Shown: in pieces, positions 1 through 64,000 of the stretch
Numbering within the stretch: position 1 is the first letter of the stretch
How the letters are laid out: every line of letters begins with the position of its first letter
Assembly (NCBI GenBank): GCA_041640035.1
Contig: JBEQBC010000001.1
Location: forward strand, 64,001 to 128,000
Reading direction: 5' to 3'
Source of the DNA: Candidatus Nanohaloarchaea archaeon
GTDB lineage: Archaea; Nanohalarchaeota; Nanosalinia; Nanosalinales; Nanosalinaceae
Length of the DNA: 64,000 nucleotides
The notes under the pieces: generated by a model
Database searches by the model: none
Seen by the model: only the letters and a program-made list of their open reading frames with translations
Told to the model about the DNA's origin: nothing
Translations under genes and position numbers: made by a program

Positions 1-145
1 CCATGACTTTCCGTGGGATTACCTCGTCTCTGCAGTTTCTGAAACTTGTTATGCTTCTTACGGATTCAAGCGAACTCATGTTTCTACAGGTTAATTTTGG
101 TTTCCGTCACCGTTTAAACATTCCCCCAACCAATTCTTCCACGGG

Positions 146-1819
146 ATGGAATACGCAGAGGTCGCCAAGACATTCGAAGAACTCGAATCCACACAGAAGA
201 CACTGGAGAAGACAACCATACTGGCAGAACTGTTCCAGCAATCAGGAGATGAACTACCTGAAGTCGTACTTCTATCAACAGGTAACCCATTCCCCTCCTG
301 GAAAAACAAGGACCTAGGTGTCTCAAGCAAGACACTCGTAAAAATAATATCCAAAGCAACAGGCCGTTCTGAAGACGAGATAACACAGGAATGGAAGGAA
401 CAAGGAGACCTTGGTCTGGCCGCAGAGACCATGGTCGAGAAGAAAACACAACAACGCCTCATGACACAGGAACTCACCGTTGAGAGAGTAGTTGAACGAC
501 TTCGGAAGGTAGCTGGGCAAGACGCCGAAGGCCTGAGCCAGTCCGTAGACCAGGACAAGAAACAGAAAGAACTCGCAGATCTCATCTCATCAGCAGAACC
601 AAAAGAAGCAAGGTACCTCGCAAGAATAATAATCAACAACCTCAGACTCGGAGTCGGAGAAGGAACAATCAGAGACGCACTAGCAGAAGCATTCTTCGAC
701 GGCGAACACACAGAAGAAATACAACGCGCCTACGACTTCACCAACGACTTCGCAGAAGTAGCAAAGGCATGCAGAAAAGGAATAGAAGAAGTCAAATCGC
801 TCAAACTTGAACTAGAAAGACCTGTAAAATCCATGCTCGCCAAAAAAGTCGAAACAATCGAAGAAGGATTCGAAGAGGTCGGAAAACCCGCGGCCATCGA
901 CTACAAATACGACGGCATGCGTGCGCAGATACATATCAAAAATGGGGAAGTAACCGTATTCACTCGGAGACTGGAAGATGTAACAGAACAATTCCCGGAT
1001 GCAAAGAAGTATGTACAAGAAAATATCGACTCGGAGAACTGTATAATAGATGCAGAACTCGTAGCATACGACCCTGAGGACGGCTCCACAATACCTTTCC
1101 AGAGACTATCCAAACGGATCAAAAGAAAATACGATATACAGAAGCTGAAAGCCGAGATACCTATCGAGGTAAGACCTTTCGACCTGATCTACCACGGAGA
1201 ACCAATACTAGAACAGAGCTACTCCGAGAGATGGCAGAAACTGAAAGAAGTAGTAACCGAGGAAAAAAAAGAGCTGACACTGGTGGATCACGAGGAAACC
1301 AGCAGTGAGGAAACCGTCCAGGAGATGCAGCAGCGTTCACTGAGTGAAGGACACGAAGGCATAATGATGAAGAACCTGGAAGCAGAGTACAAACCAGGAA
1401 ACCGTGTAGGATACATGGTCAAACTCAAACCTGTTATGGAAACATTAGACCTTGCTATCGTTGGAGCAAAATGGAGCGAAGGAAGAAGAAGCGACTGGCT
1501 TGGAAGACTCTACCTCGGCTGCTACGACGAAGAAAACGACGAATACAAGGAGGTCGGAAAGATGGCAACCGGATTGACAGATGAACAGTTTAAGGAGATC
1601 ACGGAGAAGCTGAAGCCATTGATAATCAATGAAGATGGGAGAAAAGTGGATGTACGACCTGAAGTCATAGTTGAAGCAGAGTACGAGGAAATACAGGAAT
1701 CGCCTAACTACAGTTCAGGCTATGCGCTCCGTTTCCCGCGGATGAAACGGTTCCGTGAGGACAAGGAAGAAGCAGATACTCTTGAAAGACTGAAGAGCAT
1801 CTACGAATCACAGCAGTAA
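146..1819 (+). CDS. lig: ATP-dependent DNA ligase
   Basis: Motif I KYDG (DYKYDGMRAQIH), EGIMMK, VKLKP and C-terminal ALRFPR..R.DK; archaeal ligase length. Confidence 0.96.
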   Translation: MEYAEVAKTFEELESTQKTLEKTTILAELFQQSGDELPEVVLLSTGNPFPSWKNKDLGVSSKTLVKIISKATGRSEDEITQEWKEQGDLGLAAETMVEKKTQQRLMTQELTVERVVERLRKVAGQDAEGLSQSVDQDKKQKELADLISSAEPKEARYLARIIINNLRLGVGEGTIRDALAEAFFDGEHTEEIQRAYDFTNDFAEVAKACRKGIEEVKSLKLELERPVKSMLAKKVETIEEGFEEVGKPAAIDYKYDGMRAQIHIKNGEVTVFTRRLEDVTEQFPDAKKYVQENIDSENCIIDAELVAYDPEDGSTIPFQRLSKRIKRKYDIQKLKAEIPIEVRPFDLIYHGEPILEQSYSERWQKLKEVVTEEKKELTLVDHEETSSEETVQEMQQRSLSEGHEGIMMKNLEAEYKPGNRVGYMVKLKPVMETLDLAIVGAKWSEGRRSDWLGRLYLGCYDEENDEYKEVGKMATGLTDEQFKEITEKLKPLIINEDGRKVDVRPEVIVEAEYEEIQESPNYSSGYALRFPRMKRFREDKEEADTLERLKSIYESQQ

Positions 1820-1875
1820 ATCAAATTTCTTTTGAAGAAAAGATAGGGAGGAAAAAACAGGGGCTAAGCCCTTTT

Positions 1876-2268
1876 CTAATGTTTCTGAGCCTGATGGATC
1901 TTCATTCCGCGGGAAGTATCGAACTCTCTACCACATTCAGGGCATGCAAACTTTTCGCCGTTGCTGTCATCTGTCTGTGACTGCTCTGGCTCTGTCTGTG
2001 TTTCCTGAGTTTCTGTGGTTTCCTGTTCGGTGCTTCCTTCGTCGGAGGACTGGAACTGCTGCTGAATCTGATTTCTCTTGCTATCTTCTGTCTTTCTGAG
2101 TTTCCATTCATCGCTCTCCAGCCATACAATGAAAGCTCCAACAAGCACTAATAGAACCCCGATACTTCCTTTCAGAACTGTAAGAAGTTCTGCGCTGAAC
2201 TCTATTATAGAATAGAATCCAAGTACAACCATCAGGGCACCAATCAGTATCTTAAATGCTGGATGCAT
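1876..2268 (-). CDS. Membrane protein with C-terminal C2H2-type zinc finger
   Basis: Two N-terminal hydrophobic helices, acidic/Q-T linker, CPECGREF...KIHQAQKH; start moved to MHPAFK. Confidence 0.7.
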   Translation of the reverse strand: MHPAFKILIGALMVVLGFYSIIEFSAELLTVLKGSIGVLLVLVGAFIVWLESDEWKLRKTEDSKRNQIQQQFQSSDEGSTEQETTETQETQTEPEQSQTDDSNGEKFACPECGREFDTSRGMKIHQAQKH

Positions 2269-2387
2269 GTTTGTATCACACAAGTGTAATAACAAAAAGT
2301 TCTTTTATGTGTTTGCCCTTGCAGCCGCCTCCAGTTAACAGGGTTTATAATAATTTCTCCATGAAATCCGTTACAGGAGAACTTAAA

Positions 2388-2963
2388 ATGAGTTACTACA
2401 AGTACGCCAAGGAGCAGTACGAACAGCCAAAAGAAAACCTCGACGAGCTCTGGCAGCAGAGACTTGTCGAATGGCGTGAACAAGGAGCAATCGAAAAAGT
2501 AGATAATCCAACACGGATTCCAAAAGCAAGACAACTAGGATACAAAGCCAAGAACGGCTTCACAGTATCAAGAGTAAGAATCAAGAAAGGAGCCTCCAAA
2601 AGAGAACGACCAAGCGGAGGAAGAAGACCAAAGAGATCAGGACAGAACCGATTCAGTCCTAAGAAATCCAAGCAAAGGATCGCAGAAGAAAGAGCATCCG
2701 ACAAGTTCAGCAACCTAACAGTACTGAGCAGCTACTGGGTAGCAGAAGACGGAACCTACAAATGGTACGAAGTACTCATGGTCGACCCAGAACATCCAGA
2801 GATTGAAGCAGACGACGATATCAACTGGATCGCAGACCAGAAGGACCGAGCAGTCAGAGGAAAGACTCCGGAAGGAAGAAAGAACCGCGGACTCCAGAAC
2901 CGTGGGAAAGGAGCAGAGAAAGCACGACCTTCAGGAGCAGCCAACGACAACAAGAACAAGTAA
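2388..2963 (+). CDS. rpl15e: 50S ribosomal protein L15e
   Basis: ARQLGYKAKNG, GRRPKR, IAEERA, SYWVAEDGTYKWYEVLMVDP; start at MSYYKY. Confidence 0.97.
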   Translation: MSYYKYAKEQYEQPKENLDELWQQRLVEWREQGAIEKVDNPTRIPKARQLGYKAKNGFTVSRVRIKKGASKRERPSGGRRPKRSGQNRFSPKKSKQRIAEERASDKFSNLTVLSSYWVAEDGTYKWYEVLMVDPEHPEIEADDDINWIADQKDRAVRGKTPEGRKNRGLQNRGKGAEKARPSGAANDNKNK

Positions 2964-3061
2964 AACGCTCTCTTCTTTTTCCCTTACTTCATTTCTGCCC
3001 TATCTATTTTCTCCACGCTTCTTGATTCAGAAATATTAAACTGGCTCACAATTTTCTATCC

Positions 3062-3607
3062 ATGACTTTCTACGATATAGCCGTGAAAAACCCTGAACTA
3101 CAGAATTATATGGAGGAACTAGGCTGGAAAACAGAAGTATTCCAGGTAGATAGAAACTTCATCACCTCAAATGACTGGGGTGAAGTCAAGCAACAGGTGA
3201 AAAAAGGAGACGGATTACAGATACTGGAGTCACCGGATCCAGACCTGATGAGGAAAGCAGTCAAACTCGATGAACTTGATGCAGTCCTCGCACCTTATAG
3301 AGACAGGAAAGACGCAGGAATGAACCATGTAATCGCCAAAGCGGCAGAGAAAAACAACACCGCAGTAATACTAGCATTTAGAGATCTTTTAGGTTCGTCC
3401 AAGAAAAGGACGCATATCCTGTCGCACTGGAGAACAATCATACGGCTATCAGACAAATACGGCTTCAAAACAGTTCTCGGTACAGGAGCAGAAAAAGAAA
3501 ACCAATTAAGGAATCCAAAAGACCTGCAGTCACTGATTAAAAATCTTGAAGCCGACTCCGAGATGCTCAAAAACAATCCGAGAGAAATAATAGGTGAATA
3601 CATGTGA
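3062..3607 (+). CDS. rnp3: RNase P protein subunit Rpp30
   Basis: GMNHVIAKAAEKNN and LRNPKDL motifs; conserved neighbourhood with rpl15e and Pop5. Confidence 0.8.
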   Translation: MTFYDIAVKNPELQNYMEELGWKTEVFQVDRNFITSNDWGEVKQQVKKGDGLQILESPDPDLMRKAVKLDELDAVLAPYRDRKDAGMNHVIAKAAEKNNTAVILAFRDLLGSSKKRTHILSHWRTIIRLSDKYGFKTVLGTGAEKENQLRNPKDLQSLIKNLEADSEMLKNNPREIIGEYM

Positions 3608-3927
3608 AAAGGCTGCCTCCAAGCTTCCAGAAAGACCACAGATACCTCAAGTTCAAGATCAGGTCTGAAGAAGAGTTCGAATTCTCAGATGTAGTAGATG
3701 AGCTCTGGAACCAGATAGAAACAGATTTAGGCACGGTTCAGGCCAGCAAAGCCGATATATGGATAATAAAGAACAAGTTCGATCAAGAAGAACAGGAAGG
3801 AGTCATCAAAGTCAACAAAGAGATGGAAGATCAACTGAGAACAGCGCTTCTATTCCTTGAAGAAATTGACGGTAGGGATGCGTTCATCGATTTTGTAGGT
3901 TCTTCCGGGATGATTGAGAAACTTTAA
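3604..3927 (+). CDS. rnp2: RNase P protein subunit Pop5/Rpp14
   Basis: N-terminal KRLPPS...RYLKF and C-terminal SGMIEKL typical of Pop5; overlaps the Rpp30 stop. Confidence 0.85.
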   Translation: MKRLPPSFQKDHRYLKFKIRSEEEFEFSDVVDELWNQIETDLGTVQASKADIWIIKNKFDQEEQEGVIKVNKEMEDQLRTALLFLEEIDGRDAFIDFVGSSGMIEKL

Positions 3928-4187
3928 CCTGTCATCTCGCCAAAGCTCTGGATATCGCTCCACATCTCGGTCAGTCCTTCGTATGATTCTCCGAATATTC
4001 CTGGCAGTTCGAAGCTCCGGGTAATATTCTTCCCGCTGGCAGGGTTCTCGCTGGTGACATTGTTGGAGAAACTTGGTCCGGTATTGAGAGGGCTTTCCGG
4101 TGCGTAGGTCAATAGGAATACTAGTACTACTGAGAGCATTATCATCAGCCAGATCAGAAGCACTAGTTGTCGCTGTTTCTCGTTCAT
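3924..4187 (-). CDS. Small membrane protein
   Basis: Single N-terminal hydrophobic helix; fills the gap between Pop5 and tbp. Confidence 0.55.
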   Translation of the reverse strand: MNEKQRQLVLLIWLMIMLSVVLVFLLTYAPESPLNTGPSFSNNVTSENPASGKNITRSFELPGIFGESYEGLTEMWSDIQSFGEMTG

Positions 4188-4350
4188 AGCCCTGTAGCAA
4201 CCACTTGTCTTGCTTCGTATTTACAACTAATCTTTCAACTAGAAAACACCAACTCCTTTTAAAAGAGTTCCTTTATAAATCACTTATATAGTATATAAAT
4301 GGTTTATCTGTTTAACCCTGAAAAACAGAACTCAAAGGTGAAAAACAACA

Positions 4351-4896
4351 ATGGACGAAGATAACATCGACATACAGAATGTAGTTGCCTCCGCAACATT
4401 CGATCGACGACTCCCTCTCGACAGGATCGCAATCTACCTCGAAAACACTGAATACGAACCTGAACAGTTCCCGGGACTGGTATACCGGCTGAAAGATCCA
4501 AAAGCCGCAGCACTGCTCTTCGGCTCAGGAAAAATCGTCTGTACAGGAACCAAAAGCCCTGAACAGGCCAAAGAAGCAACACATAAGATAATTGACGAGC
4601 TTCGAGAAGCAGATGTAGAGATCGGAAACAAACCAGAAATCACAGTTCAGAACATCGTAGCATCCAGCCAGCTAGACGGCACACTCAACCTCAACAGGAT
4701 TGCCTTCGAACTGGTCGGAACAGAGTACGAACCTGAACAGTTCCCAGGACTAGTATACCGACTTGACGAACCAGAGGTAGTATTCCTTCTCTTCAGCTCC
4801 GGAAACCTGGTATGCACAGGCGGACGGACCTACGAAGATGTCAAAGAAGGAATCCAGACACTGGAAGAGAACCTCAAAGACATAGGAGCACTTTAA
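4351..4896 (+). CDS. tbp: TATA-box binding protein
   Basis: Two repeats of NVVAS/NIVAS...EYEPEQFPGLVYRL...FxSGK/NxVCTG. Confidence 0.98.
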   Translation: MDEDNIDIQNVVASATFDRRLPLDRIAIYLENTEYEPEQFPGLVYRLKDPKAAALLFGSGKIVCTGTKSPEQAKEATHKIIDELREADVEIGNKPEITVQNIVASSQLDGTLNLNRIAFELVGTEYEPEQFPGLVYRLDEPEVVFLLFSSGNLVCTGGRTYEDVKEGIQTLEENLKDIGAL

Positions 4897-4961
4897 AACC
4901 AATCTCCCACTCTCTTCCAAATTTTCTTTTACTTACTTTTTCTATAACTTGACCGATATCA

Positions 4962-5414
4962 ATGAACAATTTCCATGTAGCAGCCGGCGTAATAGCAGAA
5001 AATCAGGACGGAGAGATTCTCATGGTTCAGGAAGCCAAAGACCATGTAGAAGAAACCTGGAACTTTCCAGGTGGCCAACTAGAACAGGATGAAACACTCG
5101 AAGAATGCGCACACCGTGAATACAAAGAAGAAACAGGCTACGAAATCGATCTACAGAACCTTCTAGGAGTCTACATGGAGAAAAGCCACCGTACAGGCAA
5201 GACAGTCATAGTCTTCATGTACCGAGCAGAACTGGATGAAAAGATTAAACAGAGGGAGATGCAGGAAGAAATACTCGACCAAAACTTCTTCGATCCAGAA
5301 AACATCGCTCAACTGGACCTGAGGAAGGAAAACAGAAAGAAGATGTTGAAAGACTACAGAAACGGAAAGTCAATCTCCAAAGAGAGAGTAGTGGATACAC
5401 TCGAACAAAATTAA
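4962..5414 (+). CDS. NUDIX hydrolase
   Basis: Nudix box GGQLEQDETLEECAHREYKEETG. Confidence 0.9.
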   Translation: MNNFHVAAGVIAENQDGEILMVQEAKDHVEETWNFPGGQLEQDETLEECAHREYKEETGYEIDLQNLLGVYMEKSHRTGKTVIVFMYRAELDEKIKQREMQEEILDQNFFDPENIAQLDLRKENRKKMLKDYRNGKSISKERVVDTLEQN

Positions 5415-5441
5415 TAATAGTTACTTCTCGACAACAACAGT

Positions 5442-5882
5442 ATGAGTCAGCGCCAACTCTTCACAGCACATCCTGATCCCGAAACCGAAACACTAGATCA
5501 GGACCTACAGGAGATAGAAGACCACATAACCTCCAGATACGGAATCTCAGATCAGCCTTACAGCGAAGTACCTTCGGTACATCCAGACTACACAGAGAAC
5601 ACCGGTCAAGGAGAAGTACACAACACTGTCACATACAGCGACAGGACAAATGAAGGCAAAAGAGATATAGCGGAAGATATACTAAGTATGAGTCCGGCAG
5701 AGTATGTCTCACTGGTGCATTCCTCCGATCACATGTGGGACGCAAACGGATGGGTCTACTTCCAGGAAGACGGAGAGCTCAGAAACGATGCATTCTTCGG
5801 AGAGGAAGATGAAGAAGGAAGAGATGTTAAACGAGATATCAGAGACGAGTTCGGGATCTCTACAAATGTCCCGTTCTTCTGA
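5442..5882 (+). CDS. Hypothetical acidic protein
   Basis: 146-aa ORF with genome-typical codon use; no motif recognised. Confidence 0.6.
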   Translation: MSQRQLFTAHPDPETETLDQDLQEIEDHITSRYGISDQPYSEVPSVHPDYTENTGQGEVHNTVTYSDRTNEGKRDIAEDILSMSPAEYVSLVHSSDHMWDANGWVYFQEDGELRNDAFFGEEDEEGRDVKRDIRDEFGISTNVPFF

Positions 5883-6182
5883 TTAATCCATATCTCTCAA
5901 AGCCGACTCTATCAACTCAGCTACTTCCAAATCCTTTTCTGTGATAGTATTCTCTTCATGACTCCAGAGATCTATCTCGACAGCTCCGTACTCAACCATT
6001 ATCTCAGGATGATGGTTTTCCTCCTCGGCTACCTTGAAAACTTCATTAGCGAACTCGACACATTCCGAGTAACTTTCGAACTCGACCCGGGATGCGAGCT
6101 TACCGTTCTCTAAACCCCACATACTTAACTCATCAAGTTTCTCTTTCAACTTCTCATCAGATACTCTATCGGCCATAAACAA
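5883..6182 (-). CDS. Pterin-4a-carbinolamine dehydratase (PhhB/PCD family)
   Basis: AEEENHHPEI...LWSHE...ITEKD..AELI signature. Confidence 0.88.
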   Translation of the reverse strand: MFMADRVSDEKLKEKLDELSMWGLENGKLASRVEFESYSECVEFANEVFKVAEEENHHPEIMVEYGAVEIDLWSHEENTITEKDLEVAELIESALRDMD

Positions 6183-6228
6183 CCTTCTATGTTAACACTT
6201 TTTCACTTTTACCGAACAAACAAAATAT

Positions 6229-8223
6229 ATGGAGTACGGGGAGGCGGTAAATGAATTCGAGGAATTGTTCTCTACGGAGATGTACGAAGAGGTAGCCCGA
6301 GCTGTACAGAGCGGAGACACCTCAGTAGTCGTCAACTTCAAAGAGATGGATATCTTCAACCCCGAGCTCGCAGAGTACCTTAAAGATAATCCACAGGACG
6401 CGATGAACGCCTCAGAAGAAGCAGTAGAAGGAGTAGACATAGTATCAGACGAAGACCTCCGAGTAAGATTCACAGAGATGCCGGAAGAGGACTTCGTATA
6501 CCTGAGAAACCTTAGATCCCAGCACATCGGCAAGTTCGTACCGATCGAAGGAATGATCAAAAGAGCAAGTCAGGTCAAACCAGAGGTAGTATCAGCAATA
6601 TTCGAATGTTCTCAGTGCGGCGACCGGTACGAGAAAGAACAGGACTCCAGTGAACTCAAATCACCGTACAAATGCGACTGCGGAAGCCGAAAGTTTGATG
6701 TAGTCGAGAAAAAGATGACAGATACACAGACCATCACGGTTGAGGAAAACCCTGAAAGCCGTGAAGGAAGCGAACAGCCATCAACACTATCAGTAAGACT
6801 TGAAGGCGACCTAGTCGACCCAGAATTCCAGAAAAGAGTCGTACCAGGAAATGTAGCACATATCACCGGAGTACTCAAAGAATCACCAATCAAGAAGAAC
6901 TCCAAAAAATTCGACATCTACATGGACGCCAACTACCTCCAACCAGTACAGATGGAGTTCGAACAACTCGAACTCACAGAAGAAGAGATAGAAGAAATCG
7001 AGGCGATGGGAGAGCAGGACGATATATTCGAACAGATTGTTGACTCGATAGCACCCTCCATTTTCGGACATAAACAGGTGAAGAAAGCAATAGCGTTACA
7101 GCTGTTCGGAGGAGTTAAGAAGACGCGTGAAGACGGTGTCAAAAGCCGTGGAGATATACACATACTACTAATCGGAGAACCAGGAACAGGAAAATCACAG
7201 CTACTCAAGTTCACAGGAGAACTCGCGCCAAAAGGACGGTATGTAGTAGGAAAGTCCTCAACAGGAGCAGGACTGACAGCATCAGTAGTCAAAGAAGAAA
7301 GCACAGGCGAGTTCACACTGGAAGCAGGAGCCGTAGTACTGGCTCATAAAGGAATGGCCGCGATCGACGAAATCGACAAGATGGCCGCAGAAGATCGTTC
7401 CAGTCTGCACGAAGCGATGGAGCAGCAGCAGATCTCAGTATCCAAAGCTAACATCCAGGCAACACTGAACGCACAGACATCAATCCTGGCAGCTGGAAAC
7501 CCGAAGCTCGGCCGTTTCGATCCATACGAACCGATAGGAGAACAGATCAACATCGGAGACACACTGCTCTCACGATTCGACTTCATCTTCCCGGTCAAGG
7601 ACGAACCAGACCAGAGCCGAGACGAAAAATTGTCTGGACAAATCCTTCAGAACCATCAAAGTCCGGAAGAAATCACAGCATCGATCGGTCAGGAGCAGCT
7701 CCGGAAATATGTAGCATATGCACAGAGAAACATTCGCCCTGATCTAACTGAAGAAGCAGCAGACGCTATACAGGACTTCTACATCAACATGCGAAGCAAA
7801 GGAGGAGGCGAAGACGGTGGAAGCGTACCGATCACCGCAAGACAGCTGGAAGCACTTATCCGTATCGCAGAAGCATCAGCACGAGCCGAACTACGGCCAG
7901 AAGTCGTTGAAAAAGATGCAAAAAGAGCAATCGACATCCTAAGATACTGCCTGGAACAGGTCGGAGTCGATCCGGAGACAGGAGAGTTCGATGTAGATAT
8001 GATCGAATCAGGTGTCTCAAGCAGCCAGAGAAACAGGCTGCAATCCATCAAACAGATAATCGAGAAACTGGCAGAAGATGATGACGCGGCTGAGATCGAA
8101 GAAGTGATTGAGACAGCGGAGGATCAGGGTATAGAGCCTGACAAGGCTGAGGACATTATAGAGCGTTTGAAGCGTGAAGGAGAACTGTTCGAGCCTAAAC
8201 AGGGTCACATACAAAAAATCTAA
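6229..8223 (+). CDS. mcm: Replicative helicase MCM
   Basis: Zn finger CSQCG/CDCGS, Walker A GEPGTGKS, IDEIDKM, arginine finger LLSRFD, ITARQLE, C-terminal wH; no intein. Confidence 0.98.
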   Translation: MEYGEAVNEFEELFSTEMYEEVARAVQSGDTSVVVNFKEMDIFNPELAEYLKDNPQDAMNASEEAVEGVDIVSDEDLRVRFTEMPEEDFVYLRNLRSQHIGKFVPIEGMIKRASQVKPEVVSAIFECSQCGDRYEKEQDSSELKSPYKCDCGSRKFDVVEKKMTDTQTITVEENPESREGSEQPSTLSVRLEGDLVDPEFQKRVVPGNVAHITGVLKESPIKKNSKKFDIYMDANYLQPVQMEFEQLELTEEEIEEIEAMGEQDDIFEQIVDSIAPSIFGHKQVKKAIALQLFGGVKKTREDGVKSRGDIHILLIGEPGTGKSQLLKFTGELAPKGRYVVGKSSTGAGLTASVVKEESTGEFTLEAGAVVLAHKGMAAIDEIDKMAAEDRSSLHEAMEQQQISVSKANIQATLNAQTSILAAGNPKLGRFDPYEPIGEQINIGDTLLSRFDFIFPVKDEPDQSRDEKLSGQILQNHQSPEEITASIGQEQLRKYVAYAQRNIRPDLTEEAADAIQDFYINMRSKGGGEDGGSVPITARQLEALIRIAEASARAELRPEVVEKDAKRAIDILRYCLEQVGVDPETGEFDVDMIESGVSSSQRNRLQSIKQIIEKLAEDDDAAEIEEVIETAEDQGIEPDKAEDIIERLKREGELFEPKQGHIQKI

Positions 8224-8271
8224 TCCAAAAGATTTGATTCAAAAGAGTACTTTGAAGAGGTAATAAAATAT

Positions 8272-9015
8272 ATGCCACAGCAGAAAAGACAGACAGCGAA
8301 GCTCACCACAACAGAAGAGATAAACCAGGGCAAATTCTTCCAGCGAGAAGGATTCGAACCAAACTTCCTTCTAACACCGCATGGGAGAAGAATCTCAAGA
8401 GGAAGACTGGTAGCTACTGTCGTAGACATATTCGTCAACGATGACGAGACCTACGGATCAATAACCGTAGACGACGGAAAAGATACTACACAGATCAAGT
8501 TCTTCAACGAACTCGACCCAATCGACGAATTCGAAATAGGAGACATCATCGAAGTAGTAGGAAAAATCCGCGAATACCAAGGACAGAAATACCTCAACGG
8601 AGAAGTAATGGAAGAAGTAGAACCGGAAAAAGAACTTCTACACCAGCTCAGATACAGAAAAGAAACAGTCGAATGGAACCAGATTCGGGAAACAGTCAAA
8701 CAACTCAAAGAATCCGGCAAAGACCAAGAAGAAATAGAAAACGAGATGGCCGGAAAACTTGACGAAGACGAAGTAGACGCACTACTACAGAGCTTCGGAG
8801 AAGACTTCGGACAGGAAACCACAGAAGTCGACGAAAACCTGGAAAGAGAAACACTTGAAGCCATCGAAGAACTGGACGAAGGAGACGGAGCAGACTACGC
8901 AGAAATCGTAGAAAGCGTAGACGCACCAGAAGAACAACTAGAAAACACAATCAACTCACTGCTGTCAGAAGGAACCTGCTACGAACCACAGCCAGGAAAG
9001 ATCAAGAAACTATAG
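8272..9015 (+). CDS. RPA32/RPA2-like OB-fold ssDNA-binding protein with C-terminal winged helix
   Basis: OB-fold pattern (TVDDG...IEVVGKIREYQG) and C-terminal LLSEGTCYEPQPG wH tail; follows mcm. Confidence 0.75.
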   Translation: MPQQKRQTAKLTTTEEINQGKFFQREGFEPNFLLTPHGRRISRGRLVATVVDIFVNDDETYGSITVDDGKDTTQIKFFNELDPIDEFEIGDIIEVVGKIREYQGQKYLNGEVMEEVEPEKELLHQLRYRKETVEWNQIRETVKQLKESGKDQEEIENEMAGKLDEDEVDALLQSFGEDFGQETTEVDENLERETLEAIEELDEGDGADYAEIVESVDAPEEQLENTINSLLSEGTCYEPQPGKIKKL

Positions 9016-9022
9016 ATTAACT

Positions 9023-9502
9023 ATGGAATTTGTTTTGGGAGTATTGCAGCTAATTTTTTCTTTCTTAAGTACAGCTTTTCTAGGGTACATAGCGTATAAG
9101 CGATATTGGTTTGACATTAGAAAAAATGAGCGTCCTAAAATTGTGAAGGATAGATCCGCTGAATCCGAGATAGCATATCTTTTTGTGGTGGAGAATGAAG
9201 GTGTAGGAGATGCTGAAAATGTTAGAGTAGAACATATTCACTATTTTGTAAAAGAAGATGGAGTTTTTGAGTCTATTAAATTCGATAATGATCCAAATGT
9301 TACATTAGGAAAGCATAATCTCGTTAAGAAAGGAGATTCTGCTCTTATAGTATTACCTAAGGAAGAGATACCTGCTAAAGCTGAAGTTCTAGATATACAA
9401 TTAGCTTCAGATAAAGGTCTCTTCGGTATTCGCTTTGTTCTTTCGGAGGCTCAGAGTTTCGATGGCGATTTAGAAGAAATATTGGTTTCTAATCCTTCTT
9501 AG
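9023..9502 (+). CDS. Hypothetical membrane-anchored protein (AT-rich, likely acquired)
   Basis: N-terminal TM helix; visibly T-rich codon usage unlike the flanks; resembles 28378..29028. Confidence 0.6.
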   Translation: MEFVLGVLQLIFSFLSTAFLGYIAYKRYWFDIRKNERPKIVKDRSAESEIAYLFVVENEGVGDAENVRVEHIHYFVKEDGVFESIKFDNDPNVTLGKHNLVKKGDSALIVLPKEEIPAKAEVLDIQLASDKGLFGIRFVLSEAQSFDGDLEEILVSNPS

Positions 9503-9544
9503 TAGCCATGTTGAATTAAGAAATTCATCCTATCATGTTTAACC

Positions 9545-9943
9545 ATGAGCGATTACGACGAACTACTGGATAAGGCGCAGGATGAGGTACCGGATGACAT
9601 TGATGAAGGAGAGCGTTTCGAGCTTCCGGAGCTGAAGACTCGTAAGGAAGGTTCCAAGACGATAATCGAGGATTTCTCGGATATCGCTGACAAGCTTGGA
9701 AGAGATGAGAAACATCTTTCGAAGTATCTTCAGAACGAGGTCGGTACAGCAGGCCACATCGATAACGGTGAACTGGTCTTGAATGGAGAGTTCAGGAGAG
9801 GGAATGTTCAGTCCAAGCTTGAGAACTACGCTGACAAGTTTGTTTACTGTCCTGAGTGCAGCCGTCCTGATACGAAAATTGTCAAGGAGAAGGGCGTTGA
9901 ACTGTTGAAATGTCAGGCTTGTGGTGCCAGAAATCCTATCTAA
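9545..9943 (+). CDS. eif2b: Translation initiation factor aIF-2 beta
   Basis: ERFELP, GSKTII, C-terminal CPECSRPDT...CQACGA zinc ribbon. Confidence 0.95.
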   Translation: MSDYDELLDKAQDEVPDDIDEGERFELPELKTRKEGSKTIIEDFSDIADKLGRDEKHLSKYLQNEVGTAGHIDNGELVLNGEFRRGNVQSKLENYADKFVYCPECSRPDTKIVKEKGVELLKCQACGARNPI

Positions 9944-10012
9944 TTTTCCATCCCTCCTTATTAAAAGATTACGGAGATAATCAACTTTCTACTAACGAGG
10001 TAACACATTACA

Positions 10013-10237
10013 ATGCCAGAACAACCGAACGATGTTTCTCCACAGCAAGCAATGCAGATGATGCAGCAAAAACTAGGAAACCTAGAACTTACTGTACACG
10101 CACTGCTAGCTGTACTTGAAGAGAAAGACATGGTCGATCAAGACAACATCAACGAAAAAGCACAGGAAATCGTTGATGAGATGCAGGAAGAACAGGGCCA
10201 GGTCCAGCAGGGACACGAAGGTCACGACCACGAATAA
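10013..10237 (+). CDS. Hypothetical small protein with His-rich tail
   Basis: SD-like GAGGT upstream; ends GHEGHDHE. Confidence 0.6.
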   Translation: MPEQPNDVSPQQAMQMMQQKLGNLELTVHALLAVLEEKDMVDQDNINEKAQEIVDEMQEEQGQVQQGHEGHDHE

Positions 10238-10315
10238 AAACTTTCTTTGATAGGACTTCAAAACTCCTATCTCCCTTAATTTACTTTTCTACTCTATTAT
10301 TCCAGCTAGAATTAT

Positions 10316-11023
10316 CTATCCGAATACTTCTTCCTCATCACGGCCTTTCTGAACAACTTCCTGCCAGTAAATACATCTATCTGCCAGAGGACCATCACCA
10401 CAGGTCGGATTACGAGCCTTACAATGCTCACGACCATGAGTAATCAGTAAACGATGGAAACCATACTTGATATCATCAGGAACCTTCTCATCCAAGATCT
10501 TATGCGCCTGCTTCCGTGACGCATCCTTCGGAATCAAACCAAGCCTCTTAGAAATACGGTGAACATGAGTATCAACAGGAATAACCGGCTTCTTGAAATG
10601 GAAACACAGGATGATTGCTGCGGTCTTCGGACCGATACCAGGAATATCCTCAAGCCAGTCCTTAGCTTCATCAACGCTCATCTCCTCGATGAAGTCCAGG
10701 CTGTATTCTCCTCCCGTTTCTTCACGGATGATACGCAAAGCATTCTGGATACGGTTAGCCTTGGTAGGACCTAATCCAGCTACACGGATAGTTTCGGTCA
10801 GTTCCTCAACATCGTCATGTTCAACTTCCTCCCAGGAATCATACTCTTCCTGAAGGTTGTCAAACGCCTTATCCCGGTTAATATCGTTAGTGTTCTGTGA
10901 AAGAATTGTCTCTACAAGGTACTCTACACCTGTCAGTTCTGGGGGTTCCGGTGCCTCTCCGTAGAAATCCCTGAGTTCCTGGTATATCTCTCTTATCTCC
11001 TCTGCTTCATCTTCGCCGCTCAT
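10316..11023 (-). CDS. nth: Endonuclease III (HhH-GPD glycosylase), paralogue 1
   Basis: ILSQNTND, IPGIGPKTA (HhH), PVDTHVHRI; start moved to MSGEDE. Confidence 0.9.
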   Translation of the reverse strand: MSGEDEAEEIREIYQELRDFYGEAPEPPELTGVEYLVETILSQNTNDINRDKAFDNLQEEYDSWEEVEHDDVEELTETIRVAGLGPTKANRIQNALRIIREETGGEYSLDFIEEMSVDEAKDWLEDIPGIGPKTAAIILCFHFKKPVIPVDTHVHRISKRLGLIPKDASRKQAHKILDEKVPDDIKYGFHRLLITHGREHCKARNPTCGDGPLADRCIYWQEVVQKGRDEEEVFG

Positions 11024-11027
11024 CTTA

Positions 11028-11894
11028 TCATTCAGTATCTGTAAGCAGTTTTTTGAATCTGAACTGGTACAATGCGTCAACAGTTTTCCGGTTATCATCG
11101 AAGCCGCCAAGATACTCTCCCTCTTCAATTTCCTGGCAGACCTGTCTCTCACCTACAAGGTAGATATCACTGTTTTCAAGCTCCGCGATCTTTTCCTCAA
11201 CCAGTTCCGAGAACTCCACGATCTGCTGATCCCGTTTCCTCTCGAAACGGCCCTGACTGAACCCGCCCTTGCTATGTTGTTTCTCTATACGGGTCTTCAG
11301 GTCTTCAACTTTCTCGATATCTCCGTTCTGCTCCCTGTAGATATGTGCGTTTCCTGTTGATACTGTTACCCATATCTTCTCCTGCCAGATAAACTCCTCA
11401 ATCTGCTGGACGCTGAAGCTTTCATCCACGGTTATATCCTCTGCGTAGAACGGCCGGGTGCGGAGCAAGTAGTCTAAGAAACCGTTATCCGTAAATAGGA
11501 TAAACTCCTCATGTCCGGATACCTCTTCAATCACTTTCTTCTCTACAAAGTTATCTAGCTCGAAATCTCCGTAGCTATAGATAGTAACCATTTCATCGTG
11601 CTTGATCGAACTTAGCTTGTTGATCAGTTCTTTGGCCTCTTTGAAGCTCAGCCTTGTGAAACCTGTTTTCGTGGTTTCCTCTGTTTTTTCCTCTTCTTTC
11701 TGCGATTCCAGTTTGTCCTTCAGCCGGTTGAGTTCTTCCTGCGCCTGTTGTTTCTCCCGAGCTAGTTTCTTCCGTTTTTCTTCACTTCCCTCTAACTGGG
11801 CTTCCAGGCTCTCTACCTCTTCTTTCAGCTCTTGAATCTCTTCCTCTTTTTCCTCGATCTCCTGTTCCAGTTCATCGCTGTTTCCGAACAACAT
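11028..11894 (-). CDS. Vms1/Ankzf1-like (VLRF1) release-factor homologue with N-terminal coiled coil
   Basis: HSKGGFSQGRFERKR catalytic-loop motif; N-terminal coiled coil as in haloarchaeal homologues. Confidence 0.8.
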   Translation of the reverse strand: MLFGNSDELEQEIEEKEEEIQELKEEVESLEAQLEGSEEKRKKLAREKQQAQEELNRLKDKLESQKEEEKTEETTKTGFTRLSFKEAKELINKLSSIKHDEMVTIYSYGDFELDNFVEKKVIEEVSGHEEFILFTDNGFLDYLLRTRPFYAEDITVDESFSVQQIEEFIWQEKIWVTVSTGNAHIYREQNGDIEKVEDLKTRIEKQHSKGGFSQGRFERKRDQQIVEFSELVEEKIAELENSDIYLVGERQVCQEIEEGEYLGGFDDNRKTVDALYQFRFKKLLTDTE

Positions 11895-11986
11895 ACTTTT
11901 TTGATGCTGTTTCCACCGTCAAAAACCTTTGCTACTACCTGCTGAGGAAAACCCTTTTAAATTTAGCAGAGCTTAACGGTTACCAA

Positions 11987-12301
11987 GTGGTTAAATCAAT
12001 GCCAGAACTAACAGTTGAGGAACTTGACGCGGAATCTGATGATGTCGAAATCACAGGAACAATCAAAAGACTGCCAACACCAAGAGCAGTATCCACTCAG
12101 TACGGACAGAAACGAATCACGACAGTAGTATTCGAGGACGAAACAGGAGAAATCGACCTCACACTCTGGGAAGAAGAGATCGACGCAATCGAAGAAGGAG
12201 CAGATGTCAAGATCGAAGGAGCATATGTCCGAGAATGGGCTGACGACATTCAGCTCAATATCGGAAGAGACGGCTCCATCGAAAGAACCGACGAAGAATA
12301 A
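11987..12301 (+). CDS. Single OB-fold ssDNA-binding protein (SSB/RPA)
   Basis: DETGEIDLTLW...VKIEGAYVREW...QLNIGRDG. Confidence 0.85.
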   Translation: MVKSMPELTVEELDAESDDVEITGTIKRLPTPRAVSTQYGQKRITTVVFEDETGEIDLTLWEEEIDAIEEGADVKIEGAYVREWADDIQLNIGRDGSIERTDEE

Positions 12302-12423
12302 GGTTCTTCACCGTCTAAACAGGCTTTTTCTTCAGAAAAAACCATATCTATTTCCCTCTTTAATTTTCCACTAAGCACGGTTTCAATCAATTTTTTTGAA
12401 TTAGGCAGTTCTACTACCTGTTT

Positions 12424-13176
12424 ATGCCGGAAGAAACAGAATCGGATAACGCCGTGTTCGGATATGGAAGCCTGATACTACCGACCTCACTGGTCAGCCG
12501 TTTCGTAGACCTAGAGGAAGAAGTCGACCCGATATACGAGGAAGAACTTGGACTGGAGGACGAAGGCCTGGTCCGTGAAGAAGCAGAAGAAGCATGGCAG
12601 GAGCTACAGGAAGAGATAAATGTACTACCGGTCAGAGTACCGGGATTCCAGAGAAAATACAGTTATGAATCACCACGCGGCGGCGCAATGCTGGAAGCAG
12701 ACTACACCGGCAGCGATGAAGACTACATCAACGGCGTACTTGTAACAGGTATCAGCGAAGAGAAAAAACAGGAGATGGACTCCACAGAGGACGGCTACCA
12801 ACGCATAGAAGTACCCCTGGAAGATGTCGAACACTACCTCAGCGACGACCAACTTGAAGAAATGGATGTAGACCTACCTGAAAACATCGAGATCTATGTA
12901 GCAGAAGAAGACTCAGAAATGTTCGACGGAGAAACCGATCGCTCCAAGAATGAGACCTACCACGCAAGAATAATGAAAGGAATCGAGATGCTGGGCGAGA
13001 TGTACGGCGAAGAAGTAGCACAGGACTTCTACGAAGACTTTCTGGACTCAACGCAGGAAAGAAACTTTCTCACAGATGAAGACTGGAAGGACTCATCGTA
13101 CAACGAAGCGATAGAGTACCTTTTCGAAGAAGTACTGGATGAAGAAGCCGAAGAGATCGAGGAAGAATATGAGTAA
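12424..13176 (+). CDS. Gamma-glutamylcyclotransferase-like protein
   Basis: N-terminal VFGYGSL, NGVLV and D..E.GY.R motifs of the GGCT/ChaC fold. Confidence 0.65.
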   Translation: MPEETESDNAVFGYGSLILPTSLVSRFVDLEEEVDPIYEEELGLEDEGLVREEAEEAWQELQEEINVLPVRVPGFQRKYSYESPRGGAMLEADYTGSDEDYINGVLVTGISEEKKQEMDSTEDGYQRIEVPLEDVEHYLSDDQLEEMDVDLPENIEIYVAEEDSEMFDGETDRSKNETYHARIMKGIEMLGEMYGEEVAQDFYEDFLDSTQERNFLTDEDWKDSSYNEAIEYLFEEVLDEEAEEIEEEYE

Positions 13177-13281
13177 GGAAGGATTTCTGGGATACGACTT
13201 TCTACATAGGTACTTCTTTATCCCGAGTTGAGCAGTAAACCGGTTTTAACAAGATTGCCTTGTAGTGTTTTTCACAGACAG

Positions 13282-14367
13282 ATGGGAATCGAAGACCGTA
13301 TCCAGGAACTCGAGGATAAACTTGAGAAGACTCCGGTCAATAAGGCAACAGAGAAGGAGCGCGGAAGACTCAAGTCACAGATCGCGCAGCTGAAGGAAGA
13401 GAAACAGCAGAAACAGAAAGGTACCGGAGACACCTCAGGATACGCAGTAGAGAAAAAAGGCGACGCAACCGTAGCACTTGTCGGATTTCCATCAGTAGGT
13501 AAAAGTACTCTTCTGAACAATCTTACTAACGCAGAAGTCGACACCGGCGCATACGAATTCACAACACTAGATGTACATCCAGGGATGCTCAAGTACAAGG
13601 GCGCGAATATCCAGATCATGGATGTACCCGGACTTATAGGCGGTGCAGCAGACGGCCGAGGAGATGGAACACAGGTACTATCAGTCGTCAGAAACGCAGA
13701 CCTCGTACTCTATGTACTAGATCCTGAAGAGATGAGAGTCGACACTATCAAGGAGGAAATCTACAACGCAGGTATAAGAACAAATACTACACCTCCAGAT
13801 GTAAAGATAGAGAAGAAGGACCGTGGCGCAATCAGTATCTCCAGCACAGTCGACCTCTCCGTTCAAGAAGAAACCTTGAAGCAGGTTATGCGTGACAACG
13901 GCTATGTTAACGCAGAGGTTATAATCCGTGAAGATGTTGACCTGGACCGGTTCATTGATGTTATGCGAAGCAACCGCGTCTACATGCCGGCGGTAACAGT
14001 CGTGAACAAGGCAGATATGCTTTCCGATGAGGAGAAAGAAGAACTGGATGCTGATGTCGATCTGTTTATTTCAGCTGTCGATCATATTAATCTGGATGAG
14101 CTGAGGGAGATGATCTTCGATAAACTCGGTCTTATCCGTGTATACATGAAGGAGAAAGGTGAAGAAGCTGATAAGGATGAGCCCTTGATACTGCGTGAAG
14201 GTGATACTGTGGAGGATGCTCTTGACACGCTTCCAGGTGATATGAGAGACAGGTTCAAGAAGGCGAAGGTTAGCGGTGAGAGCTCCAAGTTCCCTCAGCA
14301 GAAGGTTGGAGAGGAGCATGAACTCATGGATGAAGATGTACTTGAACTGAACCTAAGACATATATAG
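13282..14367 (+). CDS. drg: DRG/OBG-family GTP-binding protein with TGS domain
   Basis: GFPSVGKST, YEFTTL, DVPGLI, NKAD; C-terminal TGS-like region. Confidence 0.93.
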   Translation: MGIEDRIQELEDKLEKTPVNKATEKERGRLKSQIAQLKEEKQQKQKGTGDTSGYAVEKKGDATVALVGFPSVGKSTLLNNLTNAEVDTGAYEFTTLDVHPGMLKYKGANIQIMDVPGLIGGAADGRGDGTQVLSVVRNADLVLYVLDPEEMRVDTIKEEIYNAGIRTNTTPPDVKIEKKDRGAISISSTVDLSVQEETLKQVMRDNGYVNAEVIIREDVDLDRFIDVMRSNRVYMPAVTVVNKADMLSDEEKEELDADVDLFISAVDHINLDELREMIFDKLGLIRVYMKEKGEEADKDEPLILREGDTVEDALDTLPGDMRDRFKKAKVSGESSKFPQQKVGEEHELMDEDVLELNLRHI

Positions 14368-14454
14368 AAAACTAGCCTTGAAACAAAGGAATTTAAACCG
14401 TTTAGAGCTTCTCTGCCGTGTTTTAAATCGGTTAAACTTGGTGTAAACCGTTTG

Positions 14455-14463
14455 GTATATAAA
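14455..14463 (+). promoter_or_regulatory. TATA box for a stand-alone short transcript
   Basis: GTATATAAA about 25 nt upstream of 14488; T-rich terminator-like tract after 14645. Confidence 0.5.
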
Positions 14464-14487
14464 GTTTTTTCTCCTTTTTACTTCTTG

Positions 14488-14640
14488 ATGGCAACCGATT
14501 TTTCGGATGATACCGGTCATCAGATTCCGGTGGAGTTCGAACAAGGTAGGTTACCAGGACGCTTTTTGAGTTATGTCAAGAACCTGGTAAGGGGCTAAAA
14601 AATCCGAAAACCTATAGTTTTTCACGGCCCACCACCCAAC
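14488..14640 (+). ncRNA. Candidate structured RNA (also contains a 36-codon ORF, 14488..14598)
   Basis: Nested helices TTTTCGGAT/ATCCGAAAA, ACCGG/CCGGT, TTACCAGG/CCTGGTAA, TTTTTGA/TCAAGAA between a TATA box and a T-tract. Confidence 0.45.
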
Positions 14641-14736
14641 TCTACTTTTCTTTTATAATTTCCAAATTCAGAGTACACTCAACAGATGATTTCAGTTAAA
14701 AATAGATATTAGAGAGAAAAAAGAATATTTGGTTAG

Positions 14737-15111
14737 TTACTCGATTGCTCGAGCGTTTATAACGCCGTCCTGTCCAGGTCGGGAAGTAATCTCTGCCTTA
14801 CCTTCGCTGGTCTGAACGATAGTACCTTTAGTTAGAAGAGATCTTCTTACAAAGTTAGGATTAGCAGGGTTCTCTTCAACTGCCTCAATCTCAACTTCCT
14901 TAACTTCTCCGTCTACAGCCAGGTTAGCTGTTTCAGCTTTCCTTACAACTGTCTTACTGTTTCCTCCTCGTGTTTCCTTGAAAACTACTTTGCTTCCGCC
15001 GAACTGAGGTTCGGAGAACTCCGATCCAATATCGTATTTACGGCTTTTTCTGTAACTACGGGTTTTACCTCCGCTCTTCTTAGTCTGAGATCGTTTATGC
15101 CAAACTGCCAT
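14737..15111 (-). CDS. rps8e: 30S ribosomal protein S8e
   Basis: KKSGGK, TRGGN, ENPANPNFVRR..LTKG, ITSRPGQDGVINA. Confidence 0.97.
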   Translation of the reverse strand: MAVWHKRSQTKKSGGKTRSYRKSRKYDIGSEFSEPQFGGSKVVFKETRGGNSKTVVRKAETANLAVDGEVKEVEIEAVEENPANPNFVRRSLLTKGTIVQTSEGKAEITSRPGQDGVINARAIE

Positions 15112-15281
15112 ACTCTTTTTATGACTGTGAAATTTTATAAAGCAAAAACCTGATTCAACGCGTTCATACGCATAGCAACACCAACACGCAGAACAATGAA
15201 ATGGTGTTCTGAACCGGTATTCTGGAAAGTGTTTAAATAACTTGTAGGTTCATTCCTTTCCTACAGGTGTAACTACCACAA

Positions 15282-15521
15282 ATGGCAAATAACAGTAAAA
15301 GACCGTTCGATGTACTAGATCAGTCAAAAGGAGAAAATGTACTAATTGACCTCAAACGATTCGGAGATGAAGAGGCAACAGTTTCAGGAGAACTACAGGC
15401 ATTCGATAAACACCTGAATGTTTGGCTAGAAAACGCTTCAGTAAAAACAGATGATGGAACAACACAGTACGGGAAGCTCTTCGTAAGAGGAGACAATGTA
15501 CTGTTCGTAAGCCCAGAGTGA
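15282..15521 (+). CDS. lsm: Sm-like (Lsm/SmAP) RNA-binding protein
   Basis: RPFDVL, Sm1 [11 protein letters not shown], Sm2 VRGDNV; conserved linkage to L37e. Confidence 0.92.
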
Positions 15522-15528
15522 TTCAACC

Positions 15529-15690
15529 ATGGGAATGAACAAAGGAAAACGAAACAAGAAAAAGCACGGAAAATGCAGAAGATGCGGCAAAGCATCTTAC
15601 AACCTACAGAAAGGACAGTGCGCACACTGCGGATTCGGAAAAACCGCAAAACGCAACGACTTCGACAAAGACAAGCCTAGAAAAGACTGA
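15529..15690 (+). CDS. rpl37e: 50S ribosomal protein L37e (not in ORF track)
   Basis: Manual translation [42 protein letters not shown]...; CRRCG/CAHCGFG zinc ribbon. Confidence 0.93.
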
Positions 15691-15719
15691 AAACTGGCTT
15701 AAAAAACACATATTTCCGC

Positions 15720-15869
15720 GGGCTCGTAGCTCAGTCTGGCAGAGCACCGGGCTTTTAACAACTCAAACTTAGGTTAAAAGCACTGAGCCACTTATGTGGC
15801 GATGACGAACCGTTTAACCACTACTCGGAAGAAACCCGGTAGTCGCGGGTTCAAATCCCGTCGAGCCCA
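15720..15869 (+). tRNA. tRNA-Lys(UUU) with 76-nt intron at 37/38 (intron 15758..15833)
   Basis: Acceptor GGGCTCG/CGAGCCC-A, anticodon stem CCGGG/CCCGG with CT-TTT-A, T-arm GGGTTCAAATCCC, bulge-helix-bulge-like junction. Confidence 0.93.
15758..15833 (+). ncRNA. Intron-encoded box C/D-type guide RNA candidate
   Basis: GGTTAAAAGC-A-CTGA, hairpin GCCAC-TTAT-GTGGC, then G-ATGACGA; the guide is complementary to the spliced anticodon loop. Confidence 0.7.
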
Positions 15870-15917
15870 CTCAATAACTCCTTAAAAATTTACAAAGGAG
15901 TTAACCTATACACGCAA

Positions 15918-15992
15918 GGACCGGTAGCTTAGCCAGGTTATAGCGCCACGCTGATAACGTGGAGATCCCCAGTTCAAATCTGGGCCGGTCCA
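15918..15992 (+). tRNA. tRNA-Ile(GAU)
   Basis: Acceptor GGACCGG/CCGGTCC-A, anticodon arm CCACG-CT-GAT-AA-CGTGG, TTCAAAT loop. Confidence 0.95.
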
Positions 15993-16213
15993 CTTTTCTC
16001 CGATTTCATCTGTCATCCTATTATATTACTAAAAATTTTGTTCACTGGCGGTAGGATTTGGACTGATAAAAACTTTATATGCTGCTGATTCTCGATAGAG
16101 TTGGATAGAAGAAAATATGATGAGTTGTTAGAGAAATTAGACTCTATAGAAGAGATAGCATATCCTAAGCCAAGTTAGAAAAATTTAAGTCCGTAGTAAA
16201 TGAATAAAACTGC

Positions 16214-17158
16214 ATGGAAAGTCTGCTAAATACTAGTAATTTGAACGAGGAGTTAAAATATTCTCTAGAACAGCTTAAAAAACACATAGAAGATACGAAT
16301 ACAGATTTTCACGATCATTTTTATCCCGAAAAGAAGGAGCAACTCAAGAAGTCTATAGAAAAACTAGATAATAATAAAGAACTTGATTTTAGAACTTTAT
16401 CAGAGATTTCTGAAATTCTTAATTTCAAGAGAATGTCTCCGGCACTGGAATTGGCCGAGAAGAAATTTGAAATGGAGCAAAATGTTTCTAGCAGATTAGA
16501 AGAGATAATATATTCGTATGAAAGCTGGGGTATAGAAGAGAATACGCTCTCACAATTGAATCAACAATATCAAGAAATTCTGCTAAATTCAGTTTATGAA
16601 GGTTTGTTTAGGAAGGGAATAAAGAAATCGGATAGAGAAGCTTGGTCTTCTATAAAATTCAACAAAGGCGGTAGGACATTATACAAGTATATTTTTGATG
16701 TGGTTAAGGGGTGGCCACAAGAAGATTTATGTGCTATATGGGCGGAAGAGGTACTTAATTCTTCGTTTCCTGAAGTGGAAGTCTTGAAGGAAGCACATGA
16801 TAGCGAAAGAGTATTCAAATATAGTAAAAAAGGGCAGAGTATTAGTGGAGAGCCGGATCTACTGATTGATGTAGCCGGAACTAAGGTAGCTTTGGAGGTT
16901 CAACATGTTACGAAAAACAGTAGGGTTAAGACTAAGAATTTAATAAGAGTACCCTCTCATCGGATTGAGGAATCTAAGAAATGGGGTAAGAACTATATTC
17001 TGCTAATTCCGTATGTTGAAGATGATCAAGTTACAAAAAGAGCAGCAATTTTCCATGGACCTCTTGAGGAAGCTGATAGAGATGACTATATTGAAGGAGA
17101 ATTCTACCCTCTCGAAAAAGTAGAGGAAAAATTAAGTGATATGACTGAGAATCAGTGA
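16214..17158 (+). CDS. Putative PD-(D/E)xK nuclease (restriction endonuclease-like), AT-rich
   Basis: GEPDLLIDVAGTKVALEVQH resembles PD..(D/E)xK/Q; atypical composition directly after tRNA-Ile. Confidence 0.55.
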   Translation: MESLLNTSNLNEELKYSLEQLKKHIEDTNTDFHDHFYPEKKEQLKKSIEKLDNNKELDFRTLSEISEILNFKRMSPALELAEKKFEMEQNVSSRLEEIIYSYESWGIEENTLSQLNQQYQEILLNSVYEGLFRKGIKKSDREAWSSIKFNKGGRTLYKYIFDVVKGWPQEDLCAIWAEEVLNSSFPEVEVLKEAHDSERVFKYSKKGQSISGEPDLLIDVAGTKVALEVQHVTKNSRVKTKNLIRVPSHRIEESKKWGKNYILLIPYVEDDQVTKRAAIFHGPLEEADRDDYIEGEFYPLEKVEEKLSDMTENQ

Positions 17159-17176
17159 ATATTCAACCTATGTTAT

Positions 17177-17446
17177 TTACAGATCTCCGCCTGCATCTCT
17201 TATACTCATCACAGGATTACCTCCGATTTTACCGCCGCTGTATTCTTTCGGTCTAGCTGCCCTGATATCAGGGTCCCGGAATGTATGATCTATCTCAGCT
17301 ACCTGATCTATGTATTCCTCCCAGGCTTCTGGCAGGTGACCGTAGTTGAATCCTGTTGAAATCGTCATAGGATCTTCATCTCTACTGTTCGTGATCGTAT
17401 AATCGATTGTGAAGTCTTTTTCCTCATCATCGTAATCCCTCCGCAT
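17177..17446 (-). CDS. Hypothetical protein (start uncertain)
   Basis: Acidic 89-aa ORF; the frame stays open about 25 codons upstream without a start codon. Confidence 0.45.
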   Translation of the reverse strand: MRRDYDDEEKDFTIDYTITNSRDEDPMTISTGFNYGHLPEAWEEYIDQVAEIDHTFRDPDIRAARPKEYSGGKIGGNPVMSIRDAGGDL

Positions 17447-17622
17447 TAGAACCGCTAGATTCTCTTCTTCAATTCCAGATAGGTGGTTATCGTGTCTGTA
17501 ATTATATCGGCGTTCTCCACTTTATCACATCGGCATTAATGTTGTGCTGAAGTGAATAATAAATCAGCGATCTCTGGATAAACTCGAACTAATTTTTATT
17601 CCTGAAAACCGAATCCTATTCT

Positions 17623-18174
17623 ATGAAGGTATATCTTGTGACCGGGAACAGCGAGAAGCTGGAGGCGGCAGAACACGCGTTAGGCGACTCTTTCGATATC
17701 AATCAGATTGATCCTGACTTGCCTGAGATACAGGCGGACAGCAGTTTGAAGGTTGCAAGACACACGGTAGAGCAGTTGATCGATGAGTACGATGCGCCTG
17801 TTATTCGTGAAGATCACAGCGTATACTTGAATGCTTTCCAGGGTTTTCCAGGTCCGTACATGAGTTACTATGATCGGAATATGCCTGTAGAGGATTTACT
17901 GAAGATGCTGGAAGGTGTTGAGGACAGAACCGGTTACTTTGAGATATCTACGGTTCTCGGACTTCTGGATGGCGAGATCAGGGAGTACAGTTTCCAGGTA
18001 CCTATCGAGTTTGTGGAAGAACCGAGAGGAGATAAAGGTAACTGGATCCGGGTGATGAAGCTGGAAGATGGAGAAAAGACTTTTGCGGAGTCTGATAGCA
18101 GTGAAAGAATGGATAAATGGAATAGGAACTTCCGGAAGATCGCGGATGAATTAGAGGAGTTGAACCGCGGTTAA
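17623..18174 (+). CDS. rdgB: Non-canonical purine NTP pyrophosphatase (Ham1/RdgB)
   Basis: LVTGNSEK, LPEIQA, REDHSVY..AFQGFPGPY, KTFAE. Confidence 0.88.
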   Translation: MKVYLVTGNSEKLEAAEHALGDSFDINQIDPDLPEIQADSSLKVARHTVEQLIDEYDAPVIREDHSVYLNAFQGFPGPYMSYYDRNMPVEDLLKMLEGVEDRTGYFEISTVLGLLDGEIREYSFQVPIEFVEEPRGDKGNWIRVMKLEDGEKTFAESDSSERMDKWNRNFRKIADELEELNRG

Positions 18175-18201
18175 AAAGTTTACTTTTTGATAACAACAAG
18201 T

Positions 18202-18588
18202 ATGCCTCCGTCTCTTGAACCGGACTACCAAGAAGAACAACTCGACGAACTTTCTGACCTTCAGATGGCCTCACATCTTTACGGAATAACGAAGGCCAAG
18301 CATGAGGAGCAGGTCGAGGAACAGCTGGAAAATGTATACGAGAAGGTTCAGGAGTACAGGAAGGCAAAGATGCCGGGAACCCGTGAAAGCAAGATGGAGA
18401 AAGGCACAGAGATCTGGGCAGAAGCAGCCAAGTACTGGGACATGACAGATAAATATGACAGCGAAGCGCTCGCAGCAGCCACGCCTATTTTCGTAGTTCA
18501 TTCTGAAGGAATCGGTGTAGGTATGCAGGAATCCGATGACCTGGAGGACTTAAGAGAACGGCTTGATGGCGGTATAGAAGGATTTTAA
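18202..18588 (+). CDS. Hypothetical acidic protein
   Basis: ORF with typical codon use; no motif. Confidence 0.55.
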   Translation: MPPSLEPDYQEEQLDELSDLQMASHLYGITKAKHEEQVEEQLENVYEKVQEYRKAKMPGTRESKMEKGTEIWAEAAKYWDMTDKYDSEALAAATPIFVVHSEGIGVGMQESDDLEDLRERLDGGIEGF

Positions 18589-18649
18589 TATAAGATGTAT
18601 GTAGATGACCACATCATTTTTAACTTCTTGATAACGAATCCAGTTTATA

Positions 18650-19330
18650 GTGAGTGACTCTCTGGAATCTCAGCACACCAATGTTGTTGAACAGTTAGAG
18701 GCTCACTTTTCTCCTTTACTCGACCGTGAAGAAGTCCGCTGGGATACAATCCTGGTCGAAGAAGAGCAACCTTCACAGCACCTGGATATTGAAGCTACTC
18801 TGGACCGAGAAGTTGATATTGCACTGGTGAATGGTACAGAGGCATATGTTCTAGAAGTCAAGACTACGGATAACGATATCAAAAAGGCTGAGGACCAGGT
18901 TGACGAGATAGTGGATTTCTTCAGCGAAGCAGGATACGATGTCTGGGGCAACTACCTTTTGGAGGAGCGTAACGAACATATGGACTCAGAGGAACTGGCT
19001 CAGAAGATCCACAGCTTTTTCGGAGGAGTCTTCAGCAAGGATGATCTTTCAGGTATCATACATTACCAGAACAGCTGGGGAAGCTTCGGGTACATCAAGA
19101 GCTCTGTTTCAAGAGACCTGACGGATGTCGATCCCTATAGAAGCTTCCATGTTGACAGTTCGCCGTACGACCTGGAGGTGCTTGGTGAACGAGGTGTGAT
19201 GGCGTCGGATGACGGCGATGTTTACAGGTTTACTTCGGATTATCAGGATTTGATTGATAACGGTGAACCGGATTTCAGGTTCATGCTGGAGCCTAGGGCG
19301 TACGAGAAGTTTGATCTCAACAGCTCCTAG
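18650..19330 (+). CDS. PD-(D/E)xK nuclease-fold protein
   Basis: REVDIALV...YVLEVKT...KAEDQ pattern (D-x-EVK-x-Q). Confidence 0.55.
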   Translation: MSDSLESQHTNVVEQLEAHFSPLLDREEVRWDTILVEEEQPSQHLDIEATLDREVDIALVNGTEAYVLEVKTTDNDIKKAEDQVDEIVDFFSEAGYDVWGNYLLEERNEHMDSEELAQKIHSFFGGVFSKDDLSGIIHYQNSWGSFGYIKSSVSRDLTDVDPYRSFHVDSSPYDLEVLGERGVMASDDGDVYRFTSDYQDLIDNGEPDFRFMLEPRAYEKFDLNSS

Positions 19331-19391
19331 TTATTTTACTACTTTCAGATTACAAAACTGTTTTAAGGATTTTACCATCAACTTGTTCAAC

Positions 19392-19727
19392 ATGGATTTG
19401 CCTGAATGGCTGGACAGCTTCGGACTAGACCTCAGCTTTGATATCCTGGGAGACGACATGGATGAGGACTTCCAGAAAGTTTACGATGCGTACGAGGAGT
19501 TCTACAGAGAAGCAAATACGCCGAACGGCCGTACAGGTAAACGCATGTCTGCTGGAAACGAATTCATGAACGCAGTTATGGAATACTATGAAGTCGACGG
19601 CGATGAAGCAACAGCAGGTATCGGAATGGGCCTGTTCCTCAACGCGGACGGTGGTTACAGTCCTAATCCTTTAGAAGAAAAAATGAGTGAAGAAGAGCTT
19701 TACCAGTATCTGGAAGGCCAGATCTAG
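19392..19727 (+). CDS. Hypothetical acidic protein
   Basis: Start moved to MDLPEW, downstream of a TTTTAA box. Confidence 0.55.
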   Translation: MDLPEWLDSFGLDLSFDILGDDMDEDFQKVYDAYEEFYREANTPNGRTGKRMSAGNEFMNAVMEYYEVDGDEATAGIGMGLFLNADGGYSPNPLEEKMSEEELYQYLEGQI

Positions 19728-19975
19728 CCGTAATGCTCTTCCAGGTAATCAACGATGTCATCACTTTCAGGCATCGTTGTATCGGTGTTAGGATCAACCA
19801 TTACTGGTACTCCTGTCTGTCCTGAAACTTCTTCGACCTTTGCTCTGTCTCCGTTTGGTTCTACCTGTCGTGCGATGAAATCTATCTGCAGTTCGTTAAG
19901 CTTCTCTCTTACCTTTTTACAGTAAGGACAAGCTTCGAACTGGTAGATCTCAATCAGTTCTTCTGGTTGTGTCAT
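19724..19975 (-). CDS. Glutaredoxin / GST N-terminal domain protein
   Basis: CPYC, GVPVMVDPN, ESDDIVDYL. Confidence 0.88.
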   Translation of the reverse strand: MTQPEELIEIYQFEACPYCKKVREKLNELQIDFIARQVEPNGDRAKVEEVSGQTGVPVMVDPNTDTTMPESDDIVDYLEEHYG

Positions 19976-20036
19976 AGAAATTGTATACCTCGTAAACAGA
20001 AATATGGACGGAGTACTTTTTAACCTGACAAGTTAC

Positions 20037-20468
20037 CTACAGATCATCAGCAACCTGTTCCAGAAGCTCCTTCTGATTATCATAAGTCAGTAAAGCAGAA
20101 GCATCATCATAATCAAAGAAGTACCCTCCAGCATGTTCCTCATGCGGGTTTCCGGAGGTATCAACATATGCGTCCTCGCTGACCTTCACTAGGAAGCACT
20201 TGTATTCTCTTTTGATCTCTTCGCCGTCCTTCTCGAAGGTCCATTCCAGAGTCTGTTCAAGGCTTTCCAGAGATTTGACACTGTCTTCCGTGATACCGGC
20301 TTCCTCCTCTAGTTCCAGCTTGACGGTCTTCTCATAGTCTTCCTCTTCCAAGTGACCTTTCGGTAGCTCCCAGCCCTCCCAGTTCTTGGTTCTCTGAAGA
20401 ACAAGGAAACGCTGGTTTCTATTCGATTCTTTGTAGGCTACTACTGCAACCCCTTTCTCAGTTTTCAC
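20037..20468 (-). CDS. NUDIX hydrolase (Ap4A hydrolase-like)
   Basis: WELPKGHLEE...LELEEEAG Nudix box. Confidence 0.85.
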   Translation of the reverse strand: MKTEKGVAVVAYKESNRNQRFLVLQRTKNWEGWELPKGHLEEEDYEKTVKLELEEEAGITEDSVKSLESLEQTLEWTFEKDGEEIKREYKCFLVKVSEDAYVDTSGNPHEEHAGGYFFDYDDASALLTYDNQKELLEQVADDL

Positions 20469-20565
20469 AATTCAGTGTTTACCCCCTGTCTTTCTTACAT
20501 TTTACACCGCTGTATGAAATGATTTTTATATCTACGCTTCTTTTTTATCATTGACTGGTGTCAAA

Positions 20566-21201
20566 ATGGTTCAAATGATGAGTAAATTGAGACAGTTTCT
20601 CAGTGACCTGTTCAAAGACTCAGAGCAGGACGACATAAGCATAGGTATCTACGGCCCTCCGAACGCCGGTAAATCAACTCTGGCAAACCAGATGTCCCAA
20701 GATCTGACAGGAGAGGAAATGAGCAATGTATCAGAGGTACCTCACGAGACAAGAGCTGTAGAGAAAAAAGAGAAAGCACTACTAGAAGCAAACGGCCGAG
20801 AAATCGAGATGAACCTGCTTGACATGCCAGGAATCTCCACAAATGTCGACTTCAAAGACTTCACAGAACACGGCCTAGAAGAAGACGACGCCAAAGGACG
20901 AGCCAAAGAAGCAACCAAAGGAATCGTCGAAGCAATCAAATACCTAGACGATGTAGACGCATGCCTAGTAATCTTCGACGCCACAGAAGACCCATACACA
21001 CAGGTAAATGTAACAATAATCGGAAACCTAGAAGCCAAAGACATACCAATCCTCGTACTCGCAAACAAAGTAGACCTGGAGGACGCGGACCCGGAAAGAG
21101 TACGAGATGCATTCCCTCAGCATCCAGTACTTGAAATCTCCGCTAAAGAGGGAGAAAACATAGACAAACTTTATGAGGAAATAGTCGAAAGGTTAACCTG
21201 A
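20566..21201 (+). CDS. oapA: Era-like small GTPase OapA/ArvA
   Basis: GPPNAGKSTLAN, PHETR, DMPG, EATKGIVEAIKYL, DPYTQVN, NKVD; first gene of a three-gene operon. Confidence 0.88.
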   Translation: MVQMMSKLRQFLSDLFKDSEQDDISIGIYGPPNAGKSTLANQMSQDLTGEEMSNVSEVPHETRAVEKKEKALLEANGREIEMNLLDMPGISTNVDFKDFTEHGLEEDDAKGRAKEATKGIVEAIKYLDDVDACLVIFDATEDPYTQVNVTIIGNLEAKDIPILVLANKVDLEDADPERVRDAFPQHPVLEISAKEGENIDKLYEEIVERLT

Positions 21202-21590
21202 TGACGGATGAAGGAGTTACCATCGAATTCTTGTCCAAAGAGAAGCTAAGCGAGAAGGATTTTGACGATAAACTAGACTTAGTGCTTGAAAAAGTCCGAG
21301 ACAACTCCGTACTCGTACTCGAGGAAGGATGGACTCCGGATGAAAAAAGAGAACTCATCAAGTCATCCATGGAAAATATCGACGACGACTTCCCTGGAAT
21401 CGAGTTCCTTGGACTTACATCGAACAACTCACGGCTTGAACGCGCCAGAAATATTTTCTACGAGAAATTCCTGAACGAAAAATACAGGAGAGGGCTCACC
21501 ATTGTAGGAAATGCTCGTGTAATGGAGAAAATCAAGGAAGAAAAAGATACTGTTTCATTCCTCGCACGGATGGACGAACAAAGTAACTAA
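21201..21590 (+). CDS. oapB: OapB/ArvB (DUF2073) protein
   Basis: VLEEGWTPDE...FPGIE...GLTIVGNA; overlaps the oapA stop. Confidence 0.82.
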   Translation: MTDEGVTIEFLSKEKLSEKDFDDKLDLVLEKVRDNSVLVLEEGWTPDEKRELIKSSMENIDDDFPGIEFLGLTSNNSRLERARNIFYEKFLNEKYRRGLTIVGNARVMEKIKEEKDTVSFLARMDEQSN

Positions 21591-21602
21591 GGGTGTAAGC
21601 AA

Positions 21603-21986
21603 ATGCCTCACAGATGCATGAACTGCGGAAAGACATACGAAGACGAGTCAGAAGAACTTCTCAATGGCTGTGAATGCGGATCCTCACTCTTCATGTACGA
21701 AAACGAGATAGAAAGAGATCAGGAAGAACTGAACGAGGAGAAAGAAGAGGTCGAGGAAGATATCCGTGAAATGGTCGAAGGTGGAGAAAAGGAACGAGGC
21801 AACATCAAGATCCAGTTCGACCTGGACTCGATAAAGGTAAGAGAGGAAGGAGTATACGATATCAATGTCTCCCGACTACTGGAAGAACTTCCGCTGGTAA
21901 TCGAGAAGAGCGAAGGCGTCTACAGGATACATCTACCTTCAGCATTCAAGAAGGAGAGTAGACAGGTCGACATCGGAGAACTTTAG
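21603..21986 (+). CDS. oapC: OapC/ArvC Zn-ribbon protein (DUF2072)
   Basis: MPHRCMNCG...LLNGCECGS..F...GVYDINV..L...EGVY.I.L. Confidence 0.85.
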   Translation: MPHRCMNCGKTYEDESEELLNGCECGSSLFMYENEIERDQEELNEEKEEVEEDIREMVEGGEKERGNIKIQFDLDSIKVREEGVYDINVSRLLEELPLVIEKSEGVYRIHLPSAFKKESRQVDIGEL

Positions 21987-22081
21987 TACAAGAACTCTAT
22001 TTTCTATCCCTTGGGAATGGGTAATGTTTAAAACTCGGCGAACCGCGTCTTTATAATGTAAAAAAGGTGTAAATAGCAATA

Positions 22082-22390
22082 ATGGCAGACGAATACGAAG
22101 GCAGAGAACGAGACATCTTCGGACTACCGAAGATTGACAGCGATGCGGAACTAGGTATCTCATTCACACTGATGATCCTAGGTTCTCTCGTACTATACTC
22201 AACATTCTACACAAACGGGCTAGGAACCAATCCAGCGGTAATCCTTGGACTGATGCTTGTAGCAACAGCATACCTGTTTGTACTAGAAAGTGTGAGAGAA
22301 CTTGAGCAGAAAGACCACTTCCTCTCCGAAAGACTGATGCAGAAAGAAGACACAGGCGAGTCCGACGACGAGGAAGACGAAGAAGAATAA
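22082..22390 (+). CDS. Two-TM membrane protein
   Basis: SD AGGTG; two hydrophobic helices; acidic tail. Confidence 0.65.
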   Translation: MADEYEGRERDIFGLPKIDSDAELGISFTLMILGSLVLYSTFYTNGLGTNPAVILGLMLVATAYLFVLESVRELEQKDHFLSERLMQKEDTGESDDEEDEEE

Positions 22391-22524
22391 CGGTTTCATT
22401 CCTCGCTCAACATTCATTTTTCTCCTATTTTTATTTCAGACACCAATTTTCACCGGCTTAAACACCTTCTCAACTCCGTTCACAGGTTAGAAATAAAACT
22501 CTTTATCATCAATGAGTAATTATT

Positions 22525-22800
22525 ATGTCAAGCAAGGAACTCGACCTTGAGTTCGAATTCTCAAACGAAGAACTAGCTAACTTCCTCGACAACTTCGCAG
22601 ATAAGATAAGAGACGGCGAGGTCGGTCTCAGCTTCAAAGGCAAACAAGAAATAGAGATCGAACCAACCAGAGACAGCAAGGTAAGCCTCGACTTCGAGGA
22701 AGAAGAATCACACAGAGAGCTAGATATCCGAGTCAAGCTTCGTGAAGAGATAGAAACATCAGACGAAGGTCGAAGAAAGATAGAAGTAGAGATAGTATAA
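22525..22800 (+). CDS. Amphi-Trp domain-like protein
   Basis: ELANFLDNFADKIRDGEV...IEIEP...LDFEEE...ELDIRVKL pattern; terminal Trp absent. Confidence 0.6.
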   Translation: MSSKELDLEFEFSNEELANFLDNFADKIRDGEVGLSFKGKQEIEIEPTRDSKVSLDFEEEESHRELDIRVKLREEIETSDEGRRKIEVEIV

Positions 22801-22872
22801 GAGCTAAAGAAAGAAGAAATCCAAGAAACTTGGTTTCTTCCCCACTACTCTGCTTAGAACATATTCTTTTCT

Positions 22873-23355
22873 TTAATTTCCGAAACTCTCGAGAATCTCA
22901 ATCATACGCTCATTCTGATCGATGATCTTATCCAGACGCTCCTCAATACCGGACAGATCGCCTGAAACACTCTGACCTTGAGAACCCTGCTGTTGATTCT
23001 GAGCGCCCTGAGGCTGCCTCTGACTTTGCTGACCTCCAGTGTTCTGGGTTCTCTGCTGGTTGTTTCTTCCGCCCTGATTCTGAGACTGCTGTTTTCTCTG
23101 CTGTTGAGTGTTCTGCTGTCTCTGTTGCTGCTGTTGTTTCTGTTTCGGTGCTCTTCTACTCAATCCGTCTTCCTCGAGAACTTCAATCGGAGTGTCATCT
23201 CCTTCCTCCTCTTCTTCGGAGGTTTCCTGTGCAGCCTGCTTCAAAGTATCGAAGTTTCCGCCTCCAGCACTACTGCTACTGTTACTGCTGTTATCGCTGT
23301 CGTTGCTGGAAGAGTTGTCTTTCACATTATCTTTTACATTATCATAATAGCTCAC
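22873..23355 (-). CDS. Low-complexity Gln/Ser-rich protein
   Basis: Poly-Q/S tracts, C-terminal ERLDKIIDQNERMIEILES; GTG start overlapping the upstream gene end. Confidence 0.6.
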   Translation of the reverse strand: MSYYDNVKDNVKDNSSSNDSDNSSNSSSSAGGGNFDTLKQAAQETSEEEEEGDDTPIEVLEEDGLSRRAPKQKQQQQQRQQNTQQQRKQQSQNQGGRNNQQRTQNTGGQQSQRQPQGAQNQQQGSQGQSVSGDLSGIEERLDKIIDQNERMIEILESFGN

Positions 23356-23680
23356 TTGGATCGCCTCTTGTACCTGAATTGTTATCCTCGGTTTGACTTC
23401 CACTACTGCTTCTATCGTTCTTTATATCCCGCAGAAGCGAAATAATCTCCTCATTCTGTTCCTTGATATCCTTGAGGCTTACACTGCTTGAAGAACCAGA
23501 CATTGTAGAAGTACCTGTACCGGTACTGGTACTGCTGCTGGAGCTGGTGCCGGATTCAGTTCCTAGACGAGCCTCAACCTCGTTATGAAGATCAGTGCTG
23601 TCCTCTTCAGAACTATTGCTATCTTCCGGCGCTCTCAGTGAAACCTCTTCATTCTCTTCATCAGAGCTGTCAAATAGCAT
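23342..23680 (-). CDS. Low-complexity Ser/Thr-rich protein
   Basis: Poly-S/T tracts with LKDIKEQNEEIISLLRDI helix. Confidence 0.6.
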   Translation of the reverse strand: MLFDSSDEENEEVSLRAPEDSNSSEEDSTDLHNEVEARLGTESGTSSSSSTSTGTGTSTMSGSSSSVSLKDIKEQNEEIISLLRDIKNDRSSSGSQTEDNNSGTRGDPSELL

Positions 23681-23770
23681 AATTATACATCAGGAATTCG
23701 CTGAAATAAAAAAGCTTCAGTCCCTCAACCATAGATACAGGCAAGAAAAAATACATTCAGTGAGTAAAAT

Positions 23771-24253
23771 ATGAAGTTCAAGATAACCGTAACCGAGAAC
23801 CGAGACCGACTGGAAGAAAACCTCGAGAAAAGAGCAGACGAGATAGAAGAGATCGGCGAAGAAAAAATCGAGGCGGAGATAGAGAAAGAAGAAACCGTAG
23901 CCAAAACACCGGGAATCCAGAAATACAAGGTTCAAGGAGAGGAAAAAGAAGGCCTGAAAGGACGACCAGTACAGGAACGAGCATACGCACAGCTCGAAGA
24001 CCGGAAGGACGCGGTCAAAGCACTTCTAGCCACCATCAACGGCTACAACCTGGTAATACTTAACCCGTCACGCGACTGGGACTTGCGCCAGCTCCGGAAA
24101 TACAACCCGGATATCATCGAACTCAAAGCAGACGAAAAGGTAGACGAACTCGGCGTAGAGAAATCACTTTTCCAGGATGAGGAAACCGAGAAAGTAGATG
24201 TTCCGATGGAGGAAGTGGATGTAGACAGGGTATACAGAGAGATGCTTACCTGA
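23771..24253 (+). CDS. Hypothetical protein
   Basis: 160-aa ORF with genome-typical codon use. Confidence 0.6.
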   Translation: MKFKITVTENRDRLEENLEKRADEIEEIGEEKIEAEIEKEETVAKTPGIQKYKVQGEEKEGLKGRPVQERAYAQLEDRKDAVKALLATINGYNLVILNPSRDWDLRQLRKYNPDIIELKADEKVDELGVEKSLFQDEETEKVDVPMEEVDVDRVYREMLT

Positions 24254-24348
24254 AGAGAAAAAAGGACTTAAAATACTATCTAACCCATATGCTTATTGTA
24301 CCAAAACAACAAAACGCGATTTTGTTGAATAGGTGTACATAACCAACC

Positions 24349-24654
24349 ATGGAAAAAGACATAGATTTTGACCGAGTAGAATACTCAACAAACAGAAAAC
24401 TAGAGAACGACGAAGGAGAAAAAACCGGTAAAGTACAGATGTTCTCCTACGACACAGAACTCTACTACTACGACATCAAATGTCCTTACTGTGGTAACCA
24501 ATGGGAAGACGAACAGGAACTAGGAAGCCGACCATGGTGGATCGAATGTCCAGAATGCACAAGAAGCGTCAATGTAAACCGCATCAAAGACGCAATGGAC
24601 AGAAAAGTCAAAGAAAGAGGACCAGACACACCTGACGACATGCCAGAAGCATAA
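24349..24654 (+). CDS. Zn-ribbon protein
   Basis: CPYCG...CPEC; SD AGGTG. Confidence 0.7.
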   Translation: MEKDIDFDRVEYSTNRKLENDEGEKTGKVQMFSYDTELYYYDIKCPYCGNQWEDEQELGSRPWWIECPECTRSVNVNRIKDAMDRKVKERGPDTPDDMPEA

Positions 24655-24707
24655 AGTCAGGTACAAAAAACTTACCAACCACATTTTCCCTATAACCTAA
24701 TATTCAT

Positions 24708-24782
24708 GCCTTGGTGGCTCAGCCTGGCTAGAGCGACCCCCTTGTAAGGGGTAGGTCGAGGGTTCAAATCCCTCCCAGGGCT
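24708..24782 (+). tRNA. tRNA-Thr(UGU)
   Basis: Acceptor GCCTTGG/CCAGGGC-T, anticodon arm ACCCC-CT-TGT-AA-GGGGT, GGTTCAAATCC. Confidence 0.95.
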
Positions 24783-24808
24783 TAGCTTGTTTTGTACAGG
24801 GGTCGGGA

Positions 24809-24821
24809 TTCTACACTACAT
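24809..24821 (+). repeat. 13-bp direct repeat copy 1 (TTCTACACTACAT)
   Basis: Identical to 26986-26998. Confidence 0.75.
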
Positions 24822-24987
24822 CTCAGAGCTTTTAGATTGTCTAAAAATCAACTTCAGATTTAATTCTTCTCTCTAAGTTCTTTTTTTGCCTTTTTGGATG
24901 CTCTTATCTCTCTTTAAATCTCAAATTTGTCTTTTGAGTGTTATATTAGAGGAAAAGATACATTAAATTCAGCTCTATTTAGCAAGC

Positions 24988-26943
24988 ATGGAGCTTCAAG
25001 AGGTTAGAGTGGAGAATTTTAAGTCTATAGAGGATTCAAACTGGGTAGAACTAGAAGATGTAACCTGCATGATTGGTAAGAATGAATCAGGTAAGACTGC
25101 TTTTTTAGAGGCTCTAAGGAAGTTTAACCCTGTCAATGGCGATTCTAATTACAATCACAAAAGAGAATATCCAAGAAAGAAACTGTCTGAATATTTGCCC
25201 AAACACTCTGATAATCCTGAAAGAGTTGTTTCTCTAAAGTTTGAGCTTGATGAATTAGAAAAGGACGAAATAGAAGAATTATTAGGCCCTGATGTTTTGC
25301 AAAGCGATCAAATCACTGTAAAAAAGAAATATGATAATTCAAAGGTGTGGTGGGTCGATTTAGATGAAGAAAAGGCCGTTGAAAATATTCTACAAGAATT
25401 TGATCTCAGTGAGCAAATTGGAGAAAAATTAGAAGATATAGAAGAGTTTAGCGAATTAAAAGAAAGTCTTAGTGAGTTAGATGATGCTCCAAATGATTTA
25501 GAACAGAGAGTTGGAGAATTTGGAGACAGTTTAAGTCATTATTTGGCTGATGAAGTATTACACCAAAAGTTGCCAAGTTTCTTCTATTTTAGCGAATATT
25601 CAATAATGGACGGTAAAGTAAACATTCAACAGTTAAAGCAGAGGAAGTCTCAGAATAATCTTTCTGAGTCGGACGAGACATTTATGGATTTGCTTTCGAG
25701 GGCAAATCTTAGTATAGAAGATTTAGAAACTTCTGATGATTATGAATTAGTAAAGGCTTCTTTAGAGGCCTCTTCAAACTCGATAACAGATGACATAGAG
25801 AAATATTGGTCACAGAGCGATCATCTTGAGGTTGAATTTGATAAGTCAGAGTCTTCTCCTGCTGACAACACAAATTCAAATAGCGGTTTTGCACTTGAAG
25901 TGAGAGTGAAGAATACCAAGCATAGGGTCAGCGTCCCATTTAATCAGAGATCAAGTGGATTTATCTGGTTCTTCTCTTTCCTCGCTAAGTTTTCTCAGAT
26001 CAAGAATAATGAGGATGGAGAGGTCATTCTTCTGCTGGATGAACCAGGGCTCAATTTACATGCTGAGGCTCAAAATGATTTCCTTAATTTCATCGATGAG
26101 GAATTAGCTCCTAAACACCAAGTCATTTATACAACACATTCTCCATTCATGGTAAACCCTCACAAGATACACAGAACTCGGATTGTAGAGGATAAGGACA
26201 AAAAAGATGATGAAGATGATTTAGAAGGGACTAAGGTCACATCTGAATTTCTAAAAACAGATAAAGAGTCTGTATTTCCGCTCCAAGGAGTTTTAGGGTA
26301 TGATCTGATTAATACACTTTTCTTAGGGCCTCAATGCCTATTGCTAGAAGGCAAATCAGACATGATATACATCCAGATTATCTCTGATATTCTAAATGAT
26401 CGAGAAAGAACTTCACTAAGCCATAAATGGACTTTAGTCCCTGTAGGTGGGGCAGATAATATACCTACCTTTGTCTCACTCTTTGCAGGAAATGAACTAG
26501 ATCTAGGGATTTTCATGGATGATGACGATAATACTGAGCAGAAATTAGAGCAGATTTCTGATAGAGATTTGATAGATATGGACTCTGTAAAAACAGTCAC
26601 CGACTATGTAAATCAGAAAGGAGGAGACATAGAGGACATGTTTACTCAGAAATTCTACCTGGACTTGCTCAACTCCACATATAGTGAAGAAATAGACAAT
26701 GAATTTGGTAGAGAACTAGAGGAGGACGATATTGGCTCAGAGAAACCTAGAATTATTCAGAAATTTGAGGATAAGTTCTCTGGTCATGATATTGGAAAAG
26801 AAATTGCAACTGGTAAATTCAATCATAAAGAGCCAGCAATCCATCTCCAAAAGAACTTAGAGGAATTCAGGAATGAAATCGATGATGAGACTTTAGATAG
26901 GTTTGAGGAATTGTTTGAGGAGCTTAACTCCCTCATTCAATAA
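24988..26943 (+). CDS. OLD-family ATP-dependent nuclease (ABC ATPase + TOPRIM)
   Basis: VENFKSI, GKNESGKT, RSSGF, LLLDEPGLNLH, TTHSPFM; TOPRIM LLEGKSD and MDDD. Confidence 0.85.
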   Translation: MELQEVRVENFKSIEDSNWVELEDVTCMIGKNESGKTAFLEALRKFNPVNGDSNYNHKREYPRKKLSEYLPKHSDNPERVVSLKFELDELEKDEIEELLGPDVLQSDQITVKKKYDNSKVWWVDLDEEKAVENILQEFDLSEQIGEKLEDIEEFSELKESLSELDDAPNDLEQRVGEFGDSLSHYLADEVLHQKLPSFFYFSEYSIMDGKVNIQQLKQRKSQNNLSESDETFMDLLSRANLSIEDLETSDDYELVKASLEASSNSITDDIEKYWSQSDHLEVEFDKSESSPADNTNSNSGFALEVRVKNTKHRVSVPFNQRSSGFIWFFSFLAKFSQIKNNEDGEVILLLDEPGLNLHAEAQNDFLNFIDEELAPKHQVIYTTHSPFMVNPHKIHRTRIVEDKDKKDDEDDLEGTKVTSEFLKTDKESVFPLQGVLGYDLINTLFLGPQCLLLEGKSDMIYIQIISDILNDRERTSLSHKWTLVPVGGADNIPTFVSLFAGNELDLGIFMDDDDNTEQKLEQISDRDLIDMDSVKTVTDYVNQKGGDIEDMFTQKFYLDLLNSTYSEEIDNEFGRELEEDDIGSEKPRIIQKFEDKFSGHDIGKEIATGKFNHKEPAIHLQKNLEEFRNEIDDETLDRFEELFEELNSLIQ

Positions 26944-26985
26944 TTATGGATTTCCTTTTGTGATATCTGGCATCTAGAGATTGAT

Positions 26986-26998
26986 TTCTACACTACAT
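26986..26998 (+). repeat. 13-bp direct repeat copy 2 (TTCTACACTACAT)
   Basis: Identical to 24809-24821; the pair brackets the OLD gene. Confidence 0.75.
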
Positions 26999-27004
26999 AT
27001 CTTT

Positions 27005-28033
27005 CTAATTTTCTTCTAAAGATTTTGGGAGTTCATTTTTCATAACCAGTGCTTGAAACTCCCATAGAGCTATTAAAAGTGCTAGAGCCTCTTTTGATTC
27101 TTCTATAATCTCTTCAAATGTCAAGGTGTCTATTATTTCTCCTTCATCTGTAAACTTTACTTTCTTCTCGAAGGGTTCGATTAGTCGATCTCCATGACTT
27201 ATTGAGTTTCTTTTATCAACATCTAGACCTTCTGATAATTCGCCCAGAATATCGTAACTTTCTAATTTTTCTAAGGCATTACCGAGCCTCATACTTCTAT
27301 ATTTGCTATATTCAGGTGATTTACCTTTGTAGAACTCATAAGAACAGATAAGTTGAGGTAAGAACTTTTCTACAATATCTATTGTCTGTTTATAGTGATT
27401 AAGCACTTCTTTCATATCTCTCCTTTTTTCAGGAAGATTTTTCTCCTCGAAATATTCTGTTTGTTCATCTAGAAGAACATCCAAAGTGTCTTCTCTTATG
27501 ATTTTTTCATCTGTTCCAGGAACATCTGTATGAATGTACCTATAAGCACCCTCGATCATGTTCTCTTCTTTTAGCTCGGAAATAAATTGCTCGATACAGT
27601 CACGATATTCTTCTATCAGGGTGTCTGAAAGAACATCTATACCTGTATTTACTCTATCATCAACTTCTTCTGTCATCCAGCTCAGGTCCAGTTCATCCTC
27701 TATTTCTCGATTAAAGCTAGATGAAAATACTTTATTTGCTTTAGTCAGTACTTCATTTCGTATAGCTTCCTTTTTCTCTTCTTTATTTTCTTTAACTCTA
27801 TCAATTTGTCTTAGTTTAGTTAGCTCTTGATAGACCTCCTCTTCAATACGATTTTTCTGAGATTCATCTATTTTTTGTACCTTTCTACCTGTGATATTGG
27901 ATGCTAGTTCTGGTGAATCTTCTGCTACTTTCTTAGAAGCCTCTCTAAGTTTTCCATCTGGCTCTTCTCCTAAATTCTCAGTATCTATAATTCCATCTAC
28001 TTTGTCAAGAGCCTTTTCAATAAAGATTTCCAC
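27005..28033 (-). CDS. Hypothetical helical protein with HEPN-like RxxxxH motif
   Basis: DVDKRNSISHGD near the C-terminus; AT-rich. Confidence 0.55.
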   Translation of the reverse strand: MEIFIEKALDKVDGIIDTENLGEEPDGKLREASKKVAEDSPELASNITGRKVQKIDESQKNRIEEEVYQELTKLRQIDRVKENKEEKKEAIRNEVLTKANKVFSSSFNREIEDELDLSWMTEEVDDRVNTGIDVLSDTLIEEYRDCIEQFISELKEENMIEGAYRYIHTDVPGTDEKIIREDTLDVLLDEQTEYFEEKNLPEKRRDMKEVLNHYKQTIDIVEKFLPQLICSYEFYKGKSPEYSKYRSMRLGNALEKLESYDILGELSEGLDVDKRNSISHGDRLIEPFEKKVKFTDEGEIIDTLTFEEIIEESKEALALLIALWEFQALVMKNELPKSLEEN

Positions 28034-28377
28034 AAAGGTACTTTAGTCACTAAAACTCATTAATTTTACTCGTTCAAAGATTTATGAACTCATTAAAGCG
28101 ATAATTCAGTGAAGTGTTGGCTAGATTCTAAATTAATCTAGTAGACGGCCAACTCCCAAGCTTCCTAAAAATCCAAGCGAGAGACTGGCTAAAAATAATG
28201 CTAATTTCATAACATATTTATCATCTTTTAGTTACTCTCCAAAGGGTAGAAACTCTAATTATTAAATCCCAGCTAGCTTAGGAGGAAGAAAAAGTGTAAA
28301 ACCACAAATTTCTTCCAGGTTTAATTTGTGAGTTCTCGCTTTCTAGTTCCGTAGATCCGAAAGAACTAAATCCATTT

Positions 28378-29028
28378 TTGCTTTCATTACCTCTTGTGGA
28401 AATAGCTACTCCAATTTCATCTCTTCCGTATGAATCAACATCCTTAGTTCTGCAATTTCTTTCAGTTCTTCTACTAGGTTATTTCGCTGGATCAAGATAT
28501 CTTCTAGCCAGAAGGAGACATGAAAGGCCTAAGCTGACGCTAAAGTCGTCTATTAAAGAAATGCTTACAAGTTATAATCCTGAAGACGGAGTAGAAGCTA
28601 GATTTGGAGGAGTGAACTTCGAAATTAAAAATGGTGAATGGCGGGGATACGCAGATAATCTTTCATTGAATTACATAACAATTGGGGTTTGGTATGACTG
28701 GAGTGACGAAAAGGAAAAATACATGAGGATGGAGAGATTTTATTTCGAGATTAACAGAGAGATCGATTCTAGGCTTTATCCTGGCGAGAAAACATCTGTT
28801 TGGATATCTAAAGAAGATTTGTTCTCTAACTCGAAATTCAAGGAAATTTTTGAGAATAGGAAGCACAAAATGTTTGAGGCCAGCTGTAATCTAGAGACTA
28901 GGCTAGGCAGATATAATCTGGGCGCAGTAGAAATTGAAGAGCCAGAAATGCCTACTGCTGAAGAGATGTTTCCTTCAGAGAAAGATGGCTTTTTCTCTCG
29001 TATAAAGACGAAATTTGACAGATATTAG
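28378..29028 (+). CDS. Hypothetical membrane-anchored protein
   Basis: N-terminal TM followed by RY...ERPK; resembles 9023..9502. Confidence 0.6.
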   Translation: MLSLPLVEIATPISSLPYESTSLVLQFLSVLLLGYFAGSRYLLARRRHERPKLTLKSSIKEMLTSYNPEDGVEARFGGVNFEIKNGEWRGYADNLSLNYITIGVWYDWSDEKEKYMRMERFYFEINREIDSRLYPGEKTSVWISKEDLFSNSKFKEIFENRKHKMFEASCNLETRLGRYNLGAVEIEEPEMPTAEEMFPSEKDGFFSRIKTKFDRY

Positions 29029-29155
29029 AATAAAGTGAAGGGTTGATTTTGGAAGACTAGGAGACATCCGAGGAAGAAAAATATAAGATTGTGAATACTT
29101 TGATGGATCTCAGAGTAAGGTGTAGGAATATATCAGAAAGTTCGGAGACTAATTT

Positions 29156-30085
29156 CTACTTTTTAAGCACAATCATCTTTCCTATATGATTTCCATGTGT
29201 GGTCTCCCATTCATAGCCTTGCCTATCGTAGAAGTCTAAATTAGGGTATTTTTCCTGTAATTCGTCTCTTATTTCATTCATTAAACTTAGCGTGTCTATA
29301 CCTCGGCCTAAGATGAAAAGAGTATCTATGGACTCATTCTTAATGTAATCTTCGGCTTTTAATAGATTTTTATCCTTATGCCAGGGCTTATAGATGACTA
29401 TTATCTTTGAATTACCTGTTAATTCGTCTAATAGATCGCAGAACTCTTTTTGTGAGTCCTCATTAAGATTTTTAGTGTTGCCTCTGTTAAAACTTCTTTC
29501 TCTTCGGACTGCTTCGTTGATAAAAACATCTTTTTTATTTTCGTCTTTCAGTATTTCGTCAAATAATTCGAATTCAACCCTAATCTCTTCCTCACTTACC
29601 TCTTCATTTATGTCTTCTATTAAATCTTGGAAGTCGTTACGCCTTGCTAATCTCAACTCTAAAGCTTTTTCTAGCCCTTTTTGATAATTCGGTAAAAGGA
29701 ATTTTTTGTATCTCTTTAAGCTGATGTTTCTTGCGGTATATATTGTCAGATCTTTTTGTAGGTCTTTTTTTGATTCATAGGATTCTATATTAATCTCATC
29801 CCATACTTCCTCCTCCGCTAATCCATCCTCAGGCAGTGGTTCCTCTATTTCTTCGCTTACTTGACTCTTTACTTTTTCAACTACTTTTTCTCCGTATAGT
29901 TTTCTCTTGAAATAGAAAATCGCCCAATCTTTTAGGCTAGTAAGGATTTTCTTAGTGTAGACAGGTATTTCTTCCCTGTATGCAACAATAAATAATGTTA
30001 CGAGATAAGCGATAAACAGTCCTGAAGGACCTAAAACTGTTGCTAATTCGTTGATGAGTGTTTCTAGCGCAGACATTAGAGGCAC
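29156..30085 (-). CDS. Hypothetical protein with N-terminal TM helix
   Basis: 309-aa ORF, SD GAGGT, TM at aa 15-35, alpha/beta-like C-terminus. Confidence 0.65.
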   Translation of the reverse strand: MPLMSALETLINELATVLGPSGLFIAYLVTLFIVAYREEIPVYTKKILTSLKDWAIFYFKRKLYGEKVVEKVKSQVSEEIEEPLPEDGLAEEEVWDEINIESYESKKDLQKDLTIYTARNISLKRYKKFLLPNYQKGLEKALELRLARRNDFQDLIEDINEEVSEEEIRVEFELFDEILKDENKKDVFINEAVRRERSFNRGNTKNLNEDSQKEFCDLLDELTGNSKIIVIYKPWHKDKNLLKAEDYIKNESIDTLFILGRGIDTLSLMNEIRDELQEKYPNLDFYDRQGYEWETTHGNHIGKMIVLKK

Positions 30086-30091
30086 ATATCT

Positions 30092-30331
30092 CTACCTCAT
30101 ACAGTCTTTGCAGAAATAATGGATTCCTTCATGATCTTTTGATACTGCGACTACTTCTTCAAAAGGTATCTCGTGACCACATTCGCATTCGACACTGTCC
30201 TGGACTTCGATACCTCGTTCTTCAAGATTATTTCTAAGTTCTGAGGTTGAGTTAGAAAATCTGAGAGGGTCTGTAGGCACATTTTCGGCTACTGCTGCCG
30301 CCAGTGTCACCATACTCTGTTTAAAATCCAC
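30092..30331 (-). CDS. Small Zn-finger protein
   Basis: CECG...CKDC; 6 nt upstream of the next gene. Confidence 0.6.
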   Translation of the reverse strand: MDFKQSMVTLAAAVAENVPTDPLRFSNSTSELRNNLEERGIEVQDSVECECGHEIPFEEVVAVSKDHEGIHYFCKDCMR

Positions 30332-30403
30332 TACCTCTCACATTTTATTTTTGCAATAGTTAGTTAAAAAAGATTTTTCCCTCGCGAACCGTTACGATAG
30401 ATT

Positions 30404-30426
30404 GCTTTAACTCCTTCTCAGGGCTT
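30404..30426 (+). repeat. Degenerate att-like copy of the tRNA-Thr 3' end
   Basis: 18/23 match to 24761-24783, located where the AT-rich tract ends. Confidence 0.65.
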
Positions 30427-30440
30427 CTACTGAATATTCA

Positions 30441-30944
30441 CTATTCCATTTCTCCCCAGGCGTAGTCCAGTATTACATCTTCTCCGTCTACTACGCCGAT
30501 ATTGCCGAATCCGATGTCGTCTGATGGGTGTTCGGTGAAGTGGTATTTGAGCATGAGTTTTAGTGCGCCGAATAGGTTTTTTCCTTCTGATTTTCTTTGT
30601 ACTAGGTATTCTCCGTTGTCTCCGCATTCGAGTACTTCTGCGAAGTCGTCTTTCATGTCTTCGTCCATGGTGTTCCAGGCCTGGTATTCGTCGAGGTTGT
30701 GCTGGTTGCTTTCCTCTGGTTTGCTGACTCTGTGCGGGAATTTGACGACTGTTTCTTCTTCGCCTGGCAGGTCTTCTCTGTAGAAAACTGATCTGTACTT
30801 GCCTTTCCCTACCTGTGTGTAGGGTGATGTGGCTTCGAATTCCTGTGCGGCTTCTCTGTAGTTCGGGTTGTTCCAGGATAGGTCTTCGAACCGTTTGGCG
30901 TCCTCGTAAAGTTGTTCTGCGCTGATTTTCTCTGGAGAGTTCAT
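30441..30944 (-). CDS. Minimal protein-kinase-like protein
   Basis: VGKGKYRSVF (Gly loop), VVKFP, NLDEY, DIGFGNIG (catalytic DxxxxN), ILDYA. Confidence 0.6.
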   Translation of the reverse strand: MNSPEKISAEQLYEDAKRFEDLSWNNPNYREAAQEFEATSPYTQVGKGKYRSVFYREDLPGEEETVVKFPHRVSKPEESNQHNLDEYQAWNTMDEDMKDDFAEVLECGDNGEYLVQRKSEGKNLFGALKLMLKYHFTEHPSDDIGFGNIGVVDGEDVILDYAWGEME

Positions 30945-31083
30945 ACCTATCATTAAGGTTTCCAGACTTAAATCGTTATTGGAAAGTAACAACAATTGTT
31001 CTGTTTGGTGAAGGGTGGCTTACTGCCGAATTAGCTCCTATTTTTAACCAGTGCATAGACTAGTATCATTTACACCCAAGATT

Positions 31084-31770
31084 ATGGAGCTTGAAAATCT
31101 ATCTCAAGAACTACTTGAAAAAGCCAGAAAAGAGGAAGATGCCGAAGAGCTGGTAAAACGGCTTCAGGAATTGAATACTGAAGAACTAGTAGATAGCTTC
31201 GAAAACGATGAAGCCAGAAAAGCATTCTGGATCAATATCTATAACGCATACTCCCAAATTCTGCTCAGGGATAAGCCTGAACGGTACAGATTCAAATCCA
31301 TATTCTTCATGAGGAGGTACATCAACATAGCAGGTCAGAAGATGAGTTTGAACAAGATCGAAAACGGCTACCTTAGGTCCTCTAAACTCTCTATCGGTTT
31401 CGGATATCTGAAGAATCCTTTAGCTAGGAAGTTCGAGAGAAGGATTAGAGTAGATGAAGTAGATCCCAGAGTACATTTTGCCTTGAACTGCGGAGCAAAG
31501 ACCTGTCCACCGATAAGATTCTACAAAAGCGAAGATCTCGACAATCAACTCGAGAAAGCTACAGAGAACTACCTCAACCAGGAAGTAGAGGTTTCGGAAA
31601 ATAGATTAGAAGTACCCAGAGTTTTCCTCTGGTACAGAGGAGACTTCGGCGGTGGAAAAGGCGTTAAACAGTTCCTATCAAAATACGGATATGAGGCCTC
31701 AGGGAAGAAAATCAGATACAAGAACTGGAACTGGGAACTCCAGCTAGACTCATTCGAGGATACGAAATGA
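31084..31770 (+). CDS. DUF547 domain protein
   Basis: AFWINIYNA, SLNKIEN, DPRVHFALNCGAKTCPP, WYRGDFG. Confidence 0.88.
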   Translation: MELENLSQELLEKARKEEDAEELVKRLQELNTEELVDSFENDEARKAFWINIYNAYSQILLRDKPERYRFKSIFFMRRYINIAGQKMSLNKIENGYLRSSKLSIGFGYLKNPLARKFERRIRVDEVDPRVHFALNCGAKTCPPIRFYKSEDLDNQLEKATENYLNQEVEVSENRLEVPRVFLWYRGDFGGGKGVKQFLSKYGYEASGKKIRYKNWNWELQLDSFEDTK

Positions 31771-32381
31771 TAGATAACAACAGACTGAAGGTAATCGGAA
31801 TCACTGCAGTTATGGCTCTAGCAGTTCTAGCACTGTTCTCAGGTCAAATCACAAGAGTTATAGCCTGGATGACAGGAACACAGGAACTAAGAGTGCAGGA
31901 ACAACGGTTTGATCCTGGAAACGCATCAAACGACACCGAGTGGATACAGGACAACTATACTGAGGAGATTAACAATCTTACAGCCAGAGAAACATATGTA
32001 ACACAGAGACTGGGAACTGAACCACCTTACCAGAACGAATTATACGACAACTATGAACCCGGAATCTATGTCGATGTAGTAAGCGGAGAACCGCTTTTCT
32101 CCAGCAAAACCAAGTTCAAATCCAATACAGGATGGCCAAGCTTCTACAAACCGCTCGAACCCTCAAACATCGTAGAGAAAAGAGATCCGGGTCCTCTTGG
32201 ATACAGGGTCGAGGTAAGAAGCAAACACGCAGACAGCCATCTTGGACACCTGTTTGAAAACCCGAATACGCCGACAGGACTGAGATACTGTCTCAACAGC
32301 GCAGCACTAGAGTTCATACCCGCGGAAGAACTTGAGGAAGAGGGCTACGGACAGTACACGGACTTGTTCGAAGAGGCATGA
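31767..32381 (+). CDS. msrB: Peptide-methionine (R)-S-oxide reductase MsrB with N-terminal membrane anchor
   Basis: GTEPPY, SGEPLFSS..KF..TGWPSF, SHLGHLF, RYCLNSAAL. Confidence 0.94.
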   Translation: MIDNNRLKVIGITAVMALAVLALFSGQITRVIAWMTGTQELRVQEQRFDPGNASNDTEWIQDNYTEEINNLTARETYVTQRLGTEPPYQNELYDNYEPGIYVDVVSGEPLFSSKTKFKSNTGWPSFYKPLEPSNIVEKRDPGPLGYRVEVRSKHADSHLGHLFENPNTPTGLRYCLNSAALEFIPAEELEEEGYGQYTDLFEEA

Positions 32382-32386
32382 AATAA

Positions 32387-32929
32387 ATGAACCTCTCAAT
32401 AATCCAGCTCTCTGGCATAGTAAGTGCCTCAACTATGACGGCATTGATGATCTGGTCGGTTCTAATCGACCGCTTCAGGTTCTGGCCGCCAGGAGAAAGA
32501 AACCTTAGATGGTTCACATACTGGACATTAGCAACTGTAAATACGCTGTCAATCGTCGCAATAATTCTTCAGTCTTTCAGCTTCTCTTCATTAGGTTTCT
32601 ACAGACTCTTCACGCTTCTCTTGATTTTCGTAGGTGTACTGATATCGGCTAAAGCGATAAGAACTCTTGGTGCTGAGCAGACCTCAGGTATCGACGGTGA
32701 ACTGGTTAATAACGGTTTATACAGCTACAGCCGGAATCCACAGGTTGTCGGAAATCTCATCAGTGTTGTAGGCTTTGTTCTCTACACTTCTACGACCGCT
32801 TCCATGGTGATCGGAGTCCTTGCATCTACCTGGCTTATCTCAATGGTTTTTTCCGAAGAAAAGAAGCTGAAGGAAGACTTGGGAATTTCTTACAAAGAGT
32901 ATCTTGAAGAGGTTCCCCGGTTTATCTAA
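32387..32929 (+). CDS. Isoprenylcysteine/phospholipid methyltransferase family membrane protein
   Basis: LVNNGLYSYSRNPQ, EEKKL...Y..Y...VPRFI. Confidence 0.82.
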   Translation: MNLSIIQLSGIVSASTMTALMIWSVLIDRFRFWPPGERNLRWFTYWTLATVNTLSIVAIILQSFSFSSLGFYRLFTLLLIFVGVLISAKAIRTLGAEQTSGIDGELVNNGLYSYSRNPQVVGNLISVVGFVLYTSTTASMVIGVLASTWLISMVFSEEKKLKEDLGISYKEYLEEVPRFI

Positions 32930-34059
32930 GTCAGATCCTCTCGCCAGTAACTCCACGCCATTCCGACAGTGGCAAACGCAGCAAGAACAAAGCTTGCCTG
33001 GAAACCGGTCCTCAGATCTGTTAGAGTGTAGAAGCTGTACAGTGTGAGCACCGTGAGTACATTTCCGACTGATACAAACATCTTCCTCAATGTGTAGAAC
33101 TCCAGTATATCGGTTTTCTCCGCCTCATCCGCAAAGCTCGAGTAGATCGGTACATGGTATATCTGGAAGAATATCCCGCTGATAAATGAAACCACGAAAA
33201 CCTGGAATGGAGTTACAAGCAGCCCTCTGGCTAGGTAGGATGCGGCCGCTCCTGTACAACCTATCGCTACGAAAACCTTCTTGTTGATGTTCGATGCATA
33301 TTTTCCGACCAGCAGTCCAGTTGCAACGAACCCCAGGCTGTCAAGTGCTCTGGCGCCTCCAACATCGATTGAGCCGCCGATGATCATGTAAACGAATAGA
33401 CCAAAGATCGCTACCGCTGTGTTCGCTTGGACACCTCTTGCTATGAAAAGTGGAACTGTCTTAAGGTACTCTTTGCCTAGAAGGTTTTTCAGGTCGTAAT
33501 CCATAGAGTCTCTGTGGTCCTCGGACCTCATCAGTGGTATCACGGAAAGCAGGAGGATGAATACTGTTACCATCATGAGTTCTCCGAATCCCAGTCCTGC
33601 GAAGATAAGTCCTCCGGCCAGTGGTGCTATTATACGGGAGATATTAGGGAGGCTGAGCATCTTACCGGAATCGCTGGACCTGTTTTCGTCTTCAGAGTCT
33701 ACTGCGAACTCTGAGTTCATGCTCAGGTTGTGGAAAAGCCTTCCTAGGTTGTACATCAGTGAGGAGAAGATTATCAGGAGTATGGAGAGGTCAAAGTATC
33801 TTATTGATGCAAGTCCTGGAATCAGAAATATGTATGAAGCTGCTAAACTGTGTTTGAATCCTATCCGTGCTACGATTCTTGAAACCGGGTAGGAAAGAGT
33901 GATACCTGTAAAACCGGAGATGATCAGGAAGAGTGCGGCTGCTGGAAGACCGAAACCTTCTGAAACAATGTAGACTGGTATAAATACTCCTATCAGTGAA
34001 AGCGCGAAGTTCTTCAGTAGTTCGTATGCCACTAAGTTGTCTAGTTCTCTGAACTCCAT
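32926..34059 (-). CDS. MFS transporter
   Basis: About 12 hydrophobic segments; ARIGFK loop, IIAPLAGGLI. Confidence 0.8.
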   Translation of the reverse strand: MEFRELDNLVAYELLKNFALSLIGVFIPVYIVSEGFGLPAAALFLIISGFTGITLSYPVSRIVARIGFKHSLAASYIFLIPGLASIRYFDLSILLIIFSSLMYNLGRLFHNLSMNSEFAVDSEDENRSSDSGKMLSLPNISRIIAPLAGGLIFAGLGFGELMMVTVFILLLSVIPLMRSEDHRDSMDYDLKNLLGKEYLKTVPLFIARGVQANTAVAIFGLFVYMIIGGSIDVGGARALDSLGFVATGLLVGKYASNINKKVFVAIGCTGAAASYLARGLLVTPFQVFVVSFISGIFFQIYHVPIYSSFADEAEKTDILEFYTLRKMFVSVGNVLTVLTLYSFYTLTDLRTGFQASFVLAAFATVGMAWSYWREDLT

Positions 34060-34079
34060 CCTGTGTTTTTCCTCTTAGT

Positions 34080-34346
34080 TTATCTTCTGAATATGTAGTT
34101 GTGTTCTCCTGAGATTATCTCTATCTGATCTTCCTCAAATATTATTTCTTCAGCTCTAATTTCGGCCTGGTGCAGAGGCATAGCTCCGTAAACCTCTCCG
34201 CTCTCCGAAATCTCCAGTCTCTCACTTCCCGAACTGTAAACTAATCTATCATCTTCCGCAGTCACTTTGCTCTCCGAAAAGTGAGTCCTGAATTCCTCTA
34301 CTATCTTTCTCCAGTCTTTATCTAAATTCAAAGCTTGTTGTGACAT
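34080..34346 (-). CDS. Hypothetical protein
   Basis: Short ORF with GAMPLH motif in the osmC-MFS operon. Confidence 0.55.
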   Translation of the reverse strand: MSQQALNLDKDWRKIVEEFRTHFSESKVTAEDDRLVYSSGSERLEISESGEVYGAMPLHQAEIRAEEIIFEEDQIEIISGEHNYIFRR

Positions 34347-34746
34347 CTGTCTTCACCGAATTATGTATGAAACAGTTCTTCCGGGTTGCATCGGCTACAT
34401 TCTCGGCCTCTTTCTCATCTTCAACACCTGTTACCTGTACCTGTATCTCTGCCTCCTTGATGATGGGCCGGGTGTCTTCTCCTCTTCCGAGAACGCCTTC
34501 TGCTTCCGCAGATATCTCCGAGTACTTCAGATTCTTTCTCTCCGCTATTGACTTGAATGTCGCGACCACGCATGTCATGATTGAGGCACTGAAGAGGTCT
34601 TCAGGTGACGGATTATCATCTGATCCGTCGAACTCTTCGGGTACGGTCATCTCTGTCTTAAGTCCTTCCCCTGTTTCCAGGTTCCAGCCTTCTTCTCCGT
34701 TTTCTGCTTCAGCCTTTGATGAGAAATTGATTGGATATTCGACTAT
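34318..34746 (-). CDS. osmC: OsmC family protein (probable ATA start)
   Basis: PEEFDG...SPEDLF.AS..TC...F and NCFIHNS; the frame extends upstream to an ATA preceded by GGAGG. Confidence 0.8.
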   Translation of the reverse strand: MVEYPINFSSKAEAENGEEGWNLETGEGLKTEMTVPEEFDGSDDNPSPEDLFSASIMTCVVATFKSIAERKNLKYSEISAEAEGVLGRGEDTRPIIKEAEIQVQVTGVEDEKEAENVADATRKNCFIHNSVKTDVTTSFEFR

Positions 34747-34857
34747 TGTCGGTACGCCTCCTGTTCAGTACTAGTTATCTCATAATTTCATTTAACGGTT
34801 TTCGGTCACTGAAGGTTTGTAACAGCTTTTTAATCCGGTGAACACAAATATTACGGT

Positions 34858-36054
34858 ATGAAAAAATACCTTATTTTAACTGTCTCAGTACTTTTACTCG
34901 TTTCTTCAGCCGCAGCACCATGTCCGGTCGTATTTACACCTCCAAACTCTTTTGTACACCTGACAGATGAAAGTCAGGCACTTCTAGCCTACGATGACGA
35001 TACCGACACTCAGCACTACATCGTCAGGCAAGCATATGAAGGAGTTGCATCGGATTTCGGACTGGTGATGCCAACACCGGACAGACCGAACATGACAGAG
35101 AAAGAGGAAGGACTGTTCGAAGAACTACATCAGATGACCAAAGAGCCCGTTGAAAACCGGGCTCTAGATAGTTTCAGTAGTCTTCAGTCATCATCTGAAG
35201 GAGTTGAAGTGGTTGAGTCCCGTGATATCGGTGACTTCAACGCAACGATTCTGAAAGCAAATAGCTCGACGGCGCTGGTGAACTGGCTCGATGAACATAA
35301 TTTCAACTACGGGAACAAAAGCGAGGAGAACTTCCAGTACTACATCAAGAAAGACCAGCAGTACTACTTCACAGCTATGAAAATAAATCTGGAAGAGGCT
35401 GACTGTCTGACAAAGAGACAGTTCGAAATCGGGAAGAACCCGACATTCAGAAATCAGGTTATGCCGGAAGAAGACACAGCAACAGATAGATGCTGGCTGA
35501 GAGGAGGTCTTCAGCCTATCCAGTTCACTTACGAGACAGATGAACCGGTTCTACCTCTCAGAATCATGTCCCGGCCTCATGACGAATCTCCAATGACTGG
35601 CGGCAGCGATCACGGCGATCATGATCATAGCCATGAAGATGAAGCTTTACCACCTGGCAACTTCCTGGTTTACACACTCTCCGATCAGCCTTTGACAGTT
35701 CCGGGAGCCAAGGTGAAGTACTCGGACAGAGTTGATGAACTCCCTGATCAGGCGGACTCTCTTGACTCAGGTAAATTCCTAGTAAGACAGAGAATCAAGT
35801 TTAACGCACACAGGATCGAAGACGATCTCTACATGCAGGAAGCTAAGCCTTTTCAGGTCACGAAGGAACAGACAAGAATCGTCAATCCATCTGAAATAGA
35901 TTCAGAGAACGGACTGCTGAAGTTCGATGGTCCTGAAGAAGTGCAGGTTCAGTTTGAGAAATCAGGTTTCCTCAGCAGCTTCTCTTACTCGGCTCAGAAG
36001 AAACTGAAGAACTACGGACCGCAGTTCTACTGGATTTACATGCAGCTTATCTAG
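34858..36054 (+). CDS. Secreted DUF2330-like protein
   Basis: Signal peptide; DFGLVMPTP, LVNWLDEHNF, YFTAMKI, LQPIQFTY..PVLPLRI. Confidence 0.72.
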   Translation: MKKYLILTVSVLLLVSSAAAPCPVVFTPPNSFVHLTDESQALLAYDDDTDTQHYIVRQAYEGVASDFGLVMPTPDRPNMTEKEEGLFEELHQMTKEPVENRALDSFSSLQSSSEGVEVVESRDIGDFNATILKANSSTALVNWLDEHNFNYGNKSEENFQYYIKKDQQYYFTAMKINLEEADCLTKRQFEIGKNPTFRNQVMPEEDTATDRCWLRGGLQPIQFTYETDEPVLPLRIMSRPHDESPMTGGSDHGDHDHSHEDEALPPGNFLVYTLSDQPLTVPGAKVKYSDRVDELPDQADSLDSGKFLVRQRIKFNAHRIEDDLYMQEAKPFQVTKEQTRIVNPSEIDSENGLLKFDGPEEVQVQFEKSGFLSSFSYSAQKKLKNYGPQFYWIYMQLI

Positions 36055-38309
36055 AGCAGGATTTCCCTGTCTTTCTCTCTTTCTTCTCCATTAACTTTTA
36101 TCCTCTCAAAGTTCTCCAGAAGCTTATCCGGAACCTTAACCGAATCGAATACGCCTTCTGGTACATCAAGACGGACCACTCCATCTTCCTTCTCCATTTC
36201 TACAGTATCGCTTACTTCGGAGGTCTTGACAGGTGTTGAGGTCTCTGAATCTGTTTTGCAAGGATATATCTCGAGGTACATCTGTTGGAAACCGTTCTTC
36301 AGGTGCTGAGTACTTTTCTGTTTCGGTACTGCTGCTCCCGCTTTCACATAGAATGGGATTAGGTTTTCTTCGCTGTAACTTGCTTTATGAGTTTCTTCAA
36401 CTGTTTCATGTGTCCAGTAGTTGATCCATTCTCCTTCCGGTATGTAGACTTTTCTGTTTCTGTCTTCAGATAGGAAAGGCGCTATCAGGAAATGTTCTCC
36501 TACCATGTGCTGTGTATCCATGTTTTCCACAGCCAAGTCGTCTTGGTATTCTAGTATCATCGGTCTTGTTACAGGTACGCCGGTTTCAACTGAGTTCCGC
36601 GCGTACGAGTAGATGTATGGTAGCAGCCGGTATCTTTCCCTGAGTACCTTTGTAACATTATCTTCTGCATCTTCGTAGTGCCATGGTTCTCGCGGTGTTT
36701 TTCCGTGGGCTCTGATGTGGCTGGTGCCTAAAGCGCTCCATTTCATCCATTCCTCGTACAGTTTGTCGCTTGGCTCTGGTTTGTATCCTCCGCTGTCGGA
36801 GCTCCAGTACATGTATCCGGATAATGCTGCGTTCAAACCGCTTTTGACCGTGGTCTCGAAGCCTTCCCAGTCCGAGTAGCTGTCGCCGTTCCAGAAGATC
36901 TCTCCGTCCAGCTGTTTCGCCCAGCCGCTTCTTGTCCATAGTACAGGGTCTTTACCTGCTTCTCTGAATGCTTTGTGTATTGTTTCTCTGTATAGTTTTG
37001 TGTAGTGGTTGCGTTCTCCTTCACCTGATTTCTCAGAGCTGAGAACAGTGTCTTTCGGCAGGTACTCTCCGAAGTCTGCTTTAACTGCGTCTACGCCGGC
37101 TTCCACTAGTTTCCTGGTTTTCTCTTTCCACCAGTCCCGTGCTTCCGGGTCTGTGAAGTCGACTATCCCCATGTTTCCGCCGTCCTCGAAGATGTACGGT
37201 CTGCCGTCTTTGTTCTCGACCAGGTAGTCGTTTCTCTTCGCTTCACTAAATGTACTCGTCTCTACAGGCAGGTACGGATACTGCCATACACATACGGATA
37301 CACCTCTTTCATGAAGTTCTTTGATATGTTTTTCAGGTTCTTCGAATTTTTCTCCCCATTCAAGATTGAGTTCGTCTCCCATCCAGCCTGGATCCAGATG
37401 TACAACATCGAAAGGTATCTCTTTCCCTCTGTAGTTATCAGTAATTTCGCTGACCTGTTCCCAGGAGGTGTATGTGTTTCTTGAAGTCCAGAAGCCGAAG
37501 GTCCACAGCGGCGGGGTTTCAGGCCGTCCGATGTAACCTGTTATGGTGGAAAGTGTCTGTTTGATACTGTCTTCGAATACGATTATCGCTGAGAGGTAGT
37601 CTCCTTCAACTGTGATATCTCCTGCCTCTGGATTGCTGTCTGCCAGGTTGAATCTTGTGTCGTCGTGTGTGTCGACCAGCACTCCGTAGTTCTTGGATGA
37701 GATGAAGAAAGGTGTATCTTTGTATTTGGCTCTTGAGGCGCTTCCTGCACCCTGTGTTATCCATTCTTCGGTTGTTCTTCCACGGGCATTGATATCTCCG
37801 AACCGTTCTCCCATACCATAGAAGTTTTCATCAGGGCCTATCTCGAACCCTAGGCTTACAGTTTTAGTGACTGAGGGATTCCTGTTAACTTCCTCCTTTC
37901 CGTAACCGACTCCGTACGCAGAACGGTTTTCTTTGGTATCTCTGGAGTCGAAATCAAGCTTCATTTCTTTATCTCCATCTCCCAGAACAATTTTGCCATT
38001 CTGATGAACTTCTACTGTGCATTTATCGGTCTCAATTTTCCAGTAGTTTTCCTGGCTTTCCGTTATCTGTATTTGGCCGGTTTTTTCTATACCTAGATCT
38101 GATTCAAGTATTTCAGTTTCGTCGTAGCCAGTCTTGTTTATAGTAACTCTTACATCGCCTTTACCGGTGGCGCTCAGAACTATGAACCCGTTTTCGCCGC
38201 TGAAAAGGCATTCAAGAACTATTTTGTCCTCTTTTTCTTCTACACTGCTTATCTCTTCTAGTTCGAAATAACTGTCAATCTCTTCTATCGGTGTATCTGT
38301 CAGGTCCAT
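36051..38309 (-). CDS. Glycoside hydrolase family 31 (YicI-like alpha-xylosidase/alpha-glucosidase)
   Basis: YGMGERFG, PPLWTFGFW, nucleophile KADFGE, acid/base WSSDSGG, RYRLLPYIY. Confidence 0.9.
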   Translation of the reverse strand: MDLTDTPIEEIDSYFELEEISSVEEKEDKIVLECLFSGENGFIVLSATGKGDVRVTINKTGYDETEILESDLGIEKTGQIQITESQENYWKIETDKCTVEVHQNGKIVLGDGDKEMKLDFDSRDTKENRSAYGVGYGKEEVNRNPSVTKTVSLGFEIGPDENFYGMGERFGDINARGRTTEEWITQGAGSASRAKYKDTPFFISSKNYGVLVDTHDDTRFNLADSNPEAGDITVEGDYLSAIIVFEDSIKQTLSTITGYIGRPETPPLWTFGFWTSRNTYTSWEQVSEITDNYRGKEIPFDVVHLDPGWMGDELNLEWGEKFEEPEKHIKELHERGVSVCVWQYPYLPVETSTFSEAKRNDYLVENKDGRPYIFEDGGNMGIVDFTDPEARDWWKEKTRKLVEAGVDAVKADFGEYLPKDTVLSSEKSGEGERNHYTKLYRETIHKAFREAGKDPVLWTRSGWAKQLDGEIFWNGDSYSDWEGFETTVKSGLNAALSGYMYWSSDSGGYKPEPSDKLYEEWMKWSALGTSHIRAHGKTPREPWHYEDAEDNVTKVLRERYRLLPYIYSYARNSVETGVPVTRPMILEYQDDLAVENMDTQHMVGEHFLIAPFLSEDRNRKVYIPEGEWINYWTHETVEETHKASYSEENLIPFYVKAGAAVPKQKSTQHLKNGFQQMYLEIYPCKTDSETSTPVKTSEVSDTVEMEKEDGVVRLDVPEGVFDSVKVPDKLLENFERIKVNGEEREKDREILL

Positions 38310-38351
38310 AATATCCGTTTACCAGTTCTAGTTGTTTAACTTTTCCCGCAG

Positions 38352-39281
38352 TCAGTACGAATCCAGGAGGCTTTTCACTTCCTCCTTCCGTTCCTCCAGA
38401 AGCTTTCCACGGTATTCCTCGATCTCTTCTACTGTGCCAATCGCTTTCCAGGATTCGCTGCATTCGCCTTGCACGATGTATGAGTAAGAGATAGCGTTCT
38501 GGAAGAAACGGTACATCTTAACACGGTTCCTATCGATATCCTCGTCCATCTTTTCGTACATCAGTTCTCTAAACTCTTCTCTCTTCTCTGGGTGGAAGAA
38601 GCCGATGAATTCGTCGATTACTGATGATTCAAGTTTTCCCCAGTCCTTTGCTGAGTCGAAGAATCCTGCGTATTCCCAGTCAAAGACTCCTTTCAGGTCT
38701 GAGCCTTCGAATATGAAGTTGTGCATACCTAGATCGCTGTGAGAGAATTTATCAGTGCTTTCTGTCTCTGAAAGTGTGTCCAGAACCTTTCTGCATAGTT
38801 CAACTGTTTCCTCGTCAAGTCCCGGTTCGATCAGCTCTATCTCATCTCTCATACCTTCAATAATCTCCGGTCTTTCACTCAGTACCTCAGAGTCCTCTGC
38901 TCTCTGCTTCAGGTCTCCGCTGTTCTGAATTTCCTCAAGTATATCTATAGCCTTCTTCAGAGTGCTCCTGCAGAACTCTTCGTCCTTCCATTTCTCTCTT
39001 TCCGGGTACTGTATATCAAGGTCCTCGGAGATCGCCAAGATTTCGTCTCCCCGTTCTATCATTTTGACCGGTTCAGATACACGGATATCTGAATTGGAGT
39101 AAAGAATTCTACTGGCTTCGAAACCTCTTTTTACTGCGTCGAAGTTTTCAGGTCCGGAATACTTCATGAATACAGGTCTTCCTTGGTATGTGCCTGTTCT
39201 GACTTCGTTCTTCACTCCGCCTTTCGGTGTTCCATCTACTGAAAGATCTTCGGTGTTCTCTATTATTTCTTTAAGGCTCAA
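38352..39281 (-). CDS. APH/choline-kinase family phosphotransferase
   Basis: GGVKNEV, FMKY, HSDLGMHNFI, VFDWEYA. Confidence 0.8.
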   Translation of the reverse strand: MSLKEIIENTEDLSVDGTPKGGVKNEVRTGTYQGRPVFMKYSGPENFDAVKRGFEASRILYSNSDIRVSEPVKMIERGDEILAISEDLDIQYPEREKWKDEEFCRSTLKKAIDILEEIQNSGDLKQRAEDSEVLSERPEIIEGMRDEIELIEPGLDEETVELCRKVLDTLSETESTDKFSHSDLGMHNFIFEGSDLKGVFDWEYAGFFDSAKDWGKLESSVIDEFIGFFHPEKREEFRELMYEKMDEDIDRNRVKMYRFFQNAISYSYIVQGECSESWKAIGTVEEIEEYRGKLLEERKEEVKSLLDSY

Positions 39282-39287
39282 CCTGTT

Positions 39288-39806
39288 TTACTCACCTTCT
39301 GTATCAAGTCTGGCTGCGAGGATCATGCTGATTGTCTGTGAAACTGCGATCCCTGCGATTGCTAATCCGGTTAGTGCATCTATTGATAGGATTATGCCTG
39401 CTGCGAATGCGATGAATGATATTCCGGATTCGATTCCGAGTTTTCTGTATATGTCGCTGTACTGGTCCATGTGTTCTGCTGATAGGTAGAGTCCTATTCC
39501 GGGTCCTAGGAACCAGTAGATTACTGAGCTCCAGGCTAGTATGTTGCTGTAGCTCTGTACTGAGAAGCTTAGTGCTCCGAGTAATGTGAATACTCCTCCG
39601 GCTGCGATCACTTTTCTCCATATATCCAGGACCTCGTTGTCGCCCATCTCCTGCCATGAGAGAAGCGAGAAACCGGTTAGGAACAGCACCATGAAGTAGT
39701 GCATGTGTCTTATCCAGTACGGATCGACTCCCGGGTAGATTATGGTTGCGAAGGTAAGCATCCACGCTGCCGGAATCAGAAGTATAGGTCCACGATCCCT
39801 TATCAT
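39288..39806 (-). CDS. Multi-pass membrane protein
   Basis: About six hydrophobic segments. Confidence 0.65.
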   Translation of the reverse strand: MIRDRGPILLIPAAWMLTFATIIYPGVDPYWIRHMHYFMVLFLTGFSLLSWQEMGDNEVLDIWRKVIAAGGVFTLLGALSFSVQSYSNILAWSSVIYWFLGPGIGLYLSAEHMDQYSDIYRKLGIESGISFIAFAAGIILSIDALTGLAIAGIAVSQTISMILAARLDTEGE

Positions 39807-39845
39807 GGAATGTTAATTGTCGTGGAACTGGTATAAATCCTTCTT

Positions 39846-40373
39846 CTATTTCCTCTGGTGACACCAGTCCAGAAACATAGGAACTCCCTGTGTAAAGGCA
39901 GCGATCGGCAGAACTATAGACTGAATACCTGGATCAACGAACAGGTAACCGCCTAGTAAACCGTTCAGAACAGCAGCTACCGTGTAGATTTTCCTCGAGG
40001 CTCCGCTGGTTTTGTAGGCGGTGTATGCGAACAGTGCGGCCGGTATCAGCATCCATTTATGGTAGTAGCTGTACTCCAGTAACTGACCGGTAAACCTTCT
40101 CTGAGCTGAGAAGTTGGAGATTATTCCGAAGCCCACAAATACAGCCCAGACCGGGTTTAACTTGAACCAGTCTCTTTCCTCGTCAACCTCCTGATAGCTC
40201 TTGTATATCGGCAAAGCCATCAACAAGGCCCACATCGTGAGAATCTGGTAGTTCAGATTGATTGAAGACACAGCAAAGTACTGTACATACGGTGTGAGAA
40301 GGTATCCGAGCGTGACTGTGACGCCCCAGGTCAGAACTGTGTCCAGTTCCTCAACTCTGTTTTTGAGCTCCAT
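39846..40373 (-). CDS. Multi-pass membrane protein
   Basis: About six hydrophobic segments. Confidence 0.65.
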   Translation of the reverse strand: MELKNRVEELDTVLTWGVTVTLGYLLTPYVQYFAVSSINLNYQILTMWALLMALPIYKSYQEVDEERDWFKLNPVWAVFVGFGIISNFSAQRRFTGQLLEYSYYHKWMLIPAALFAYTAYKTSGASRKIYTVAAVLNGLLGGYLFVDPGIQSIVLPIAAFTQGVPMFLDWCHQRK

Positions 40374-40408
40374 AAATGTACTCTTCGCCTCCAGATGCTT
40401 TAATGTTT

Positions 40409-42505
40409 CTAGGTGAACCGGTCTATCTTGGTCTTCGAACTGTCACGCAGCTCCATCTCGATATCCTTCTTCGAATAGCCAAGTGGTGATAGAACGCTGA
40501 CGGCGGCTGACACCATTTTATCACGGTAGAACTTGGTATCGTACCTGTCCGCGTATCCCGGCAATCTTACCTTCTCCGGTATACTTCCTCCGTGATTTCT
40601 TACAATGTACTCTACTTTTTCACCGGCCTGAACATCTACTCCTTTCTTCCTGTACTCGTACATCGCCGCCTTCGTATTATTGTTTACACGGTAGTTATCG
40701 TAGGAACGCGTCGGCTGCTTCCGAATCACTAGCTTGCTGTTATCGACCTCTCCTTCTTTCACCTGTTCGATGTAGTCCTCAAGCACTTCTAATGCGGAGT
40801 AGAAATCCCGGTCGTTTTCATCCAAATCCTCCAATATTTCTCTTTGCATGTCTTTCTGAAGCTGGAAGCTGCTGGACTGCTCCACTTCGATACCCGCGGT
40901 CTTGAAGCCTTCCTGTGTTTTACCGAAGTAACGGTTCAGGGTCGAAACACTGTTCTGGTTCTTCCGAGGTACGAACGCAAGCCAGTCAAAATGATGTTCA
41001 CGCTCAAGCTCTATACCAACTGTGTCCGAGACTTCTCTGCATACCTTGCCCAGTTCTGTAGCATCACTGGTTCTTTTCTCTACCCAGATGCTGTCGATGA
41101 TTCCGTGCTTCACCTTCCAGCCGTGTTCCTCGAATATCTCCTTGGATTCGACCAGTATCTTCCTTGCGTATGCATTTATCGCCTGGTGGCATTCTATAGC
41201 TCCGAATGATGCATGTGCGTGACCCATGTATCCGAAGCAGGTTACCAGCAGCCATTTGATGGCGTTCGACTTGCTTTCCAACTTCTCAAGTCGTTCACCT
41301 TCCGCTTCCTTCATCTCCTCTTTCATCTCGGCTCTGTCCGTTACCAAGGGTTCCAGTACTTCGGGTATGAAACCGGTTTTCTCCTGGCAGATACTGAAAT
41401 CAAGTTCGGGTACTTCTTTATTGCTGCAGCAGTTGCAGCAGACTGTTTCCGGACTGATGTTCTTCTCTATCATGATGTTGGGGTACATCGATGCGAAATC
41501 CACTTCGTAAACATCTCTGTGGACACCTGGCTCCGGGTTGAAGATGAATCCTCCGCGGTCGCCTTTATGCAGCTGTGAAGCTTTCTTAGGCTTCTCCGGC
41601 TGCCAGTTCTTCCACGGAGTAAGCACATCCTCCTCGGTGTAAGCTTTCCGTACCTCTATAGCGGTTAACAGGTTTCCGATGCTTCCCCAGGCCAGCTCCT
41701 GCAAAGGTTTCCAGCTCCGTTTAACCAGATCAAGTAACCCGTCCAGATCTGTTTCCCCGTACATGAAGGAGTTCGATCTGTTAATTATCGCTCTGCCTGG
41801 CACATTGTATCTTTCCGAGGAGTGCAGGGTTTTACCGTAGCTTGAGACGGTGTTTGATCCTGCGAGCTGTTCCAGTCCTTTTTCTCGTCCCCAGCGGAAG
41901 CTTATTCTGTTTTTCTCCGCGAACTGTTTCAAATGAGGCAGAAGGTCGGCGCGGTTTATTATTAGTACATCAGGGTCTTCTTGCCGGAGTCTGCGTCCCA
42001 GTTCCTTTACTGCTTCTTTGTTCCGTGATGCTACTGTGTTGCTATCGACTTTCAGGTGTTTGAACTGGTTCTGTGCTAGTGCTTCACGTGGTATACTGAT
42101 CTTCATCTTTGTGAGCTGGTGTTCTGGTGTTGGATCGACATCTTGCTGTAGGCAGTATCTGAACTGTGGGCTGAGACTTACATTGTAGAATTTGAATCTT
42201 CCTGCCGGGAAACCTGATTTCACGCTGTAAACCGCGTCTTTCAAACCGTCTTCCGATGCCGTGTCAACTCTCAGCACCTCCTCCATACTGTCTTTTTCTA
42301 GATCTGTGTACCAGTCCTCGAACCTTGTGGTAAGAACTGAGTCCTTTCTGTGAAGCATTGTACGGGCTTTCTTCAGATCAGAACGGCTTCCCTGTATGTA
42401 GAAACGAGGACGGTAGTTTCGGTCAAGTGTTCTTTTGACCTGTGTTTCTCCTTTTTTCTCCCAAAGTACCGCTGTTCCATTCCTGAAATCGATCTTAAAA
42501 GCCAC
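40409..42505 (-). CDS. polB2: Family B DNA polymerase, PolB2 clade
   Basis: DFASMYPNIM, KWLLVTCFGY, HGIIDSIWV (replacing YGDTDS), degenerate exonuclease region. Confidence 0.9.
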   Translation of the reverse strand: MAFKIDFRNGTAVLWEKKGETQVKRTLDRNYRPRFYIQGSRSDLKKARTMLHRKDSVLTTRFEDWYTDLEKDSMEEVLRVDTASEDGLKDAVYSVKSGFPAGRFKFYNVSLSPQFRYCLQQDVDPTPEHQLTKMKISIPREALAQNQFKHLKVDSNTVASRNKEAVKELGRRLRQEDPDVLIINRADLLPHLKQFAEKNRISFRWGREKGLEQLAGSNTVSSYGKTLHSSERYNVPGRAIINRSNSFMYGETDLDGLLDLVKRSWKPLQELAWGSIGNLLTAIEVRKAYTEEDVLTPWKNWQPEKPKKASQLHKGDRGGFIFNPEPGVHRDVYEVDFASMYPNIMIEKNISPETVCCNCCSNKEVPELDFSICQEKTGFIPEVLEPLVTDRAEMKEEMKEAEGERLEKLESKSNAIKWLLVTCFGYMGHAHASFGAIECHQAINAYARKILVESKEIFEEHGWKVKHGIIDSIWVEKRTSDATELGKVCREVSDTVGIELEREHHFDWLAFVPRKNQNSVSTLNRYFGKTQEGFKTAGIEVEQSSSFQLQKDMQREILEDLDENDRDFYSALEVLEDYIEQVKEGEVDNSKLVIRKQPTRSYDNYRVNNNTKAAMYEYRKKGVDVQAGEKVEYIVRNHGGSIPEKVRLPGYADRYDTKFYRDKMVSAAVSVLSPLGYSKKDIEMELRDSSKTKIDRFT

Positions 42506-42511
42506 TTTAAC

Positions 42512-42775
42512 TCACCTTTTCTCCTCTTCCAGTTTCTCCAGTCTTTCATCCAGGTCTTCTATCTCTTTTTGAAGTCCGAGCATCATGGAGATCATCGCGG
42601 GCAGTCCTGGGTTTGTTGAGTTCAGGTATGCGGCTGCGGAAGCATGTTTATGCGCTTTACCGTACAGTTTTTCTAGATGCTGTTTGTTTTCCTTCCTCAG
42701 CGCTTTTTTGAACGGTTTCAGGTTGTCGAGGAAGTTGTCTAGGTGGTTTCTGTATGTTCCGTTGGTTCTACCGAT
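42512..42775 (-). CDS. PolB2-associated small protein (MGRT-type), probable ATC start; not in ORF track
   Basis: Manual translation (I)GRTNGTYRNHLDNFLDNLKPFKKALRKENKQHLEKLYGKAHKHASAAAYLNSTNPGLPAMISMMLGLQKEIEDLDERLEKLEEEKR. Confidence 0.8.
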   Translation of the reverse strand: MGRTNGTYRNHLDNFLDNLKPFKKALRKENKQHLEKLYGKAHKHASAAAYLNSTNPGLPAMISMMLGLQKEIEDLDERLEKLEEEKR

Positions 42776-43376
42776 TGTAGACCACCTCTTTCAGTTCCTC
42801 ATGGTTTTCGATCCAGTTAGGTATCCGTGTCTGAAGTACCCTGTAACCGTAACCAGATTCTTCCACCAGCTCTTCGCCTAGCATCTGGATGTCTGCTTCG
42901 ACTTTGTTAACCGATTTCATCTCCACCAGTCCGTGGTATTCTCCTTTTCCTGCTTTTGACAGTGTAGCAGCTATCTCAAGATCCTTATTTTCCGCCAGCT
43001 TGTTCAGATGGTTCAGGGACTGTTTCAGTAGTTCCCGGCTTTCGTCTTCGTTTAGCTGTCCTGTTTCGTACAGTCCGTCGATGCTTGGAAGAAGAACTAG
43101 TTCTGTATCCGGTTTGATGTATTCGTCTATACGCTGTACAAGTGTGTAGTGCTGGTAGGTTGTGAAAGCTCTCGCTATCTCTACTTTATCCAGTACTTCC
43201 TGGTTTCCGGCTGCGGCTAACTGGTATGAGCTTCCGTGGTTCTCTGTATCTATCCACAGTGCTTTGTAACTGTGTTTTCCTGTTTTCTGTGCGGTGATTT
43301 TGTGGAGAACGGAATCTTTATCCCCCTTATGAACAATCAAGTTGACTCCGTTCTCCAGTTCGACTTCATTCATCAT
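42768..43376 (-). CDS. Inactivated RadA/RecA-like protein of the PolB2 cassette
   Basis: ALWIDT, EIARAFTTYQH, LLPSIDGLY; no intact Walker A. Confidence 0.78.
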   Translation of the reverse strand: MMNEVELENGVNLIVHKGDKDSVLHKITAQKTGKHSYKALWIDTENHGSSYQLAAAGNQEVLDKVEIARAFTTYQHYTLVQRIDEYIKPDTELVLLPSIDGLYETGQLNEDESRELLKQSLNHLNKLAENKDLEIAATLSKAGKGEYHGLVEMKSVNKVEADIQMLGEELVEESGYGYRVLQTRIPNWIENHEELKEVVYNR

Positions 43377-43379
43377 GCG

Positions 43380-43463
43380 TCAACTCGGTGTGTAACCGCA
43401 TCTGTTGCATGAATGCTTTTGATCAGCTTTCGGAAAACCGCATTCTGGACAGTAATCAATCAC
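43380..43463 (-). CDS. 27-aa CPxCG zinc-finger microprotein; not in ORF track
   Basis: Manual translation (V)IDYCPECGFPKADQKHSCNRCGYTPS; stop lies 3 nt before the iRadA start. Confidence 0.6.
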   Translation of the reverse strand: MIDYCPECGFPKADQKHSCNRCGYTPS

Positions 43464-43527
43464 CTTTACTCTTTTCTCCCCTCCAACCAAAGATGCGGCT
43501 ACATCCCCTAATAAACCGATTCTCGGC

Positions 43528-43543
43528 TGTCCGACATGTCCGA
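43528..43543. promoter_or_regulatory. Tandem TGTCCGA repeat upstream of the PolB2 operon TATA box
   Basis: TGTCCGA-CA-TGTCCGA next to minus-strand TTTATTA (43509-43515). Confidence 0.35.
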
Positions 43544-43551
43544 AGTAGTGT

Positions 43552-45018
43552 TTAGAAGTCGGCGAGATCTCTCTGTTCAGGTCCTGCTCTATCTAGGATT
43601 TCATTTCGGTCATGCCTTGAACTGAGTGATGCTTTTCTCCATACTTCGTCGTCTTCGAAAGCCTTGTATGCTTCGGGAGCCTTTCTTTTGAAGAACTCTC
43701 TAGCTTTACGCGCCTCCCTATCATAATCGACAATTGGTTTAGGATAGTTCCGGCCAATAATCACGCCGCATTCTTTCTGTACTTTTTCCGGCATCTTCCA
43801 TGGCTCGGCGATGTACTCGTTGGGAACTTTTCTCAGTTCAGGGACATATTTCCGGATGAATTCTCCGTCGGGATCGTTCTCTTCCACCTGTTTGGTAGGG
43901 TTATAGATTCTGTTTGCGTGTACTCCGATCAATCCGCTCTGCATCTGCCACTGGTAGTAGTTGATTGCGACATCTGCATCTATCAAATGCTTGTAGAAGA
44001 AGTCGGCTCCGTTTTTCCACCACTGCTTCAGGATGTAGCTGAAGAATGAGGCACACATCGCACGCATACGGAAGTTCAGCCAGCCAGTTTCGACCAGCGC
44101 CCGCATCGATGCATCAACCAAAGGGAAACCGGTTCTACCCTGCTTCCAAGCCTCCATCTTTTCCTCATCGAAGTTGTCTCTGTTTAGATCTCTGTAAACA
44201 GGGTTGATCGCTACCTCAAATAGTTGAGGATTATCTTCGATCTTTTGGTTGAAATGCTGCTGCCAGAAAACCCTGTCGATAAACATATCAACGCTTTGCG
44301 TGTTATCTACATATTTCTTCGCGTTAGAGGCTTTCTGGTAGACTTCACGCGGTGATATGCATCCGTATCGGATGTATGGTGATAGATGTGAGGTTGATGC
44401 TTCTGCTTTGGAAGGCGGTGATATACATCCTGAGTACTGTTCAATCCTGTCAAGAAAGTCTTGTAGACGTTTTCTTGCTTCTTGGGTTCCGCCTTCTCCA
44501 AATATCTGTTTTTCCGGCTGTATATCGTACTTTTCTCTTATTTCGTCGAGTGTTACCTCGTTTTGCAGGCCGCTGGACTTGATTTTTTCTGGAGCTTCTG
44601 CTCTTTTGCCTTCGAACCAAGACTTTGCCTCGCTACTCCATTCGGACTGATTTCTTCCCTTTGTATTGACGGCTGAGTTTTCGAAGCCTTGAAATTTTTC
44701 TCTTACCTCTGTTTCAAGTCCTTGTCGGAAATGGTTGGCATCCTTGTTGAAGTATACCTTGTTCCCTTTCTCAGAAAGTTCCTCGAGTTTTTCGACAGGA
44801 TTTCCGTGTAAAAGCGTTAGATAGGTGCCTTTCTCTGTGTACTGCCGGTTGAGATCCTTCAGGCTTTCAATTACGAATTCTATCCTGTTATCGGAGACTA
44901 GGTCATTTTCCAGCCATTCGGGATCAAATATGTAGACCGGAGTGGCTTCCGCACCTGCTTCGGTTAAGGCCCTATTGTCATGAGTTCTGAGATCTCTGCG
45001 ATGCCAGACTATACTCAC
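43552..45018 (-). CDS. phr: Deoxyribodipyrimidine photolyase/cryptochrome family protein
   Basis: WHRRDLRTHDN, SHLSPYIRYGCIS, WKQGRTGFPLVDASMR, WLNFRMR, LIDADVAIN. Confidence 0.92.
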   Translation of the reverse strand: MSIVWHRRDLRTHDNRALTEAGAEATPVYIFDPEWLENDLVSDNRIEFVIESLKDLNRQYTEKGTYLTLLHGNPVEKLEELSEKGNKVYFNKDANHFRQGLETEVREKFQGFENSAVNTKGRNQSEWSSEAKSWFEGKRAEAPEKIKSSGLQNEVTLDEIREKYDIQPEKQIFGEGGTQEARKRLQDFLDRIEQYSGCISPPSKAEASTSHLSPYIRYGCISPREVYQKASNAKKYVDNTQSVDMFIDRVFWQQHFNQKIEDNPQLFEVAINPVYRDLNRDNFDEEKMEAWKQGRTGFPLVDASMRALVETGWLNFRMRAMCASFFSYILKQWWKNGADFFYKHLIDADVAINYYQWQMQSGLIGVHANRIYNPTKQVEENDPDGEFIRKYVPELRKVPNEYIAEPWKMPEKVQKECGVIIGRNYPKPIVDYDREARKAREFFKRKAPEAYKAFEDDEVWRKASLSSRHDRNEILDRAGPEQRDLADF

Positions 45019-45094
45019 AAAGAAATTGAATGATCTGAAATTTTATCTCGTTTTGCATAGGGTTTTGAAAAAATATATTTCTCAACGATGTTAC

Positions 45095-45310
45095 ATGGAT
45101 TCAAACCAGGCTAAATTTCTGCTTCCAGCAGGAGGACTACTGGAATTTCTAGGCGTATTGACCTTGATTACGAACGATGGAATGTTGATCCCTAAAGTGG
45201 ATCTGGGATTCAGTATCCCGGCTGTTCTGCCTGTAGAGATTCAGGGTATAGGTCTATTGATTTCAGGTGGTGCAGTAACGGCATTTGCAATCATGAATAT
45301 GAGTGAGTAG
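45095..45310 (+). CDS. Small membrane protein
   Basis: Two hydrophobic segments; start moved to MDSNQA. Confidence 0.5.
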   Translation: MDSNQAKFLLPAGGLLEFLGVLTLITNDGMLIPKVDLGFSIPAVLPVEIQGIGLLISGGAVTAFAIMNMSE

Positions 45311-45325
45311 CCAGTTTACAAATTT

Positions 45326-45742
45326 TTATTCTCCTTCCCTTTTTTCTCTTTCAGCTACTTCTACTAATGCTCGACCCTCTGCTTCGCTTAACGCTGAGAG
45401 CGCAAGTACGAAGAAAGCGATTATTAGTGGCCAGCGAAATCCTGCTAGTACCATAAGTGTGAAAGCTATCATGGAGAAAGAAAGAACGAAGTATCTGTTT
45501 GAGTGAGAGCTCTCAGAGCTAAATGCTGGTGAGAAACCGGAGCCGATCAGAAATCCTAAGAAGTTCCGAGTCAAAGAGGACTCTGCATGAAAGACCAGAA
45601 CAAAAGACACTGTAGCGACTATGAATCCGATGTTAAAGGGATTCAAATCTATTTCACGGCCTAAAATTTCAACCATTACCTGCTCACTCGGTACTAGGTC
45701 AGAGTTTTTCCCGGAAAGTAAAAAGAATAAATCCGGTAACAC
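45326..45742 (-). CDS. Membrane protein (start uncertain)
   Basis: Several hydrophobic segments. Confidence 0.5.
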   Translation of the reverse strand: MLPDLFFLLSGKNSDLVPSEQVMVEILGREIDLNPFNIGFIVATVSFVLVFHAESSLTRNFLGFLIGSGFSPAFSSESSHSNRYFVLSFSMIAFTLMVLAGFRWPLIIAFFVLALSALSEAEGRALVEVAEREKREGE

Positions 45743-45746
45743 AGTT

Positions 45747-45962
45747 ATGGATCAGAAAATCAAAAGCGCGGTTCTCAGAGGACTGTCTGCGTCCGTGTTC
45801 TCAGCGGTTGTGATGTACTTAGGACTGAGAGCATGGATAACTATGACAGTCAGCGTAGGACCGGTCGACAAACTCTACGCACTGGTCGACACAGCAACAG
45901 TACTCACAGCAATAACAGCATTCCTCACAACCACAATAGCATCCTACACCACAGGAGAATGA
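45747..45962 (+). CDS. Small membrane protein
   Basis: Two TM helices from MDQKIK. Confidence 0.55.
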   Translation: MDQKIKSAVLRGLSASVFSAVVMYLGLRAWITMTVSVGPVDKLYALVDTATVLTAITAFLTTTIASYTTGE

Positions 45963-45966
45963 TATT

Positions 45967-46371
45967 ATGGATATAAAAAGTATTTTGAAGAACAGAAGTA
46001 TTGAGTTGACAGGTATTTCAGCTCTTTTACTTGTCACAGCTCTAAATCAAATATCTCAAACACCTATAATCTATGTTTTCACCGTTATCAGCTTACTGGC
46101 GACGACAATCGCCGTGAAAAAGTTCAGGCAGCAGTTCGGAACAAAGCTATTCTTCAAGAGAAGCGAAGGCTGGAACCACTGGTCCGGCGCATTCGGAGGA
46201 ATTCTGGCCTTCATGATGAGTATGTATGCTCAGACTATAGAAACAGGTTTTCCCACTGCTCTAGCGCAGATAACAGCTATAACTGTCTTCGTAATGCTGA
46301 TGACAACGCTGTTCTACGGCTCTATCCTCAGCGATATCCAGAGCGGAGAACTAGATCTGGAAAACCTCTAG
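45967..46371 (+). CDS. Four-TM membrane protein
   Basis: Hydrophobic pattern. Confidence 0.6.
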   Translation: MDIKSILKNRSIELTGISALLLVTALNQISQTPIIYVFTVISLLATTIAVKKFRQQFGTKLFFKRSEGWNHWSGAFGGILAFMMSMYAQTIETGFPTALAQITAITVFVMLMTTLFYGSILSDIQSGELDLENL

Positions 46372-46393
46372 ATATTTCAGAACCCTTGAACAA

Positions 46394-47125
46394 ATGACCT
46401 ACATGGAAATAGACAACTCAGAACAAAGAATCAGAAACATACACCAAGACCTACTGGATGTATACGGAGAACAGGACTGGCAAGACGACGATGACGGCGT
46501 CAGACAGCTACTCATAACAATACTTTCACAGAATGTAGCGGACGAAAACACGGCTCGGGCAGCAGAGAACCTGTTCAACGACTTCAAAAACTACGAAGAA
46601 ATAGCGAACGCATCAGTAGACGAACTAGCCGATTCAATCAATCCAGCAGGGCTACCACAGACCAAAGCACAGAGATTACAGAGAACACTGAAAGCACTTA
46701 GAGAACATGGCGAAGATGATGATTACTCTGTAGAGTTCCTCGGTGAGATGGAGGATTCAGATGCTCAGGCCTGGCTTGAAGAGATCAAAGGAATCGGCCC
46801 CAAAACCGCGTCAGTATTACTGAACTTCCATTTCGATGCGGATGTTATGCCGGTCGACACACATGTAGAAAGAATCGCCAAACGGTTCAGACTCATCCCT
46901 TTCTCAGCATCAAATGGAAAAGCACATGAACTGCTGAACGAAGCCGTACCGCACGATATCAAGAACAGCTTCCACATGCTGATAATCGAACACGGAAAGA
47001 ATAATTGCTCTGCCAGAAACCCGACATGCGAGAACACGAAGCTCAAAAAGTACTGCTCAAGATACGAACTGGTGGAAAACGGGGACTTAACCTCTGAAGA
47101 GTATCCTCCGGAGGAGATGGAATAA
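46394..47125 (+). CDS. nth: Endonuclease III, paralogue 2
   Basis: ILSQNVAD, IKGIGPKTA, PVDTHVERI. Confidence 0.88.
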   Translation: MTYMEIDNSEQRIRNIHQDLLDVYGEQDWQDDDDGVRQLLITILSQNVADENTARAAENLFNDFKNYEEIANASVDELADSINPAGLPQTKAQRLQRTLKALREHGEDDDYSVEFLGEMEDSDAQAWLEEIKGIGPKTASVLLNFHFDADVMPVDTHVERIAKRFRLIPFSASNGKAHELLNEAVPHDIKNSFHMLIIEHGKNNCSARNPTCENTKLKKYCSRYELVENGDLTSEEYPPEEME

Positions 47126-47126
47126 A

Positions 47127-47732
47127 ATGGATTTAGAAGACGCGATGGAGAACTGGTCCTCAGTCAAAAAGTTCACAGACGAAGAAGTGGAAAGAGAGAA
47201 GCTGGAGAATATCTTCGAACTGACTACGAAAGCTCCGACCGCGTTCAACCTTCAGCCTTACAGGTTCATAGTTCTGGATTCTGAGGAGGCGATGGAGAAA
47301 GCTACAAGTTCCGTGATACCGGTGAACGGTTGGATACGGTACGCCGACAAGATAGTGGTCCTTGTTGGAGACGAGGAGATAGATGTGAACGCTGACCAGG
47401 TGCTGGAGCACAAACTGGAGGAGGGCAGGATCGACGAGGAGAAAGCAGGGAACCTGCGTAAAATGTACTCCGACTACAAGAACAGGGACGATGAGTTCAT
47501 GACTGGCTGGCTCACCAGAAACACTGTCATACCCGCCACATTCTTCATGCTCGCATGCAAAACACAGGGAATCGGCTCCTGCCCAGTAAGAGGATTCGAT
47601 CAGGACAAACTAGCCGACAAGTTAAGCTTGAAAGACACTGAAAGGCCTATACTCATCTTCCCAATAGGATATCCGAAAGAAGAAGACAGAAACTGGAGAA
47701 GAGATGGGGAAGAAATATTTGAGGTCTCTTAG
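47127..47732 (+). CDS. Nitroreductase family protein
   Basis: SVKKF, APTAFNLQPYRF, GIGSCPVRGFD, PIGYP. Confidence 0.9.
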   Translation: MDLEDAMENWSSVKKFTDEEVEREKLENIFELTTKAPTAFNLQPYRFIVLDSEEAMEKATSSVIPVNGWIRYADKIVVLVGDEEIDVNADQVLEHKLEEGRIDEEKAGNLRKMYSDYKNRDDEFMTGWLTRNTVIPATFFMLACKTQGIGSCPVRGFDQDKLADKLSLKDTERPILIFPIGYPKEEDRNWRRDGEEIFEVS

Positions 47733-47775
47733 CCGGACTTGAGACTATTTCTGATTTTCAGTACTTTTATTTCAG

Positions 47776-47970
47776 TTGTATGCTATGTTTCTTCCTATGC
47801 AGTTTCAGTGGTGGGAAGAACATGATACCGGTTTTATAGCGGTCGGGCTTCTGATAGGAGGCCTTTATGGGAGATTCTTCGTTGAAGAGCTTTCAACTCG
47901 GCTGCTTTCCTTGCTTGGAGGGTTATTGCTTGGCTTGATACTAGCGCACTTTTCTAAAACAAATGGTTAG
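47776..47970 (+). CDS. Small membrane protein
   Basis: Two Gly/Leu-rich helices. Confidence 0.45.
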   Translation: MYAMFLPMQFQWWEEHDTGFIAVGLLIGGLYGRFFVEELSTRLLSLLGGLLLGLILAHFSKTNG

Positions 47971-49379
47971 ATTCCTATATTTTTCTTAAACTCCTCAGCA
48001 TTCTCCAGATGCTCCTCAACTGTTTCTTCGTTCATCCTATTCAGTGTTGATGTCATGAAGCTCATTCTGTGGATGTCTGATATTTTGTCTTGGTGTTTGT
48101 TGATGAAGTTCCAGTAGAGGCCGTCCCAGTGGTTTTCCCAGTCGCCGCCTGTGTAGTGGCTCATTTTGTTGATGTAGTTTGAGGATGAGATGTAGGGTTT
48201 GGTCATCATGTTTTCGTAGGCGTACTGGCTCATGCCGTAGATGTTCGGCACCATCACCCAGTCGTACGAGTCGATGAACATCTCCATAAACCAGTCGTAG
48301 ACCTCATCAGGATCAATCTCCAGCAACAGCATCACATTACCCAAGACCATCAACCGCTCGATATGATGACAGTACGCATCATCCAACGCATGCTGAATCG
48401 AATCATCAACAGGCGGAAGCCCTGTATCACCAGTGTAAAACTCCTCAGGCATCGAATTGTCTGCGTCCCAGAAGTTCGCATCCCTCATATCAGGCTCCAG
48501 TTCATACATAGCCCGGATAAACTCCCGCCAACCGATGATCTGACGCAGAAAACCCTCCAGAGAATTCATCGGATAATCATGCTCCTCATGAGCCTCCAGA
48601 GTCTTCTCCACAACTTCTTCCGGAGTGATAAGGCCGATGTTAATCGATGAGGAGAGCAGTGAGTGGAATCCGAACTTGAGATCCGAGTCGATCGCGTCCT
48701 GATAATCGCCGAACTTTTCCAGCCGATTCTCCAGGAAGTCTTCCAGGTTCTCCGAGGCTTGTTCGCGGGTTACTGGCCAGAAGAAGTCTTCTACTTTGCC
48801 TGGATTATCCGGGAAGTTCTCCTGAATGTACTCTGTGGCTTCCTCGACATGTTCGGATGAAAACCGGGGTACTTCTGGTTTTTCTACATCTTGCGGCATC
48901 TTTTTCCTGTTTTCCGGGTCGAAGCTCCACTTGCCGCCCTCAGGCTTCCCTTCTTCGTCGACGAGTACATTATGTTTCTTCCGCATCCGTTTGTAGTAGT
49001 TCAGCTGGAAGTATTCGTGTGAAGAGAAATATTCGCTGTTGAAGTCCATGGATGCCATGAACCCGGGGTTTTCCACAAAGATTAGTTCTGTATTGTACTT
49101 GTCTGCGAGGCCTTCAAGCTGGTTCCGGACCTTGTGATCCACGGGGTCGTACATCCGGATCTTGTCTTCCTGCTGGAATATTTCTGCGATGTCTTCGTCG
49201 TACTGAATGTACTCTGCCTCGATATCTTCTATGTAGGCTTTCATCGAGGCCCTGTGTAAAATCAGCTTCTTTTTGTGGAATTGGAAGTCTGTGAAGTATC
49301 TTGAGTGTTCTACGAGGTACTTCTTGTCTTCGTCCACTGGTTCCGGGAAGAGCTGGTTGGGTAGTATTATTGATGCCAT
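47967..49379 (-). CDS. PhrB/CryB-like (6-4) photolyase family protein
   Basis: HKKKLILHRASM, PEGGKWSFDPENR, FGDYQDA, EGFLRQIIGWREF, HHIERLMVLGN, KPYISSSNYINKMS. Confidence 0.9.
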   Translation of the reverse strand: MASIILPNQLFPEPVDEDKKYLVEHSRYFTDFQFHKKKLILHRASMKAYIEDIEAEYIQYDEDIAEIFQQEDKIRMYDPVDHKVRNQLEGLADKYNTELIFVENPGFMASMDFNSEYFSSHEYFQLNYYKRMRKKHNVLVDEEGKPEGGKWSFDPENRKKMPQDVEKPEVPRFSSEHVEEATEYIQENFPDNPGKVEDFFWPVTREQASENLEDFLENRLEKFGDYQDAIDSDLKFGFHSLLSSSINIGLITPEEVVEKTLEAHEEHDYPMNSLEGFLRQIIGWREFIRAMYELEPDMRDANFWDADNSMPEEFYTGDTGLPPVDDSIQHALDDAYCHHIERLMVLGNVMLLLEIDPDEVYDWFMEMFIDSYDWVMVPNIYGMSQYAYENMMTKPYISSSNYINKMSHYTGGDWENHWDGLYWNFINKHQDKISDIHRMSFMTSTLNRMNEETVEEHLENAEEFKKNIGI

Positions 49380-49413
49380 AAAATGAATGAAAGGGAAAGT
49401 TTTTGGTGGTTTT

Positions 49414-50430
49414 TTAGAATTCGTCTTCTTCTGCTTCGTCTCCTACTGGTGCTCCGGCTACTGCTATCTCTGTGTCTTCACTGGCGTCTATTCTTCGGAG
49501 TTTGTAGGGTTTGACGAGGAATGCGTCTCCTTCGCTGTACTCTGTTTCTTCATCTCCGATCTTGAATGTGCCTGAGCCTTCTCGGAAGTAGTAGATTTCT
49601 GTCTCGTTTGCGTGCCGGTGTCCTTTCTCTGGGTTGTTCTGTGCTCCGTGGCTTTCATCTTCTGGTATCTGGAAGATGGAGAGTCCTACTTCTTCGTTCT
49701 CCAGTTCGCTTCTGAGGAACCGTGCCGGTCCGTCGACACTTGCTTTCTCGAAGCCCTTGTGTTCTGATTCAAGCTGTTTGAAGATGTTTTTGACATCGTT
49801 GCTGTTTTTCTCTACTGTTCCGCCGTGGAAGCAGTGTACTTTTCCGAAGCTTTCGAAGCTTAACCGGTTCAGTCCTTCTACCGCTTCCTCCATGTCAGGA
49901 GTAAAACGCTCTCTTGGACCTGAGAATCCATCTTCTTCTACATTCAGTATGTCGCCTGAGATCAGGAGATCTTCCAGTAGAAGTGAGATGTGTCCGGGTG
50001 TGTGGCCTGGTGTATGCATCACTTTGATATCTCTTCCATCTGCGTGAATGGTTTCTCCTCCGGTCAGCTCTATGTCTACATCGACTGCAGGGTATCTTTC
50101 ATCTCCCTTGATAGGGTCTTCCCGTCCGTCGATCGCTGGTGCGTCGTCTTCATGTGCTAGTACTGTTGCGTCGGTTTCTTCTACCAGTTCTGCGGCGCAT
50201 CCACAGTGATCGAAGTCTTGGTGTGTTAGAACAAGTTTTTCGACATCTGATAGGTCGAAGCCGTGTTCTTCAAGGTTTTCACGAATTTTGTCCAGGTTTC
50301 CTGGCAGTCCTGCGTCGACGAGGATCACTCCGTTGTCATCTTCTATCGCTGCAGGGTAGATTTTCTCTTTGTGGTCTTCGCCGAGTTCAAGTGTCTGCGG
50401 AAGCCCGTAAACTCCTTCAATTATCTTCAT
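49414..50430 (-). CDS. MBL-fold metallo-hydrolase fused to a C-terminal cupin domain
   Basis: THQDFDH, TPGHTPGH, SGD, FHGG; then HRHANETEIYYFREGSG cupin motif. Confidence 0.82.
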   Translation of the reverse strand: MKIIEGVYGLPQTLELGEDHKEKIYPAAIEDDNGVILVDAGLPGNLDKIRENLEEHGFDLSDVEKLVLTHQDFDHCGCAAELVEETDATVLAHEDDAPAIDGREDPIKGDERYPAVDVDIELTGGETIHADGRDIKVMHTPGHTPGHISLLLEDLLISGDILNVEEDGFSGPRERFTPDMEEAVEGLNRLSFESFGKVHCFHGGTVEKNSNDVKNIFKQLESEHKGFEKASVDGPARFLRSELENEEVGLSIFQIPEDESHGAQNNPEKGHRHANETEIYYFREGSGTFKIGDEETEYSEGDAFLVKPYKLRRIDASEDTEIAVAGAPVGDEAEEDEF

Positions 50431-50478
50431 AACAAAGAACTTGCGTTCAAAGGTTAAACTATCTTACGGATCAGAGTG

Positions 50479-50646
50479 TTATTCCAGGAATCTCTCTTTG
50501 GTGTAGACCGTGATGAAGCTGACTAGGCCTCCGATTAAAGCCACTAACGCTACTGTCTGTATGTTTGCGTTGAGTGTGCTTGTGGCGGCTACGGCGGTCA
50601 GGATCCCTATCAGGGTGCCTGTTGCCCCGGCACTGCTGTCCTTCAT
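50479..50646 (-). CDS. 55-aa two-TM protein; not in ORF track
   Basis: Manual translation MKDSSAGATGTLIGILTAVAATSTLNANIQTVALVALIGGLVSFITVYTKERFLE. Confidence 0.55.
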   Translation of the reverse strand: MKDSSAGATGTLIGILTAVAATSTLNANIQTVALVALIGGLVSFITVYTKERFLE

Positions 50647-50741
50647 ACCTGAGTTTCCTTCCGCAGTTGTATAACTTTTCCGGGGGGAAACCGCCTTTTG
50701 AGGTATTTATTTAGGGAGTGAAGGTGAATTGTTTGGATAGG

Positions 50742-51461
50742 ATGACTCTTCTCCAGGTACTTCGGGAAAGCTTTGAAATGTTGAAGGATGAGCCGAAGTT
50801 CTTTGTACCCCGGCTTTTCTCCACGACTATCTCCACAGCCTGGTTCATACTTGTATTCGACAACTATCTTTCCAAACTGACGACTTTGAAATACTCGAAC
50901 TCGGAGATGATCTTCTACCTCGTCTCGGGACCGCTCATAGTATTCATGGGTGTAGCAGTATCCATCATGCTCGCAAGGATGGTGGATAAAGGACCTGAAC
51001 TGAAATCTAGCTTCCTTTACACCGTGGGTAGGATGAAAACTTTGCTTCTGGTTACCTGGGGGATGCTGTCGCTCGGTATACTGATGGCACTACCTCTGAC
51101 TATCGGAATCGTACTTTACCCGGTTATGGGCATCGCTGTTCTTGCCGGTTCCGCAGCTCTAACCGTACTGATGATGATAGCTGTCTTCTACCTGCTTTAC
51201 TTCCTGCCTATCACCCTGGTTGAAAATTCAAGCGTAGTTGAAAGCATTAGGGATTCTATCAGTTCCTCAAGAGAGAACAGTAAAGAAGTGACTGTAATGT
51301 TGTTGTTCAGTTTCGCCTTGCTTGGAGTCGCTGGCCTTGCTCAAGGTGCATTAGAGTTCTTGGGCTACCTGGCTTTCGCTGCCAGCAGGTTCATCTCGGT
51401 GATAGTGACGACTTACCTTTTCGTTGTCAGCCCGAAGCTGTACCTAGTCGAAAACAACTGA
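50742..51461 (+). CDS. Multi-pass membrane protein
   Basis: About six TM segments; SIRDSI..S loop. Confidence 0.65.
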   Translation: MTLLQVLRESFEMLKDEPKFFVPRLFSTTISTAWFILVFDNYLSKLTTLKYSNSEMIFYLVSGPLIVFMGVAVSIMLARMVDKGPELKSSFLYTVGRMKTLLLVTWGMLSLGILMALPLTIGIVLYPVMGIAVLAGSAALTVLMMIAVFYLLYFLPITLVENSSVVESIRDSISSSRENSKEVTVMLLFSFALLGVAGLAQGALEFLGYLAFAASRFISVIVTTYLFVVSPKLYLVENN

Positions 51462-51466
51462 AAAAT

Positions 51467-51847
51467 TTAGAACTGTAGCTGCGCTGTGTACAGAATCGTG
51501 GTTGTAACGATTGTAAGAAGTGCGGCCTGGATATGCAGTTTCTTTGAAGCCTTCATGTCTTTCTTCCGGTCTTCCTCATCTTCTACTTTCTTTTCTTCGT
51601 CTTCTTCAGTTTGGTATGTGCCTTTTGATGCGTGTGCCACGCAGAAGCTTTTGTATCCCTGTAGTGTTCCCTCGAATCCTATGAATAGCAGTACTGCGAC
51701 ACCTACAAATATCAAGTCGCTTACTGAGGTAAGGAAATTAGCTGAAGCTAGAAGCAGTCCGGATACAAGTCCGCTGGCACCCAGCATATACCGTTTCCGC
51801 TGCCCGGATTCGTCTATATTGCAGACTCCGGGCTCATACTCTGTCAT
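51467..51847 (-). CDS. Membrane protein
   Basis: YEPGVCNI N-terminus, three hydrophobic helices, FCV motif. Confidence 0.65.
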   Translation of the reverse strand: MTEYEPGVCNIDESGQRKRYMLGASGLVSGLLLASANFLTSVSDLIFVGVAVLLFIGFEGTLQGYKSFCVAHASKGTYQTEEDEEKKVEDEEDRKKDMKASKKLHIQAALLTIVTTTILYTAQLQF

Positions 51848-51907
51848 ATAAAAAGTATAACGGGTTGTAGACCTAAAAAGTCTTCCGGTTTCTCAGCCGG
51901 TATTTTT

Positions 51908-52291
51908 TCAGCTCTGAGGTATCTCAAAGGAGGAATCCAGTTCTTCAGCTGGCTGAAGTCTTTTCCGTCCCCATTCTTCCATTCCCATTATGACTGGTTC
52001 GAGGCTTTCTCCGACCGGTGTAAGTGTGTAACTGACCTGCTTCGGGCTTTCCGAGATCACTTTTTTCTCTACGATATTCTTGTCTTGCAGGTCTTCAAGT
52101 GTTTCTGAGAGTACTTTGCTTGAAATTCCGTTTGCTTCTCTTTTCAGGTCGTTGAAGCTCAGTTTTTCTTTTTCTACCAGCCTGTGGATTATGACGGGGT
52201 GCCATTTTCGTCCTAGTATTTGGGATGCTGCGGTTACTGGACACCATGATTCTGTTGAGCACCATACCTTCATTTCTTCTTGTTCGCTCAT
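51908..52291 (-). CDS. HxlR-family winged-helix transcriptional regulator
   Basis: CPV....ILGRKW, FNDLK...GISSKVLS..L..L, P.QVSYTLT..G..L.P. Confidence 0.9.
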   Translation of the reverse strand: MSEQEEMKVWCSTESWCPVTAASQILGRKWHPVIIHRLVEKEKLSFNDLKREANGISSKVLSETLEDLQDKNIVEKKVISESPKQVSYTLTPVGESLEPVIMGMEEWGRKRLQPAEELDSSFEIPQS

Positions 52292-52322
52292 GTTGTAGTA
52301 GTTCTTTCAAGAATCTTATATA

Positions 52323-52339
52323 GGTTACCTTTGGTAACC
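52323..52339. promoter_or_regulatory. Perfect inverted repeat, candidate HxlR operator
   Basis: GGTTACC-TTT-GGTAACC between the divergent hxlR and multicopper oxidase genes. Confidence 0.55.
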
Positions 52340-52399
52340 AGGTTTATTCGCTTTGCGTTCCATTACCTATAAACTTTAAGCTGGTAATCTAGTCTAATT

Positions 52400-54439
52400 A
52401 TGAGTAAATATTTCCGGCCACTACTGATCGCATTAACAACCGTTCTACTAGCAACGACAGCATTCGCACACGGAATAGAAACCCATGAATCACAGGAGAA
52501 CCAAGAGACCACAACCACTGCAGAACCACAACTGGAACAACCATGCACCGAACCAAGATCAAGCTGGAGAAACGCACAGACAATAGCAGGAGTAGATATA
52601 CAGCAGTCGGAGAGATGTAACCCTGATAACCCGAATGTAGTGGCCGCAGCGGTCAAAGGGACAAACAATGTTCCGATGCCGGTACTGATGAAAACCGGAC
52701 TAAACCGAAACGCAATAATCAAAGAAAACGATACTGATGGCGACGGCGACCCAGACAACATCCACATCACACTAGAAGTAACAGGCGTCAACGAAGCCAA
52801 CGCACTAGCAACAGAAGAAATCGCACCAGGAGTCAAACCATCCTTCTGGACCTTCTCACCTAAAACCCGCGGAATGGTCGACAGCAACGCCAAAGTACAG
52901 GACCTGATAGAAGCAGTCAGCCCAACAATCAGGGTAGAAGAAGGCGATACAGTAACACTTGAAATCGAAAACACACACTACATGCCGCACACAGTCCACC
53001 TCCACGGAGTAGACCACCCATACAAAGGAACAAACGGAAGTAAAGGAGGCGACGGCGTACCTGTAACAAGCGAATCACCGATACCACCAGGCGAAAGCCG
53101 AGAATACACATTCACACCGGAAACGCCGGGATCAATGTTCTACCACTGCCATGTAGTCCCTAACACACATGTATCCATGGGACTGAACGGCATGTTCGTA
53201 ATAGAAGAAAACAAAGAAGACAACAATGTACAAACCATCAACCCTGGAGCAGGAAAAGTAAGACATCCATCCGAATCAGTGAACGAAAGCTACAGCTCCG
53301 AATACGACATGGTCTACCAGGATGTAGACAAAACTCTGCACGAAATCCCGAAGAAGTACAACGATACAAGAGAAATCGCGAAAGCAGTGAATCGTGACTA
53401 CGACAGAACCGATAACTCTCCTGATTACTTCCTGCTTAACGGTAAGAGCTTCCCTTACACCATGAGAGAATCAGTAGTAAATGTCGAACCGAACAAGAGA
53501 TACAAGATGAGAGTGCTGAACGCTGAGGGAGATGTTCTATCCCTACATACACACGGGCACAAAGTCAAGGTACAGCAGAAGGACGGCGTACCCGTAGACA
53601 ATCCAGTACAGAGAGATGTTATCGATGTTTCAGCAGCTCAGAGAGTAGATCTCTCGCTTAACACAACTATAGACGGACTGAATTCATACGACTCGGGAGT
53701 ATGGCTGATGCACGACCACCATGAAGAAGCAGTCACCACGGACGGTATTTCACCGGGCGGAAATGTAGCGATGATCTCGTACAGAGAGTACCTTAACAGC
53801 AAAGGCATGCCGGAAACCGAAACCAACACCAACCGTTACTTCAGCGACGCCTACTACGAGGGCAAAGTACCTTTCCACGGAGGAATGGACCAGCAAGCAT
53901 TCGGCTACCCACCAAGCGAAGAACCACCAGAGTTCACAGCTTCGGAAACATCAAACTCCGGTATGAGCATGATGATGGGCGACATGAGTATGGATATGGA
54001 GATGGTTCCGAACGGAACAGTCATCAACGAGAACACAGACCGTCTTCCTGAAGGCTGTGAGGAGATCAGAAGAAGCCGACAGCTCACAGTAGAAGCAGGC
54101 GAGAAGTTCGCGGAGCCTGGAGAAGCATACGGTTACAGACAGGACGAATGGGAGGTCCAGACCTGTGAAAAAGTAACAGTCAAGTTCCAGGTGCACGACG
54201 AGATCCGGCATCAGTGGATGATCCACGGACTTCCAAGAGACCTATACCCGATGGGAATGTTCAACCTGGAAGTCATGGACGGTGGAACGGTGGAAGGAAC
54301 ATTCATCACGCCAGCAGAACCAACCGACCTCAACCTACATTGCTCACTTCCACAGCACCAGCAGAAAGGAATGAACGGAACAGTATCAGTGGTTGACCCA
54401 AGCAGCGGATTCTTCAGCTGGCTCGGCAACCTCTTCTAA
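52400..54439 (+). CDS. Secreted multicopper oxidase with extra C-terminal cupredoxin domain
   Basis: Signal peptide; HTVHLHG, YHCHV....HVSMGL, LHTHGH, MHDHH; C-terminal HCSLPQHQQKGM. Confidence 0.85.
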   Translation: MSKYFRPLLIALTTVLLATTAFAHGIETHESQENQETTTTAEPQLEQPCTEPRSSWRNAQTIAGVDIQQSERCNPDNPNVVAAAVKGTNNVPMPVLMKTGLNRNAIIKENDTDGDGDPDNIHITLEVTGVNEANALATEEIAPGVKPSFWTFSPKTRGMVDSNAKVQDLIEAVSPTIRVEEGDTVTLEIENTHYMPHTVHLHGVDHPYKGTNGSKGGDGVPVTSESPIPPGESREYTFTPETPGSMFYHCHVVPNTHVSMGLNGMFVIEENKEDNNVQTINPGAGKVRHPSESVNESYSSEYDMVYQDVDKTLHEIPKKYNDTREIAKAVNRDYDRTDNSPDYFLLNGKSFPYTMRESVVNVEPNKRYKMRVLNAEGDVLSLHTHGHKVKVQQKDGVPVDNPVQRDVIDVSAAQRVDLSLNTTIDGLNSYDSGVWLMHDHHEEAVTTDGISPGGNVAMISYREYLNSKGMPETETNTNRYFSDAYYEGKVPFHGGMDQQAFGYPPSEEPPEFTASETSNSGMSMMMGDMSMDMEMVPNGTVINENTDRLPEGCEEIRRSRQLTVEAGEKFAEPGEAYGYRQDEWEVQTCEKVTVKFQVHDEIRHQWMIHGLPRDLYPMGMFNLEVMDGGTVEGTFITPAEPTDLNLHCSLPQHQQKGMNGTVSVVDPSSGFFSWLGNLF

Positions 54440-54498
54440 ACTTACCTCCCTGGTTTTCTACCTCTTTTTATTTAGTTCTTGACTCACAATTACTGTCC

Positions 54499-55638
54499 GT
54501 GACACACATACAGGACGCGGTACACGGCTACATCAAACTGAGCGAAGAGGAGAAAGAACTGATAGACACACCTCAGATGCAGAGACTGAGACGGATAAGA
54601 CAGCTAGGACTCTCCTCACTTGTGTACCCAAGCGCAACACATACCCGTTTCCAGCACAGCCTCGGAGTCATGCATATGGCCGGAAAGTTCGCAGAATCAC
54701 TCGGCCTGAACGACGAAAGAAGAAAAGAGCTCAGAATCGCCGGACTTCTCCATGATACAGGACACGGACCATTCAGCCACGCATCAGAAAAGGTGGCGGA
54801 AGAACATGGTATCTCACATGAGGAACTTTCATGCAGAAAGATAGAGGAACTGGGCGACAGGTTCGAGGTCAGCACGGAAAGAGTACTGAAAATCATAAAC
54901 GGAGAACTGGAGATAGGACAGATAGTAGCAGGAGATATCGACGCAGACAGAATGGATTACCTACAGAGAGACGCACACGGTACAGGAGTCGAACACGGAA
55001 ACATCGATGCAGCAACCATAATCAGGCTGGCCGAGATCGATTCCCGCAGAGTCGTCTTCGATCACAAAGCCATCCAGTCACTGGAATCACTTCTTACAGC
55101 CCGTTTCCACATGATGAAATCCGTCTACACCCACAAGACTTCCGCAATCGCAGAAAAGATGCTGGAAAGAAGCCTCCAGAGCTACCTCGATCAGGGACAT
55201 CAACTGGAGGAAATGATGCAGAAAGATGACTACCAGATGCATGTAGCACTTCAGAACGCGGAAAAACCTGCCTCCAACATATACAGCAAGATCACAGACA
55301 GGAACCTGTACAAACAAGCCTTGAGGAAAGATATACACCAGATAGACCGTGAAAAACTGATGGAGCTAGAACAGGTCGATGAGAAGGAACTTGAGGAAAA
55401 GATAAGTAACGAAACAGGTCTAGACAAATCAAAGGTACTGGTTAACACTCCGTGGACGCCGGACAGCAAGATGCGGAACATCAAGATCAAGAAGAACGGA
55501 GAGGTAAATAATATAGAAGAATACACACCTCTGCCGAAGGCTTTGAGCGAGGCAGAATGGAATCTCGTGCATTTCTCTGTTTACACGCCTGAAAAGCATG
55601 TAGAAAAGGTAAGAGAAGCAGCTGAGAAACTGATATGA
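54499..55638 (+). CDS. HD-domain phosphohydrolase (SAMHD1/dNTPase-like)
   Basis: DAVHG, QRLRRIRQLG, HTRFQHSLG, LLHDTGHGPFSH, DADRMDYLQRD. Confidence 0.9.
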   Translation: MTHIQDAVHGYIKLSEEEKELIDTPQMQRLRRIRQLGLSSLVYPSATHTRFQHSLGVMHMAGKFAESLGLNDERRKELRIAGLLHDTGHGPFSHASEKVAEEHGISHEELSCRKIEELGDRFEVSTERVLKIINGELEIGQIVAGDIDADRMDYLQRDAHGTGVEHGNIDAATIIRLAEIDSRRVVFDHKAIQSLESLLTARFHMMKSVYTHKTSAIAEKMLERSLQSYLDQGHQLEEMMQKDDYQMHVALQNAEKPASNIYSKITDRNLYKQALRKDIHQIDREKLMELEQVDEKELEEKISNETGLDKSKVLVNTPWTPDSKMRNIKIKKNGEVNNIEEYTPLPKALSEAEWNLVHFSVYTPEKHVEKVREAAEKLI

Positions 55639-56171
55639 TGAAAGCAGACAAAGAGTTCATCAAAAAATATCTGAAAGTCTATTCGGATACACAGGGACTG
55701 CTACCTGAACGGATGGAGGAGTTCCGAGAATGGTACCAAGATCAGGGAAATCTGACAAGAGACCAGCTGTACGAGATAGCTTATGAATCCAGCACCAGAA
55801 GCGCCTACCATGTAAACAAGAACCCCATAGATCGGTGCAGAGAAGTAACTGAAAATGTGAGAAAGGTTGAAGGCGATTTCTCAAAGATCGCGTTGATCAC
55901 AGAGCTGAAAGGATTCAAAGCCCCGACAGCCTCATGCGTACTGACAGCACTTGATCCTGAAAGACATGCGGTCGTTGATACTCGTGTATGGGCTTCTCTG
56001 GAACGACTCGGTTATCTTGAAGGAAGGAAAGAAACCTTTGACGCAGACGATTATGTAGAAATGATTGAACCTATTCGGGAGATAGCTGAAGAAACAGGAT
56101 ACACCCCCGAAAAAGTAGGTTACGCACTTTTCGCCCACGATTTCGATGTCCGTGAAGGCACTCTACACTGA
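55635..56171 (+). CDS. HhH-motif protein (DNA glycosylase-like fold)
   Basis: LKGFKAPTASCVL...P..HAVVDTRV resembles HhH plus the downstream Asp. Confidence 0.55.
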   Translation: MMKADKEFIKKYLKVYSDTQGLLPERMEEFREWYQDQGNLTRDQLYEIAYESSTRSAYHVNKNPIDRCREVTENVRKVEGDFSKIALITELKGFKAPTASCVLTALDPERHAVVDTRVWASLERLGYLEGRKETFDADDYVEMIEPIREIAEETGYTPEKVGYALFAHDFDVREGTLH

Positions 56172-56996
56172 AAATGGTCTGAAATCGTCCAGGAACTCGC
56201 CGGCCTGATTGTTCTCCAGGCTGTTGTCCATCTTCAACGATCTGTATTGATCCATGCCGAATGGTAGTGGAAGGTACTCTGCAACTTTCAACCCGTTTTT
56301 CGTTGTGAACTCCGGTGCAATGAAAACCTTCTTACCAGGGTACTTCCTCTTAACAAGTTGTTTCAGTGTTAGGGCTTGTTCTCCGCCGATATCGTAGACT
56401 CCTCTTGAGCCTTTTTCAACTGCCTCTGCGAATATATCTGCTACATCGTCCACCGCAATCGGCTGGAACTTCGGGTTGGCGGGGAGAACAGCTACAGGCA
56501 GGTTCCGCAACCTTCTCATCAGGTTGTCAAGTTCGCCGCCGTGTCCCAAGACCAGGGAGGGACGGAACACACAGGTCCTCAGATCAGAGTCAGTCACAAG
56601 CTTCTCTCCCTCACCTTTGGTTCTAAGGTACTCCGTTTCCGCATCCGGCGAAGCTCCATACGCACTCATATGTACAAGTTGATCTACATCGGCTCGGAGA
56701 GCCTCATCCACAATATTCTGTACACCTTCAACATGAATCTCCTCATAGCTTACACCAGAGGGTTCGAATAAAGGGCTTAAACCGGCCAGGTTCACGACTT
56801 TGTCGAAGTCATCGAAGTTCAGGGAGCCGTGGTAAAGTATATCAGTTATCTCAGTTTCAACATCGGAATTCAGTTTGGTTGTCCCATCTCCGCTTGGAGA
56901 GCCGGCAGTCACTTTGAATCCTTTCTCATCCAGCCGGTTGCATACACGCGTACCTATGAAACCGGTTCCTCCGATCACAAGAACATTTTCAGTCAT
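56163..56996 (-). CDS. NAD(P)-binding atypical SDR (NDUFA9-like)
   Basis: GGTGFIG, HMSAYGA, YLRTKGEGE, RPSLVLG. Confidence 0.88.
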   Translation of the reverse strand: MTENVLVIGGTGFIGTRVCNRLDEKGFKVTAGSPSGDGTTKLNSDVETEITDILYHGSLNFDDFDKVVNLAGLSPLFEPSGVSYEEIHVEGVQNIVDEALRADVDQLVHMSAYGASPDAETEYLRTKGEGEKLVTDSDLRTCVFRPSLVLGHGGELDNLMRRLRNLPVAVLPANPKFQPIAVDDVADIFAEAVEKGSRGVYDIGGEQALTLKQLVKRKYPGKKVFIAPEFTTKNGLKVAEYLPLPFGMDQYRSLKMDNSLENNQAGEFLDDFRPFSV

Positions 56997-56997
56997 T

Positions 56998-57441
56998 TTA
57001 TACAGGGCTGTATCTTCCTTTCAGTTCGGTTTTCTCCAGTACATGGTCTTCCATCTCTTCCTCAACCCGTTTACGGGGTACATCCTGTGCCAGACCTAAT
57101 TCGGTATCCAGTGCGTAGAGTCGGAAGATGTAAGTGTGCTCGCCGTCCGGTGGATTCGGTCCGCCGTAACCTGTCTCCCCGTAGTCGTTTTCTCCTTCAG
57201 TACCTGGAGCAGAATCCTCCTCTATAACCTCGGTTTCAGGATCTATATCGAAGAGAACCCAGTGATCCCAGATCTTTCCAGCAGGACCTAAAGCGTCAGG
57301 ATCATCAACTATCAGAACAAGCGATTCCGCATCCTCAGGTACTCCTGAGATACGGAGCTCAGGGTTTACATTATCTCTTTGATATCCATACTTCTCAGGT
57401 ATCTCTCCATCATCCTCGAAAACCGGGCTTACAAGCTTCAT
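56998..57441 (-). CDS. YbhB/YbcL (PEBP) family protein
   Basis: DDPDA...WDHWV, YGGPNPP..EH.Y.F.LYALD. Confidence 0.92.
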   Translation of the reverse strand: MKLVSPVFEDDGEIPEKYGYQRDNVNPELRISGVPEDAESLVLIVDDPDALGPAGKIWDHWVLFDIDPETEVIEEDSAPGTEGENDYGETGYGGPNPPDGEHTYIFRLYALDTELGLAQDVPRKRVEEEMEDHVLEKTELKGRYSPV

Positions 57442-57544
57442 ACAACTAAATTACCATTCCGACAGGTTAAATCTTTCCCAGAACCCAATCCAACTTGAAT
57501 ATGGTTTAAAAGACTTCACATCAACACTCTACAATACCAAGACA

Positions 57545-57617
57545 GGCGGGATGGTGTAGTGGACTATCATTGGCCGTTTGGGACGGCCAGACCCCGGTTC
57601 AAATCCGGGTCCTGCCA
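57545..57617 (+). tRNA. tRNA-Pro(UGG)
   Basis: Acceptor GGCGGGA/TCCTGCC-A, anticodon arm GGCCG-TT-TGG-GA-CGGCC, CCCGG-TTCAAAT-CCGGG. Confidence 0.93.
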
Positions 57618-57692
57618 TGTTATGTTTCTAATTTGAATTCTTAGTAGAGGTTTAATCGGGTTTTTATCACTTGATAAGTTATTTGGTGGAAT

Positions 57693-58730
57693 GTGAAGAG
57701 ACGCCAGTATTTAGGTTTGACGGCTGCTGGTCTTACCGGATTTGGTGCGAATTTATACCTGAGTAATCGTCAGAAGAAGTTAGATAACCCGCTAGGTATC
57801 TCGGATGAACGGCTTGAAAGCGGAGATTTCTGGACTATATCTGTTATACCGGATACACAGAACTATTCTACCGATGATGACCATATACAGCATTTGAGTA
57901 ATCAGGCTGAGTGGATCGCCGAGAACAAAGATAGATACAATATACTCTTCGCCACACATGAAGGCGACTTGGTTAACGACGGCTCAGATATAGAGCAGTG
58001 GGAAAGAATCGAGTCTGCTCTGGAGCCAATACATGGAGAGGTACCTTACAGCGTTGTTCCAGGTAATCATGACTGGAAAAGCACCTACGACAAGTCTTCA
58101 GGTATTGATGAGTACCTTGAGCGTTTCGGAGATCAGCGTTTCAAGGATATGGAGTGGTATGATGATTCAGGGCCTCATGGACTAAGTCATGCACAGATCT
58201 TTCCTACGGATAGAGGCGACTTCCTGCATCTAGGCCTGGAGTGGGAACCACGGGATGAAGTCCTGGACTGGGCGGATCAGAAAGTTGAAGAGTACGGTTT
58301 GCCTACGCTGGTTACGACTCATTCTCATCTTCATAAAGGTGTACTGGACAAGAGCAGGATGGAAGATGTGAAAGAGGAAAATGGACAAGGTAACCATGCT
58401 GAACAGGTTTTTCAGGAACTTGTCTATCCTAATGAGGAGGTTTTCATGGTTCTATCAGGTCATAGTTTCGGAGGCTTACTGCCTAGGAACCGCGGTGAAC
58501 ACCATCAGATAAGTGAAAATTCCGAAGATGAACCGGTCTATGAGATGCTGGCTGACTTCCAGGATAGAGAAAACGGCGGTAACGGATGGATGCGGAATAT
58601 AACTTTCTTGCCGGAAGATAACGGGTATGATAGGATTGCTGTCAGTACTTACTCGCCTTCGACAGGTATGAATCAGGTCGGAGCACCAAGCGATTTCTAC
58701 TTCCAGCTTGACTTCGATGAACGGTTCTAA
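57693..58730 (+). CDS. Calcineurin-like metallophosphoesterase with twin-arginine-like signal
   Basis: KRRQYLG leader; PDTQ, HEGDLV, PGNHD, TTH, LSGH. Confidence 0.85.
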   Translation: MKRRQYLGLTAAGLTGFGANLYLSNRQKKLDNPLGISDERLESGDFWTISVIPDTQNYSTDDDHIQHLSNQAEWIAENKDRYNILFATHEGDLVNDGSDIEQWERIESALEPIHGEVPYSVVPGNHDWKSTYDKSSGIDEYLERFGDQRFKDMEWYDDSGPHGLSHAQIFPTDRGDFLHLGLEWEPRDEVLDWADQKVEEYGLPTLVTTHSHLHKGVLDKSRMEDVKEENGQGNHAEQVFQELVYPNEEVFMVLSGHSFGGLLPRNRGEHHQISENSEDEPVYEMLADFQDRENGGNGWMRNITFLPEDNGYDRIAVSTYSPSTGMNQVGAPSDFYFQLDFDERF

Positions 58731-58757
58731 CAAAAATTAGATCAGTATCTGGTTTTC

Positions 58758-59510
58758 TTACCCGTACAGGTTTCTGATAGCCTTTTCGCAGTGTTTTATC
58801 CACTTTTCTCTTGAGATTCCTGGCAGATCTGATAACTGGATGTCCTCGTTCTCGGTTAGTTCTTTTACTGTTTGATAGGCGATTGTGTATCCTTCAGCGT
58901 TAGGGTATCTTTCTCCGCCGGAGACAAACATCTGTTTTGACAGGTCTTCTGCTTCATCCGGCCACTGTCTGTTTGTTTCCAGGTCTTCTATTATCTGTTT
59001 TGGGTCGGCTTCTATCTGTGAATGTTCTTCTATTCTCCAGGGCGGTCTGTAACCGTAGTTCTTCTCTTCGGATACCTTAGAAGCAAAGTTTTCGGCATGC
59101 CCTTCAAACCTGATACTGTAATACTGGTCTCTGCCAGGATTATCTTCCCCCTGATAGAACACCTGATGACCTACTTCGTGTACGAGCATGTCTTTGAACC
59201 GGTTTTTCCAGTCATCAAACTCTGTTACGCCTCTGACAAATATCATTTTTCTATCGGCGCCACGCATCCCTTCACGAAGTGAAAGGCCCATGAAGTAGTA
59301 TGCCGGATCGACATCTTCATCGAACTCAGATTTATCGGTGATAGCAGTTATTATATTGAAGTCAGGTTCAAGTCCGTGAACAGATTTGATGTCATCTAAA
59401 GCTTCACTCACTGCCTTCTTTAGCTTCTCGAAATCTTCTCTGGGTTCAAGATGAATCTCATCGGTAACTAGTTCTCCGTGCTTATCTTCATTGTACCGTT
59501 TGATTTCCAT
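58758..59510 (-). CDS. Putative Zn-dependent peptidase (DUF2268-like)
   Basis: HEVGH, EGHAENF, GYTIAY. Confidence 0.7.
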   Translation of the reverse strand: MEIKRYNEDKHGELVTDEIHLEPREDFEKLKKAVSEALDDIKSVHGLEPDFNIITAITDKSEFDEDVDPAYYFMGLSLREGMRGADRKMIFVRGVTEFDDWKNRFKDMLVHEVGHQVFYQGEDNPGRDQYYSIRFEGHAENFASKVSEEKNYGYRPPWRIEEHSQIEADPKQIIEDLETNRQWPDEAEDLSKQMFVSGGERYPNAEGYTIAYQTVKELTENEDIQLSDLPGISREKWIKHCEKAIRNLYG

Positions 59511-59557
59511 AGCTGATTGTAGAAACCTGCTGAAATATTAAATTTACACTGTATAAC

Positions 59558-59818
59558 TTAGTGTTCGATTTCTTCTAGTTCCCAGTTGGCTGTTTCGCCG
59601 TTCTCTACATATGCTTCGGCCTGGTATTCCTTGCCTGATTTCTTGTCGTGGATGTAGAAGCTATAATTTTTGACTCCGTGATCTGTTATTTTTATTTCTG
59701 TTACCTCGCATTTCCAGCGGGAGCCGTTCCTCTCCATATCCAGGGTTTTCGCTGTTTCTCTGCATAGGGAGGTTAGTTCGCTTCTGATCTGTGGCTTGTC
59801 CATACTCCAAGAGTTCAT
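59558..59818 (-). CDS. Hypothetical protein
   Basis: 86-aa ORF. Confidence 0.5.
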   Translation of the reverse strand: MNSWSMDKPQIRSELTSLCRETAKTLDMERNGSRWKCEVTEIKITDHGVKNYSFYIHDKKSGKEYQAEAYVENGETANWELEEIEH

Positions 59819-60112
59819 AGTTACTCATTGATAGTAACTGTTAAATTTATTGGGGGAACATGGCGACGACCGACAAATACATTTTGCGCTCTAAAATCAT
59901 TTTAACGCATTCTTGAAAATTTTGAAAACTTATCAGAAATTTTTCAACATTAAAAATTATCAAAACCTTATTTGAGAAAGTTCATTACTTCTTTGTATAT
60001 CAAAAATATAATTAAACGCAGAGAGGGTGAGATAGCTCCAAGAAACTCCTTTGAAAACTTCAATCTTGGTTTTACCCAGTAATTTTTATTTAGAGTTGAC
60101 TAATGAGGCTCT

Positions 60113-60508
60113 ATGGCAGAAAGAGTTTATGATGATAGCGAGTACACCTGGTCCTACAGGATCGAAGGCGATACCGCTATCTTCAATATGGAGGGATGGC
60201 AGGGATTTGAAGATGAAGAGCTGAAGAGCGCTACTGAGGCATATAGAAAAGTAGTGAGCCAAGATGATATCAAAGCTAATGTAACTATACTAACTGATGC
60301 ACAGGCAATTCCGCCTGAACAGCAGGAGTTCATCGGAGACCAGTGGGCTGAGAATATTAACTATGTAGAGGTCAAGCGATGCGCATTTGTATCTGATGGA
60401 CCGATAGGATTAACTATCAAGGCCAATGTTCTTGATAAAGTGGAGGAGGCGGAAGTAGAGAATTTTAAGGACTTCGAGGATGCGAAAGATTGGGCTGACG
60501 AAGCCTGA
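60113..60508 (+). CDS. STAS/SEC14 (SpoIIAA-like) fold protein
   Basis: VKRCAFVSD...ENFKDFEDAKDWA C-terminal pattern. Confidence 0.55.
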   Translation: MAERVYDDSEYTWSYRIEGDTAIFNMEGWQGFEDEELKSATEAYRKVVSQDDIKANVTILTDAQAIPPEQQEFIGDQWAENINYVEVKRCAFVSDGPIGLTIKANVLDKVEEAEVENFKDFEDAKDWADEA

Positions 60509-60594
60509 TCAATCCTATTTTTTCTTCCTTAATTTCTAGTTCTATTATAAAGGTGAAGGGTTAATGTAGTATTATAAGGAGGTGTTTTTAGTTT

Positions 60595-60789
60595 ATGAAA
60601 GGTACAGTAAAGTTCTTCCACGATCAGAAGCGATACGGATTTATCGAAACTGAAGAAATGGACGACGATGTATTCTTCCACGAAGATGATCAGGGAGAAG
60701 ACTTCGAAGTCGAAGAAGGAGACGAAGTAGAATTCGATCAGGAAGAAGGAGACAGAGGACCAAAGGCAGTAGATATCACAGAAGCTTAA
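60595..60789 (+). CDS. csp: Cold-shock protein
   Basis: MKGTVKFF...YGFI...DVFFH...GDRGPKA; SD GGAGGTG. Confidence 0.93.
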   Translation: MKGTVKFFHDQKRYGFIETEEMDDDVFFHEDDQGEDFEVEEGDEVEFDQEEGDRGPKAVDITEA

Positions 60790-60886
60790 AAACTTCTGCG
60801 TTATCCGACCCTAAGCGACAATTTTTTCACACATATTCTCTTTTCAATATTAATTTTTCTCAAATACTAAAAATAAATGAAGACGA

Positions 60887-61357
60887 TTACTCGTCCAGTG
60901 AATCCAGTTGATCTCTCAGCTCTTGGAAATTAGGCAAGTTCTCAGGATTATCCATAACTTCGCTGTAAACGATTTCGCCATCTTTGACGATGAACACTGA
61001 TCTCTTAGCAAGACCATTATAACCGATATCCATCATATCCGTACGAATCCCGTACTTCTCGATAATCTCCTTGTTGTTATCGCTGACAAGAGGAAAGTTC
61101 AGCTCGTTCTGTCTCCGGAACTCGTCCAGAGCAAACGGAGAATCAACACTGATACCTATCACATCAGCACCCATGCTCTCAAGGTTATCCATCGCGTCAC
61201 GGAACTTACACATCTCCTCGGTACAAACCTCTGTGAAAGCACCGGGGAAGAAAGCTAGAACGGTAGTTCCTTCACCTTCAAAATGATACTCCTTGATTTC
61301 ATCTTCGGTTACGATAGGCGCGGTGAACTCTACTTCAATCTCGTTATCCATAAACAC
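60887..61357 (-). CDS. Peroxiredoxin (AhpC/TSA redoxin)
   Basis: FFPGAFTEVCTEEMC, GISVDS, FPLVSD, KRSVFI. Confidence 0.9.
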   Translation of the reverse strand: MFMDNEIEVEFTAPIVTEDEIKEYHFEGEGTTVLAFFPGAFTEVCTEEMCKFRDAMDNLESMGADVIGISVDSPFALDEFRRQNELNFPLVSDNNKEIIEKYGIRTDMMDIGYNGLAKRSVFIVKDGEIVYSEVMDNPENLPNFQELRDQLDSLDE

Positions 61358-61382
61358 AAAATGTGAAACCTAGGTTAATATA

Positions 61383-62300
61383 TCAACCAGTCAAGTTCTC
61401 TACTTCACAGGTCGCTTCCCGCATACCGTTATCAGAATAGATCTGGAAACTATTCGTCCCATTAACAAGTAGCCTTGGCGGCAGGAATACTTCAAACGGC
61501 TTGTAAGCAGATATGTCGAATGTCTCATTATAACCACCGACAGTAACAGTCAAATCACCTAGATCCTCCATCAGAAGCAGATCCATATTAGGCTCCGCCG
61601 TATTACAGTTAGTATCAGTTACCATATCAACTTGAGGCTCAGCACTTCCTTCAAAGCTTTCATTCACAGACTCTGCCTCTATCTCCATAAGCTGAACCTG
61701 GGTTATGCTGTTGTTCTCTCCCATTATCTCTCCTCTGATATTCATGTCTCTAACATAGCCTTCCTCACTGTCAAGACATGTACCAATGTTCGGACTCCAA
61801 GTTATGTTCTGAGCTCCGGGCACAGCTGTTTTCCTGACACTGTAATTGAACTGGTAGCACTGTTCTGTGGTATTAACGATTCTGCCTTTGGAATCACTGT
61901 ACTGTATAGCCAGATCGATCAATCCGTAGAAGAAGTCGGTCTTTGAGTCTTCGAGTTCACATTCAAAGTAATCTATGCTTCCCTGAACCTGGTTACAGCT
62001 CAGAGTCTGATCCGATGTCAAGAAGCTTACATTCCTGTACTCCGTGCCGTTTCTCTCATACCTTATTATATTCTTGTATCTGTCACCATCTGAGTAAGCT
62101 TCGAAAGAACTATAATCATATCTTGCAGGCATCAAGCTTTGATTGAAGTCAACAGTATAGTTAACCTGATACGAGGACTGGTTAGCCTTCTCCCTCACAT
62201 CTTTGATCGTCTCTTCCTGACCTGGTAACAGGAAAAACACTGCGGCAGCCAGAAGCAAGATAACACCGACGGCTACCATAACGGATTTTTGCCTATCCAT
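61383..62300 (-). CDS. Membrane-anchored extracellular protein
   Basis: N-terminal TM, several Cys pairs and N-x-S/T sequons. Confidence 0.65.
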   Translation of the reverse strand: MDRQKSVMVAVGVILLLAAAVFFLLPGQEETIKDVREKANQSSYQVNYTVDFNQSLMPARYDYSSFEAYSDGDRYKNIIRYERNGTEYRNVSFLTSDQTLSCNQVQGSIDYFECELEDSKTDFFYGLIDLAIQYSDSKGRIVNTTEQCYQFNYSVRKTAVPGAQNITWSPNIGTCLDSEEGYVRDMNIRGEIMGENNSITQVQLMEIEAESVNESFEGSAEPQVDMVTDTNCNTAEPNMDLLLMEDLGDLTVTVGGYNETFDISAYKPFEVFLPPRLLVNGTNSFQIYSDNGMREATCEVENLTG

Positions 62301-62405
62301 AAACCTGTTATCTTTACGGCGGCATTAATAGTTAATTCATAAATTTTCCATGAGGAAACAGCTGACCGGTTTTATATTTTTAAGTCCCCAATAATACGGT
62401 AAAGA

Positions 62406-63770
62406 ATGCATAAAACCGTTATTCTGGCGCTGGCAACTCTAATCTTAATGGCTCCGGCTGCTTCCCTACAGGCAGAACTATTCCCTGTAGACCGTGTAGC
62501 AAATGAACACAAGGCCGGACAGTACATACTCCAGGTCACGAATGACGAAGAGGAACCGGTTTCCGTAAGGGTGAAGACTCAGAGCCAGTGCAGCGACTGC
62601 CTGTATGTACCGGACTCTTACATCCAGCTTCAGCCTAATACTTCTGAGAACACAACTGTTAACCTGTACGGCGATCAAGACATACCGGCCGGAAGATACG
62701 GATTCCAGATATTTGTCAGCGAGATAGGAACAAGCAGAAACATCAAGATCTCCGATTACTACCTGATCGAACGAAGCTATAGCCTGATATTCTCCTCATT
62801 CAACAAAGATAAAGAAGTCTACATGCCCGGAGACAAGGTAAAAACAAGTGTACAGGTCAAGAACATCGGAGGGCAGACAATAGACGATTACAGCATAAAC
62901 TCAACTCTCTTCAATCAGACAAAGAATGTAGAAGGACTTGAAATAATAAATAGAGCGGAAAGAAGCTACGACTTCAGTTTCCAGGTACCAAAGGATATGA
63001 AGCCAGGTACAGAGATCCTTGAAACAGATATCTACAGGAACGGAAACCTGGAATCAAGCATATCCAGATCGATTGAAGTAGGTTCTTCCGAACGAGTCGA
63101 AGTGACAGAGGAAACCGTTAACCGCGTAGTAACCATGACTCGTACCCTGAAGGTCAACAACACAGGAAATGTAAATACGAGCACGGAACTCACTCAGCAG
63201 GTGCCAGGTTATCTCACACCTTTCACAAACTACAGCCCGGAACCGGATAATATAACATCACAGAACGATTCAACAGTCATATCATGGAATATTGAAACCT
63301 CTCCAGGCCAGCAGAAAACAGTAAGCTATACCGTCAATTACTGGGTGCCTCTACTGATTCTAGCAGGTCTGACATCGCTACTGGTCATGTACAAACGGTT
63401 CAATCAGGATGTAAGCTTCGAGAAACATGTCGCAAAGTCGAAAGATGGAGAAATCACTATCAACATAGAGATAGAGAACAACTCAAGTCAGGCTATTGAG
63501 GGACTTAAAGTGAAGGATTTCATACCTAACATAGCAGAAGTAGAGAAAACCTTCGAGTTCGCCAAGCCGTCTATCAGAACCAAGAACGAAGGAACAGAAC
63601 TTACATGGGATCTAGATGTACTCGAACCCGGTGACCAGAGAGTTCTAGAATACAAGATACGGCCACGGATTGAGGTAGAAGGAGAGGTAACACTTCCGGG
63701 CGCTGAACTACTGAAAGACGGAGAACAGGATAAGAAGACCAAAGAACTCGATACGGACTTTCACCCATAA
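62406..63770 (+). CDS. Cell-surface Ig-like repeat protein with internal TM
   Basis: Signal peptide, beta-rich domains (VKNIG, NNTGN, DFIP...LTW.L..LEPG), TM near aa 310-330. Confidence 0.7.
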   Translation: MHKTVILALATLILMAPAASLQAELFPVDRVANEHKAGQYILQVTNDEEEPVSVRVKTQSQCSDCLYVPDSYIQLQPNTSENTTVNLYGDQDIPAGRYGFQIFVSEIGTSRNIKISDYYLIERSYSLIFSSFNKDKEVYMPGDKVKTSVQVKNIGGQTIDDYSINSTLFNQTKNVEGLEIINRAERSYDFSFQVPKDMKPGTEILETDIYRNGNLESSISRSIEVGSSERVEVTEETVNRVVTMTRTLKVNNTGNVNTSTELTQQVPGYLTPFTNYSPEPDNITSQNDSTVISWNIETSPGQQKTVSYTVNYWVPLLILAGLTSLLVMYKRFNQDVSFEKHVAKSKDGEITINIEIENNSSQAIEGLKVKDFIPNIAEVEKTFEFAKPSIRTKNEGTELTWDLDVLEPGDQRVLEYKIRPRIEVEGEVTLPGAELLKDGEQDKKTKELDTDFHP

Positions 63771-63809
63771 ATTATGAATAAAAAATAAAGAGAAAGATTT
63801 TACGCATTT

Positions 63810-64000
63810 TTATTCTTCAGGCTTCCAGAAACGGTAGAAACCGTACGATGATATGATGAAGTACATGAAAGCTCCTACATGGAAGAATCCTGCCCACCAT
63901 GCACCGCTCAGACCAGCCCAGGCCGGTCCAAGAGGATTCTGATTGATTAATCCTATGACATGCCAGACTGTATGCGGTACATAGGTGATCATGAACAGGA
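63810..64000 (-). CDS. Membrane protein, probably 5'-truncated by the window edge
   Basis: Hydrophobic C-terminus; the frame is open to the window end. Confidence 0.5.
   Translation of the reverse strand, partial: LFMITYVPHTVWHVIGLINQNPLGPAWAGLSGAWWAGFFHVGAFMYFIISSYGFYRFWKPEE

Follow-up and report, generated by a model that had tools for sequence, protein, structure and literature searches.

To our knowledge, an intron-embedded methylation guide has so far been described for tRNA-Trp only. In the euryarchaeal pre-tRNA-Trp box C/D intron (Haloferax volcanii, and sR50 in Pyrococcus) the intron at 37/38 carries the guide for the very tRNA that it interrupts, box D' places the wobble nucleotide at +5, the duplex crosses the exon-intron junction, and the RNA can fold into either the guide helix or the splice motif (PMC11408192, PMC7994747, PMC2584109). 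The Haloferax intron is described as acting in trans and as being stable as a circle (PMC11408192, PMC3326292). Other wobble guides are separate genes with full box sets, like the trans-acting Pyrococcus sRNAs for Leu(CAA), Leu(UAA), Met and Trp and the trans-acting Haloferax guide for elongator tRNA-Met (PMC7994747, PMC6009581, PMC2584109), nt 34 being a known guided methylation site in Trp and Met (PMC7994747), and like the C/D guides predicted in Pyrobaculum, where sR27 is directed at U34 of tRNA-Gln and sR46 at U34 of tRNA-Thr (PMC6009581). The box consensus is RUGAUGA for C and CUGA for D (PMC5539422), and the second motif pair of archaeal guides is called essential in PMC8413462. Half-mer C/D RNAs engineered to carry just one set of motifs, laboratory constructs combined with full-length Nop5, are reported to be active in vitro; the rule given there is that the target lies opposite the 5th position upstream of the box or stem (PMC9670817).

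In the window (the whole stretch of 64 kb of nanohaloarchaeal DNA that was analysed; all features are on the + strand) we found a tRNA-Lys(UUU) gene with an intron that we consider likely to be a minimal half-mer methylation guide of the box C'/D' type, situated within the precursor of its own target. The gene (15720-15869) was missed by ARAGORN with default settings and was caught by Rfam (RF00005, 57.8 bits) and by ARAGORN with introns allowed (option -i), which reported tRNA-Lys(ttt) with a 76-nt intron at 15758-15833; both agree with the gene structure proposed in the sequence-only reading of this DNA. It has a canonical 37/38 intron, the 5' exon (nt 1-37) covers 15720-15757 with U34 at 15754, and it is the sole tRNA-Lys(UUU) gene found by ARAGORN in the 24-contig assembly. 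In an Rfam scan of 15700-15900 (E up to 10) tRNA was the only family above chance level; two CD-box families appeared with 14.3 and 8.3 bits, far under their gathering scores. By sequence reading, the 3' end of the intron (15828-15834) contains what we take, from the geometry of such motifs, to be the 3' strand of the bulge-helix-bulge, with GAAG (15828-15831) pairing with C32-U35 and a bulge AA/A38 (the slash marks the splice site). GRAAGAU/A-like intron ends recur in relatives.

The intron carries the antisense element GGTTAAAAGC (15772-15781), of which 15773-15781 pairs over 9 bp with the precursor at 15751-15759, that is with G31-A37 plus intron bases 1-2 (AC, mimicking A38 and C39); a 10th pair, between G15772 and C40, becomes possible only once the tRNA is spliced. 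A lone unpaired A (15782), position 1 upstream of D', separates the guide from a D'-like CTGA (15783-15786), the non-bulged strand of the putative kink-turn. A 5-bp hairpin with a 4-nt loop follows (15787-15800; GCCAC at 15787-15791, TTAT at 15792-15795 and GTGGC at 15796-15800), and then a C'-like box (15801-15808; G at 15801 and ATGACGA at 15802-15808), in which GAT (15801-15803) would form the bulge and GA (15804-15805) the tandem G.A pairs, followed by CGA. The 5th base upstream of CTGA is A15778, and a register script confirmed that it pairs with U34, as had been proposed from the +5 rule. The intron thus holds what marks a box C/D guide: an antisense of about 9-12 nt that ends one base before D/D', with the target at +5. 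Guide, CTGA, hairpin, C'-like box and the internal guide complement TTTAACC (15813-15819) all lie, base for base, where they had been reported. The window contains the 10-mer guide a single time (0.06 expected in 64 kb); 6 of 100 shuffles had one match.

A kink-turn consists of a canonical stem, a 3-nt bulge, tandem G.A/A.G pairs and a non-canonical stem. Sequence and spacing at 15783-15808 fit this description and the C stem covaries, yet the 4b-4n pair is standard in only 5 of 12 sequences. All five pairs of the C stem change on both sides, with 90.6% of the cells paired, and the covariation score was 0.644, compared with 0.149 for shuffles (0 of 500 reached 0.644) and at most 0.134 for slid controls; the TGA of D' and the TGA of C' are invariant in alignment A2 (12 sequences). 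The internal D'/C' motif pair of a box C/D sRNA (CTGA, hairpin, GAT-GA) is present. The terminal k-turn of archaeal box C/D sRNAs, formed by C (RUGAUGA) and D (CUGA) and closed by the RNA ends, is absent: inspection of the intron by eye, including the circular junction, gave no convincing second C/D pair. Upstream of the guide there was no motif resembling the C-box consensus, and downstream of C' there was no CTGA at a 12-nt spacing, in line with the single k-turn noted earlier. Relatives have just 7-25 nt after C', several of them with 7-11 nt from C' to the splice site. Because the terminal C/D motif is absent, the element is, as read from its sequence, a natural half-mer. A script run over the whole genome returned no full C-D'-C'-D candidate; C...D pairs whose terminal stem has at least 4 bp numbered 4. 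A loose D'-stem-C' scan gave 119 matches, mostly chance, and is therefore uninformative on the generality of the architecture outside introns.

Compared with the described systems, the Lys intron agrees with the pre-tRNA-Trp intron in that its guide sits at 37/38 within the tRNA that it targets, sets nt 34 at +5 relative to D' and pairs over the exon-intron boundary, and in that guide helix and splice motif are alternatives to one another. It differs in that it targets U34 of tRNA-Lys(UUU) instead of C34, has a single guide, for nt 34, where the Trp intron has a second one for nt 39, has one k-turn instead of the C/D plus C'/D' of a dual guide, and is 76 nt long instead of about 103-105 nt. 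With the trans-acting wobble guides it has in common a C/D-type antisense at position 34, U34 included, and unlike these it is no separate gene with a full box set; none of the guides listed there is for tRNA-Lys. We found no tRNA-Lys case in the literature that we searched, as the sequence-only reading had supposed, although the supplementary tables of tRNA targets and wobble modifications of PMC6009581 and PMC7668247 could hold one. The single stem/k-turn, the one 5' guide and the target at position 5 resemble the engineered half-mer and C/D-free guides (PMC9670817), from which the Lys element differs: it occurs in nature, is conserved, sits in the same RNA as its substrate and is accompanied by a Nop5 that lacks the N-terminal domain.

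The conservation of guide and boxes in relatives, on which the proposal depended, was found in 21 tRNA-Lys introns, 18 nanohaloarchaeal and 3 from Nitrososphaeria-class genomes (L086, L092 and L093), and all counts over introns refer to this set. Among 57 Nanohaloarchaeota genomes with a readable gene the module is present in 18, namely in 16/16 outside the family of the window genome (f1) and in 2/41 within it. The module is, judging from this distribution, dispensable, because 39 of the 41 genomes of the window's own family do without it, 15 with an intronless gene and 24 with an intron that lacks it. The introns of the module-bearing Nanohaloarchaeota are 47-214 nt long, among module introns the guide lies 3-143 nt away from the splice site, and the insert between D' and C' varies from a hairpin with a 4-bp stem to more than 50 nt, so the module is conserved against a fast-changing intron background. 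The spacer between guide and D' is 1 nt in 21/21 introns, in all of them the duplex extends over positions 2-10 upstream of D' with U34 at +5, and the guide A opposite U34 is invariant. The seven guide positions opposite nt 31-37 show 13 departures from a perfect complement, each either a C>T facing G31 or an A>G facing U35/U36; these are G.U-compatible and pairing is thus kept. Variants within the population, seen in four metagenome runs, occur in the loop of the hairpin, in the 5' lead or in the 3' tail and nowhere else. Conservation of this kind identifies the tRNA-Lys module as a real element and not chance.

Of 401 genomes sampled from the Nitrososphaeria-type class, 3 carry the module; 4 further pattern matches look like chance, and the reversed-pattern control matched 8 genomes of the same sample. 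A scan of genome contigs, made to follow the distribution beyond the phylum, gave 28 matches, comprising 13 true modules, 6 bulge-helix-bulge look-alikes and 9 chance matches outside tRNA genes. The look-alikes are intron 3' ends (...GAAAGNA/ATGAGG) of tRNA-Lys genes labelled Woesearchaeota or Methanosarcinales. The scan patterns demand a short distance between splice site and guide, so that longer forms of the module would escape.

L7Ae, Nop5 and fibrillarin, the box C/D proteins whose presence had been named as a point to confirm, are all encoded in the window genome, and in this genome of roughly 1 Mb the fibrillarin gene is translationally coupled to nop5. The N-terminal domain of Nop5 normally holds fibrillarin. 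The Nop5 found here has 250 aa and aligns to residues 127-375 of the S. solfataricus protein (3id5_A) and to residues 135-376 of that of P. furiosus (3nmu_A), from which it follows that the N-terminal domain is missing. Among the best 120 listed homologs 118 have 245-265 aa and the other two 150 and 274 aa, and by these lengths and alignments a short Nop5 without the fibrillarin-binding domain appears to be the form throughout the phylum. One weak query, the N-terminal domain of a Nitrososphaeria-class Nop5, gave no such domain elsewhere in the genome; PF08156 was uninformative as a test for it, with no archaeal control above the cut-off. A structural model of Nop5 with fibrillarin scored 0.78 (best control 0.01), with at least 97% of contacts shared between runs and a partner pLDDT of at least 92. 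The mark set for the modelling tool is reached by 58/80 solved complexes and 2/110 mismatched pairs; Nop5-fibrillarin is a textbook pair, so the tool may have passed it for its similarity to complexes already solved. The model supports, without proving it, that fibrillarin is contacted by Nop5 residues 1-19.

On these grounds we infer a course of events in which L7Ae binds the element, methylation precedes splicing and the guide acts in cis. In the unspliced pre-tRNA-Lys(UUU), G31-A37 and intron bases 1-2 would pair with the intronic antisense in a 9-bp cis helix. One unpaired base 3' of this helix, CTGA and GAT-GA(CGA) around the covarying hairpin would form a predicted kink-turn for L7Ae, on which Nop5-fibrillarin would 2'-O-methylate wobble U34, opposite the 5th base upstream of CTGA. 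Refolding would then let the GAAG at the 3' end of the intron pair with C32-U35, generating the bulge-helix-bulge from which the intron is removed. In the minimum free energy fold of the precursor (-58.3 kcal/mol, z -5.05) guide and target are paired in cis and the hairpin is formed. This guide helix competes with the bulge-helix-bulge helix for C32-U35, and as only one of the two can form at a time, a refolding step has to be assumed. This need, the missing terminal C/D pair, the short Nop5, the poorly kept 4b-4n pair and the dispensability of the module all tell against the proposed course. A search for sequencing runs with the locus listed no RNA run among them. Apparent splice joints in the four metagenome runs (DNA contigs) proved to be tRNA-Lys genes, intronless or different ones, from other organisms, not splicing.

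The strongest competitor, to which we give a minor yet real chance, is that the guide acts in trans, with the excised and probably circular intron as an RNP whose substrates are mature tRNA-Lys or further pre-tRNA-Lys molecules, as the Haloferax tRNA-Trp intron acts in trans and persists as a circle. The window genome itself lends this some weight, as its duplex has 10 bp with the mature tRNA and 9 bp with the precursor; the sequence-only reading had stressed exactly this difference, which holds for the window genome and not as a general rule, since over the 21 introns the contiguous duplex is longer in the precursor in 10, equal in 10 and shorter in this one alone. In L009 and L036, moreover, a change of intron base 1 from A to C is matched by a change in the guide from T to G, which points to pairing over the exon-intron junction of unspliced RNA, and in seven introns (L013, L020, L026, L027, L086, L092 and L093) target and guide are separated by a linker of only 3-4 nt (13-nt loop in the window genome), which strongly favours a cis hairpin. 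The minimum free energy fold of the excised intron pairs 15772-15778 with 15813-15819 and so hides its own guide. This masking by TTTAACC had also been predicted; it is real in the excised intron, with a compensated G-C to A-T change in G001, but is confined to the genus of the window genome (L004, L005). From these comparisons, pairing with the unspliced precursor is favoured over pairing with the spliced tRNA, and action is probably in cis.

We think it improbable, and more so than action in trans, that the intron is an L7Ae-dependent structural or timing element without methylation, which chaperones folding, protects the loop or delays the splice motif. Such a role would agree with the single k-turn, with a Nop5 without its fibrillarin-binding domain, with the competition of the two helices for C32-U35 and with the loss of the module, the tRNA being kept, in most of family f1, but it leaves unexplained why the spacer is so strictly 1 nt and the duplex fixed at positions 2-10, why the nt 34 register recurs in three tRNAs of one genome (nt 34 is a known site of guided methylation in Trp and Met, PMC7994747), and why so small a genome keeps fibrillarin coupled to nop5. 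An origin by chance, or as a side effect of the splice motif, whose helix requires an anticodon-loop complement in the intron and whose look-alikes made up 6 of the 28 contig-scan matches, is very improbable, given that this helix is built by the separate GAAG at 15828-15831 with the guide lying mid-intron, that a Watson-Crick complement of at least 10 nt to the 17-nt anticodon stem-loop arose in only 125 of 200,000 dinucleotide shuffles of the intron (524 for at least 9 nt), and that the guide is conserved in 21 introns with a covarying C stem.

A half-mer methylation guide acting in cis may not be limited to tRNA-Lys. The same architecture, aimed at C34, is present in two further introns of the window genome, those of tRNA-Trp and of elongator tRNA-Met, the 5th base upstream of D' pairing with nt 34 in all three, and the elongator tRNA-Met version is widespread in the phylum. 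Tentatively, and with less confidence than for the Lys intron itself, we suggest that Nanohaloarchaeota possess a stripped-down C/D system (Nop5 without the N-terminal domain, fibrillarin and L7Ae) that may work mainly with single-k-turn cis guides in the introns of Lys(UUU), elongator Met and Trp pre-tRNAs, each a target-loop-guide hairpin with nt 34 at +5, that the Lys product, Um34 or xm5Um, may replace 2-thiolation where an Ncs6/NcsA-type thiolase is absent, and that the same solution may have arisen or survived in a few Nitrososphaeria. If true, tRNA introns would repeatedly serve as built-in wobble-modification guides, there would be a concrete selective reason for intron retention in very small genomes, and a new wobble modification would be predicted for archaeal tRNA-Lys. 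We know of half-mer C/D RNPs so far only as laboratory constructs; a natural one with a Nop5 without the N-terminal domain would bear on how these RNPs measure and assemble, and 21 natural sequence variants are on hand for direct biochemistry.

With regard to the nucleotide concerned, Um34 and s2Um34 are known from other archaeal tRNAs (PMC7668247), and the chemistry of the counterpart modification in H. volcanii is given as not yet established in PMC2584109. A match to the NcsA-like family TIGR00269 above the cut-off is found in 7/18 module-bearing versus 27/39 module-less genomes, with one further module-less genome having a match under the cut-off; the counts hint weakly at a link between U34 enzymes and the module, which we offer as a hypothesis only and which is confounded by kinship. 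Elp3 is found above the cut-off in 51 of 70 genomes, the window genome included.

The intron of the tRNA-Lys(UUU) gene carries a module (an antisense guide, a one-base spacer, a D'-like box, a hairpin and a C'-like box) that, judged by comparison of sequences, is a real, conserved RNA element. The best reading of this module is a natural guide with one k-turn, embedded in the intron, that would direct 2'-O-methylation of U34 in pre-tRNA-Lys(UUU). The gene (15720-15869, forward strand; Rfam RF00005, 57.8 bits) was called as tRNA-Lys(ttt) with a 76-nt intron by ARAGORN with introns allowed, and parsing of exons and intron placed the 5' exon at 15720-15757, the intron at 15758-15833 and the 3' exon at 15834-15869. 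According to ARAGORN it is the single UUU isoacceptor gene in the assembly (24 contigs, 978,572 b, 89% complete); a tRNA-Lys(CUU) gene elsewhere in the assembly is intronless. The intron consists of a 5' lead of 14 nt, the antisense guide (15772-81, forward strand), the spacer base A15782, a CTGA box, a hairpin of 5 bp and a 4-nt loop, the segments GAT, GA and CGA, and a tail with TTTAACC (15813-19) that ends in GAAG-AA at the 3' splice site. All elements that a sequence-only reading had listed were found where it had placed them. The CTGA box joined directly to the stem is what we take to be the non-bulged strand of a k-turn, and the stem followed by the 3-nt bulge GAT and then GA is presumably the bulged strand, so that tandem G.A pairs are possible. 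D' followed by C' is also the order of the internal motifs in archaeal C/D sRNAs, taking the box consensus given in PMC5539422.

A script showed that the fifth base upstream of CTGA (A15778) pairs with U34, as had been claimed, and neither reading of the sequence nor a genome-wide script found a terminal C/D pair for this intron, in agreement with the earlier view that there is one clear k-turn only. The guide 10-mer has one copy in the 64-kb window (0.06 expected), and of 200,000 versions of the intron shuffled by dinucleotide, 125 had a complement of at least 10 nt to the anticodon stem-loop. Downstream of the gene, at a distance of 48 nt, lies tRNA-Ile(GAU) (15918-15993); the two genes are neighbours in relatives too, and an intron of 60-75 nt is common in the tRNA-Ile(GAU) genes there (L017, L018, L022, L030, L033).

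Conservation was assessed in 70 genomes of the phylum, all of one order, in which tRNA-Lys(UUU) genes were sought by BLAST and a 5'-exon pattern before exons and introns were parsed. This gave 57 readable genes, plus one in G039 that is broken by a contig end. The guide and boxes (guide, one base, [C/A]TGA, stem, RAT-GA) were kept in 18/57; 24/57 have an intron without the module and 15/57 are intronless. Outside f1, the family of the window genome, all 16 genes have the module (f2 1, f3 6, f4 8, f5 1), and inside f1 only 2 of 41, both from the genus of the window genome. The surroundings vary widely: the shortest intron has 47 nt and the longest 214 nt, target and guide lie 3 to 143 nt apart, and the D'-C' insert extends from a small hairpin up to more than 50 nt with additional hairpins. 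Side observations were an apparent second insertion in the T-arm region of the tRNA-Lys gene of G028 (L032), a second, partial copy of the gene's 3' half after the gene in G031 (L019), and two recurrent hairpins, GAAGnnn...nnnCUUC followed by G, and CCGGC-UUCUC...GAGAU-GCCGG with a U.U mismatch, in introns of tRNA-Lys and tRNA-Trp, whether a guide module is present or not (L013, L014, L015, L016, L020, L022, L024, L026, L027, L030, L063 and others); these may bind proteins or may be mobile inserts.

When three introns from the Nitrososphaeria class were added (21 introns in all), the guide-target duplex was found at positions 2-10 upstream of D', the spacer was 1 nt in every intron and the guide A opposite U34 did not vary. 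Where the seven guide bases that face nt 31-37 depart from a perfect complement (13 cases), pairing is kept as G.U every time. In the hairpin next to D' both sides change in 5/5 pairs and 90.6% of cells are paired, with a covariation score of 0.644 against 0.149 in shuffles (0/500 as high) and at most 0.134 with the partner slid; the 4b-4n pair of the non-canonical stem was left out of this support because it is standard in 5/12 sequences only. DNA contigs from four metagenome runs hold close alleles of the locus, which differ at two loop positions of the hairpin (15794, 15795), two positions of the lead (15767, 15772) and five of the tail (15810, 15811, 15816, 15818, 15826); guide core, boxes and stem are free of differences in all four runs.

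We also found the same plan of guide, one base and hairpin in two other introns of the window genome, both outside the window: that of a tRNA-Trp(CCA) gene (L114, G000:C1:252267-252404), for which the ARAGORN call 'Arg(cct)' was rejected, and that of an elongator-type tRNA-Met(CAU) gene (L115, G000:C3:18293-18459). Both have ATGA as D' and GAT-GA-TTA as C', and, by script, C34 is the partner of the +5 base in each. Cm34 of tRNA-Trp and elongator tRNA-Met is described as a known C/D guide product in PMC7994747 and PMC2584109; the register rule thus already falls on an established site twice, which makes U34 of tRNA-Lys credible as a target. The Trp module recurs in f1 genomes without the Lys module. 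The Met form has the loop, a gap of 3-6 nt, the antisense, a single base and [A/C]TGA in this order; a loop-gap-guide pattern for it matched in 38 of the 70 genomes, against 4 for a reversed-pattern control, and by our reading of the listed matches about 30 of the 38 have a short target-loop-guide hairpin form. No intron-embedded tRNA-Met guide was described in the literature searched.

An exon-anchored pattern scan of genomes of 185,579 species gave 28 matches, of which 13 are true modules: 10 are nanohaloarchaeal, with one of these on a contig binned into a bacterial MAG, and 3 come from genomes labelled Nitrososphaeria or Geothermarchaeota (L086, L092, L093). The latter introns are about 50-55 nt long, with 3-4 nt between target and guide and, as D'-C' element, either a K-loop or a stem of 2-3 bp; in a sample of 401 genomes of this class the module was found in these three only. 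Nine matches were chance and not tRNA. The other six were look-alikes from tRNA-Lys genes with Woesearchaeota or Methanosarcinales labels, in which the 3' end of the intron together with A38 and the anticodon stem makes up the match, so splice motifs by themselves generate anticodon-loop complements. The tRNA-Lys(UUU) genes with these labels (L091, L094, L099, L101, L104, L105) share a 37/38 intron, some have further T-arm insertions, and the two distant labels on near-alike genes suggest binning errors. L087, on a contig binned in a MAG labelled marine bacterium, matches the sister genome G001 exactly in its tRNA-Lys intron and is probably a mis-binned nanohaloarchaeal contig.

The suggestion that the tenth pair forms only after splicing holds in this genome (10 vs 9 bp) and not as a general rule, since this case is an exception among the 21 introns: the precursor gives the longer contiguous duplex in 10 of them and the shorter one in this genome alone, and in the remaining 10 the two lengths are equal. 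The introns almost always start with AC, mimicking A38 C39, in the CC-starting introns (L009, L036) a guide G replaces the T opposite that base, and the cis guide-target helix is part of the lowest-energy fold of the entire precursor. Pairing with the unspliced RNA is therefore favoured, probably within the same molecule. The guide could instead act in trans on other precursors, a less favoured reading for which the tRNA-Trp precedent speaks, as in vitro work cited in PMC2584109 favoured trans. In the preferred cis pairing before splicing, the guide-target helix occupies C32-U35. The geometry of the bulge-helix-bulge (BHB) splice motif requires the GAAG at the intron 3' end to pair with these same nucleotides, so the two are alternative folds, and a refolding step from guide helix to BHB motif would be implied. 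Masking of the guide by the internal complement (15813-19) was upheld in part: it pairs in the fold of the excised intron and is kept in the sister genome via a compensated G-C to A-T change, and beyond this genus it was not seen.

PMC9670817 describes position-5 methylation in vitro guided by half-mer C/D RNAs that have a single motif set, and by stems without any box. Against this, the abstract of PMC8413462 calls the second motif pair essential in archaeal guides. The degenerate boxes and long D'-C' spacing of Halobacteria guides (PMC2584109) resemble, in spacing, the hairpin inserts of the tRNA-Lys modules. As to U34, Um34 and s2Um34 are given for Sulfolobus tRNA-Gln and tRNA-Leu (PMC7668247), Pyrobaculum has predicted guides to U34 of its Gln and Thr tRNAs (PMC6009581), and the wobble U of H. 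volcanii tRNA-Lys carries a modification that is unidentified in PMC2584109. In the window genome Elp3 is present, and TIGR00269, the Ncs6/NcsA-type family, has no match. Elp3 (TIGR01211) is above cut-off in 51/70 genomes, none of them in f2, f3 or f5, and TIGR00269 in 41/70, missing from the genus of the window genome (0/3), genus g2 (0/6) and f3 (0/10). TIGR00269 is above cut-off in 7/18 module-bearing vs 27/39 module-less genomes, a loose relation confounded by kinship; that ribose methylation of U34 replaces 2-thiolation is only a hypothesis.

The tRNA-Lys module follows the principle of pre-tRNA-Trp, a guide inside the intron of its own target, here for U34 of tRNA-Lys and in a new form. 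In passages of the reviews PMC11408192 and PMC7994747, tRNA-Trp alone is named as having an intron-embedded guide, and in the main texts searched no tRNA-Lys case was found and Lys was absent from the wobble-guide lists, consistent with the earlier statement that no described case was known. The tRNA-Lys intron of S. solfataricus is 22 nt long (PMC3326292).

The genome encodes the three C/D proteins: an L7Ae gene is present and the fibrillarin (216 aa) and Nop5 (250 aa; L002:1474-2226, contig C5, reverse strand) genes are adjacent and overlapping. It was unexpected that this Nop5 has no domain other than the Nop domain; its alignment covers residues 127-375 of the S. solfataricus protein and 135-376 of the P. 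furiosus protein. The short Nop5 lacks the N-terminal domain, usually the fibrillarin-binding part (PMC11213020), which one query did not find elsewhere in the genome. Among its best 120 homologs, nanohaloarchaeal wherever named, 118 have 245-265 aa and the other two 150 and 274 aa; the three Nitrososphaeria-class module genomes have Nop5 open frames of about 382-384 aa. A complex model with Nop5 residues 1-19 on fibrillarin residues 88-130 (score 0.78, best control 0.01; mark reached by 58/80 solved and 2/110 mismatched pairs; contact agreement between runs at least 97%, partner pLDDT at least 92) supports, but does not prove, binding of the short Nop5 through these residues, with the proviso that the model may echo solved complexes. 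The genome-wide script found no full C-D'-C'-D candidates anywhere in the genome; the best stand-alone C/D sRNA candidate (G000:C2:120183-120240, reverse strand) combines a TGATGA box and a CTGA with an internal hairpin and a terminal stem of 7 bp.
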